A stretch of 60,273 bases of DNA, filler included, from Diploschistes diacapsis (Eukaryota): the NCBI GenBank assembly GCA_023645945.1. It is 8 parts of 8 records of this genome, joined end to end, with 100 filler letters (N's around TTAATTAATTAA, not from the genome) between each part and the next. Parts side by side here need not be neighbours in the genome. Positions count along the whole stretch, not along the records: positions 50,952 to 55,567 come from JALAIB010001677.1; 7 more parts are not named here. One strand, given 5' to 3'. Position 1 is the first letter of the stretch. Each line of letters opens with the position of its first letter. This document shows positions 1-60,273 of the stretch, in pieces. The position numbers were made by a program, and so were the translations under genes. Below the pieces are notes generated by a model. It saw only the letters and a program-made list of their open reading frames with translations. It had not been told where the DNA came from and ran no database searches.

Positions 1-866
1 CCCCCCCCCTGCGTGTGCAGGAACCGCTCCTGTAACATCCCCTATCCGCTTATCCATCCGCTTACTACGATCCACATAGCCCCAGCCTCGCAGAGAGAGC
101 GAACTCCAAGCCAGCGGGCCCCGGAGAGGATCAAGGACTCAGCCCGAGTCGAGACATGCGCTGACGGACGGGATGCAGACGAAGCGCTCCTGGTCCGGGT
201 TCCTGATTGTTTTCTTCTTTTCCGGCAGCGGGGAGCCCGTGTTGAACAAGGACGGGCGTCTTATGGGAAGGGTCTGTCCGAGACCCGCAATGGTATTCGA
301 TGATTGTTGGACTGGTGGCCCGGTGGGCTATTGGCTATTCTTGGGACTTTACTACGGGATCTTGCTGATTTCCTGGAGTCATCTTGCGAGAAACAAGAGG
401 AAGCCTAGCGAGGGTCCCGACTTGGAGATGTTTTTTTTTTTTATTAATATCCTTTATGAGAAGGAAGAGGAGATATTTTGTTAATTGATTAGGGGGTTTT
501 TCTATTTGAGCCGGGCCTCTTTGGCCTAATGATGTTTTCTAGTCATCGGTCAAGTCCCTTTTTTACTCCACATGGTTTCTAGATCCGATCCATCAACGAC
601 TCCGGTCTGCTTCTGTTAGAGTACTGTTACTGCGCTACCAGTTACAGCTGGCCCTCTTAGAAAATTTTCAACTGGTGGTCTTGTCTTGCGAGCGCAGACC
701 GCGTGGTGGATTGGCGAGTTGCAAGCCCAGATGTAGCAACTATGATCTCGAAGTTTCGAGGGTGGAAAGGGTGGAGGGCCCCATGGACGTATTACGACGA
801 ATTAAGATGCTCGCTTGGTAGAAGCCGGTCATCGAGAGGTTATCACGGGTATCACTGTTTCTAGTG

Positions 867-1993
867 TCAAGCGCAATTCGGCGCACTTATCAGATCAAGA
901 ACCTCGCCATGGACCACAGGATGAAAGACTTCCTGCGAGTGTGTGAACGATAACTCGTTATCGTCATTCTCTTCACCGCCATTGCTCCGTTCTCGCTTCA
1001 CGCCTCGAGTTGTATGCTCCTCCTGCTTGATTCTTGTTGTACGCTCCTCCTGCATATAGAGATTACAGAGTTGCTAAAGTCTCTTTCACTAGACTTACTC
1101 TTAATTTTCGAAGCTCCTCGATTGCTTCTTCACGCGATATTGCTTCAATAGCATGCTCTGCTACGGCTGGTGGAGTTGGCTCACGAGGAATCAATACCAT
1201 GCCTCGAAGTGAATCTACAATTTAGCATGCTTTGTGCGAAGTTAAGGTCCACGAACCCCTCGATAGATATCGAAATTCAAATCCCAGATAGGGTTGAGTT
1301 GTGCTCTCTATATTCTGTTTCGCATATATATGACTTAATTTCTTGCGGGACCCCAAAGCTATAAAAACATTAGTCGCCGCTTCTTGTTGAAGGACGTGAA
1401 AGTAACCAGGTTTTGTGGGAGGTGACAAGGTTGACTACTGCGCTTTTCGGCAGCTCTTTGTCTTGAAGAGCCCCAATGTTAACCTTGGAAGAAGTTGCCA
1501 ACCCTCCAAAGTTTGTTTTATCCGAATAACATCAAGCCCGAGTAACCAAGATTGACAGCTTTGGAACAAATTGCTGCAAGCTCCTCTTGGAAAGCAGCTT
1601 TTTGTTCATCTACCGGCACTGAGTGCCGCGTCTTCGGGGCTGCCGTGAGACTGACCAATAGATATATCCGCGAATATCAGATCATGCTCAAAACATTTCC
1701 CATTCATCCACAGACGACCGGGTTTTGATAGCATCTTTCATTGGTGGCCCTGGCGATATACACTTGCAACGTTGATGCCGTCCACACATAGGAAATAGGG
1801 CAAATGCAGGCATCCTCTCGGTCTCCAAGAACTTCTCGGGAAATGCACATCGTACCTCAAACTTACTTCCCGTAGCAGCCTCAACGTAACGGTGAGCTTG
1901 CGAGCCTCCTGATCCGTTTCCATCGGCAGTGTACTCCCTCAGGTCGTCGTTGTTGACGACTATCGCAACTTTACTGTCTTTCAAACCGACCAT
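867..1993 (-). pseudogene. DUF7918-like gene copy 1, degenerate
   Basis: Starts MVGLKDSKVAIVVNNDDLREY...RYVEAATGSKFEVR. The expected continuation (YFLCVDG) lies in another frame, followed by stops. The last exon 867-1055 encodes IKQE/VKRE/VLDL. Paralogous to the three neighbouring copies. Confidence 0.7.
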
Positions 1994-2499
1994 TCTTGGG
2001 GATCCCCTCGTCAACATGCAACACAGAGATCCCGAGATGTAAAGTAAGTCAATAGTTGACGGGGATTGAAAACGATTTGATGGGATCACAGAGAATGACT
2101 GTTCGAACGAGCAATGGTAAAGAAGTTGTGTTTAGTGAATGAAAGAGAACGCCAATAAGATCTGTTCAAAAGCTCAGTCGCTAAAGAATTGGCGCCCATG
2201 CCAAGACTCTTCTCAAAAGGGTTAGATTTACGCGTCAGAAGCGCGCTACGGTTTTTTTAAATCTCAAGGCCATGTCCCATGCATAAGCCGAAAGTCAATT
2301 TCTCTATCCATCTCCGCTGCGCCGTTAGCTATCTTCATTGATCGTGGATGGGTGATCGATTACTGAAGCTCTTCTTAACAGAGTTGCTGCTGGCCTCAAA
2401 CTCTAGACGCTTTCATTTAAGAATGGTAGGTCACGTCTCCTTAAATGCTGCTTAATGAAGGAGTCCCTCTTGAGGGTTTCTTATTGCGGCTCCGATGCG

Positions 2500-3349
2500 T
2501 CATGACTTCATGTTTGGTCCTATACCCATCTTCTCCAAACTCTCTGATACCTATTAGTATGACAATTATGGCAATAGCGGAGATAGAGGCTTACCTTTCG
2601 AGCCATACTTGAACTGGAACATCAGGAAGGGGAGCCGCTTATCTCTGTATTCAAATACGTCGGTAAGGCTGGGCAGATAGTCTGGACTGGTCCTTCGTCA
2701 GCACGTTACTAGAAACAGCGGGGCGTTTGGATTACTGGGTGCAGGCAGTTGTATCAGGACCCGTTCGAGCTACATCGAGCCACTCCTCGTTCAGTTTCCG
2801 CAATTGAGCGTCCTCTTCCTCCTGCTGCGCTTCGAGACGTGGTGTCACTTTATTGATTCTCCATACTCTCAAATCTATGGTGCCGCAGCTTGGCCATTCT
2901 GTTTGGCAAGCCCCATTAGCCTCGGTGGAAGCAGATCCATCTCCGTCTAATGCTTTTTATCAGTCGGTAGCCACAGAATCTTTGCATTACTCACCGAAAC
3001 TAGCATCATCAAATACGAAGCTCCGGGTCATTCCACTGCAATCATCATTTCGCTGTACTCCTGGTATGAGGGCGTTGATAGGTTCATTGTGTATGTCTGC
3101 TACCGCTCTTTTCCCGTTGATGAACAAATCGTACATGATGCTGCTGCCATACCACGACGGATCACGGTCTCCCATAGAGACTAACTGCAAGTCAAAGACC
3201 TTGCCAGCCTCCGCCACGATATATTTGCGGACGATTTGCATGGCGCGTCCATATTCGTCTGGGTAATCAACGATTTGATGCTGCGGATATTCTTTCATTA
3301 TTTGGCCATCAACTATGATGGCAACTTCAAGATATCCGAGACGGACCAT
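2500..3349 (-). CDS. DUF7918-like gene copy 2 (4 exons, short C-terminus)
   Basis: MVRLGYLEVAIIVDGQIMKEY...KYIVAEAGKVF...INGKR...FVFDD; intron; CGTIDLRVWR; intron; PFLMFQFKYGSK; intron; ESLEKMGIGPNMKS*. Donors gtgagt, gtaatc, gtaagc. Confidence 0.7.
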
Positions 3350-4167
3350 CTCAGCTACGGAATGAATGGTTTGGCTTCGTGCGAAATAGGAGAAGACAAG
3401 AATCGGCGTGTATGGGGAAAATCCTGGTTGTGACAAAAAAAAAGAAAAGAAGGGCGTGGGCGTGGGCAGCAAATTTATACCATGTCCGCTTATGTCGTCG
3501 CTTATGTCGACGATGACATCGTGAATCCTAGCATAGGCAGTTCCGGAAGGCGAGGGGCATGCGAACACTGGCCGTACTGCTCCAACCAGATTGTGATTCA
3601 AATGGCCGCAAAAAGCGCGGCGGCTGAGGAAGCGGCTGTCTGTCAGTGAAAGCACGTTGCAAGACAGTTCCCCCACTAAACAGTGTACCTAGTCCTATGG
3701 AGAGGGTCGTGAAGGGCTTTGACCCTCCGGCAGATCTAGTATCTTCATATAATGCTAAGCACATTGGACCTTATACGTGGCAGTCGTTCCTCGGCTGTGA
3801 TGCTCAAAGGATTCGTTCGACGCCATAGAGCAGGCCGTCATTACACCTGCTTCCAGGAAGCATACAGCTCCTGGTTTGAGGAGATTATTTTGAGAGTAAA
3901 TATCTCAGACCTTGATATTAGCGCATGCCATACCGGAGGTAAAGGTCAGTGTTTGCCACCTGATATGCGGTAAAAGTATACTAATAAGGTATATAGGATA
4001 AAAACTATTCTCTAATCATCTGCCCCATCATCGAATGCGTGAATACCGGCTTGCAAGCGTTGCAAGAGATATGCGTGCCGTCGGCTGGTCAGCATCTTCT
4101 CCGTTCGGCCTGTTCAGCATTTTTCTTGGCCTCAGCAATAAGCGGCTGATCCGGAGCCTTTACGTCA

Positions 4168-5563
4168 CTAGTCAAGGTCTATGACTTCGTCATTCGTGGC
4201 CGGCCTCTGGCTTTTTCTTGCTCCAATGACCGATAGCTCCTCGTCCGGCTTGACGTTAAAAGGCCTCTTCACGCCCGAAAGGTCTTCCCACTCGTTTTTG
4301 ACCTTCGTGTAGGCGTCAACCTTCGACTGTACACGTTATTAGCCATCTACAGAGGGGGGAGTCGAGAATCGACATACTTGTAACTGCTCCACTAGCTGTC
4401 TAGTCTCTTCATGAGTAAGGGTTTCAAGGTTACGTTGCGCTAAGGGAATAGGGGAAGGCTCTCTTGGGATTAGGCCAAGCGTTTGCAGTGCCCCTGCTAG
4501 CATATCAGCACCCTGCTGATAGAAATCTTAGGGCAATAAACCTCGAGAAACGCAATGAAACTCAAAAGTAAGATACGGCTTTTTTTTCCCATCGATGAAA
4601 TTCCCACTTAGGATTTCATAATCACCATCACTCGTTGCATCTTCGAATCTTTCCCAGCCGTCAGCATAGTGATAACAAGCAGGAAGTACATCGCTGAATA
4701 CGTAGTGTGAAGGGAAGCGAACTGTCCCTTGACAGCATTCTCCGGAACCACCATGCCCTCAACTCTCCTGGCGTCCGAGGCATTCCTGAAGTGCTCGCGC
4801 GCATACTTCGTCATAGAGCTCGAATTGTCCAGCCCACAGACGACAGCCACACGATACAGCCGCACCTTGATCGTCCCTAATCTGTAATACATCCTCTTCA
4901 ACGTCTTGAGCTCTTCCTTCGGCACGACCCTATCACTATCTTTCCGAACTTAGCAACGCCTTATGTCATAAAGGGGTTGAAGCACCCACCGATCTTGATC
5001 TTCGCAAATTTGAAAGGCTCCACAAACAGCTTCCCCTCTAAATATCTTGCACGGCCAGCAGAGTAGGTTTCCATGCAGTCGCGGTCCATAAAGGAAGAGT
5101 CCACCTCTTTTCCATCAATCGAGACGACAACCTCTAGCCCTTCGACGGGAACTTCAGTGTCAAAGTCGTTGTTGCCCTTAACCCGGATCTCGAAGTTCTT
5201 GCCCGCCGTAGCTTCGACCAGGCACGTGCTCTGGCGCTCTTTCTGAGCCGCTTGAGCGCGTAATCTCTTGGCTTTTTGTTTCTCAGCGCGCTGCGCTTGG
5301 GCTGCGAGCTGAGCGCTCGTTTTTTTGACTTTGCCCGGTGCTTTGGCCTTGTTGCTTTGTTTCGTTGGCGAGTTTCGGGTCATCCCTTCCCTGACTGGGG
5401 GTTTGTTGGGGGCGGTTCCATTTACTTGGGTCAAGCCTCGGACCTCAGTTTCGTGTTGAGGCTGACGTTTCGGTAAAGAGAATTTGGGAACTGGGAGAGG
5501 GTATTGAGGCAGATCTTCGTCGTCGACAACGATGGCAACTTCGAAACCCTTGATGACTGGCAT
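4168..5563 (-). CDS. DUF7918-like gene copy 3 (multi-exon, apparently intact)
   Basis: MPVIKGFEVAIVVDDEDLPQY...LVEATAGKNFEIR...IDGKE...FKFAK; LGTIKVRLYR...PENAVKG; PYLTFEF; ALQTLGLIPREPSP; tail VKNE...EVIDLD*. Confidence 0.75.
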
Positions 5564-6566
5564 TGCGTGGAGAGGAGTGTTGACGTGTGAGTGTCAAACG
5601 AAGTGGCGCAATGGTATTGTCCTAATGGCTTAGGTAGATGAAGCATCGGGGACAGGATGTAGATGAAGTGAGGAGGCTCTGAAAAGAGGCTGAATGAGCG
5701 TAGACACCGTTAATATGAGATATGAAGATATTAGGATAGCATTGCGGAACTTAGACCGCAGGGGATCCGAGATTGCGCTGTGACGAGAGAGAGAGAGCAA
5801 CAACCGTATCATTCTTCTGCAGCTGTGTGATATTTTCAACAAGGCACGTGTGCTTCGGAGAAGCTTCAAGACCACACAAAGCTTAAGGGACGAAGCTCAG
5901 AGCCAAGAACACACTTTCTACCTGTAAGTAAAATGGCTGGAGAGCATCTCGAGCATGGAAATAAAGAAATGACGGTTGTATGTCCAAGATCAGGAGACAA
6001 GATGGTTGAAGAACTCAGCCATATAAGCCCTTGATACTGAAGCACTATATCCTCAATCTGCGTCGAAAGGAATACGCGCATTGCATGGAGACTCGTCTAA
6101 GTGCAACATGCTCCGTATGCGTTACAGGTTGAAGCCGTCTCCTCGGAAATGGGACAAGAGGAAGCTTACATATAATCTTTGATCTGTGACAAGCCAGTAG
6201 AGATTAGCAAAAACTTAGATAGGGCGAAATGCATAGCATGAGCATCACAATATAGCTCAACGGATTCGATGGAAATAGCAATCTCATACCTTGAATCACA
6301 GTTGTCCTTCAGTGCCCGCTTAGAATTTGATCAAAGTAAAAATGCATTCATACCTGGAACTTCAGCTACCCAGTATGCGGGGTATTGTCAAAAAGCTATC
6401 AAGATGGAGAAAATCTGCCTGGAAGTCAAGCTTTTATATTCAGTAAGGAAGCCTCCTTCCGAAAGCACTCCGCTGGGCTCATAGTGCTAAAGAGCACAAT
6501 CGGACAATATTATCTATCACCGCCTCACAGATATGGAACTCGTAGAGCGGTTATCGATTTGACAAC

Positions 6567-7745
6567 TCAGTCGCCTGATAAGTCAATGACGTCCAGCTCT
6601 ATCCTTCTCCTCCCTCGGACGATCTCAGACGGGACCTCAACTTCAGGATCGAGCTCACGCTTCACTCCTGCAGCACGACTGGATTCCGCCCTCAGTACCC
6701 GACTTTCCCGTTTCATACGGGGGGGGGGGTTGGCCTGATAGGGTCGTCAGTATAGTAGCCAGGCTATCGGAAAAAAGCACCCCCAGCAGACCCCGCTACG
6801 CTCCCGAAGAACTCTTTCAAGTTCCTCTATACTGTACTCTGCCAACGGCCTCGTCGCTTGTGAGCTAGCATCTGAGGGTGGAGAGACTTCACGTGGAATG
6901 ATTCCCTCAATCTGTAGTGCATCGACTTGAGTTTAGCGAAACGAGTTATGATCAGGGATGCAAACTTACTGCGAGAACGATATCTGAAGATGAAGGTGCA
7001 CCATGGCGCTTCTGAGGTGTCGATGAGGGTTGAGTTTATGCGTGGTACAGGGTAGATTAGCGGTTTCGGTTCCCTCAGCCTGAGGCAGATCAGCTTTTTC
7101 CTGCAAAATTATATAATAGACCTTACTTTATGACATGAGAAATGGTAGAGCCTTTGAGAGTTTTCTCCGGAAGCGTGCTATGGCGGCTTCAATCGAGCAC
7201 AACGTTATGGGGATTGCTGGTGCCGTACACCCAGCTCGTGACTCGTCTGACGCGGATTTCAATTATACCTAATTTGGAAACTGGCGCGGCCAATGCTTCA
7301 CGCTTCTTAAAATCTGAAGGGAATTCTTCAGCTATGGAGAGTAAGCGTCTAAGGAAGCTAAAGAACATCTGGAAGGGTTGATTGCTAACTTGTTCGAATT
7401 TCGGAGAATTCAAAATCCTGTTGATAATGTCGCCCATTTTCCAAACAAACGCAACCACTGATGGTTGGACGTCTCCCGGGTCGGACAAGCTTGCCGAGGA
7501 CTTGCGTTCCGTCAAGGTAGACTTCTGCTTGAAATGGCAGCACACTTTTGCATGCCCTGATTGAGGTGGCGTAGTTCCCAGATGATTTTGACGATGATTT
7601 CGAAACTAACGCCTGGCTGGGCTTCCACGTATCTAGTGGCTTCATTATTTAGCTCCTCTTCAATGACATCTTGTGTCGCAGGGCACTCTGTAAGATTGTG
7701 TCCAGCAGCATGAATTGTGACCTCAACGCCTTTGAGGATCGCCAT
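6567..7745 (-). pseudogene. DUF7918-like gene copy 4, with frameshift and in-frame stop
   Basis: MAILKGVEVTI...TRYVEAQPGVSFEI shifts frame near 7585 into AEVYLDG...FEFSEI. An in-frame TGA at 7189-7191 lies between LGIIEIRVRR and LPEKTLKG. Later exons encode PWCTFIFRYRSR, ALQIEGIIPRE and VKRE...VIDLSGD*. Confidence 0.75.
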
Positions 7746-8514
7746 TGTGCCTTGCTGGAACAAACAGATGGCGCTAGGATGGTATGATATGCATAGGGGT
7801 TCGCGAAACTGCCGAAGAAGACATTCAGCAGTGCATAGAACTGGCGAATATCAGTTCATGATTAGTGAGAAGTTCACTTTGGCCGCGGAAGCACAGAACA
7901 GTCACGAGCGAAGAAGCGCCTCATCACGTGACATATCATCTCCAAGGTATGCTGTTAAGGTTACCGCTGCAGATAAGAATCGGGAGTTGGGGGATAGTGT
8001 ATGGAGTGGAGAACATCGGCCACAGGTCATTGGGATCGTGCAGCCTGCTTTCTTAGACTTTCTTCAGTGGTGACAGTTACAACTTGAAAAGTAAGTTAAC
8101 GCGCAAGTCAAGTAGTAGCTGGGGAAGTTGGAATATTGTAGCTAATCTTCACATAATGAACATTGGAGCACTCCTACTTCCGCTGCAGGATAAAAATATC
8201 AGCAGCCACAGATGTCACCGTGGCCCAGTACCGGACGGGAGTAACAGCCCCAACTCGTCCTTGTCCCTCATTGTCGCCATAGACTCCTTAGGATGCGGTC
8301 GTTCGCAGGCCGTAGCTAGAATAAGCCCGCAGAAACTCCGCTGCCGTGAAAGATGACCACCTTTGACCGACGCTTGATGTGCTGCTGAGTGACACCGATA
8401 ATGAGAACAGTTTAGGAGAGTCGTAAAGGTGCGTAGGGTTTATCGGAGACCATGTGTGAAGAGGAAGAGATCCGAAGCAAGCCTCGAACTTCATTACGGC
8501 AGCTTAGAGATGCT

Positions 8515-9492
8515 TCACCAAGGCCCAACACGAACAGGAAAATTGGCGCCGTAAGTACCGGAAAGAAGCTCCTGTCGAACGTTGTTTATGTCGTCTCGAG
8601 CTTGTGGATGATGCTGTGAAGTACTGCCGCCTTGCCACCCGAGGATATTGTTCAATTCGTGAATCACCGTTGCAAGTTTTCCTCCAGCTTCTAGGTTGTG
8701 CTTCGCTAATTTCTTGTCCCAACCATCGTATTGCAACTGAATACCGGCAGCCCTCTTTCCAGCTTCTCGTAACACAAGTGTCCATGCTCTCGATATTTCC
8801 TCGTATGCATTCTGTTTGTGAAGAGAGTTCTGGAAGTTTTCCCAGTTGGGCAGGCGGTGAATAATGTCCGTCGCACCGTCCAGAAAGGCAAGCGCAAGGC
8901 CGACTTGGGTTTCGTTTGGGGGTAAAAAGTGCGGTGTGAAATCATTAAGAGCCTCGAGAAGCGCCATTAGAGGCTGTCGAACCCTGTTGAAAGCGTAGTC
9001 GGATGAGGAATTTCCACCGAATGGGAATGCCTCCTGCAGCTTCGTCTCATAGCTTTTGAGAACGTCGAGTGCGGAGGCAACAGACGGTCGCGGGGCTGAC
9101 TTCTCAACCTCCGTCGCAATAGCCGGGTTCTGGTCGCAGATATTTTTCAGGACCGATCGTAGAGCATCTGTATCCAGAGTTTCCAAAAGCCTCGCCAACG
9201 TAAGCGGTCGCCCTATAGCGCCTGACCTTGCTCGCTTTATTGACCGCGCTAGTGGAAGTGTTTGGGATGGTATCTGTGGAGATGAAGTTGGCGACGCAGA
9301 GCTCATGCGGACATCAGTACGTAGATCGTCATCATCGGCTTTCCTCTTTCGACTCGATGGTGGTGTCGAGAATGGCACTTCGTTCCACTTGTTAATAGCG
9401 ATACCGGCATGGTAATGGTAATGCCTACTTGTGAATTTGGAGTTGTATAGCTGATGGGGAGGAGGCGGTGCGGATGGAAGCAGGCTATTCAT
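8515..9492 (-). CDS. STS1: Tethering factor for the nuclear proteasome (Sts1/Cut8)
   Basis: Intronless 325-aa ORF with RKRKA NLS, GRPLTLARLLETLD, PRPSV, YAFNRVRQPL, HFLPP and the C-terminal VRVGPW typical of Pezizomycotina Sts1. Confidence 0.9.
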   Translation of the reverse strand: MNSLLPSAPPPPHQLYNSKFTSRHYHYHAGIAINKWNEVPFSTPPSSRKRKADDDDLRTDVRMSSASPTSSPQIPSQTLPLARSIKRARSGAIGRPLTLARLLETLDTDALRSVLKNICDQNPAIATEVEKSAPRPSVASALDVLKSYETKLQEAFPFGGNSSSDYAFNRVRQPLMALLEALNDFTPHFLPPNETQVGLALAFLDGATDIIHRLPNWENFQNSLHKQNAYEEISRAWTLVLREAGKRAAGIQLQYDGWDKKLAKHNLEAGGKLATVIHELNNILGWQGGSTSQHHPQARDDINNVRQELLSGTYGANFPVRVGPW

Positions 9493-10320
9493 CGCTATAT
9501 AGTCGTCCTGGTTCGTGAGTAAAGCATGTAACAGGCTAAGGGAGCTAAGAGTAATACATAAAGCGAGATGGAGGAAGCAGGATAAAGAGAGCGGGTGAAT
9601 GACAGCAGAGTAGTAAGTGAAGTAGCAGTAGTAATAGTAGTAATGGGGAGGAGCTGGTGGAGGTTATAGTGCAGTGCAGTGTAGTGGGATAAGTAGAGAG
9701 ACTTAGAGTAGAGTAGAGTTTAGTGTGTCTGCTTTTTCAAGGTTCGAAGGTCCGGCGCTTGGCCGGCCAAGACAGCCATCACAGAGCGAACAAGGGTTCC
9801 AGTAAAACTCTCGTCCAACGGTCTGACTTTCGACTTTCGACTTTCTACCCAAAGGCAACCCACCTCGACCACTCTTCCCCAATGCTATACAAGGTGTGAT
9901 TGATTGTGGACATGCGAGGCTGATCATCTACCATTTCTGGCTGCTTTCCAGATGCGACGCACCTTGCCGTAAAAGGTGCAGACGCCCTCCAAGGCACGAT
10001 CATGCTTAAATCAAGAAGCGAAGGCTACTAGGTATGTATGCATTGGTAGTGTGCATGCCGCTAAACTCTACAATGTGCGGAGCGTCCTATAGCACCTCTC
10101 AATAACGTCTTCACTCCTATAAACATCCAGAGCTCCGGCTTCTCCAAACAAGTCAAAAATTCCTGATTCGCTTACTTGCCTCAAGCAAACCTTAACCCAG
10201 TGCGCGCAATCCAAATACCAAATGCATGGGTATCAACAACGTAAGTATAAGCATGCCCGAAGCCTCGATACCATCCGGACATGTTCGCGAAGAGCGCAAC
10301 ATGCAAAAGCATTGTCCCCT

Positions 10321-13300
10321 CTAGAGGTAAAGACTCTGCGCAGCGACGATGTCCCTTCGGATCTTGCCTAGCGATTCATCAAACTTCTTCTCCAGTTCCG
10401 TACTGCCCATAACCTTCGCAGCTTGACACATCTGGCGAAGCAGTTCCTCAAGTCGTCTAAACGTGCGGATCAAGCTACCCTCGTAGACGTCCGTCATTTT
10501 GCTACGCCGATTAGTTCGGGGGTCTCCAACGTGCAGACTGAGCATACCATATTTCTGCAAATGACCGCCCTTGCGCCCAAGAATGCACTACTTCAACAAG
10601 CTGATACTTGAAGCTTTGCACATACTCCTCCTCGTTCAGCGCCAACTTGCTCTCTTGTGCAACCTTGGCAACAATCCTTGCTTGGCGCTGGATTTTCCGA
10701 TATGGCTTTGCGAGGTCTTCCTTGAGTGGTTGTGCTTCCTGTTTTTCATCAAAAACAAAACAACTAAGAAGAGCCGCACAAGTTTCGGAGGCAAGCTCGT
10801 TGAAGAACCCGTTGAACAAGAGTTCCGTCAAAAGGAGCTCATCGCCCGTGCTGATTTCACATGCTACTCGAGCTTTGAGCTGAACGACGTCTGATTCATC
10901 GATAAACCCAAATCGGCGCAGGACACGCTTTCTGCATTTGAGCTCATCCAATTGAATGACGGATACTGCAGCATTAATGTCTTTCTTTACACTCTTGATC
11001 CTCGAGGCGATCTTCATTTTCTCAGCGTATTGGTCGTATAGCTCAGGTAGTCGAGGCGAGTTGTGTAGTGGATTGCCTAAAAGTCGCGCTTCTAGAGTCT
11101 CGATTTTCTATGACCCGTTAGTTCCACCCAGTGCTTCTCGTGGACGACGCTGAACAAACCCTTAGCAGCTTTTTGAATGACGTGTCGTTGATATTCATGT
11201 TCTCAATGGGATCCAAAACCGCTATCCCGTCCGGAAACCGACGCTTGACTTCCTCGAGAGATTTCTTCACCGAGTCCCTCTCAGGCTGTGACTTTAAATC
11301 GTCAGGCAGAAAGATGCGCAGATGACTGATGGAGTCCAAGCACGTGAGGAGAACAGGTACGACTTGCATTACTGTCTTTTCTCCTTCTTCTGGCGGTCGG
11401 ATACCTGGGGGTAGATCCTGTTGCGTCTTCGTCGCAGTTGAAGAGCCCTCCGCAACTGGAAGAAGTACGTCTAGAATATATGATTCTTGAGGCTTTGATT
11501 CTGTTTGATTGCGGTCCAGCCTTCGAGGTGTGAAATTTACTACCGCCCCCCATCCAAAGTCGTAGCTCTCATGCTTCACTCTCACTAACCGTCCGGGTTG
11601 CATGAATGGAAGGCAATAATGTGGATGATTTATCACGTCACGCATGTCTTTGGTGTAAGTGCTAATTTGTTGACGGAGTTCGTAATATTCTTTGATCTGA
11701 GATTCGTCGGGAATGTGGAGCGCTCCTCGCTGAACTTCAAGTTCGCGTAATTCTGATATGTTGTTAGCAAGGTATACTCCAACAAAGGACACAATTACCC
11801 TCTTCTAGACCAGAGACACTAGCAGTATTTTGGAATTGGTAGAAGCATCGCTCTAGCATGAATTCTGGAGATATTCCCTCAACGCGCATTAAATTAAGGA
11901 CCATATTATAACCAAGATGGAAGGCCGAGTAGAGCTTGTCTTGCTCTCCACGAACAATGTCCTTTGCTATTGCAGGCTCCATTTCCTCGTCAATCATCAT
12001 GATGACGATTCCACGCTCATCAAGGCCTCTCCGCCCAGCGCGACCCGACATTTGCACGAATTCGGAGGGCGACACCCATCTTTGGGAGACACCATCAAAT
12101 TTACGCACGCTCGTGAAGACGACTGTTTTAGCAGGCATATTCAGCCCAATAGAAAACGTTTCTGTAGCGAACAATACTTTGATGAGGCTCTCCTGAAACA
12201 GAATTTCGATTGTCTCTTTCAATATTGGTAGTAGCCCTGAATGATGAATGCCTATGCCTCGCTTCAGGAGTGGCAAAATGTTCTGAATTTGCGGCAGCTG
12301 CTTGTCTTCTTCCGAGAGCATTTCGAGAGCGTTGTTGAAAACCTGGTCGACCATTTGCTTCTCTGAGTCGTCGTTAAAAGCAAGATTACTCATCTGCAAG
12401 GCGTACGCCTCGCATTGGTTTTTGCTGAAGCTGAATACGATTACCGGGTTGTACTTCTTCAGCATGATCATCTTCACGATTTTGTAGATGTCCGACGGCC
12501 CTCTTGCTCCGCCCTTGTTGAACCTCTTGTCCTTTCCTCGTCCTTTACGTTTTGCCATAGGATCAGAAGGATCATCACCTTGCTTCTCTGTGATAGTAGC
12601 CATGGCTTTGTTGAAGTTTTCTTCTCTAAAAACTCCTTTCTCATCCACAACAAGGTGTATCCCGTCTGCGCCGGCAGGGAAGAAATAATGTTGCAAAGGC
12701 GTGGGTCGAAAATCAGTGTATACGACGTGGCAGGGCTGACTGTGGGTTTTGGTTATCCACTCAGCGAATTGCATAGCATTAGGAATCGTCGCCGATAAGA
12801 ACACGTAGCGAACTTTATCCGGTAGAAGTATAATTGTTTCTTCCCACACGACACCACGCGCTGTGTACCGTTAATCATGTAATTTCTTCGGGTTCGGTAC
12901 CAGCTGGGCAAAGCAGACCTACCTTTGTCTCTGAGATAGTGTACCTCGTCGAAGACCACCCATGCTACCTCGCGCATGATCTCCGAGCCTCTGTAAAGCA
13001 TTGAACGTAGAATTTCCGTCGTCATAACCAGACAGGTCGCCGTGGGGTTGATAGTGACATCCCCAGTCATGAGGCCAACATCCCCAAATTCTTCCGTAAA
13101 TTCTCGAAACTTTTGGTTGCTCAAAGCCTTGATTGGACTTGTATAAATGACTCGTTGGTTGTTTTTCAGGCTTTGAGCAATAGCGTACTCGGCTACAACA
13201 GTTTTCCCAGCACTTGTGTGTGCAGAAACCAATACACTTTCATCCCTTTGGATTGACGCAATTGATACTTGTTGGAACGGGTCTAGTGTGAATGGCCAGG

Positions 13301-13742
13301 TCCGCGCAGGTTGTTCTGGCGGTTTGTGCTCTGAAATTGGAATGTACTTGTAGTCGGGCGGCAGTGCAACCTGATGCCTCACTTGATGCGATAGTACAAC
13401 AGCAGTTCCTTCTTTAGATGCTTGCAATCCTGCAGAAGCTGCAACCTCGCGGGACTGCTCTGTTTCGAAGGTATCTGCAACGACTGGAGCAGGTTCTGCT
13501 TCCCGCCTTAGCCGCTTCGCCTCCGGTGCGTTTTCTCCATTGATGGCATTTTTTCCAGAAGCTCCATCCGCATCTTGCATGGAAAATTCTTTGGCGGGGG
13601 ATTCTGCTCTATTTTGTTCCTTCGTCTCCCCAGTTACTAGGCGCTTTTTGCCTCTGGCATCTTTTTTCTTTTTTTCGGGCCTTTCTACTGCCTTTCGCGG
13701 AGCCCATTGCTGATCCTCAAAAACATCGAAGAGGTCGTCCAT
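10321..13742 (-). CDS. MTR4: ATP-dependent RNA helicase Mtr4/Dob1 (5 exons)
   Basis: [41 protein letters not shown], arch/KOW region, and DSHCT ending [12 protein letters not shown]. Four GT-AG introns. Confidence 0.97.
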
Positions 13743-14003
13743 GACTGTGTATGATTTAGCGCAAGATCATGCTATTTGAAGCTTCGGCTAGCTAAAAGAG
13801 TAGAACCAAAGTACAATGAAAGAATGGAACCCTCGGACTTAAAGAATTTTCTGCCGGAGTTAGTGATGCAAATTTGTTCTCCGCCCGCACCAGTAAACTT
13901 TAGCTTGCACTAGGTTAATACCGTCTTGTTTGGATCTACTGACATATGTTTTGCTTATTTCCTCGCCAAACTTGATATTCAACAGAGCTTTCAGGTCCCC
14001 AAT
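13743..14003. promoter_or_regulatory. Probable bidirectional promoter between MTR4 and the KH gene
   Basis: The two divergent start codons are only ~260 bp apart. No specific motifs assigned. Confidence 0.5.
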
Positions 14004-15929
14004 ATGGCTGACGAAGAGAAACGCATTTCTAAGCGCTCGCGCTTCGATCAGACCGAGCCTGAGCCAAAGCGATCATCACGTTTCGATCGGCGGTCACGAT
14101 CACCATCAAACCGACACTCTGAATCGCATCGTAGTCGCAGTCCTGTAAACAGAAATGAGAATGGAACTGAGTCCAGGAAATCAGGTGGTGCAGATGCTGC
14201 AGCTGCTGCAGGTTGGCTTCAACCACAACCACCTCTACGCATAAGCTAACTCATTCTCAAGCTGCGGCCGCTGCCAGGATCAATGCCCAAATCCAAGCGA
14301 AGAAGGGCATACAACACGTTGATGTGCCTCCTATAAGATCGGTACTTTAACCTCATTGGCAATATAATACTTCGATCTGATAAACACCAGACGCCTACAC
14401 CCATCGCCAAATCTTCCTCGCCTTCTGCAAATAGCCCTTCAGCCAATGAGATGAAGACCGATATGTATATCGCTGATGGTGACTATATTAAAGACATTGA
14501 AGTCAATGATCTGAGGAACAAATACACACTGACCAAAGGAGCCACTCAAAAAACGGTAAATACTCTTATTGTCCACTGATTTTCTCAGGAACCCTCCTTC
14601 AGATGATTCCTAACTTGATCACTCATTCTTGAGAATCTCTTCACCCATTCATTGAGCGTAAATGAAGCTTACGCGACTGACTTAGCATTCCACATCTCGT
14701 TTGCACCTGCTGACCTCAACTGCGTGACATTTAGATAAAAGAAGAAACTGGCGCCGGTACGCACTACTCACTTGTTAAATGTTGAAAGCAGCAGCTCATC
14801 TATCTCAAGATGTTACAACCCGTGGAAGCTACTATCCGGACAAGAGCATGGCTACAGCAGCAGTAGGCTTTGGTTTGCAGGCTTCCCTAACTTTAATATG
14901 CTAACGATTACCGAAGAATCCTCCTCTGTATCTGCACATCACCAGCACGACTAAGGAAGGCCTTGAACAGGCCGTCCAGAAGATCGAGGATTTGATGAAA
15001 CAGGAGCTGCCCAATCTTGTGGATGAGAGACGCTTTCGCCGCAGGGAGCCAGAGCAATTTGAGAGGGATGAGTTTGGCCGGGTACGTATAGTCTTCTCAG
15101 GGTCGACTATCAATACTTTGGCTCAACGTTCTAGCGTAAATGGCCTGAAGAGCGTATTCCCATCAACCTAGAGCCACTTCCTGGTTTCAACCTACGCGCA
15201 CAGGTTGTTGGTGGTGGAGGAGCTTATGTTAAACACATACAGCAGGAAACACGTTGTCGTGTGCAAATCAAGGGGCAAGGCTCTTCTTTCATGGAGCATA
15301 GTACTAACCAGGAAAGTGATGATCCCATGTACCTTCACGTGGCGTGAGTATTGGGAGAGAACTTTGTCTCCTAACCAGCTAATGTCGTGAAGTGGTCCAG
15401 ACCCCAAAGAGGTCCAGAGAGCCAAGGGACTTTGTGAAGACCTCTTGAAGAATGTGAGAGAGCAGTGGCAACGTCACAAAGACAACCCTCGCAGCTACAA
15501 CGGCTATGGTGATCGTCAAAACTCGCAGGGCTATGGCGGCTATGGAAGCAGTTACGGTTCAAGCTACAGCGGCCACGGAGGATACGGTGCTAGCTATGGG
15601 CAAAGCTCTACCACTTCTGCTCAAAGCCCCATTGCAGCTCCTGGCACATCTAGTGCTGGAAGCTCTAGCCAGCAAGATTACAGCGCACAGTGGGCCCAGT
15701 ATTTCCAGCAATACCCCCAATATGCTGCTTATTACTACGCCCAGCAGCAGCAGCAAGCAACTCCAGCTCCGCCTGGAGGATCCAGCGATCCCCCTCCACC
15801 ACCTCCAGGCGGATCTCCGGGTGTCGGGTACAATGCGGTAAGGCGATTAATAGTCTAACCTTTTCGCACATTAACAATGAACTAAGAGACTAACTTGTGT
15901 CACAGGTTCCTCCACCGCCAGGCATGTGA
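14004..15929 (+). CDS. KH-domain RNA-binding protein, KHDC4/BLOM7-like (9 exons)
   Basis: RS-rich N-terminus; KDIEVNDLRNKYTLTKGATQ, IKEETGADVTTRG, PPLYLHI; second KH domain FNLRAQVVGGGGAYVKHIQQETRCRVQIKGQGS; G/Y/P-rich tail. Eight introns traced in frame. Confidence 0.88.
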
Positions 15930-16206
15930 AGCACGGATCCAAGTTAAGAATATGTTCAGACTTATCTGTTACTATCGATTGCCTGCTTTCCTAGCCGGTG
16001 AGGACTACTGATCACCTTTTGGTGTTGTTGGATCTGATAGTTACTCTTTGGAGGAGGTCAGAACGAAATTAGCTAGTATAGTGTTTAGGCTTAAGGCACT
16101 TTACCGCCACAGTTCCGCACGTGCCGCCAGCAAACAATCTTACCTTTTCACGTTACACCTTCAGGTACCGCAGTGTCAGTCCCTCAAGTAGACAGACTGT
16201 GATCCC

Positions 16207-17797
16207 TTAATCCTCATACCCCTCGGCCACCCATCGCTGCGAACTCACCCACTCCTCTGCCGCTAGCCCCTGCTCCTTCCTTTTGTTCAGACCCTCCCCT
16301 TCCTTGCAGAAATCACACGTGAAGTCGCAAATCCCAGCCTCCTGCTTCTCTCCAAAATACTCCGCTACCATTCCATGCCTGCACCTCCCCGTCGCCTCGC
16401 AGTACCCGACCAGCGCCTTCAAGCTCTTCACTCGCATCTCCATTTGCCTCACCTGGCTTCCGCGGTCACCAGGCAACTTCCGCACCTCGCCCGGCGCGCT
16501 CACCCTGCTCAGCACACGCTTGTGATCCTCGCGGCTGTAGAACAAAAGGCATAAGCTAGCTCTTCCGTCCCGCCCCGCTCGGCCCGCCTCTTGGTAGTAG
16601 CCCTCGAACGTCTTGGGCATGTTCCAATGCACGACGAAGCGCACGTCTTCCTTATCGATGCCCATGCCAAACGCGGTCGTCGCGACGATGATGTCGTAGC
16701 CCGGCGCGGACGCGATCCATCTGTCCTGGCACCGTATCCGCTCTTCCGTGCTCAGGCCGGCGTGGTACGCGGCGGCCCCGATCCCCGCGGCCTGCAGTTG
16801 CCGTGCCAAGTCGTCGCACGAGGACCGGAAGGACGTGTATATGATGCCGCTGACGGCATCCGGGCGCTCATTGCGCGCGTCAAGCTCTGCGCGGCGGTCC
16901 GTGTCGTCGGCACGCCGGCCGTGCACGCGCTTCAGCCAGGAGAGGAAATGGTCCAGCCTTGTGTCGTCTTCGTCGGAGGTGAAGCGGACTTCGTAGTGCA
17001 GGTTGGGCCGAGAGACGGTGGTCGTGAAGACCTTGAGTCGCTCCGGCGTAAGATTTAGTACGCGGATGATGTCCTCTCTCACGGTCGGCGTGGCGGTCGC
17101 TGTTAGGCACATGATCGGCACGCTGGGGAACGTATCGCGGAAATAACTCAGGTGCAGGAACGCGGAGCGGAAGTCATGGCCCCATTCGGAAATGCAATGC
17201 GCCTCGTCGATTGCTATGCGCGCTAGCTCGTGCTGCTTGTGAACCGTCTTCAGCGCGGCGCGGAAGGAGTCCGTGAGGCAGTACTCGGGCGTGATGTACA
17301 GGAGGCGGGTGCGCGGGTGCCCGCACTTGAGGTCCGCGAAGATGGCATCTTTTTGGGCGCGGTCGGTGGTGCTATTCAGTGTGGCAACAGCGATGCCGGC
17401 GGCTTCGAGCTGCGAGACTTGGTTCTTCATCAGGGCTAGCAGGGGGGAGATGCAGATTGTGATGCCATGGTCCAGGACCGCGGGCAGCTGGTAGCAAAGG
17501 GATTTGCCGAAGGAGGTGGCGGCTTGCACGAAGACATCGTGTCCTTCGAGCACGGTGGTGATGATTTCTTTTTGGCGTGGCCTAGTGGTTTGTTATTTGC
17601 GTCATTCCAGCGGTGGATATGGGTGGACGCGCTGAAGGTCAGAGAGAAGCAAGATTTCGGGTGCATATGAAATAAACGTATACGGAATATTGAGAATGGA
17701 ATTGTTATTTGAAAACACCTTACCTAAAGCTTTGCTTGCCAAAGATGCGCGTTAGAGTAAATTCAAGGTCCGAGGGCACCTGCTTCGAACGCTGCAT
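16207..17797 (-). CDS. Short RecQ-family DNA helicase (no HRDC domain), 2 exons
   Basis: Exon 1 MQRSK...FTLTRIFGKQSFR; intron 17582-17723; then TSFGKSLCYQLP, DEAHCISEWGHDFR, TATAT, AFGMGIDK, YYQEAGRAGRDG and RQC Zn cysteines. Confidence 0.93.
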
Positions 17798-17951
17798 CTC
17801 TTTCCTCTACGCAACGCGTCCGGCCTTGTAGCATTTTGTGGACAAGTAAGTGTATGTAAGCCTGTCTCAAATACAAAGTTGGAGATAAAGGCTTGGAAAA
17901 TTTGTTAGTAGCAAATGAGACACGTGTTCACAGTGAATCTGTTCGTGGATT

Positions 17952-19799
17952 TCAATCATGTATTGGGTATCTTAGTCGTGTTTGGATATGTCGTTCTGTC
18001 TCTAGGACGTCTAGAACAACTTCCTCCTCTTCGGGGTCCGGCTGCCACCGCGCCTTCAACATATCCCATATGTGCACAGCAACCTGGACACCGCAGCATT
18101 TAGAAAATGCACGCAAGATCCATGTTACCGTAAACTTATCTATGTACATATTCTCCACACCGTCATCGTGTAATTTGATATAAGTTTCCCAAACACTTTT
18201 TAACCTATCTTTTGTCCAAGCAGTATATCGTACACCACCATGAAGCTTGAAGCCTCGGAATAGCTCAGTGAAGATCCTAGTATGCACAGGTAACCCGTAG
18301 GCCTGCATCTCCTCTATGAGCCTCATTATGCTGTTCAGCTCTCCTGAATGGTTTGCGTGGTGGGCAATGAAAATGAGGAACGTCCTAAAATCTGGTGATA
18401 CGGATTGCTGATTTTGGAGCTTGGTAAGGTATTCTCGATCATCTCTGTGGACTTTGGACATTTTCTCCAGAATGCGCCTCAGATCTCGCGATGCTTGCCA
18501 GTCCAACTGTGGGAGTTTTCGGCCTCCCTTCATTGCATGCATTTTCTTCATCCTCTCATAAACTTGATCAGCGGCCGTGGGCTCACCAGCCCGTAACAGA
18601 GATGCAACAACACAGTTGAGGACGGCGGTATCGACAATCTCGCCAGCATCGACAAAGTCACGGTATGCCTTGCGAATTGCTTTCCCGTCCTGGCGAAGGC
18701 CATGGTAGAATATGAAACCAAAACGAGTAAATCTGGTAAAAACTAGGTCACGCTGCTTCATTTCCTGCAGAATCATTTCGGCAAGATTGAATTGGCCAGC
18801 TTTAACAGCAATGTCAAAGAGTATGTTGAAAGTCACGCTGCTTCCGACTATGCCGGCAGCTTGCTCCATTGTTTTCCACGTACGTAAAGCATCTTCAACC
18901 TCGTTTGCACCGACTCTCGCGAAAGTTCGTCCTGCCAAGTAGATTGCACTGTTCCAGACGTGTCCCGAGATTTGGAAATCCGCGGCTCTCATGTCGTCCA
19001 AGACTGAAAGAAATTGAAGGGTAGTCTCCTGTGTTTTCAACTCCACAACAGACAGCCGCCTGAGCAACAGAAAACGATACTTTTCCGAGAGATGCATAAC
19101 ACCAGGCTGCGGTAAAACTTTGTAGAGCTTGAAAATATCATCAGCAGAAGCGTTTTTATCCCTAATGGCATTCGTAAGCCGCGATATTGCGACGAAGCAT
19201 AGCTGCTTTTCCGTAACACGGTCAACCTCGACGGGCCTGGCATGACTTTGACTATCAATTTTTTCCAATTGAGGTGACTTCAGCGATTTCCATGAAGGAT
19301 GCGTTGGATCATCTGCAGGGTCATCGATATAATAGTCAAGCATTGCAATATATTCATCTCGATTTTTCTCATTGATGACAGCCAATTGCCTCGTCGGAAA
19401 CCTTGCCTGGCAATGGAGTCGTCGAAACTGCTGATTCCGCTCTGGAAGGCGTGACCGAGTTCGAATAATGGGAATGGATGTGCAAGGACCCCATTGCCGA
19501 AGCCAGTTGTGCTTCTTGCAGGAGCTTGCGGTCAATAGTGCTCCAAAGAAAAGCCGCTCAACTGTGTCGTACGATGGATCGTATATTGAGGCAGCTTGTC
19601 GCCTATGAAGCCTTTGCTTGTTGTCTAGGAATGGCAAGTAATGTAATGGGGTGATTGCAGAGGGCTGCAAATTCTGACCGGCTTTGGCAACAATATCGCG
19701 GAGTTGCATCAGCTCGCGGAGAAGTCGAAACAAGGGCATAAACTCGAGCGCGGCATGACGGGCGGCTCGCACCTGGCAAGTTGGAGCTGGATAGAACAC
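17952..19799 (-). CDS. Pentatricopeptide-repeat protein, probably mitochondrial; start uncertain
   Basis: PPR-like repeats VWNSAI, VTFNILFDIAVKAGQFNLAEMILQEM, DTAVLNCVVASLLRAGEPTAADQVYERM, PDFRTF. Confidence 0.85.
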   Translation of the reverse strand: MFYPAPTCQVRAARHAALEFMPLFRLLRELMQLRDIVAKAGQNLQPSAITPLHYLPFLDNKQRLHRRQAASIYDPSYDTVERLFFGALLTASSCKKHNWLRQWGPCTSIPIIRTRSRLPERNQQFRRLHCQARFPTRQLAVINEKNRDEYIAMLDYYIDDPADDPTHPSWKSLKSPQLEKIDSQSHARPVEVDRVTEKQLCFVAISRLTNAIRDKNASADDIFKLYKVLPQPGVMHLSEKYRFLLLRRLSVVELKTQETTLQFLSVLDDMRAADFQISGHVWNSAIYLAGRTFARVGANEVEDALRTWKTMEQAAGIVGSSVTFNILFDIAVKAGQFNLAEMILQEMKQRDLVFTRFTRFGFIFYHGLRQDGKAIRKAYRDFVDAGEIVDTAVLNCVVASLLRAGEPTAADQVYERMKKMHAMKGGRKLPQLDWQASRDLRRILEKMSKVHRDDREYLTKLQNQQSVSPDFRTFLIFIAHHANHSGELNSIMRLIEEMQAYGLPVHTRIFTELFRGFKLHGGVRYTAWTKDRLKSVWETYIKLHDDGVENMYIDKFTVTWILRAFSKCCGVQVAVHIWDMLKARWQPDPEEEEVVLDVLETERHIQTRLRYPIHD

Positions 19800-19974
19800 G
19801 ATGCAGTAGATAAAAGAAGTGCTTCAGCATCTAGCTCCTATATTAATTGGGAGGCAGCAAACAAGCCCAGCTTCATTTATTGTGCACAGAAATATGCCGC
19901 GATTTCATTTTTCTTGCGGACTAGGGTGACGGCCGCTCTAAGGTCGCGCGATCCGGGTGATTTTCGAGTAATCT

Positions 19975-20060
19975 CAAGGCTGAGCGTAATTAAATTTAGG
20001 GTGTTTTTTACGGACACGGACATGGATACCGTAAATTTAAAAAATTTCATTTCCATGGAT
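19975..20060. repeat. Fragment of the ACGGAC/GTCCGT subterminal-repeat element family
   Basis: tacggacacggacatggataccgtaaatttaaaaaa matches 41740-41888 and the reverse complement of 45913-46112. Confidence 0.55.
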
Positions 20061-20401
20061 ATTATATTACAATATAACCACGAGCCCCTAAATCCCATAA
20101 TACTTAACTACAACTTCCACGCACCATAATAGAACAAGCTTCTTCGCACTATTTATTATATTAATAGTAACGATTCGCTGTCGATCCATCTGTTATAGAG
20201 TTTATAATTCCATACCAGGTTTAAAGAGCTTATTAAACACATTTATAGAATTAATTGATTATAATTTAATACTTTATAAAATCTATTTCAGCGTTTCGAT
20301 TCCTTATTAAACGATTTTAAATTCTTAGAAATAATTCAATTTATCTAAGCGTATGAATGAATTGCAATGTCAGATTCCATCGCAATGGATGTAAGGAGGT
20401 G

Positions 20402-20831
20402 CAGTAACGCTCCAAAAGTAATTGGCCCTGCCCCAAAACATACCAAAATTTGCGCATTTCACGAGACTCCTATCTCACAAATTAAATTTTTTAGAGGTCA
20501 AGAAAGTTATTTATTAATATGCTCAACATACTTAAATTCTTTTATAAACTCTCAATGCCATACTGATGAAGCAACAATACGATAAACTTATAAAGTATAG
20601 TGCTGTTGCGACCACTTGCGGCAGTGGTACGCTCTCGACTTTTATAACGTAATTCTTCTCACTACAGCTTTAATAACTTAAAAAAAACAAAATAAATACT
20701 CATCGCTTTATAAACTGCTTCAATAAATTTTTAGATTTCTCAAGGGGTTATGGGTGGTAGGGTAGCTTTATGAAAAAGGCGTGTTTTGGGTGTAACTTGG
20801 GGGAGGGTCTATTACTTTTGGCATAGTACTG
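20402..20831. mobile_element. Tc1/mariner-type non-autonomous element (MITE)
   Basis: Left end CAGTAACGCTCCAAAAGTAATTGGCCCTGCCCCAA versus reverse complement of right end CAGTACTATGCCAAAAGTAATAGACCCTCCCCCAA. TA on the right flank; AT-rich non-coding interior. Confidence 0.7.
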
Positions 20832-21242
20832 TACAACGTAACTTATAAGAGGCTTCGGTGTTTTGCGGGGCTTTAAGCACTAATTAATCAACGTCTTTTA
20901 CAGTGCCAAAGTGCCCACCCCCCCAATTCTCATCAAAACTGATCAACTTTGCAACCAAATATTTCCCCTATAAACATGTCAAATCGAAATTTCGAGACAT
21001 TGTAAGGAACTTTAATGCAATGCGCATATACGAGATTTTTTTGGGAATTTCTTTACATTTTCCCCGGCGTCTAATGGGGTGGTAACATTGAAGAAATTTG
21101 GTCCCAACCAAAAATTGATTGCGGTTACCACTGTCCCTCATTTTTCCCCTGACATTTAGTTTCCCGCCAAGACCTTAATCCGACCGTTTCAAAGCCGTCA
21201 GCAACATAAAAGCCATCTCGTACCCTCTCTATTCTAATCGAC

Positions 21243-23357
21243 ATGGCCTGTGGTCAAGGGAAAGCTGATGCCAGGAAAAATGGGCGGCAGCGTTCGAGCG
21301 GTGGTAATATATGTCACAATTCCACTCGATTTCATGGCGACTCACCTTTGAACAGAAAAGCGCCCTCAAGGTATCATAAAGCATCGACCTCAATACCCCC
21401 TCCGAAAGAGCCTGGAAGCAATACAGTGTCTGGAGAAGCGAGCAGACCTCCAAGGCCGAACCATTCAACAGCATTCGTTACCCTCCCTATCAACAAGCAA
21501 TATTCGCAATTCGGTACGTCCTCTGTTCGGTTTAATGTTATTCTTGAAACCGAATCCTAAGGAAAGTGCCCACAGAACTTACCGACTTGCGAGAAGCCTT
21601 CAGACTCGGACCACAGACCCAGTCAAAAGCGAAAGCGATCACAAGAAATTGAAGATCTAGTCCCCCAACCTAAGGACCAGCGCATTGATCTAGTGCAAAA
21701 GAGCTTTACAAGGGAGAACGGAGATCAAGATCAGCTACCATCAACATCAACAATCAACTCACCCGAGCAATCATCTGGGAAGAAAAGGAGGAGAGTTGTT
21801 TCCACAAAACCGCGCTCAGCGGAAACTAATAATTGCTATCCGAAAAGGCGCAACAGTCCCATTTTTGAGAGGCCTGAAGAAGAACCCAAAGCCCCAGAAA
21901 ACGAAGAGAAAAGAAAATACAACCCTATCAGCTACTGGGCCGCGAACCATACCTGGCCCGACAACTTTGCAGAGTCCCATGCAATGTCTTCGAACAACAC
22001 CAGCAAACGACCGCGAACGTCGGATCATTATCAAAGCAGCAAGGATGAAAAACCCCGGAGCTATTCCCAGAGCCGTAAGGATGGAGATGTTCCGGAGCAA
22101 TATACTAAATCGTACGAAAAGTACATTTTCACGCAAGGTCTGGACATGAATTATATTAAAGGCAGAGAGTTAGTTTCTCCAGATAGCAAGGTGGCTTCCC
22201 AAGGACTTGGAAAAATGGAATGCACGGCCATCTCTCCTACTATATATTCCGAAGACAAAATACTGCAGGTGATCGACCTATGCCAGAATACAAATGAAGC
22301 AATGGTAAGCCGAGATATCACAACGCTGATTTTGCCGCCAATCAAAGCACTCCATCTAACGGACGACGCAAAACGTTTCAAAGATTTTACCGATCAAGTT
22401 AGGGCGCAGTGGCATGAGACCTGGGTTCTAGCAGGGCCCCGGCCTGAACCTGACCTGGCCGTTGGCTTCCTCTATTCCGCCTTTACGGAATCGGCAAATG
22501 AAAAACTAACTAACTACACATCTGTTGAAAACTTGACGCGACCAACCAACGAAATGTGTTTCCCGTTCCTGATGTGCGAGGTCAAGTGTGGCGACAAAGG
22601 ACTTGACTATGCTGACCGGCAGAACATGCACAGCTGCAGTGTGGCGGTCAAAGCGCTTCTCAAGCTCGAGCAAAAGGCGGATCAATACCGAGAGAAGGAC
22701 AAACAATTCGAAAGTTTGCTAGGCAAGATCCTAGTCTATTCCATCTCACACGATCAAAACGATGCTCGCGTCTGGGGATACTATGCCTTGGTTGAAGGAG
22801 GAAAATGGACATATTATCGATACCACATTGGCAAATTCGACATTGCACACAACGAGAGGTCCCTGCTGGCCCTTCACAACTTTGCCCGCAATGTTCTGAT
22901 CGTGCATGCTCCAAAGCTTTTAGAACGGCTTCAGAAAGCAATCGCAGCTCTCCCGGTCACATCCATGCTATCATTCTCCGCAAGTATTCTGAACTTGGAG
23001 GATGACTCACAGCAAGGCTCCCAACAACTCTCGCAGGGTCTAGATGCCGACGGTTTCGCGATTCCTAGTCTTCCTGCCAGCACCCAAAAATTGGTCGATG
23101 AGCAACAGCAGCAAATGGCCAAGATTTTACAACTACTAGAGCAGCAGAAGGATGAGCTAAAGAAAGAAAAGGATGAGCTAAAGAAAGAAAAGGATGAGCT
23201 AAAGAAAGAAAAGGATGAGCTTTCACAACTACTAGAGCAACAGAAGGATGAGCTAAAGAAAGAAAAGGATGAGCGAAAGAAGGATGAGGATAAATTAAAC
23301 GAACGAATCAACCGACTCATGAACATGATGGAATTGAGATTGCCACTGGCCTCCTAA
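21243..23357 (+). CDS. DUF7924-like protein with PD-(D/E)xK nuclease-like core and C-terminal coiled coil
   Basis: Exon 1 21243-21513 splices (intron 21514-21561) in frame to the long ORF. Motifs PISYWA, PEPDLAVG, FPFLMCEVKCG, ADRQNMHS, YSISHD, WGYY; heptad tail. Confidence 0.75.
23129..23290 (+). repeat. Coding tandem repeat: 21-bp unit GATGAGCTAAAGAAAGAAAAG (DELKKEK) plus a larger duplication
   Basis: Three consecutive near-perfect units, then a repeated CAACTACTAGAGCARCAGAAG block and another unit. Confidence 0.9.
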
Positions 23358-25887
23358 TTTGGCGATTATTTTAGCTTACATGAGAGTTTTTCATACAGAT
23401 CGTTTAGCAGGTAGCTTATTATTAGCAACACAGAGGAACAGCCCAGGACCACAAAGCTCGGGCATGGTGATAAGGGTACACGATTCGAGCAAGGCTGGAT
23501 GATGCCACTCGCCCTCCTTCTTGCGCAAATGATATGATATGATACTGTTCAATAGCTAGGTGACCGCTCTCATCTTATCAATAGCTGTGCCAGTAGGAAC
23601 GAACTCCAAAGTTGGATTGCTGAGGCTAGGTTCGAAGGAATTTACTGAAATGATACGCAAGACTTTAGAAAACGAGACGTTCGAAACGTCGCTGAGCTTT
23701 ATGAGCCGAGCTATATGAGCCGAGCGCAGGATGCGGCTATACGGGGGTAATCTGATCCTGAGTCTGACTTCTGCTTCTACACATGAATTAGGCTTTAATA
23801 GTTTTGTGCGCAAGCTCAGGTGCGACTGGATTTTGTAAAATTCAGTGATGCAGGCACACCAACAACGAACATAATAGAATACATGTGCAAGGCGCAGGGC
23901 TGTAGTGTCAAAACCGGTTCGGGCATCAGCTCATAATACATCGATTGTTTCTTACAATTATGGAAATATCAGTTAGCCAGCGGGCGGAATACAGGTTTTA
24001 TATTCTGCTATATGAACATCTCTCTCTTTCTTGCTCGTCTGTTTCATCGAGATGGAACCGTTCACGACTGCTTATGGCTTTTTCTCTTGCGGCGAAACCA
24101 TTTACTCTTAATCAACCAAATATACTCCATGTTGCCACTTCAGACAATATCTCTGACGGCAGTTTTTATTTTTGATGAGTCGGAGTTTTGTCGAGCACAA
24201 CCAGTATCATTACCTGATTCCTATTTGTATTCAAGACAGAGCCTCCGTCTTCTAAGATACTATCGCCGTCATTAATCAAATCCCAACGCCAGCTGGCATA
24301 CTGTAAGCAATGAGCATTGCAATTTCGTGTTGTCGAACTTCGATCTCTGTGTCCCCGATAAGATTGCAGCCAAATGGCCGCCATGGACAAACAGGTGCCC
24401 TCGCAAACATCTCACATCGCGTGAAAAAACGTAATCGAGCTTCATCTGAACGACGGATCAATGAGTCATTAATCTAGATGGTCGCGATGGTCGCGATGAC
24501 CAAGGACCGATGAATGAATGGACGATATCTGTCCAAGGGGCTGTGTGGAGTTCTACCACAGAAAGCCCAAAACCTAGATCTTTTAACATCCGCTTTCCCC
24601 CTCCTGTAAGGATGGCCGCCAACCATAGGCGGCAAGCTTTTGCTGTGGTTTGCCCATAACTGCAGCAAGTCGTACATAATGGCCCTAAGCAACAACAGAA
24701 GATATTATCCCTAAAGCCGGCTCCAACGACGGACTAACCCCATTGCAGGAAATCCTTGGATTGAGAAAACACAACAGAGAAGTGCTTGTATTCCCCAAAC
24801 GTTGCAGCTTATAGTCATGTAATAATCTAACAATTCAGCTTCGTCAAGAATAGTACCGCACCCAGCCGCACCAGAGTTTTGGTCGCTGAGATAAGGCTTT
24901 GGTAGATCGAGGCTGATGGCCTTGTTCCGAAGAAAGGGGAAATGTATGCACGCCGCCAGAGCCGCAGGTGATTGACCGTGGATCTTGTGAAGATGGCAGA
25001 AGTTAGATAAATAAACGAGAGGTTCTTGATGGGAGGGAGGCGAATATGAGGTAGAGGGAGGCGTATGCCTACTGTAACTTCAGAGCTAAAGGTGGTTTGC
25101 TACTCAAGAGGCGAACCGACCACGGAGAACGATAAGTATGGCCTTATTCGTACGATTGTCACTTGATATCCTTCACCATTAGCTAAGATCGCAGCCCACC
25201 ACCTCGCTGCCTTATGGTCCACGTTGCCGTAGCGATATTATTAATATCGATCAAAGTTTGAGCAGTTCCGCAGGAGAGCCATCCGGCTTGTTGCTGGAGT
25301 ATTCTATGCTACACCTTCACCCCCTCATTGCAAGCTCTCTTTCTTTAGAATTCCATCCCTCGGGAAGATAGAATATATGCCCAAGCGGATGCCGAAATGG
25401 CTAGGTAGTTTCCATTTTTAAGACCATCATGGTTCTGTATTCCAGGCCAACCGGAAAAGCGTTGGTCTGATGTGGAATAGCAAGGCGTCGAAAGTTGAAC
25501 CCCCCGCAAAAGGTCATGACGCAGGGTTTTAATTCCTCTGCCATAGTCACTCGTCGGATGTCCGCCATTAAGATGTCCCTCCGGCAGACAGTTCCTATGT
25601 ATTGTCCTTTACTAGTTTGTGCTCAAGCTTGAGATAGGTAGATCTAGGTACGACAAGGCGATTACCTAGATAAGATGAAACGGGCCCAAGTATGTTTCGA
25701 GGCTGACCGCTTTCGGGTTGAAGTGCGTTATGGAATGAATTAGCCCATGAGGACCAGGCCTTATAGCTTGTCGTTAGGATGCGTTGGGTGTCTTCATATG
25801 TTGGTCTGACGGCTTCTTCACTCCCTGCCATACCGGTCCGCTCGAGTGTGCAACTTTTAATAGATCGTGGGATACTATTCTAGATAA

Positions 25888-27119
25888 TGTGAGAAGGAGC
25901 AGGGGGACATGATTAGTCATACAGAATGTATATAATCCGCTTACAGACATCTCTTGCAGAGTAATACAATCCTTCTTCTCTATAAATATAACTTTCAGGT
26001 TATGAGCCCGGCGCTCTAGCCGTATTTTATTTTGTTTTTGCTTTTTGTTAAGATACTTTTAAGTATTAGATTTCCTTTTTGTAATGATTTTTTAGAACTA
26101 TTAAATATCCTCTTCTCTGTGCTAGTACCCTAGTTCTTCTAGAGCTAACTTTTTGTCACTTTTTTTTAAGAACTTGGAAATAACCTATAACTACTTTTAA
26201 TAAGCCCATCGAAAACAGGATATCTGTTATAGGAGTAAGCAACGTCCCCCGAATTAATTTTAAAGTCGATAATCTTCCGAAATTATCGAGCCGAGGTAAC
26301 GATTACGTCACGTGGAAGAACGTTTAATTAATAATATTCTCTTGCTTGAAGTTAAAGGACATTATCGAAAATAAAGCTATATCGAAGATATTATCCCGAA
26401 GGTTTGAAGCTTATATTCTATTAATACAATCGGTAGAATTAGACCTTATCGGATTTATTTCTAGATTTAATAATTTAACAGCGGCTTGGGCCGGTTTTCG
26501 AAATAAATACGATCGTGATATCGGAATAAACAGCGTTCATCTGCTTAAAGTAATTATAGAATTAAGAATGGCATTTAATAAACCCGTTAGGGATCTTATG
26601 GATACCTTTTATTTAATTTAACAGCGAATGATTTTACGGTGTTATTTATCCGATAGACCTATAGTTAAAGCATTTAAGACTACTTTCGAATCCGACGAAA
26701 TTAAAGGATGTTTTTTCTTTATTACTCTTCCTGATTCGTTGGAAAACGTTATTAATAATTTACTTAATAAAGACGTTATTAAGTATTTAACTATTAAATT
26801 AAAACTTTTCGATCTATTCGAAAAGAAAGTCGATATAAATCCCATTTTTAATACCGCTTACTGGACCCAGACTTCGAGAGAAAAGAAAGTTGGTTTCCGT
26901 ATTAGTAATAAAAAGTAATGCATTTATTATAAGTCGAAAAACCTTTTATTTTCGGGTTATATATACGTGAACTGTGATGTTTTGAAAAGAATTAAGGAGA
27001 AGGACAATAATAAGAATAAAAGTAATTAAAGAAAGAATAAGGAGAAAAGGAATAAAAGAAAGGGAAAATACAGCGCCAAAGAAATAAAAATCGATAATAA
27101 AGATTTTATTTATTTCGAC
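25888..27119 (+). mobile_element. RIP-degraded Ty1/copia retrotransposon, 5' part (LTR, PBS, gag)
   Basis: TG...CA segment 25888-25997 directly followed by the copia-type PBS GGTTATGAGCCC. Stop-ridden gag-like reading (LSSRGNDYVTW, AW..FRNKYD, TLPDSLENVI). TpA-rich. Truncated by contig end. Confidence 0.75.
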
Positions 27120-27219
27120 NNNNNNNNNNNNNNNNNNNNNNNNNNNNNNNNNNNNNNNNNNNNTTAATTAATTAANNNNNNNNNNNNNNNNNNNNNNNNN
27201 NNNNNNNNNNNNNNNNNNN
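27120..27219. other. Artificial contig spacer (N run with TTAATTAATTAA); also at 31872, 36621, 41369, 46113, 50852 and 55568
   Basis: Identical 100-nt N spacers with a six-frame stop linker. Confidence 0.98.
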
Positions 27220-27377
27220 CCATTACGTTGCCAAACAGGAATTATAATAAAAAAAATTTATATAATTTAATTAATTTTAGTAAAGTAGTTAAGTAAATAA
27301 ATAGAATTACCGTTCTTCTTCTTTATTTATTAGCGAGTAGACAGGTTATCAAGGTCTTCTACCCGTTACGTGACCGT

Positions 27378-27446
27378 TGTTACCATGATTGGTCTATATA
27401 TAAGGAATGGCTGGGACGTGCCAAGTCTGGTACTTGGATCGTAACA
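27378..27446 (-). repeat. Short LTR-like fragment
   Basis: Bounded by TGTTAC...GTAACA. Reverse complement matches 59492-59547 (tgttacgatccaagta...acttggcacgtcccagccattc). Confidence 0.55.
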
Positions 27447-27837
27447 TTACGGAGTAGAAGTTTAGGGATACAATCTCCAAAAAAAGGCTGGGGTTTGAGG
27501 GTGCAACCCCTAATAAACCTACCCAATTTTTTAAGCCTAGATTTTTTACTTAATACTTACCGCTTCGCTTAGGAACTTGGAGGCTACTTGCCGACAAGTA
27601 AAGCTTCGTTATAGTTATTAGAATAGCCCAACAAAATGCTGAGGGTGAGTCACCTGACAAGTGACGTGGAAATCTTTTTTAATTTCGATCATCTCCCGAG
27701 TTATACTAGTATCAACTGCACGTCTTTTCGGTCTCCATGCGCCCACGGAATTCCGCTGGATTTGCAAAATACTTTTCCGGGCGTGCTTCGTGCGCGCTGC
27801 CCAAGCGAGGCCGACAATTCTTGATAGACACTTTACA

Positions 27838-30800
27838 ATGGCCCTCAACGCAGCCTCCCATAATCCAAGTAGGGTATAACTTTTGTGATGACCCATCCAC
27901 TGACGTCTCGCAGCTGGTGAAAAAACAGGCCCAACAGCCGGTCCCCCGCCTCAAGCTTCCTCAAAGTTGAAGGCTGCAATATCGGAGGCCTCGAGCACCG
28001 ATCCACTTGGGCAGCACGCTGGTGGCAAGGATGGCGGTGACAAAAGCGCAGAGAAGAAGGTGAAGCGCGAGAAAGAACGTATGAACCCTAAGAATCCATG
28101 ATATCACATGTGCCGACTACTTGTGTTCGCAGTCGAGAAGGAGCGCAAAAAGGCCGAAAAGGTAAAAAAGTTAGCTGAGAAGCAGGCGAAGTTCATGGCT
28201 ATAGCACCGCCGGCCGCGCAAAAAGTCAAGGAAAAGAAAAATCCTAATGCTCCTTCTGAAGCTACACTACCCCCCTATGTGGAGGACACTCCTGCTGGGG
28301 AAAAGAAAAGTAGGTGTGGGGCAACCTTGACACCAAAACTGGCCTGATTGTGCTGCAGTCCTTAAACCTTTGGGCGATGATTACCACAAAGCATACATAC
28401 CTGACGTTGTGGAATCTGCGTGGTACGCATTCTGGGAGAAACAAGGGTACATGAAACCAGAGGCAGAGGTTGCACATAAGACCGACAAGAATGGCCATTT
28501 TTCCATCTCAATTCCTCCGCCGAACGTAACGGGAGTAAGGAGAGCTAATTTGAATGACGAACCCAGAGGCTGATCCCGTCAGGCACTTCACATAGGCCAC
28601 GCTTTGACGCTGGCTCTTCAGGACAGTCTCATCCGGTGGAACAGGATGCTAGGGCGGCCCACACTATACGTTCCTGGATGTAAGCATATATCCAAGCCCA
28701 TTTGCTTTTGTCCAGCATCTCACATCAGTAGGTGATCACGCCGGTATAGCAACCCAGTCTGTCACAGAGAAGATGTTGTGGAGAACGAGGAAGCTAACGC
28801 GACATGACCTTGGTCGAACTGCTTTTGTTGATCTGGTTCAGGAGTGGAAGGTGGAATACCGAGAAAAGATTAATAATGCAATCCGAAGAATGGGAGCATC
28901 TGTGGATTGGTCTAGGGAAAGGTTTACAATGGACGATGATTACCAGGAAGCTGTAAGGGAGACTTTCGTTCGGCTCTACGAGGAAGGTCTGATTTATCGG
29001 TCAAATCGCCTGGTGAACTGGTGCACGCAATTGAATACCGCACTATCCAACCTCGAGGTTGCGAACAAAGAAATCGAGGGCAGAACCCTCTTGGATGTAC
29101 CTGGTTACGAGCGGAAGGTTGAATTCGGTGTTTTAACCTATTTCAAGTACCCCATTGACGGCACATCAGACTTTATTGAGGTAGCTACGACACGACCCGA
29201 AACCATGCTAGGAGACACAGGCATTGGCGTGAATCCCAAGGACGAGCGATATACACATTTAATTGGCAAGAGAGCTAGGCACCCGTTCGTTGATCGCCTA
29301 ATCCCAATCTTTGCTGACGAGTACGTGGAGATGGACTTTGGTACAGGTGCTGTTAAGATGACTCCAGCACACGATTTTAACGATTTTGCTCTTGGTCAAA
29401 AACACAAATTGGACACAATCAACATCTTTACTGACAATGGCCTAATGAACGAGCGGACAGGCACCTTCAAGGGCATGAAGCGGTTTGATGCCCGTTATGA
29501 GGTGGTAGCAAAACTCAAAGAGCTTGATCTATTTTGCAAAGCTGAAAACAACCCCATGAAAATCCCCATGTGCGAACGTAGCAAAGATGTCATTGAGCCC
29601 CTAATAAAACCGCAATGGTGGATGCGAATGCAAGACCTTGGAGCCGCTGGTTTGAAAGCTGTCAAGGATGGGGAAATCAAGATACGTCCGGAGACCGCCG
29701 AGAAGAGCTATATTAGGTGGATGTCCAACGTGCAAGATTGGTGTTTGTCTCGACAGCTTTGGTGGGGTCACCAAATCCCGGCTTATCACGTAGAAATTGA
29801 AGGCGAGAAAAAAACCGGCGGGGAAGAAGCTGACGACCAAAGCCGATGGGTCGTTGCTCGAAACGAAGCGGATGCAGAAACGATCGCAAAAGAGCGATAT
29901 CCAGGGAAGCAGATCCGACTGACACGGGATTCCGACGTTCTGGATACCTGGTTCTCTTCAGGCATATGGTGCTGTGCTACACTTGGTTGGCCCAAGAAGA
30001 CGGCGGATTTCGAGAACTACTATCCAACATCTATGCTGGAAACAGGCTGGGATATATTGTTCTATTGGGTTGCCAGATTAATATTCTTGAGTTTGCGACT
30101 GACTGGAACTGTTCCGTTCAAGGAAGTATACTGTCATTCGTTGATCCGGGACTCTGAAGGAAGGAAAAGTACAACACCATCTCATGCCTGTTGCTCTTTA
30201 ATTGTTGCTAACCAAAGCCAGTGTCGAAATCATTGGGAAACGTGGTAGATCCGCTAGACGTAATGAAGGGCATAGAACTAGAGGCCCTACACGAGAAGCT
30301 AAAAAGTGGAAATTTGGACCAAAAAGAGTTGGCAACAGCAACAAAGTACCAGAAAACAGCTTTCCCTGAGGGAATTCCGGAATGCGGCGCAGACGCTTTG
30401 CGCTACGCGTTGATTTCATATGCTACTGGGAGTAAGCTATGAATGTTCGGAATCCCGAACCTAGTGATAGTACTAATGTGATGCAGGCGGCGACATAAGC
30501 TTCGACATCAAAGTCATTTACGGCTATCGCAAGTTCTGCAATAAAATCTATCAAGCTAACAAGTACGTTCTTGGGAAGCTCGACGCTGGATACAGCCCCC
30601 CGCAGAGTGCGAGTATGTCCGGCCACGAGTCCCTGGCAGAGCGCTGGATCCTACGCAAATTTACCATTGCCGCACGGGACATTAACCGTGCGCTCGAGAA
30701 CCGCGAGTTTTCCGATGCGGCCTCGATAGCGTACCATTTCTGGTACACTCAGCTCTGTGATGTTTTCATCGAGAACTCCAAGTCGCTCATCATGAACGGG

Positions 30801-31496
30801 AGCATGCAGGAGCAGGAGTCGGTGAAGCAGACGCTGTACACCGTTACCGACGGCGCCTTGAGGATGGTGCACCCCTTCATGCCGTTCTTGACCGAGGAGC
30901 TCTGGCAGCGCCTGCCTCGTCGGGCCGGGGAGAATGCGCCGTCGATCATGCTCGCTGCCTACCCGCTGTACGACGAGTCCTACGACGACCCTGCGTCCGA
31001 AGAGGCCTACGATCTCGTGCTCAGCGTGTCAAAGGGCATCAGATCGCTCACGTCTCAGTACGCGATCAAGGAGAACGGCGTGGTCCACGTCCAGCTCTCG
31101 GATGCGACGTCCCGCAGCACCGCCGAGGCCGAACTGCAATCCATCCGCTCCCTCTCCGGCAAGAACGTGGGGAGCATCTCCATCCTTGGCGGCTCGGACG
31201 CGAAACCCGTGGGGTGCATACCGTTCGTCGTGTCCTCGACGGTGACGGTCTTCCTGCTGGTCAGGGGCCGGGTGGACATGGATGCGGAGATCGCCAAGGC
31301 GAAGAAGAAGCTGGAGAAGTCGGCCGAGGCGGTGAGGAGGCAGAGGAAGCTGGTGGAGGACGAAGGGTACAAGAAGAAGGTGGACGAGGCGGTGCAGGAG
31401 GCCGAGAGGAGGAAGCTGGCGGATACGGAGGCGGAAGTCAGGGAGATGGAGGGGGTGGTGCAGATGTTTGAGGGCTTGAAGGTCGAGGGAGAGTGA
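27838..31496 (+). CDS. VAS1: Valyl-tRNA synthetase (8 exons)
   Basis: [66 protein letters not shown] split by an intron, C-terminal coiled coil. Confidence 0.97.
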
Positions 31497-32049
31497 GGGG
31501 GTGCGGTGTGTGCGTTGTGCCGACCGGAGCGGGAACAATTTGTTTTTGCTGCAGCGATGGAATAGAGGGAAAAAGGTGAAGAGTCAATAAAATATGCATG
31601 GCTGCATATAATGAAGTGGTTGATCATGCCATGTTGATTTGCAAGAACTACCAATATACTTGAAAGCCTTCTCTAACGCCACACACACTCTAACCCAAAG
31701 GAAGCCCCGCTCCCATATAAAATAAAATAAAAAAGCCCAATTTTTGACTCCATGGAGCTCTCCAAAACCCTATCGCTTGCAAATCCACAAAGCGCACCCA
31801 GCCAGATAGTGCAGCATACGATTTAAAAGAACTTGGAATCAGACATGCCAACGAAGAAGTCTCCAAACCCCNNNNNNNNNNNNNNNNNNNNNNNNNNNNN
31901 NNNNNNNNNNNNNNNTTAATTAATTAANNNNNNNNNNNNNNNNNNNNNNNNNNNNNNNNNNNNNNNNNNNNTTATATTAAGATTTAAGTTTTATTTAATA
32001 ACTTAAAGTGCTATTATGATTCTATTTTTAATTAAAGATAATTCCATGA

Positions 32050-32146
32050 TCGTACGCGTAGAAAATTGATACAAAAGTTGAAAGTTCGTAAAATTGGGTG
32101 GGGGGTGTCCGCTCGTTATGAGTGTCCGTTCGTTATGCATATACGT
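32050..32146 (-). mobile_element. Fot1/pogo-like terminal inverted repeat
   Basis: Ends ...gtgtccgctcgttatgagtgtccgttcgttatgcatatACGT-TA with an internal direct repeat. Reverse-complement homologue at 45283-45362. Confidence 0.7.
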
Positions 32147-32195
32147 TACATGTTTTTTTTATTATTTTTGATCTTAATATTCAAATTTTTTTTAG

Positions 32196-32471
32196 ATGCG
32201 ATGGAGGCCTCGTTGTCTGCTCGCCCTGCGCGCTCTGCGGCCCCCCCTGCCCCCGTGGCCTGCTGCGGGGAGGCTTTACAACTTCCCTGCGGACCTCCCG
32301 GCGTGGAGGGCGCGTCTCCTTGTCGGCGCGGACATCCTTCGGATGACCGTGGCGGATTTTGACGCGCTTTGGTTCTACGTGGATAACTTCCTACGCGCTG
32401 CGGGTGAGCTCCATGGCCATTTACCACTACGGCCGGACGCGGAGATGGAAGAGGAGCGGAGGGGAACATGA
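32196..32471 (+). pseudogene. GC-rich truncated gene fragment
   Basis: YNFPADLPAWRARLL...LRMTVADFDALWFYVDNF resembles, from memory, a conserved fungal uncharacterised domain (..WR.RLF.....F..YFP.VDNVY) but stops early. Embedded in AT-rich DNA. Confidence 0.35.
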
Positions 32472-32948
32472 TGGGCGGAGGAGGAGCACTATTTATTTTA
32501 TATTTAATTTAATATAGTTCTGTGTATTTCTGTAAGTGACATGCATTTATATGCAAAATTGTATAGAGATCTAAGTACCTAACAGAGCCACAGCGAACAG
32601 TTTTATAGTAGGCAGAATAAGACAGTTCCGGGAAAATCATACGGGAATGAATGCCTCCCAACTTGTTCTTTCTTGAATTCCATCGCTACCCGAGGTGTAA
32701 GCCGGGGCGCTTCATGCTTCATTGGTCAGTCTCAGTTCCCGTCGGTAATGACGTCGGACTGCCGCATGTGGTTGGTTGGGAATGACATACACAGCAACGA
32801 CAGATGCACCAGTTTCGCTCTTTCATCAGCGTACCAGCTTGCTCTATATCAAAGAAATATCCTCACTAACTCATCGAGCGGCCTTCAATATTCCTTCAGA
32901 AACCCGTTGCCCTACAGCCGGACAATTGAGTTCTCAGAGCCACGCAAG

Positions 32949-33492
32949 ATGTCGTTCCTATCCTCCCGGACTCCCCTCCTACGCTCTGTGCGAATTGCGC
33001 CAGCTAGAGCTTTCCATGCGAGTGTCTGCAGGCCTGTAATGAGCGAGTCGGATCACCACCAACGTAAGTCCCTAGGCTCTGTTACGAGAAAGAAATGAAC
33101 ATAGCGCTAATGACGCTGGAGATGCTGAGAAACGTAGGGCCGAGATCGAAAAGCACAAGCATGACTCCCTGGACAAGCAAAAGGATGGTAAGGGCCATTG
33201 GAAGGGCGAGCTTGCTAGTTCCAGCGAGCAGGTGGTACGTTAAACAAAATTTGTGGCCGGCCAGTATATCATCAGCATTGGGCCGGCGTTCCCTTTCTAC
33301 CCTTACACCTCGTCCGGTCAATGTTCCCCGAGAATCCTCATTTGGATTGGCCTGAAGACCCATAGCTTGTCTGTCTATTCATGCTGATAATCAACTAGGT
33401 CAAAGCAGATAGGGGAGAGACAAATGCCAGTGAAGATAACATCAAGAAGCTCCAGAAGGAGACCGCAGAACTCGGAAAGAATTCCCGATAGA
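32949..33492 (+). CDS. Small conserved fungal protein with mitochondrial presequence (3 exons)
   Basis: MSFLSSRTPLLRSVRIAPARAFHAS... then AEIEKHKHDSLDKQKDGKGHWKGELASSSEQV, then VKADRGE...IKKLQKET. Introns 33064-33121 and 33235-33398. Confidence 0.75.
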
Positions 33493-33769
33493 TAAACGAA
33501 AGAGTCTGGGCCCGACCGCAGGGTTTGATGTGGCAGCATTTGTAAAAGCTAAATGTAGATAGTCGACCTTGATCGAGAGAGGGTCTCCGGAAACCCTTTC
33601 GAGGCGTTCCATTATATGGAAGAGACGCTAATCATACATCTAATGCTGGTGAATATACAAGAACGCCGAGTGAGCCACCGCACATAACATGATACAAGCT
33701 TGTGTCTCCAATACCTCTGTTCCCAATGCCCACGATAGCCTCAACGCCAGAACCATGTATGCCTTATCC

Positions 33770-34640
33770 TCAGGTCTTGAACACGATAATCAAAAGAACC
33801 AGAATAACAATGAGAACCACTATAGCGGTGACCTGCTTGTTATCATTCGCCTTCCGCGCTATTCTCCCGATCCTCTGCCTCGCGCCGTTCAGCCGACCCT
33901 GATGTCGGTCCACATGCTCGTCTACGTCGTCAAGCATCGCGACATGCTCGTCCAGCTCATCCCCAATCTGGATGCTTAGGTCCCGTTGACGACCAATACT
34001 CTCGCCCAGCCGATCCAACTGCTCGTCCTGGTCACGTAACACTTGCGCATGGTATGAATGGATCTGCTGGTTCGACAAGGCCGTCTGATCAGGCGGTCCA
34101 GCGTTGGCTGGATCGTCGCGATACGGAAACAAAGCGGCACGGTTGGCGGCCAGTTCTTCGTCGGAAGATGAAGGGTCGTCGCGGAAGCGAACGGATTTCG
34201 GCGTAGGAGCAGGCGAGGCCCGTCTCAGAGTGGTGTCTTGAGCGGCGGTAAAATCGGCGGAAAGTGTCGGATTATTTGGGGAAGTAACGGTCGCAGAGTC
34301 GGTAGCTTGTGTGGAGAAGCCGGTAAACTGTGAATTCAAGTCCGAGTACTGGTCTCTTAGACGGGACACCTGGTCTTGAAGACTCGAGGCAGATCTGTCA
34401 GAAGAATGAGTCTGAGATTGCAAGCAGTCAATTCAGCGTCGCATACGAGTTGCCTTTGCTTTGCAGGCGTTCAGCTTCTTGCTCGACTGCCTCAATCCCC
34501 TCCCGCATCGCCTCAAGCGACCGCGGTATGCTCCCATCCTGAGCGCTCGACGCTAACCCTAACGATATAGCCCTTTGCCTTTCCAGTAGAGACAGTTTGA
34601 TGTGGTCCGCGAGGAGCAACAGCTGCGAAGGATTTGACAT
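33770..34640 (-). CDS. SYN8: Qc t-SNARE, syntaxin-8-like
   Basis: MSNPSQLLLLADHIKLSLLERQRA; SNARE motif DQDEQLDRLGESIGRQRDLSIQIGDELDEH; C-terminal transmembrane helix; one intron. Confidence 0.88.
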
Positions 34641-34906
34641 GGTGGAAGGCTCTGCTAGCCTTGGGCCAGTATCGTGGTTCCGGTAAAGGTTCAGCCGGTT
34701 AAATTTCTGTCGCTGTTCGTTGGCGTTGTTGCGCTTCTTAAAAGCATCACGCAGTGCAGTCTGATGTACTTCAGATGTACTTCAAGCGATCATGGCCGTG
34801 AATAAACAAATATGCTAGTAGGTAATAGAGGTGCCTGCTTTATGGCAAATCGAGGTCCCGATTGATTTAATTATATATCGACTACAAGCTGATTGTGCCT
34901 CTATCA

Positions 34907-34994
34907 CTCGACTTAACTCAGTTGGAAGAGTGTTCGGCTGTAATTGTTCCTATAGCCCACCGAAATGTCCGCGGTTCGATCCCGCGAGTCGAGA
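34907..34994 (+). tRNA. tRNA-Tyr(GTA) with 15-nt intron (34944-34958)
   Basis: Acceptor stem CTCGACT/AGTCGAG plus discriminator A; D arm ACTC/GAGT; anticodon stem TTCGG/CCGAA with loop CT-GTA-A[intron]A; T arm CGCGG-TTCGATC-CCGCG; T5 terminator. Confidence 0.95.
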
Positions 34995-35427
34995 TTTTTG
35001 TTCTTGTTTTTTCCAGTCTGTATCCTCTTATTTGATTACACTTTTTCAAAGCAAAGAGCTGTGATGCAGTGAATTATAATGTAAGTGAAATTAATATTAA
35101 TTCGAAAATAGTAATAATACTAGATCCTAAAATGTCGGCTTCTTTTGCCGCCAAGATCCCATCAATATCCACCGATTGGCCGATCACAGTTTGTTATTTA
35201 TTCTAACGAAGTGTCTACATTTCTGCTCTCTTGGTTGTCTATGGAGACCTCCAGTTAGGCAAAGACATGACACTCTCCTAATGCGTAACTTTGCAATGTT
35301 TGTAGCTCTACAGAGTTGCTTCAAAGAAGCTGCTAGTGGATTACGGAACCTCAATTAGGAAAGCGGCTGCCCTGTGAGCTGTAAGAAAGAAAAGGACTCC
35401 CTATCAACCGACTCCTGACTGCATGCA

Positions 35428-36620
35428 ATGACTTCGAACATCCGTGAAACGCTCGATGAGAACGACTGCCACGATGAGGTTAAGGATACAGCCATCTCTC
35501 CACCGCGGGATGTGCCACGCTTCGAATGGGATATACGGAACCTCGAGTACGTTTTGGAGGTCGACGACAACCTCGTCTGCGCCATTTGCCGCTGTCCGTT
35601 CGTCTCTCCGATACGGCTGAGATGTGAGCATGTCTTCTGCGAAGACTGCCTGTCCGAGACTTTCAACCACCAGCAGGAAGCCACCAAGACTTGCCCCTCG
35701 TGCCGGCGGCCAGCGGACGAATTCGTCAGACCAGCTCACAGGATCATACAGCACATCCTGGACGACCTTCAAGTCAAATGCCCCCTTCACCTCCTCGGCT
35801 GCCCGGAGATCGTCTCGCGGGGCGCCGTGCAAACACACATCGACCACTACTGCGGCTACGAGACCACCGCCTGCCCCTTGGAAAGCTGCACGGGGAACGT
35901 ACCCCGCCGCCTCGCCGACGGATCCTGCCTCCACCAGTGGACCTCCTGCCCAGACTGCGGCGACAGCATAATGCAGCTCGCCATGGCGCGGCACCAGCAG
36001 AAGTTCTGCCCCGCCATCGTCGTCGACTGCCCCTACTGCAGCGACCGCATGCAGAAGGCGGAGCTGACCCCCCACATTTCCAACAAATGTCCCGCCGCGA
36101 TCATCGCCTGCCCCGCCTCTCCCTACGGCTGCGCCCACACGGGCCCCTGCTCGGCCATGGAGTCCCACACATCGACCTGCCCGCTCATGAAGCTGGCCCC
36201 CTTCCTCGCGCAGCAGGACGCGCGCATGCAGGAGCACGCCCTGGCCCTCAAGCAGCTCCAGCGCAAAGCCCAGCTGCACGACGACTTCCTCGACACGGTC
36301 CGCGACACGCTCTCCGAGCTGCCGCCACCGCCGCCGCCACCACCCCACGGCGACCCGGCCGATGCCGCCGCGCCCGTCGGCCCCTTCACCTCGCCTGCCT
36401 CGCACCTCCTGCACCTGCACGAGTCGCTGCGCGAGGAGCTGGGGCGCGTGGCGCGCGCCGTCTCGGACCTGGACGCCAAGACCGACCTCGGCTTCCTAAA
36501 CGGCTCGCTGCGGCAGAAGGAGGAGATGGCGCACCGCGACGCCGCGCTGGCGCAGGTGCGCGCGCAGGTGCAGTGGCTCGTTTCCGGGCGCTTGGTCCGA
36601 GGGGAGGCGTGGAGGGGGAG
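35428..36620 (+). CDS. RING-finger plus TRAF-type zinc-finger protein, 3' truncated at contig end
   Basis: C3HC4 RING CAIC...CEHVFC..C...CPSCR, LDDLQVKCP, repeated CxxC...H...C TRAF fingers, coiled coil. Confidence 0.88.
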
Positions 36621-36720
36621 NNNNNNNNNNNNNNNNNNNNNNNNNNNNNNNNNNNNNNNNNNNNTTAATTAATTAANNNNNNNNNNNNNNNNNNNNNNNN
36701 NNNNNNNNNNNNNNNNNNNN

Positions 36721-36973
36721 GTATAAACGAAGTTTTTAAGATAATAATTCGGGTTAAATCGAGTCGAATAATTTCGAAACGATTTATAACGCGTAAAAAA
36801 CGTCGTCGCGTTTTTAAAATCGAGGAAGATAAAAAGGAAGAAAATAGATTCGATTTAGATCGATTAGATTCTGATTACGATGAATAAATTATATTTAAAA
36901 ACCGTAGAATGTTGGCGGTAGTGATTTGAGGTGGCCGGAATCTGGGGGTGGCCGGAATCCCCGTGAAACACGT
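36721..36973. mobile_element. RIP-degraded Fot1/pogo-like element, right end
   Basis: GTGGCCGGAATC direct repeat then CCGTGAAACACGT-TA; related to the termini at 59551 and 60049. Confidence 0.7.
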
Positions 36974-37384
36974 TATAAGATCCTTATACCTTGATCGATA
37001 CCTCGAGTCTATTGTATAGAGATAGAGATCATAACACTACTTTCTTGATACACTAGTATAAGAATTAAAAAGATCTCGGTCAGAATAACTACTCTAGAAA
37101 TTTTTGGTTTATACACGATATCGAAGCCATTCGATGAGACCTGCTCGAAAAATGATTCAAAATAAAAGAATGCCAAGACGCCAAGATACTTTTATTAATC
37201 TTTGCCACGTATTATGAGGTTCAGTCGCTAAAATTAGCATCCCCTCAATTGCACCCCAAACTCCTCAAACGTCCTCCACGACCCTGTCTATCGCTGCTAC
37301 TATCATATATGTAATCGTAATAAAATATTGGCACGTGCGGCTGGTATGATCTTATGCTCCTTGAAGCTCGTGCTATAATCCATG

Positions 37385-38521
37385 ATGCAGTCCGGCATCT
37401 CTGGTAAGGTCGTGGCCTGAAGGAATGCGGACCCGCTGACTTTGGGCCCCGAGCTTCACGTGAGCTTCAGGATGCCTTCAATACATTGGTATCGTCTCCT
37501 GCGGCTCAGCGAGGGTTGTTGGTGGAAATCGAGAAAGAGAGCCTCGTGCCCCGCCACACCATCGGCCTGTCCTCAACCGACTTTTTCGAAGACCTGAAAA
37601 CGTTGGACGGGCTTCTTAAGGAGGATCAAGCAGCATATATTCTTCTACGCCGATATCAGAATGCGCAGGACGGCTTTGTTGCCGTCACCTACGTGCCCGA
37701 CAGAGCCAATGTTCGCCAGAAAATGCTCTTTGCTTCAACACGATTGACGCTTGTGCGTGAGCTGGGAGCAGAAAGGTTCAGAGAAACTTTGTTCGCGACA
37801 ACCAAGGACGAGCTGACAGCGGAAGGCTGGCGAAGGCATGACAGGCATGGCGAGCTCAAGGCGCCTTTGACGGAGGAAGAGCAGACTCTTCAGGGTGTGA
37901 AGGACGCTGAAGCAGAAGCCAGCATGGGTACAACAGCCCGGAGCAGCCATGTCAGCGGCTCGCTCAGCCTTCCAATGTCGGAAGCCGCGCGTCAGGCCTT
38001 GGAAGCTCTATCGACGGGGGGTGGCGACTTGGTGCAATTGGTCTGTGGTGACCACCAGGCAGCATGGTGATGAAAGCTGACTTGAAGTGAGAAAATCGAC
38101 ACTACGAACGAGAGCATCGAGTTGGCTAGCACGACAACTACAGATGTGGGACATCTTGCGCAAGCCATATCAGACAGCGAACCCAGGTATTCCTTCTTCA
38201 GATACTCGCACGAAAGTGGTGGACAATCTGGCTCGCCTGTGCTCTTCATATACACCTGTCCATCTGGCTCAAAAATCAAAGAACGAATGATGTACGCTTC
38301 ATCAAGGGCTGGTGTGATTGCAGCCGCAAACAGCGAAGCTGGTGTGGAGGTCAGCAAGAAGGTAAGCACTCGCTGCTGATGTTTTGTATAGCGCTCAAGG
38401 TCGGCAGCTTGAAGCCACCATGCCGTCGGAAATCACCCCGAGCGTCGTGCATGAAGAATTCCATCCCAAAGTCGAACAAAAACAAGGGTTTTCGCGGCCC
38501 AAGAGGCCAGGGAAGCGGTGA
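37385..38521 (+). CDS. TWF1: Twinfilin (4 exons)
   Basis: MQSGISASRELQDAF; YVPDRANVRQKMLFASTR; second ADF-H domain FIYTCPSGSKIKERMMYASS; tail FSRPKRPGKR. Confidence 0.95.
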
Positions 38522-39443
38522 CCAAGGGCCAGTTGAACTTGCTAACCCTCCCGTACACGGGGACACGGCTACCTGTATTCTAGTATCAATGAGCGAGAGC
38601 GCGTGCACCAGCTTCCAGGTGGCGGCGCATTCACCGGTGGTCCGCACTGTAGCGTATACATTTATAGAGGGGATGCGCGTTATTTGCACTCACTGGGATG
38701 TATATGGAGTGTCAAAACACGGAAATGCGCCTGTGCGATGGGCGAAATTCACGTGCTCCAGTAGCAATAAAGTACTAGTTACTTACCAGCCAGAGTATAC
38801 CTGCTATATACTCCGGATCCCACTTGACGAAAATTTGAGATCTGAGAGATGCGTTTACAGCAATAGATACAGGTATCTTGATGCGTGCAACCAGCCAGGA
38901 CAACTCTAGAGAGCAACTTGGAAAGGTAGTATCAATGACGTGGGGCACATGCCGACACACCTCGGTCGAAAGGGTATATGTTTACTTCCTACCAACCACT
39001 CTGCCCTGCTGGACTTGGGACTCTTCCCTCATTCGCAACCTAGCCCTCAGATTCAGAACTCTTACACATCCAATCCTCCCCTCGGGCTTGTTCGAAGGTG
39101 TCACAAAGTTCCATTTTCCCCTGGTCCTGAGAGGGGTTCCGAAGCTGAAGCGACATGAGTGACCACTTAAAGATGGGCATAGCTGCTTGGCCCAGGTGAA
39201 GCTCTGACGTCTCTTTTTTCTCCTGTTCTCCGTGGTTTTTTCGCATTGGACAGCCAGAAGCTCTCTATTTAGCATGTGATTGCTTTCCCAGCTTCAGCGT
39301 ATACAGTTGGAACTGCATCTTTCATCGACCACGCATCTCCTATAGTCTGTGTTTGCTACACTGCTGTTTGTACGTGACTAGATTCTTTGGCCACCGGGCT
39401 TCCCGGATTGCGAAAGTCCTGAGTCTTTGCCGCCTCCGCCGAC

Positions 39444-40624
39444 ATGTCCGTAAAAAGTGCGAACAGCCCGGGCGGCAAGAAGCCAGCAACAGCGGCGACG
39501 AATCTCATTGGTGCGTGACAGATAGCGCGACTCATGCCGTGGGCCCAAGGTGCTCACAGATCCTACTAGCTGGGGGAGCAGCTGGCGCGATGGAAGCTTT
39601 GGTCTGCCACCCGCTTGGTAGGGACTTTGGCCCATATCGTGTGGTCTAGCTTAAAAAGGCCAGACACTATCAAAGTCCGAATGCAGCTTTCACGGAGAGC
39701 TCGAGTACCTGGGGTAGGACTGACATACTCCTTGACGATGCACGAGACTGACGCGGGTGGAAGGCCAAAAGACGTGGGTTCTTGGTGACAGGAAAGGAGA
39801 TCGTGAGGAAAGAGTCGCCACTGGCACTTTACAAAGGGCTCGGCGCCGTATTGACCGGCATAATACCAAAAATGGCAATCCGCTTTACCTCGTACGAATG
39901 GTACAAGCAGGCACTTGCCGATAAAGCGACAGGGAGAGTCTCGAGCTCGGCCACGTTCTTTGGTAAACTGCCGCTGGTTGTAGCCATTTGCAGTTACTGA
40001 CCGATGGCAGCTGGCTTGGCTGCTGGCGTTACAGAGGCCGTCGCGGTGGTTACTCCAATGGAAGTGGTAAAGATTCGGTTACAGGGCCAATATCACTCAA
40101 TGTCCGATCCGATGGATGTTCCCAAGTACAGAAACGCGGCGCATGCACTTTTCACTGTCGTAAGGGAAGAGGGGTTCGGGGCCATCTACAGAGGCGTAAC
40201 ATTGACCGCGCTGAGGCAAGGGACGAACCAAGCGGCCAACTTCACTGCATACACAGAGCTCAAACAACTGCTGCAGAAGCGGCAGCCCGAGTACGCGAAC
40301 AAGGAGCTTCCGAGCTATCAGACATCGGTGATTGGGCTTATAAGCGGCGCTATGGGCCCACTCACGAATGCGCCCATCGATACAATCAAGACTCGGCTCC
40401 AGAAGACGCCCGCCGAGCCGGGAGAGAGTGCAATATCCAGAGTCGTCAACATTGCGCGAGTCATGTTCAAGCAGGAAGGCTTCCCTGCACTTTACAAGGG
40501 CATAACGCCTCGGATCATGCGAGTTGCGCCCGGCCAGGCCGTGACTTTTACTGTGTACGAATATCTGAAGACAAAACTCGAGGAAAGCAGGCTGAGCTTC
40601 ACCGGCGGGCAATACGAAGAATGA
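39444..40624 (+). CDS. SFC1: Mitochondrial succinate/fumarate carrier (5 exons)
   Basis: MEALVCHPLDTIKVRMQ, LYKGLGAV..GIIPKMAIRF, TPMEVVKIRLQ, ALRQGTNQAANF, PIDTIKTRLQ, RIMRVAPGQAVTF. Confidence 0.93.
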
Positions 40625-40871
40625 TCGTGTTCTTGGTAGAATGCTTGTTCCAGCGTGAGCAAAAGAAAGAAGCAGGGGCCCGAACAGCCAGAACAGCGCT
40701 TTTACATAGATCTTTGAACAGGGAGATGAAACTTATTGTATATAGAAGGTTGCTGGCTACCGCCGTCATGGTGCAACGGCTAGCTGATCGATGAACATGT
40801 TAGAGCAAAGCCATTGAATACATCACATCCACCCCCCCCCCCGGACATGTTAGAGTATGCCACCAGTACAA

Positions 40872-41368
40872 CTACACCCCTTCTCCCGACGACACGGACC
40901 GCTTCTCCCACATCTCAAACTCCCACTCCACGCCGTTCTCGCGCTGGACACCAGCCGGCACCTCCTCCCCCGCGAAAGCATCCAATGCCCGTTTCGACGC
41001 TCTCACCCACCGCACGGAGTCCTGCACCCCCTCATCCCCCTTCTGGATCCCATCGTCCTCGGCAAGCCTCAGCGGAAAGAACGTATCGCACTCGAACTCC
41101 CCTCGCACCCGCGTCAGCAGCACCCGCCGCGTCTCCTCCATGCGCAGCGCCTGCGCATACACCTCGGCGCCGCCGATCACGAACACCCTGCCCAGCCGCA
41201 GCTGCATCGTGTCTTCTCCCTCTCCCGCCTCCCCTTCCCCACGGCCCTCGGCATCCGCACCCCCATCCCCATCCCTCTCGACGTCCCCGTCCGCCTATCC
41301 TGCCGCGCTCCTCGCAAAGCCTGTCCGCCGCGCAAGCGACTCGAGAGCCTCGAGCGCGGCGCGGATGC
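40872..41368 (-). CDS. DFR1: Dihydrofolate reductase, C-terminal part (5' end lost at contig end)
   Basis: RVFVIGGAEVY, LLTRV..EFECDTFFP, ENGVEWEFEMWE. Confidence 0.9.
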
Positions 41369-41739
41369 NNNNNNNNNNNNNNNNNNNNNNNNNNNNNNNN
41401 NNNNNNNNNNNNTTAATTAATTAANNNNNNNNNNNNNNNNNNNNNNNNNNNNNNNNNNNNNNNNNNNNCTTTATTATTATAGCTACGCACTTACATATAA
41501 TATAATAATGAAACAGTGCTTCGGGGTTCTTGAAAGCATTATGTTCAGCCTTTTGACTCAGTGGGATAGTTGCTACCTATTTGGCACTAACCCCCGCTGT
41601 TATAGGATATTTTCTACTTTCTTTGCTCGAGATTAGTTTATGAATACCATCACCGTAACTATCACACAACTGCATATCCTATCTTATATTTACTTTTTAC
41701 GCCATTATTTTTTAAAATGATTTACAATTTAAGTTTAAA

Positions 41740-41888
41740 ATACGGAGATGGACATGGACACAGACATTTTATTACGATATAGATACGGATACGGACATCG
41801 TAATTCAAAAAATTAAAAAACAGACATTGATATTTTTACGGATACCGCGGTGTTCGTAGTAATGTCCGTGTCTTTAATGGCCAGCCTA
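41740..41888. mobile_element. Right end of a hAT-like TIR element with ACGGAY subterminal repeats
   Basis: Hexamer repeats ending in GGCCAGCCTA, the inverse of TAGGCTGGCC at 45913. Confidence 0.55.
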
Positions 41889-42332
41889 ATAATATTATTT
41901 CATTATTGATTACAGCAAGCCGGTTAGGTAGGCTAAGAATTTATTTCTTAGTTAGTATGAGTTCAGTAATATTCCTTAACTTTTGTTGCATACTCTTTCA
42001 ACAAGATATGTTTTAATATAAACACACTTTTCCCGTCCATAATGCCTGCAAGTTTCCTTTTAAAATCTATTTGATAAGGGGTTATGGTTTGCTTGTGATA
42101 TCTTTCTCCCCTTTAAAATGGTACAAAACTTCCTTTGTTGTCTACGTCTGGTAAAAATTTTGTTTTTTACGTGTGTGTACCACTGGTGACCAATTTCCGC
42201 AGATTGTATGTTTATGCAATAATGTCTCGTTAAACCATCAGAAGTCAAAGTGACGCACTTCAGTTTCTAGTTAGAAACACGGAACCTACAGAGCACGACA
42301 TATATCTGGGAATAAGGGCTGTAGTCGTTTAA

Positions 42333-43070
42333 ATGGATGCCTCAGCATACTTGCGTCGCCAAGGGTGGCTTGGAAACGGCCATGCACTGCATCCTAGCGG
42401 CAAAGGGATCAAGAAACCTTTAGCTGTCTCAAAAAAATCCGACGTATTTGGCGTGGGGAAGAAGAAAGTCGATGTCCATGCTGACCAATGGTGGGCTCGA
42501 GCGTTTGACCATGGGCTAAAGACTCTTGATATCGGAAAATCACAGGATGTGAAAACTGTGTTTCCACCAGACACACAGCATTTGGGCGACATTGAGCTAT
42601 TAAGGAAGGGGGGAGCGAAGTGGACGGGCTTATTTGATGGATTTGTCAAAGGCGAAAGCCTTCAAGCCACATTTAGCTCACAGACGGCGGAACATGGCGT
42701 TGTTGTTTCAGCAATCCAACAAACAGCCGGTTCAGAGCGAAACGGCGGCACTACGAAGACATTATATTTTAATGGGTACTTACCCCCTGTCTCTCACCCT
42801 CTCGAAACCAAGGAATCGACCGCAAGGCACAAATATCAAATCGAAAAAAAGAAGAAAAGAGAAAGAACATCTACCAATGTAAAGACGGCCCCGACACCAC
42901 GTAAAGCAATGCTTGAAGGCGTTGAAGCAAAAAGGCAGGTGGGTACGGGAATTACTGTACAATTGCCGGAAGATATGTCCAACAAGTTTCAGGAGGCAAC
43001 TATAATAAAGAAACGAAAAAGGCCTGGCAGCAACACCTTGAGGGGAGCTTGGGCTCGAAGCACTGCCTAG
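42333..43070 (+). CDS. TMA23-like / G-patch-like nucleolar protein
   Basis: MDASAYLRRQGWLG.G..L....GIKKPLAVSKK...GVG...DQWWARAFD..L, FVKGE, Lys-rich tail. Confidence 0.72.
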   Translation: MDASAYLRRQGWLGNGHALHPSGKGIKKPLAVSKKSDVFGVGKKKVDVHADQWWARAFDHGLKTLDIGKSQDVKTVFPPDTQHLGDIELLRKGGAKWTGLFDGFVKGESLQATFSSQTAEHGVVVSAIQQTAGSERNGGTTKTLYFNGYLPPVSHPLETKESTARHKYQIEKKKKRERTSTNVKTAPTPRKAMLEGVEAKRQVGTGITVQLPEDMSNKFQEATIIKKRKRPGSNTLRGAWARSTA

Positions 43071-43288
43071 GATCACATGTCATAAACCCTAAGATGCAGG
43101 CAGGGAGAAGATGAGATGGCAGAAAAGCATGGCAATAGTCTTGGAGGGCAAGGTTACCCAATTAACTCTAGGATACCAGCCCATATAGGTTGTTAGCTTG
43201 CTTTTGCAATGAAAGGCTCGTTCAATTGATTTTTATGATCTCTAGAAATTTCTCTACCAGAATTCAGTGTCCCCGGGGTCTATTTCTG

Positions 43289-44428
43289 CTATGAGAGTAG
43301 CCAAGGTTTGCTCTCCCAGAAACCGTTCTTGATAATGTCAATATGATCAATCACAATCCGTGGCTTGATCTTCCTTTTCCTATCTTTTTCGCATTGCATT
43401 TTACTCGGCTTTTGTAGATCCGCTTTAGCAGGCTGACCAACTTGAAACGTCTGCACATCCTCATCCTGAGTAATGCCTTGAGAGTCAGAGACGTAATTGT
43501 GAGGCCATAAGAGTCGAGATAGTACTCACGCTACGGTATATGACTGTTCCCTTCCTGAAGGATTCTGGCTCATTGTTGTAGTTGATACTAAACCTAGAGA
43601 ACAGGATTTCGTGCTTGTCAGAAGAATTTGTGCCCTGAAATATTCAGCGACTTCTTCCATTTGACCGCGGCCTCGTTACCTTCAACGCTTCCTCTGCTTG
43701 GGTTTCATTGAGACAGCCTCTTTGTACGAGCGCCCAAAATGCAGTATTAAACAGATTGTTTACATGGCCTACTCAAGTCATGAGCTTGTAGGTTCAATGT
43801 TTGTTCGTCACTAACAATCGACCTGGCGCCAGCTCATGTAGTCCCTGAGTGCTTCTTTGGTTGGGTATTCTATTGCTCTCCCATCAAATGATGGCAGAGG
43901 TTGGGTAAGAGTGACGTTGGGGAAATAGTCTGACCATGCATGTACATAATGAGCTGTGAAAGTGGAGACAACGGTCGTGATCAGCTTGCTAATCAAATGA
44001 ATGTCAAATTGAGTGCAATATTATATATGTATTCTTGTCTCAAACTCACCTTTCCCTCCGCTCGAAAAGTTCAGTGGGTTTTTCGAAAATGAAGCTAGCA
44101 AATTGATCAGTCAGACCAATAAGATGGATGAATGTCGCCCAAACCTGTACTCATCGCTTATACCATATGACATGCAAATGTCCGGCAGTTCTTTCATGAC
44201 GGCTATCGCACTGGCGTTCATGAGCTCGAGGGCTCGTACATCGTTAGGTTTTCTGAACCCGTATTTCTGGGACAGCCTGGAATTATTCAACAGATGTAAA
44301 GTAAAGAACTCCATAGAGAGTTACTTGTGGAAACCACGGCCGTCTATGCGTACTACTATATATGTCAACGGCAGCAGTTTGGTGTGCTTTTCGAACATTT
44401 TAACATATTCGTACTTGGAATTCGCCAT
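43289..44428 (-). CDS. THG1: tRNA-His guanylyltransferase (multi-exon)
   Basis: MANSKYEYVK, VVRIDGRGFH, KPNDVRALELMN, YGISDEY, PSFDGR, DYMSWRQVDC, DKHEILFSRFSINYNNEP, HIDIIK. Confidence 0.95.
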
Positions 44429-44859
44429 ATCGGGTCTATGAAGGCAGCAGCAATGTGAATCTAAGATCTGCCACGCTGATTTACCTTATAAAGGAGGCGC
44501 TAGGGATATACAGACTGAGCACGTCAATGCTAGTAATGTTCATCCTTCAAGTTTTGCCCGTTTAGTAGGGAGGTATGACTAAAGTAATAGAGAGGTTTAG
44601 CAACCCCGTCAATGCGCTCGCTGCGTAAGTCCAGATGTAGCTAGCGCTTTTTTAGAGCCTTGGCAATAAACTAATCTAAGTTAAGTAATGTATTAAAACA
44701 TAATGCTTCTAGTAATTTCATCTCTTTTAAACATAATCAAAAAGGTCTGAAATATGGCCATTTCACGTTTTTTAAATAGAGGCTATAAGGCCAAGCTAAT
44801 AGAGCGTGTTCGGAATGCCAGGGACGCCAAGAGACTCGCAAGCCGCGCTCAGGGTCTTG

Positions 44860-44965
44860 GCTGGTACTTGAAAGGGGATTTTGCCTTTCTTATTGTTTCT
44901 TTCTTTTCAGTAATTAGTTTTAACATGAATCTACCTATTAGAACTATCTTGCCATATTATCGTGA
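44860..44965 (+). repeat. LTR-like dispersed repeat, copy A (more heavily RIP-mutated)
   Basis: Aligns to 56132-56240 with mostly C-to-T and G-to-A differences. Confidence 0.65.
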
Positions 44966-45282
44966 TTTTATTTTTTAAAGTTTTAATTATTTAATTTCTT
45001 AAGAACGACGATCCGGTAAGATGGCACGTTCTTTTGAACGTATACGTAAAGTAAATCAACGTATTTAAATCGAAATGAAAGAAAATGGATCTAAAGATAG
45101 AAATAAACGATCCGGAATCTTTTTTTTAAATGATTTAGATTATATTTTTTAATAAGAACGAGATTCGTAATCTAAAAGCAACGTATTAATACGTTAATTA
45201 GAGTAACCGATCACCATAATATCATGTGTCTGGCGATAAATGATGTCGGTTTTTAAGTTTCTAAGCGAAGCAGTAAGTATTA

Positions 45283-45912
45283 ACATATACGCATAGCGAG
45301 CGGACACTCATAGCGAACGAATACCCCCCATCCGATTTTACGAACTTTCAACTTTTATATTAACATCTTTCCCCAGGAAACGGAACACCCCACGAAGCGG
45401 AACACTACATTATAATATAATTAAGCGAGTTTTTAACCCCACAACCACTCTCAAAATTATTTTATTTATACGAAAATAAATCTTTATAACTACATTACCC
45501 CACTTTCATCCCTGCGCGGCCGTTCTTCGGCCTTTTTTAATTCGTTTAAATATTTCTTTATAGTTTAAGTCTATCTTATTACTATATACGAAATTAATGT
45601 ATTTATAAGGCGATAATATCTTAAGTTCCTTCCAGCAGCAGCGTCGGCGGTATAATAAAAAAAAGAGGAAAAAAAGGGGGGCCGTATGATTAATTCGTCG
45701 TTGAAAAATAACAATTAACGAACTTCGTTTATAACGTAAAGTAGCGTGCGGTTCTTATTTTACTCGATATTAATATTACTTTCGTACGGAGGCCTATTAT
45801 ATTTAAATAAATTAGATCGCATGGGGCTTCGTACATAAACGCGATCTTTATTCAATTCCGCGGTCGTACGCGTGGCATACGATATATCGAATATTGTCCA
45901 CGTGGTTTTACG
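45283..45912 (+). mobile_element. Nested Fot1/pogo-like relics
   Basis: TIR at 45283 (homologous to 32050-32146) is followed at ~45363 by a second terminus homologous to the MITE at 46213, then AT-rich RIP-like sequence. Confidence 0.6.
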
Positions 45913-46112
45913 TAGGCTGGCCGTCAGTGTCAATGTTTTAAATTTTTTTGCTACGGTGTCCGTGTCCGTAGATTCACGTAAATACAGTATCCGTATCAAT
46001 ATCCGTGTTTTAAATTTTTTAGTTACGATGTCCGTATCCGTGGATTCACGGGAATATAATGTCCGTATTAATGTCCATATTTTAAAAATTTTAATTATAA
46101 TATCTATATCCG
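45913..46112. mobile_element. Left end of a hAT-like TIR element with GTCCGT/ATCCGT repeats
   Basis: TAGGCTGGCC terminus and a duplicated ~75-80 bp subterminal block. Truncated by contig end. Confidence 0.55.
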
Positions 46113-46212
46113 NNNNNNNNNNNNNNNNNNNNNNNNNNNNNNNNNNNNNNNNNNNNTTAATTAATTAANNNNNNNNNNNNNNNNNNNNNNNNNNNNNNNN
46201 NNNNNNNNNNNN

Positions 46213-46417
46213 GTTCCACCACATAACGGATCACCCCACAAAGCGGTTCACTACATTATAATGTAATTGCGCTAGATAGTTTTAAGCGAGCTTTTGAGCC
46301 CCACAACCACACATAAAATTATTTGTACGAAACTAAATCTGTTTTCAACTACAATATACGAAGGTGCAGGGATTGTGAACCACTTTGTGGGGTGATCCGT
46401 TGTGTGGTGAAACACGT
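46213..46417. mobile_element. Fot1/pogo-type MITE (~205 bp)
   Basis: TIRs gttccaccacataacggatcaccccacaaagcggttcac and gtgaaccactttgtggggtgatccgttgtgtggtgaaacacgt-TA. Confidence 0.8.
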
Positions 46418-47518
46418 TATTAAGTTTTTGATTACTCACCAAGCAAACGCTAAGTTACCAAGTCTGCTTGTGGATCTGTGCTGCTGGAGCTCTCCCGAAC
46501 CCATCGTGTGTGGGTAGCACATGCCTCCTCGTGATTCGCTGTAGCCCTATGCTTTTTGACTTCACATAGCATACTTATACTATAGGAACACAACGACATC
46601 GTTAGACACTCTTCTTGATCAGGCGGCTCTTTCCGACTTCAGGCAGAGCTCTCTCAAAGAACGACTCCATTTCTCCAAATGGCGTCGGTGCAGATCCCTG
46701 GATCATAGAGATTGGAGAAGTAAGCTGCCAAGCAGAAGTTGGAAGCCCTAACAGCGTGCGACTACTGGGCAGTGTGGCCAAGACTAGCAGATTGCCTCGC
46801 TAGCCTAGCGCTGGGAAACCGAAGTTCTCACTTCCATAGGCCTCTGTCCAAGAACCCCCAAACAATGGCACTCGGTTAACGAAAGTACAACGTACAATCC
46901 TGAAACTGGGGACGGGTGGATGGGCCAAGATTGGATGGCTGTGGCTTCAACGTTGATCCTTTTGCGCAGCATCTTTTTTCGCTGCTCCACCGAACCACCG
47001 CCGAGCATGCTTTGGACGTGGTAGCGAGACCTGCAATGTGGCCATGCTTAACTCGTCTAGTAAGTTTTGCATGCTGCTTCTGTCTCCGGCTTATGCAACC
47101 GCCCGTCCATTGTCGCCTAGTTATCATCCTCCACAACCTTTCTGTAATCTCGCAGGCGCAGGCGCAGAGCTGACATTCTGGCTGCGTCCTATCAGCGTTC
47201 CTCGAGACTGGGAAGACCTGGGTCAAATCTTGCGGTTCCTAGCCCGCTAGCGATTGTTCAGAGATTCTAATGATTCTCACGAAAAGGGACAAGAGGGTAC
47301 TAGGCAGAAGTCTCTTCTTGTGTTTGATATAAGGTTGCTCTAAGTATCTATTTAGTCTCGTCCCTTCTCGTTATCCAATATTATACAAAGTTTATATGCA
47401 TTTCCTTGTGTTTCTTATTTCCTTAGTACTTCCCGTTCTCCTCTGCTTTTCTTTAGTACGCAATTAATATCATACCATATATTTTGATTCTGCAACTTTT
47501 CCCCTTCGATTATTCCCT

Positions 47519-49531
47519 ATGCATTTCACAACTCTCAGCGTTGCCGCTCTCGGCGCGCTCGCCCAAATATCCTCCGCCCTTCCACCCCCCGGCCACTCAA
47601 TCCATGAGAAGCGCGAGGTTACGAGCTCGAGATGGGTCAAGCGCGACAGACTTCCCTCAGATGCTCGCCTGCCAATCCGCATTGGCCTGTCTCAATCCAA
47701 CCTTGACCAGGCACATAAGTACCTCATGGATGTTTCAGACCCCAAATCCAAGAATTATGCCAAACACTGGACACAGGAGGAGGTGATTGCTAAGTTCGCT
47801 CCCTCCAAAGAGGCTGTCGAGGCCACAAGAGAATGGCTTGTGAAGTCTGGTATTTCCGGGCATCGCATTAGCCACTCTGATAACAGGGGCTGGCTGGCCT
47901 TTGATGCTACGACCAAAGAAATGGAGGACCTCTTGGACACTGAATTCCACGCATATGACCATGAAACTCAAGGCTCAACTGTGGGCTGCGACGAGTACTC
48001 GCTTCCCAACCACGTCAGAAGACATGTTGATTTTGTCTCTCCGGGTATCAAACTTGCGCCTTCCGGCGGATCGGCCAAGCGCAACGCAAAGCGCAACGAG
48101 AAGCGTGGTGTTCGTCAGAACCTCAGAAAAGACACTGGCCGCAAAGGTTCTGCCAGCTACTCAGTCTCGCCTATTCCGAACTCTAACACTACTGACTTAT
48201 CAACCTGTGATAAGATCATCACCCCTGAATGCATCCGCGCTCTTTACGACGTTCCTCCCGCAAATTTGAGCGATCCATCCAACTCTATGGGCATATTTGA
48301 GACTGGCGCTGCCTATGCACAGAAGGACATGGACCTATTCTATTCTCGCTACGCACCTCAAATCCCCAACGGAACGCACCCGAAGCACAACCTGATTGAT
48401 GGCGCCACTGCTCCAAGCGTCCCTAGGCAGGCTAGTGGTGAAGCCGATCTCGACTTCCAGCTCGCCTATTCCCTTATCTACCCTCAAGGCACCACACTCT
48501 TCCAAGCGGATGACCAGTATGTCACGAGCGCCTTTACGTACGGTAATGGCTTATTTAACACCTTCCTTGACGCCATTGATGGCACTTACTGCAACTACAC
48601 AGCCTTCAACATCACTGGCGACTCATCAGGCATTGACCCTACCTACCCTGACGAAAGACCCGGCGGTTACAATGGCACCTTGCAGTGTGGCGTCTTTCAA
48701 CCCACCAACGTCATATCCATTTCCTACGGTGTCCAAGAGCACGATCTGCCCGCCGCCTACCAGCGGCGCCAGTGTACCGAGTTCCTAAAGCTCGGTTTAC
48801 AAGGCGTGACTGTCGTGGTCGCATCTGGTGATGACGGCGTAGAGGGCCGTCTCGGAGATGAATCCAAGGGCGCAAACCGAGGCTGCTTAGGTCCAGAGCA
48901 CAAGGTCTATAATCCCACGTACCCTGCCACTTGCCCTTACCTCACCACCGTCGGCGCCACCATGGTCTTTCCCAACAAGACCGTCAATGACCCCGAGTCC
49001 GCCGCCTACGATGACGACCTAAGAAAGTGGTCGCAGCTCTTTTCCTCCGGAGGCGGCTTCTCCAACATCTACCCTATCCCAGATTACCAGGCGCCGGCCG
49101 TTGCCACATACCTCAACAACTGGAACCCGGGATACCCGACCTACGGCCTAAGCCAGTCCATGGGCGCAAACGGCGGCATCTACAACAATCAGGGCCGCGG
49201 CTTCCCCGACGTGGCCGCCGTGGGCAACAACATCGCGAGCTTTGTCGGCACCAACTTCTTCAACAACGGCGGCACGTCCGCGTCTGCGCCCATCTTCGCC
49301 AGCTTGATCAACTTGATCAACGAGGAGCGTATCGCGGCCGGCAAGAACCCCGTCGGCTTCGTCAACCCGACGCTGTACGCCAACCCGCAGGCCATGAACG
49401 ATATCACCAACGGTACCAACCCGGGCTGCAACACCACTGGCTTCGCCGCCGTGGAGGGATGGGACCCCGTGACGGGCCTGGGAACGCCGAATTATCCTAA
49501 GCTCTTAAGTGTTTTCATGGGTTTGAATTAA
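47519..49531 (+). CDS. Secreted sedolisin (peptidase S53, aorsin/tripeptidyl-peptidase-like), intronless
   Basis: Signal peptide, prodomain (VSDPKSKNYAKHWT), catalytic EADLD, oxyanion SGDDG, GGTSASAP, Ca-site GWDPVTGLGTP. Confidence 0.95.
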   Translation: MHFTTLSVAALGALAQISSALPPPGHSIHEKREVTSSRWVKRDRLPSDARLPIRIGLSQSNLDQAHKYLMDVSDPKSKNYAKHWTQEEVIAKFAPSKEAVEATREWLVKSGISGHRISHSDNRGWLAFDATTKEMEDLLDTEFHAYDHETQGSTVGCDEYSLPNHVRRHVDFVSPGIKLAPSGGSAKRNAKRNEKRGVRQNLRKDTGRKGSASYSVSPIPNSNTTDLSTCDKIITPECIRALYDVPPANLSDPSNSMGIFETGAAYAQKDMDLFYSRYAPQIPNGTHPKHNLIDGATAPSVPRQASGEADLDFQLAYSLIYPQGTTLFQADDQYVTSAFTYGNGLFNTFLDAIDGTYCNYTAFNITGDSSGIDPTYPDERPGGYNGTLQCGVFQPTNVISISYGVQEHDLPAAYQRRQCTEFLKLGLQGVTVVVASGDDGVEGRLGDESKGANRGCLGPEHKVYNPTYPATCPYLTTVGATMVFPNKTVNDPESAAYDDDLRKWSQLFSSGGGFSNIYPIPDYQAPAVATYLNNWNPGYPTYGLSQSMGANGGIYNNQGRGFPDVAAVGNNIASFVGTNFFNNGGTSASAPIFASLINLINEERIAAGKNPVGFVNPTLYANPQAMNDITNGTNPGCNTTGFAAVEGWDPVTGLGTPNYPKLLSVFMGLN

Positions 49532-52129
49532 AGCAGGGGCTGGGAACGATGGATGGGAATGGATAGTTCAAGAGTCATGAATTGCATAGCGGCATAGCGA
49601 CGGAGTTTACTTTTTGGGAGGGCGGGGGGTTTATCATAATATTTAATGCATAAGACTTTTTGACTTTACTTTTCACATGCATCCCTCGATTGCCATTATG
49701 ATGTTCATATTTTACCCAAGTAAACTTGCGGTCATGTCTGGGGTATTAAGAACCATCAGCATTCGCAGCCCAGGCAAGGGGACGCTTTTATACAGGGGCC
49801 TGGCTACAAGGCGCATCCATTTATTACCGATCCCTCTTTCGAGTAAGTATGTTCATTCTTTGGCTTAATCCAGGACCTGACCCTGCAGGCCGTGTAGTCA
49901 AAATTTTTCAGTTATTCGAATATAAAATTAATACGCTTTGTTTTAAAACACAGATTTTAAAGAATTTATGTGGTAGTCGCTGGGTAGCTTGGGGATTGCT
50001 GGTGGCAGGTGGTGCCGACCTTGCTGCAGCAGGCGATAGCTATGACGATGCCGCTTGGCATCTGCCGTATATAAGTAGATCTTGCCCCAGATTAGCTACA
50101 AATCTATACTCATTTCATACACTTGATTTAATAGGCTTTCTTTGCCAATTTATCTACTTTTTTATTTCTAGTGCTTCATTATTCTTTATTATAAAATTTT
50201 CTTTCTTTTTCTTTAAACGATTGGATAATAATTAGATATAAAATTAAAATACCTTGTCTATATTCTAGAATATTCGAAACATACTAGAAACTTATTAAGC
50301 AGTCAGACTAACCTATTGAGGTTAATACTCTGACAATTATCTTAATCATTTATTGCCTATCTAGTGATCCCACTTCCCATTTTCAACAGCCAGGTTTCGT
50401 TAGTGTCGCCGTTTTTGTTATTTTCGCTGGTATCGCCGGTTTTGTCTGTTTCGCCACGTTTCACCTTTTGGCGAAACCTAGCGAAACCCGCGAAACAGCT
50501 TGAAAAACTTTTCGTGATGGGGTAGTATAACTAGGGTATTAATATTTATGTAAGGGACACTGTGTCGTAATATTTGAAATGTTATTTAGGATTAATTCTT
50601 GAGTGTAGACTGCTGGGAGTTTTATAGCCAATATTGTGTATAAAAGTAAATAGGGTAACGAGCGCTAGCTCGATAATCAATCATTTCTTATCATAGGATA
50701 AAAATCTTAAGATTTTATTATATTGATTATTCCAGTGTGGTTTCACTACGGAGTTAAGCCCTAAGTCCGAAAAGACTTGGCGGAATACCTTTTATTTGTA
50801 AATCTGTAGCTAGACAATTTAAAGATACTATACAATCGAATCACATATGGTNNNNNNNNNNNNNNNNNNNNNNNNNNNNNNNNNNNNNNNNNNNNTTAAT
50901 TAATTAANNNNNNNNNNNNNNNNNNNNNNNNNNNNNNNNNNNNNNNNNNNNATATTAATTTAAATCGTACGTTTATATAACCGACGAATTTAACGTCGTA
51001 TTTTTTAATTAACTACCGATCTAAGTCAAGAAAATGTTCGCGTGACGCTGGTTCCTTGTCTTAAACTGACGAATAATAACGAGCGATTAAAATTTAGTAT
51101 CGACTTTTTATAATATCGTAACAAAAGAACGATAAAACAGATTAAATATAGAATCGCCGTTCTCGTATCTTGCAATTCTTTTAAAACACGCACGCCGTGT
51201 TTTAAAAAACCTGTTCCCCGTTTTTCCAATTATCTTCTCTTTCGATTCTAGTCCAGCCTATTAGTACATATATATGTCATCTTTCTTCTTTCCGGTGATC
51301 GTCAGAATATTTCCGTTAAAAAAATAGCCAAAAATACTACCTCGGACTTAAACGAATGACTTTTAAAAAAAACTATCCCGTAATTATATTTATCGTATCT
51401 TAAAGATATTAAAAAAGAAATTAAAATAAACTTATTTTTACTTTTTCCGACTAAAACTTTACCCGAGAAATTCTCTCCGACTTAATACAATCGTCTTTTT
51501 AGAATCTTCTTCCCACTTTTCATCACCGTTTATATTCGATAATTAAAAAGATCTCCGCTAACGATACTACTAATAGAATAAAAAAAGAAGTTCTCTAACC
51601 GTGCTAGACCCCTCAACTTATAAATTTTTAAAAAGCAACGTTCGATCTACTCGATACGTTAATATTCAGAAATCTTATCGCGATCCTTCCGTTCTAGTTC
51701 AAGAATCTTATACATCCGACAAAATCACTTCGAAATAATATAAAACGGCTTCCCGGAATCCGTATCGTAAATCCATCCCTTATTCGAAAAGTATTCCAGT
51801 CGAAAGAAGCAATAAACCATTTCACAAACTTAATTAAACGAAAAGATCGTTTATTCAAATCTTTTCTACGCTACGTCACTCCAGCCACAGACGCTGATTT
51901 TAATGAGCATTCTATTTCTCGCAGTTAGTACGCTCGGTACGCTCGTGACACGATCACAGTCAAGTTAATCAATATACTTCTTTATTAGTATTACTAATAG
52001 GAAGCTATTTTCATTTATAACTAATATCCTTATATCCGATAAAATAGATATCAAATTCACAAACAAAATCAAGAACTCTAAACGCTTCTATGTTTATAAC
52101 TTGAACAAAAACCATATCGAGAAACTACT

Positions 52130-54020
52130 CGAAATGAAAATAAATTAATCATCAAATTTAAATTATAAATCTAAAAAATAGCTCGCGCAATTCTAAAAAT
52201 ACATAAACGAACGTTACTTAACTATAACAACCAATAAACTTCCCGATATTATAAATATTTATCTAGACCTTCAGCTCGGGCAATTTCCTCTACATACCTT
52301 AATCGTTCTATCATCATCTCAATCTTTTTTTATTAATAAACACATCTACCGTAAGCTTACTAACGAAATTATAACCTAAGAAAGGTAATAGCCGCGTTCT
52401 TTTATTTTACGATAATAATTCGCATAAAATATGAGATAAAAATAAATTTCGAGCGTTTGCTTTCGCTGCCTCTTCTATACCGACAATAGAAATAAATTAC
52501 GAAACCTTTCAAGTTCTTGCATTATTACACCTTCGTTTAGTTCGATATCCTTTTTATTTCATTTCTTTTTTCAATAATTTCCGCTCTGTTCTCCATCGCG
52601 CGTTATAGTTAAGGGTAAATCCTAAAATCGCAATAATCGGCGAAAAAGATAAAAAAAAAGTATATTAAGTAAATACCTATTAGCCGATCTGTTTCTATAG
52701 TTAATACATCTCGCCGTTGTTAACTAGGACGGTATTAATTAACGAAAAAGTAATTATAAACAAAAGAAAAAAGAAGTATCTGTTTGGCAAGACCGAGCTA
52801 ATCTAATTCAATATAACCTTCTAGATTATCGACGACGCCATCTTCGTACATCCACGCAATAAAGTTCAGATACCCTTCATGATCTTAATATTCTGTTAAA
52901 TAAGAGCTAGAATAGGTACCTTCTTCCCTGATTCCAGCAATAAAGAATGTAGAGGACTTCGGTACAGGATATATCCTAAACTAATAATTATAAGAAAGGC
53001 GTTCACTTATTAATAATAAAATATCGAGATTACACTAAAGCGCAGACCCAGCGGTGGATAGAAAGCGATATATCGTCTTGATCAGCGCTAAGTGAAATAA
53101 CCGCGATCCAAAGAATACCACGTACGGAACGTCTATTAGCCAGCATGATATACCGCTATTTAATGATACGCAGTTCCTTCTCGTTATAGCCCTCGCAGAC
53201 AAAGCGCTGTTTGGAATCGATTCGGTGCAACAGCTGAACGATCAACAAATCCCCGAAAGCGATAACGAGTTTCTTCTTCGATAAAACGATTCGGTACTTT
53301 ATTCGCCTATTTTACAAAATATTACGATATAAAACGACGTGTTAGAAAAGCCTTTACCTAAAAAAAGCTTCGATCGTATTTTTAAAGCTGTCCTAGAACG
53401 TTCCGGATATTTTAAAAAAACGACTATCCATATTATACGACATTACCTTTAAAAAGAAGGTCAACGGTTAATACCTCGGACCCGATCGAACTCCCGACCG
53501 TCGCTAATTTACGAATAATATAGAAAAATATACCGAAATCGAACGATTATAACATATTACGCAAACCGATACTCGAATATACGGCTAAAATCGTGACTAA
53601 TACTTCTTCCGTAAATAAAAGATCCGCTTTCTTAAACGAGCCAGCTTAACACGATCACGTCGAATATTTCCAATCCCTTGCAAAGTTCCGAGAAAAGAGC
53701 CTTCCAACGAGCCTTCCCGTAGAGAAAAAGGCTGCGACCCGATAGGATCCTCGGTTAGTTATACTGAATCAAGACCGCAAAGAATAAAACGCTTTCTTAT
53801 TACGTTAGTCTTATTAAAAAACATTAGAACAATATTAATATAAATAGGTTCGAAAACGAAAGAACTAAAAATTTTTATTCGTAATAAGGAACGAGTCGAG
53901 GATAATATCAAAACGGATCTTTTTAAAACTTTATCTTATATATTCTTAAAGCGTGGTCGCCTCGCACGGATAATAATATCCGAAAAAACTATAACCGATA
54001 AAAAGCGAAAACAATATTAA
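52130..54020 (+). pseudogene. RIP-inactivated DUF3435 tyrosine recombinase (Starship captain); edges approximate
   Basis: Stop-ridden translation retains DDAIFVHPRNKVQIPF, RARIG, GLRYR, YRLDQR, NNRDP, FLL..ALADKALFG, TIHIIR, ERLQHITQTDTRIYG, AFLNEP, HDHVEYFQSLAKFRE..LP. Many TAA/TAG codons where Gln/Trp are expected. Confidence 0.8.
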
Positions 54021-54481
54021 TATTAAAATTATATATACGCGACGCACGGAAATGTTTATTTAATTATTACCGCGTTGCAGCTCTTCATTAAACAGAAATC
54101 ATTAACAGGCTTCTTTCTAGATCGGTATAAAATTGAATAATCTCAGTTTATCAAGACGTATAAATCATCCATATAATCTACCCAAACAGCAACGGAGCCC
54201 GCATATCTATTTTATAGAAATATTTTTTTATGATAAATACAGCTATCGGCGGGTAAAGAATTTCAAATCTCTTTTCACGAAGCCACGAACTTCAATAACA
54301 TAACCTCAAATATATGACCTATATAGTATATTTAAGGAAAAGAGTTTTCGATATTCTTTTAAGTTTTGCCCCTATACGGTATTAAGTTAAAAAAATATAT
54401 TAACGGTAGATTTAAACCTCCATTACATCCATAATTATTCTATATGAATTAAAGATTAGATTTATAACTTTTATATCTTGA

Positions 54482-55158
54482 TTAAAGTGCTCTAACACTC
54501 CGAGACGAATCGAGCATCTGATTCATAATACATTTTACTTCCTTCCAGGGTTTCTTTTCTTCAACAAGATCGATCAGTCGTTGAAGGTACTCTAGCTTAT
54601 AGCCTTCAATAGAACCATCATTCTCCACTTCCTCTCCAATCTCTCCAATATATTCTTTCGAAAAAATGTCCCGCTTCTTCAGGTTTTCCGGATGACTTTC
54701 CCTTCTATGTTTGCGCAGCATTTTATACGTTGTGTAAATCTTTCTACAGCTTAGACAACGTTTCAAACAATCATACCCTTCATCTATCAAATAACTTTTC
54801 CTGCAATCGACACAAACTTTAACTTCTAAAAGCCTGCTAATCTTCCGCTATACTGTTCTGTCCGTTCTTAAAAATATAAAGAAAGACTTACCTATTTTTA
54901 TCTCTATTATTACATTCTTTAATTCCGCAGTATCTTCCTGTGTCCAAATGCGCTTACCTTTCAAATACCTTTTATTGTCCTTCAGCCCAAAATGTTGACT
55001 CCGATAATAAAAATATCCATAATACTTAAAAATTTTTTTTAACAAACTATACAATATTCTTTACCTCCTCGTAATTCAATAGTACAATTACAGTTCATAT
55101 GGTTTTCAAGGCTATTTCGGCGATCAAACTTCATTTGACATTTGGGACATTCGTGCAT
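54482..55158 (-). pseudogene. AT-rich multi-zinc-finger gene, probably disrupted
   Basis: HECPKCQMKFDRRNSLENHMNC; YCIVC followed by TAA and a poly-A frameshift; gtaagt intron; VCVDCRK; canonical C2H2 finger CLSCRKIYTTYKMLRKHRRESH. Confidence 0.6.
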
Positions 55159-55667
55159 CTGCGGCCAAAAATGTGTTTCTTTATAATGTGTTTTTCTCGC
55201 TCTTTTGACTATATTTTTTCGACAAATATTGCAGTAATACTTATTATCGCGTCGCTCGATAACTGATTTTATAGGAAGTAGTGCAGAACTTATTTCATGA
55301 ATTAATGGATGGTTATTAGTTCTTTAAATAAGGTCTATTTCGTTGTAACCATGATTAACATAGGTTCCCGTCTTACTATGCTTCTCGTTCGTTCTTAGAA
55401 ATTAATAGGAAAAGTTCGAGGTCCTAGATGTTTATAAACGGTATCGCTTATTCGGTGATTCTATAATTAAATATTAACTACGTGGTATTAATATTATTCC
55501 ACGTTTATTTACCGGACGATCATCGATAATAAAATTATATTTATTATTATTATTATCGGTAGTAATANNNNNNNNNNNNNNNNNNNNNNNNNNNNNNNNN
55601 NNNNNNNNNNNTTAATTAATTAANNNNNNNNNNNNNNNNNNNNNNNNNNNNNNNNNNNNNNNNNNNN

Positions 55668-56366
55668 GATTTATAATATAAATTAAAGAAATAAGGATTA
55701 AAGATAAAGAAATAAGATATAAAAATATCACGAATAAGATAAAGATATCATAATAAAATTAATATTTAAATAAAGATATTATTAATTTAATAAATATTTA
55801 ATTTATAAATAATTAATATCGATATTAAAGTTCATTTATATTATAATTAATTATTAACGAATTTTAGAATATATATATAAAAACGAGAATAAGATATCAA
55901 TACGTAATTTACGCGAAAGACGCGGATTTAACGTATTAATTAAATTCGACTTATATAAAAAATCGAGATAGTAACGATATAAATCGAGTTAACTATCTAG
56001 CCTATTTTAGTAGGTAAAGAAAGGATTATAAAGATAATTCTAAAGAATCAGAATAAGAAAAAAAACGATTATAAAGCTAAACGAGGAATATATTAAGAAT
56101 CGGACAAGCGACGTTCAAGATCTTAGCTTGCGGGTACTTAAAGGGGGATTTTGCCCTTCTTATTCTCTCCTCTTCTTTAGTAATAAGTCCTAGCATGAAT
56201 CTGCCCTGCGTATAGCCATCTTGCCACATTATCGGATTCCACCCTTTACCGAAGAAAATAAGAAACTTTTTTAAAAAATTCCTCTTATGTGGGTCTGCGG
56301 CCTTGGCGCGGTACTAGGGCTGAGATCCCCTGTTTGTCCGGAGGACTGCCACAGGTATCTGTTACA
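55668..56366 (+). mobile_element. Heavily RIP-mutated relic ending in an LTR-like repeat (copy B)
   Basis: Extremely AT-rich block, then a repeat shared with 44860-44965, terminating in TGTTACA. Confidence 0.5.
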
Positions 56367-56927
56367 ATTCGGATTATTAATGCATAGAATATTTTAGATA
56401 GAAAAGGAATATTTTAAAACTAATTAGTACTAATTATATTAGCGTGAAATGTGCCTATAAAAGGCCTCTCACCCTCTATTGTTTATAGTTATCATCTTCA
56501 TCATCTTTAATATCATTACTGAATAATAGTCAGTTAAGTAGGCTAGGCAGGCTAGGAATTTTTCCTAGTTAGCATTAGCTCTGAATATATCTTAGCCTCT
56601 TGTTATTTATATTAGGAAACTTCCACTACTTCCAACACAATGCATTTATTCAAATACTGGCATAATCCCAGTATTGTTGGTCTTTTGGCTATGTGGCCTA
56701 GCGGTACTAAACTGGCGCTTTGTAATATCGCAATAGTACTTGACTTCTTCACACATCATTCTGCAATTCATAAGTGAAGGTAAATGAATGGGCTAGCCCC
56801 GCAGCCTGAGTTTGATGTTATTGTTCAATCCATGGACATTGCTAAAACAGAATAATTGTCCGTTCTTCTAAATGGAATGAATGGACCTTGATTCACTTGT
56901 TAACGGTTGAGATTACTAGCACTACTA

Positions 56928-58547
56928 TCAAGCTTGACAGTAGTTTGCAGGAAAACTCCCAGCTACTCCATTCAGCTCTCCCTCCCACCAATCATTTTTA
57001 CTCTCTGTCCTTTTTGTAACTCTAATTCTATCACCCTCTTTGATTTTCAGGTCGCCCTGGCCTTGACCAGAAAAATCATAAAGCGCCGTGACCCAGAGGT
57101 CTTGAAGGCTAGAATGCCTCTTCGGAGGAGGTGGTGGGGGCTTTTTCTTGTCTTGGAATTGCGGAGACCTTCTAGGCGATGTCGGAGCAGCACAATTTCG
57201 GGTGAAATAATCTGCAGTTGGACCTGCAGGCGCATACGCAGGGGTCAGAAAATCGCTTGTCGAAGATGATGCGCTTGCATAGTTGTAGTCAGGCACAGAC
57301 AGAGCCAATGAGCTATCTGAGGGAACTGAAGAGATTTGTGGCCCGGGTTCCGCATAATACGAGGGCTCTTTCTCTGAATTATAGATCTCGGATGGTGAAG
57401 GAGGATTTAATGAACTCGGTTTCCGCACTTTAGGGTCCAGCGCTCCGTGCGCCTCTGCTTGTCTTGGAGGCTGTCTGACCTTTTTCATGTCGCTAAGGTT
57501 GACGAGGATTGTCTCTAATTCACGCTGGGCAGGCTGGAATGCATCTCTTTGCATGGATATAATTTCCTTCATGGGAGGCGGAGGAGAAGGGAATCCCTCT
57601 GATACACAGAAGCCGTGGAGTTGCGTGTATATATGTGCAATCATTGCATTCGATATGCTGATCTTTGCAAGAAGGATAGCTGGTATGAAACGGTAAATCA
57701 CAGATAGTAGGGAAGGAAGATGTGTTCGGAGTTGGAAATCAGCTCTGTCATACTCCTGCATTTAGTTAGTACCTGTAGATAATCCCTAGCTCGCAAACAA
57801 AGCAGGCGCAACAGAGTAAGCATGATCAGCAGAATGGCTCAGGGAGCTGGGAGCGCAGTCGAACGTTGTCCAGTGTGCGATCTTTCTCACCTCCTTTGCT
57901 TTCAACAAATCTAATTCATGCTTTGCAAGTGCGGCATTTTCTCTTGGTGACCGGCTTATCTTTTTAAGTAGCGTATCTCGTCTACCTTGGTAGCGCTCGA
58001 AATCTAGCTGTCACTTCTCAGTATGTCATCACCACAAACTCGTTTTCCTTACTTTGTAATCCTCACGTTTCTTGATGTTCTTCCTCATATGCTGAAGTGA
58101 GTCCTTCACCTCCACTGCTGGAGAAACAATGCGAGTTTCAATGTCTCTGATCTCACCATCTAGATCAGTTGCCAGCTCCTGGTAGATTTGCTGAAGCTTT
58201 GACGTCCTGATGTATAATTGATGAGGAGTTTGAATCCCTTCTAGTTTGACAGACCCCGGCTCTGCTCCAAAGAAGGGTTGGTAGAGCAATCGAAATAGGC
58301 CAACAAGGCGTTGCTGCGTTCCTAGGATACTTCTCCATGAATACTGCCATGCTTTTGTTGAATCAATCAACTACCACACACACACACATACCAAGTCAGT
58401 GCAATGCTTCAAAGGCTAATGAGCGTCTTATCAAACCTCAAGAAGCCACTCATCAGTATGCTGAAAATCTTGCAACAACTGCGAAACTGATGATTCATCC
58501 TCCGATCTTGGTAGGAACTTGCCAACCCGTCTCTGCACACTCCGCAT
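56928..58547 (-). CDS. BAR plus SH3 domain protein (amphiphysin/Rvs167-related, 4 exons)
   Basis: MRSVQRRVGKFLPRS; IDSTKAWQYSW; IKKREDYKLDFERY; polyproline; SH3 ALYDFSGQGQGDL...WWEG...GSFPANY. Confidence 0.88.
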
Positions 58548-59262
58548 CTTGCCAGCTCGAAGTAGACTTGCTCCTTTATTAAGCTTAAAGAAATTGGTGT
58601 GGAGGCTCGTCACTAATGGGGAAGAATGCAATCTTAGTCCATTACCATGACCGCCAAAAAGTTTCCAAGCTATCCCCTAACAGACATTGCTGAAGGAAGA
58701 CCAGCTGAACCCTTCAATATGCAGCGCGGAGGAGACCTCAATTCTGCAAGGCTGGTGGGCAAATAAAGTATATATCAATTTATATGACCAGTTCAAGCAA
58801 GCACCGACAAGAATCCAGTACATGGGAGCCTGACGGAAGCCGAGTCTGCAGCAAGTAGAGCAAGAAGTGGATTAGATGATATGGGTACGGAAGGTCTGCT
58901 ATATCATGATTCTCGTTTTTGTTCAATACATAAAACGCGGCTCCCAGAGAGTACTCTTAACAGTATTAAGGGAAGAAAGCTAAGGGTAGCATGTAGAGTA
59001 GAGGGTCTGGCGTAGTATCCGCTTATCTCAGGAGCTCTGGATACCAAGTCCATAGGGCTGTAAGTTAGGCTTCATATAACTTTGTGTTTGCATTTACTCA
59101 AGTTTTCTTTGAGTATTCGGGCGGTGCATATCATCTGATCGTAATTAACCTCAGGACCAAAGCCACCATGCGCCCGTCAAGTCCATACATAAAATACCTT
59201 CTTATCAGCGAAAGCGGGACCGTGCAATCACGAAGGTTATGTCAAGATTTAATAAACACCTA

Positions 59263-60273
59263 ACGTGTTGCCCCTAGTACCCGAACGGACCCTAGTAACC
59301 GAACATCCATAAGCGCTTTTACACCCAAAATACCTTTCTCTTTCTCATCCATTATAAGTTCCATATATATTTTTTTTGCTAATTTAAACCTAAATATAAT
59401 CGATAATAGAAAATGCTTTTATCGAGACGAAAACTCGATCTTCTTTATTATCGTTTTATTAAATCGTTTAGCGTAACGGCGTCATCCTTTCTGTTACGAT
59501 CCAAGTAGCTAAGTGGTAGCCTACTTGGCACGTCCCAGCCATTCTTTGTAACGTGTTTCACGGTCAGCTCGGCCACCCCCAAAGCTCGGCCACTTCACAT
59601 TGCGATATTCATTATTCTTTCGGTTTTTCTCGATAATGGCCGTTTCGCATCGAAATAACTCGATATTATTAAAATCGGATATTAACGATTATTTATAGGT
59701 TTTAAATTTTTAATAATATATCAACATTCGAACGACCGTTCGCGTATTTAAAGTTTCTCGATCGATCGTTATAGATCGATTTAATAAAAAATAATTTAAT
59801 TTTAATGGCTACGAATTGATTTAAATCCTTTTAAATTTAAAAGAAAAAATATTAATACGATAGATTATACGTTTTATATAAATTAACTTTTTTGTATCGT
59901 TTACGTTAATAAATAAAAATAACCGAAGAAATTCGACGCGAAAGAATTCGATTTAGTTCAAATTTAGAAATCAGTATCGCGAATTTTTAATCTATCGACA
60001 AGAATTAGGTAACGCGATTTTATAAACAATTTCCTAAAATTACTAATAACGTGTTTCACGGTCAGCTCGGCCACTCCCAAAGTCGGCCACTTCACATTGG
60101 GATATTCATTATTCTTTCGGTTTTTCTCGATAATGGCCGCTTCGCATCGAAATAACTCGATATTATTAAAATAGGACATTAATGATTATTTATAAGTTCT
60201 AAATTTTTAATAATATATTAATATTCGAGCGACCGTTCGCGCATTTAACATTTCTCGATCGACCGTTATGGAT
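59263..60273 (+). mobile_element. Stack of Fot1/pogo-like left ends (59263, 59551, 60049) plus LTR fragment (59492-59547)
   Basis: Each starts TA-ACGTGTT with paired internal direct repeats. The 59551 and 60049 copies are near-identical over more than 200 bp and lead into RIP-mutated transposase-like sequence. Confidence 0.75.

Follow-up and report, generated by a model that had tools for sequence, protein, structure and literature searches.

Starship captains and other described systems

The closest described systems are the captains of Starships, among them HhpA of Hephaestus and Kirc of Enterprise. The locus reported here resembles them in being homologous to proteins that pass the DUF3435 profile (PF11917) and in having relatives that stand first in line before DUF3723, NLR or FRE genes. 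It differs from them in being dead, with 14 stops, three frameshifts, the codon of its tyrosine lost and both ends gone. Cryptons are small eukaryotic transposons encoding a tyrosine recombinase. In a comparison made by description only, they are set apart from our locus by its homologs, which are DUF3435 proteins in Starship-like settings. The family of the relic shares the Arg, HxxR and G-x-x-Y layout of HhpA and also its His/Tyr-to-Tyr spacing: the available text of PMC10104507 gives Y381 and Y416 for HhpA, the same 35-residue distance as from His to Tyr in the relic's family.

The available portions of PMC13486527 and PMC10104507 describe Starships degraded by RIP as well as large regions of lichen fungi affected by it. 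A presumed degraded Tangerine copy in Xanthoria calcicola is like our locus in its lichen-associated Pezizomycotina host, its AT-rich RIP and its surviving gene fossils (accessible sections of PMC13486527). Most Tangerine-family captains lack the core-binding domain, whereas the relatives of our relic retain some 130 aa of N-terminal sequence. According to the accessible part of PMC12256816, 23% of its non-redundant Starship-like regions have MYB/SANT genes, a part of them with C2H2 fingers, on the far edge from the captain and oriented against it.

The locus analyzed here is very probably a non-functional fossil of a Starship-captain-type (DUF3435) gene, carried on a small piece of repeat DNA, affected by RIP, from a Pezizomycotina fungus of a lichen. 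It is an ordinary RIP fossil of a known kind, having met a fate that is ordinary for captain genes.

The analyzed window and the relic contig

The window, meaning the whole 60,273-base stretch of DNA that was analyzed, consists of unlinked pieces chained by seven identical linkers. One piece of 27 kb is followed by pieces of 4652, 4649, 4648, 4644, 4639 and 4616 bp and by one that is cut. They derive from a fragmented assembly, each being a contig on its own; the protein encoded by the piece next to the relic contig is recorded with a longest contig of 4639 bp, the very length of that piece. The linkers and the contig that bears the relic are placed as follows.

27120, 31872, 36621, 41369, 46113, 50852 and 55568, no strand: starts of the seven linkers, each composed of 44 N, TTAATTAATTAA, 44 N
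50852..50951, no strand: artificial linker closing the preceding contig (one of seven in the window, the later ones about 4.7 kb apart)
50952..55567, no strand: AT-rich 4616-bp contig bearing the captain relic (GC 0.33, composite RIP index +0.34)
55568..55667, no strand: artificial linker opening the next contig

Because the window is a concatenation of unlinked contigs, neighborhoods across the linkers are not readable as synteny. An S53 peptidase gene on the left and an SH3 protein gene on the right both lie across linkers and are unlinked to the relic contig, which ends 1.5 kb beyond the captain relic.

A public run with the label lichen metagenome contains a fraction of 0.80 of the relic contig's sampled words. 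Among named homologs of the contig's genes, the closest are from fungi that form lichens, namely Lecanora helva, Diploschistes diacapsis and cf. Caloplaca. No RNA run was listed as containing the relic stretch. The other AT-rich stretches of the window contain no recognizable element genes, their sole match being an ordinary Thg1 gene. When the contig was shuffled, an ORF of 121 aa was reached in 26 of 500 trials, so ORF length alone is no proof that its minus-strand ORFs code.

Identification of a DUF3435-type tyrosine recombinase

An initial, sequence-only reading had proposed that positions 52130 to 54020 hold the fossil of a captain gene in which no ORF is called. The lack of an ORF is confirmed, as 50236-54481 contains no stop-to-stop frame of at least 80 aa. 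Read across stops and frame changes, the plus strand of 52642-54020 encodes a DUF3435-type tyrosine recombinase. The proposed span needs correction at both ends: the DUF3435 homology covers 52642-54020 and continues in an inverted tail to 54178, whereas 52339-52638 belongs to DUF7587 (Pfam E=1.7e-10).

For phmmer, a single frame of the relic (52102-54000), its stops replaced by X, was compared with 1.84 billion representative proteins. The search returned 142 matches at E<=1e-3, including 38 at E<=1e-10, with a best value of E=1.1e-30. Eighteen of the 142 matches were scanned with Pfam; 13 pass DUF3435 (PF11917) and one falls just under the cut-off (25.6 bits), while the remaining four comprise two with DUF7587 only and two without any family. 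The closest named homolog, P0004 of Lecanora helva (577 aa), matches the window at E=2.5e-42 in tblastn. Every significant tblastn match of the homologs in the window lies within 52339-54178, and none lies elsewhere. Together, phmmer, the Pfam scan of its matches and tblastn back the earlier assignment to a dead tyrosine recombinase gene of the DUF3435/captain family. A profile built from 14 homologs also matches the relic contig alone among the 48 frame translations of the window's eight pieces, a result that is circular because the members were found with the relic query.

When the Pfam DUF3435 profile (cut-off 25.8 bits) is matched directly, the highest-scoring single-frame piece reaches 14.4 bits (E=0.018) over profile positions 82-201 of 418, and a scan of whole frames yields no DUF3435 match. 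A score below the cut-off is expected, because the relic is split over three frames and full of stops. A word-indexed protein search with the central relic frame found nothing. Throughout, broken frames were followed by reference, each stop being written as X.

Anatomy of the relic

Alignment with the homologs resolves the collinear part of the gene into the following features.

52642..54020, plus strand: DUF3435 relic, collinear portion, which corresponds to P0004 residues ~124-538 and has 14 in-frame stops outside introns and 3 true frameshifts
52666..52725, plus strand: intron remnant with splice sites no longer clean, at the relatives' intron site between P0004 residues 131 and 133
52906..52917, plus strand: A-R-I-G, the first conserved Arg of the recombinase signature, kept (alignment with homologs)
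52969..53019, plus strand: 51-nt intron at a position conserved in relatives, which read through 17 in-frame codons there
53095..53098, plus strand: frameshift, 2 nt gone from an A run (alignment with P0004)
53423..53440, plus strand: T-I-H-I-I-R, the HxxR box, His and Arg kept (alignment with homologs)
53460..53523, plus strand: clean 64-nt GT..AG intron at a conserved position, explaining one apparent frame change
53586..53592, plus strand: stop, altered codon and 2-nt deletion hitting the invariant Tyr of G-x-x-Y (alignment with homologs)
53794..53855, plus strand: further frameshift, from frame 1 to frame 3 (tblastn and profile maps)

The 14 in-frame stops outside introns are spread over about 405 codons. 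Two catalytic positions are preserved: the Arg of A-R-I-G and the HxxR box are in register with invariant columns of the 14 homologs. The TIHIIR segment, which had been singled out earlier as catalytic, indeed aligns with the HxxR box of the family (T-V-H-S-I-R-R in P0004). A second motif that had been read nearby stands except for its first residue. Positions 53550-53585 read as a stop followed by HITQTDTRIYG, the leading Q, present in 28 of 28 homologs, now being a TAA stop.

The predicted nucleophile is the Tyr located 35 residues past the His of the HxxR box, and its codon has been cut to one base by the 2-nt deletion. The loss of this codon means that the gene is dead; it is no evidence against descent from the DUF3435 family. 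The three introns at intron positions of the relatives mark the relic as a genomic copy and not a processed one. In the 51-nt intron, both splice dinucleotides now look like products of G>A changes. A mitochondrial reading of TGA as Trp was rejected: where a stop is aligned with Trp, it is TAG or TAA.

Genomic setting of the intact relatives

A scan of metagenome contigs recovered 47 loci encoding relatives of the relic. These are mostly intact, with a GC content of about 0.5 and RIP-like indices in six of the 47. Their nucleotide similarity to the window amounts to 65-78% and is confined to 52757-53750. In the nucleotide comparison with the 47 loci, no similarity was found upstream of the relic, and DUF7587 or zinc-finger homologs are absent from the vicinity of all 47.

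For nine long loci, 115 ORFs of at least 140 aa were listed and 68 were scanned, after those overlapped by a longer ORF and the exons of the captain itself had been set aside; at L018, no ORF was this long. Upstream genes are ordinary at the four loci where they could be identified (L023, L029, L040 and L026), the sets being TPR, acyltransferase and PhyH; SAPS, Snf7 and Nramp; GPHR and SDR; and MFS. A copia retroelement lies upstream in L037. Within 10 kb downstream, by comparison, we found DUF3723 (L023, L004), HeLo with NB-ARC (L037) and FRE-type FAD_binding_8 (L026). A Starship auxiliary family is thus present in four of the nine long loci, on the downstream side every time, which indicates that the family of the relic behaves like Starship captains, although the relic itself displays no such setting. 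The premise of the earlier reading, that captains usually come first in their elements, agrees with these intact relatives: they sit captain-like, with ordinary genes upstream and DUF3723, NLR or FRE downstream.

These settings bear on the idea that the relic stems from a small Crypton-like transposon, or from a solo tyrR gene, that never headed a cargo element. The small size of the contig would suit this idea, and Starship-less tyrR genes do occur, as illustrated by a tyrR-only 17.9-kb candidate judged a false positive in the available part of PMC13486527. However, the closest full-length homologs pass DUF3435 and several homologs adjoin DUF3723, NLR or FRE genes, downstream only, making such an origin highly improbable.

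Both ends of the gene

On the left, residues 1 to ~123 of the homologs have no counterpart on the relic contig, even at E<=10. The captain relic is instead joined, in the same frame and at about 52640, to a fragment of another gene.

52339..52638, plus strand: dead DUF7587 fragment with 3 in-frame stops, corresponding to residues 216-313 of the 721-aa P0003 (62% identity)

This fragment matches Pfam PF24494 over profile positions 9-89 of 146 (E=1.7e-10) and reaches E=8e-31 in tblastn. A literature search found no mention of DUF7587. The left boundary of a Starship had been expected, with some probability, within about 1 kb upstream of the gene. With the N-terminal codons absent and the DUF7587 fragment fused to what remains, such a boundary cannot be placed, and this part of the earlier reading is not supported. 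A Starship captain would read inwards as first gene, no more than about 1.5 kb from the 5' boundary, a layout that the relic does not show.

On the right, the collinear part is followed by a short segment in the opposite orientation.

54021..54172, minus strand: 152-bp segment, inverted relative to the gene, with the C-terminal motif (P0004 residues 542-571)

The C-terminal motif is matched at 54178-54071 by more than 15 homologs, on the minus strand only, with a profile E=5e-6. Flipping 54021-54172 in silico brings it in frame and collinear with the rest of the gene. The inversion is flanked by a 7-nt inverted repeat only. The relatives encode a further Cys/His-rich C-terminal exon of about 420 aa, for which the window holds no significant match.

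The state of both ends weighs on the proposal that the contig represents, in intact form, the 5' end of a large Starship killed by RIP, with its left boundary within about 1 kb and its cargo past the contig end. The gene does belong to the captain family, and in L023 and L029 the nearest ordinary upstream gene ends 0.6-0.9 kb before the captain start. Nevertheless, about 123 codons are missing, the DUF7587 junction at about 52640 is seen by two assemblers, and the C-terminal exon is missing as well. The contig is only 4616 bp long, the genes further right in the window and its other neighbors are on other contigs, and the six frames of the contig contain no cargo or auxiliary gene (DUF3723, PLP, NLR, FRE). 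An intact 5' end is therefore very unlikely. The relic has no present function, and a 4.6-kb contig cannot show element ends or cargo.

A sister variant and the depth of coverage

A sister variant of the relic was found as a 925-nt Logan contig in the lichen metagenome run X1. Its tail is flipped with respect to the window and hence collinear with the gene. Of its 32 differences from the window, 27 are listed, with transitions making up 26. Instead of a paralog, it may represent one allele of a mixed population. Bearing on the earlier suggestion of a multi-copy element with sister copies, at least one diverged, transition-dominated version is present in a lichen metagenome, although it may be allelic, and the window itself contains none.

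Among the Logan contigs of run X1, the window's own, inverted version of 53636-54561 is absent and only the non-inverted form occurs. Parts of 52101-52446 are without cover in this run, and runs X2 and X3 yielded no contigs along the stretch. A loose end at 53819 resembles a sequencing adapter. The depths of the Logan contigs along the stretch are 26.4, 13.6, 39.7, 41.4, 25.4, 81.1 and 18.9, values that are not copy numbers and have no single-copy baseline. The steps between them look like multiples of about 13.6 (13.6 + 25.4 ~ 39.7), which hints at three copies or two haplotypes.

The mosaic structure, namely the DUF7587 join and the 152-bp inversion, was also considered as a possible misassembly of AT-rich repeats. 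In favor of this, the assembly was made from a metagenome and is fragmented, the X1 contigs carry only the non-inverted form over 53636-54561, and Logan contigs break at several points along the stretch. In contrast, the DUF7587/captain join is spanned without differences by an independent Logan contig (52447-52856), the 7-nt flanking inverted repeat is too short to mislead a de Bruijn assembler, and the truncation of the gene is independent of the inversion. We consider an artefact unlikely on balance.

RIP-like damage

The earlier reading attributed the death of the gene to RIP, and the direction of the substitutions agrees. We compared the relic with its homologs over 141 alignment columns, each with 8 or more homologs and an agreement of no less than 70% among them. 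The consensus residue is kept in 103 columns and differs in 38, four of which were dropped as frame-overlap artefacts. For the 34 changed columns that are left, C>T/G>A alone explains 27, reverse transitions explain none, and any other class explains at most four. The well-aligned stops fall at W, Q or R of the homologs.

The dinucleotide indices are shifted too. The relic has a GC content of 0.36, a TpA/ApT of 1.12 and a (CpA+TpG)/(ApC+GpT) of 0.55, compared with 0.49, 0.74 and 1.27, respectively, in the gene-rich DNA of the window's first 20 kb.

The transitions of the sister variant are distributed over CpT (10), CpA (9), CpC (5) and CpG (2), and only 12 of 32 inferred mutated positions in the relic are in a TpA context. 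Given this spread over four contexts, the preference is not the classic CpA-only one. As for duplicated copies that could serve as RIP substrate, no second copy of the relic was found within the window.

A Myb/SANT-C2H2 gene facing the relic

About 0.3 kb past the captain tail lies a second degraded gene, in the opposite sense, so that the two genes face each other.

54461..55191, minus strand: degraded Myb/SANT and C2H2 zinc-finger gene, convergent with the captain (homology to P0272, 241 aa)

Open stretches of this gene span 54482-54847 and 55039-55323. Aligned with P0272, it is broken by one internal stop and a single frame change and carries two short deletions. The similarity to P0272 reaches E=4.6e-35 against the whole database and E=5.7e-49 and 2.4e-5 in tblastn, and P0272 itself passes Pfam Myb_DNA-binding and zf-C2H2_6. 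The stretch 54482-55323 is AT-rich without RIP indices. Atlas look-ups with the zinc-finger ORF and with P0272 gave only generic C2H2 or HTH leads, all scoring below 0.9.

In the Myb/SANT plus C2H2 architecture of its homolog P0272 and in its own sense opposite to the captain, the neighbor is like the Starship-edge MYB/SANT genes covered in the accessible part of PMC12256816; unlike those, it lies 0.3 kb from the captain and not at the far end. Captain-like relatives combined with an opposite-sense Myb/SANT-C2H2 gene at 0.3 kb favor a Starship origin of the relic. A facing Myb/SANT gene at such a distance also fits a collapsed or rearranged remnant better than an intact 5' end.

More specifically, both genes could be the edge genes of one and the same Starship, in which an internal deletion took the 3' exon of the captain together with the cargo and a second deletion took the left end. 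Apart from the orientation and architecture of the neighbor, this scenario draws on the published far-edge position of opposite-sense MYB/SANT genes in 23% of regions (PMC12256816, available part) and on the relic ending exactly ahead of the ~420-aa C-terminal exon of its relatives. Homologs of P0272 occur within 10 kb of the relatives at 0 of 47 loci, as expected if the gene normally lies far off. Conversely, chance alone gives a convergent orientation in half of all cases. BLASTP detects no similarity between P0272 and the Myb-bearing captain P0141, and the atlas is uninformative. The Myb stretch may moreover be an unrelated repeat, as it has other RIP indices and the highest contig depth (81 versus about 40). 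Overall, a collapse of one element into these two edge genes is unlikely.

The depth steps stand at roughly 1x, 2x, 3x and 6x of 13.6, and the tail occurs in two orientations. A quite unlikely variant is that of a collapsed "mini-Starship", with the captain and the Myb/SANT-C2H2 gene facing each other, no cargo, and several near-identical copies existing before or after RIP. If this were true, Starship edges could last on their own in lichen fungi as a small element and perhaps increase in number.

Origin and significance of the fossil

Returning to the reading of the relic as a dead captain-type gene, its history may be pictured as follows. The gene would once have been part of a Starship present in more than one copy and would have been inactivated by RIP during sexual cycles. 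Deletions and rearrangements may then have joined it to the dead DUF7587 fragment on its left and brought the Myb/SANT-C2H2 gene close on its right.

The significance of the locus is modest; it is a further instance of Starship decay in fungi associated with lichens. Captain-type recombinase fossils are recoverable from RIP-mutated scraps where ORF callers and Pfam cut-offs fail, and such ORF- and Pfam-blind scraps of short-read lichen metagenome assemblies can yield them. For this fungus, the features of note are the pairing of the captain with a Myb/SANT gene and a tail that occurs in two orientations.

Composition of the window

The window consists of a 27-kb piece followed by contigs in order of falling length, from 4,652 to 4,616 bp. 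Each join between window contigs is built of 44 N, TTAATTAATTAA and another 44 N, and synteny is not readable from gene order across these linkers.

Linkers at the contig joins
27120-27219
31872-31971
36621-36720
41369-41468
46113-46212
50852-50951
55568-55667

Within a gene of the 27-kb piece, positions 23097-23288 hold a 21-nt-based tandem coding repeat of Asp-Glu-Leu-Lys-Lys-Glu-Lys units. AT-rich parts of other contigs carry further short repeat families (79 to 91% identical), for which no Pfam family was found. The best named relatives of an intact S53 gene share 55 to 57% identity with it, and Agyrium and Xylographa, both lichen-forming genera, are represented among them; identity to unnamed metagenome proteins reaches 75%.

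Repeats and S53 gene
59579-59776 and 60076-60273, short repeat
44860-44935 and 56130-56205, short repeat
45924-46067, short repeat
47519-49528, +, intact S53 (sedolisin/tripeptidyl-peptidase) gene

Surroundings of the captain relic

The dead DUF3435-type tyrosine recombinase gene (captain relic) is truncated and joined in frame to a DUF7587 fragment, a family of which the literature searched held no mention. Two orientations exist for the 152-bp segment at 54021-54172: the window has it inverted, and a sister contig from lichen metagenome run X1 has it collinear. Of the 27 listed differences between that contig and the window, 26 are transitions. Convergent with the relic lies a degraded Myb/SANT and C2H2 zinc-finger gene. 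This stretch is AT-rich, yet lacks repeat-induced point mutation (RIP) indices, and has the top contig depth in lichen metagenome run X1.

Neighbors of the relic
52339-52638, +, dead internal DUF7587 gene fragment, 62% identity to a Diploschistes protein
54461-55323, -, degraded Myb/SANT and C2H2 zinc-finger gene, homologous to the 241-aa protein P0272 (E=4.6e-35)

Relatives in metagenome loci

In metagenome relatives of the captain, a conserved Cys/His-rich ORF of ~420 aa immediately follows the 577-aa model. Annotated captain-family proteins such as P0004, the closest named homolog (Lecanora helva), are therefore probably truncated, and full captains of this type are probably ~1,000 aa long, as P0124 and P0060 are.

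Cys/His-rich ORF (~420 aa; also present at further loci)
L016, 11519-12781
L023, 11481-12779
L004, 2912-4180
L002, 2618-3883

RIP-like indices and many stops mark six of the 47 related loci (L017/L018, L025, L039, L040, and L046). Decayed copies from the captain clade of the relic occur repeatedly in lichen metagenomes.
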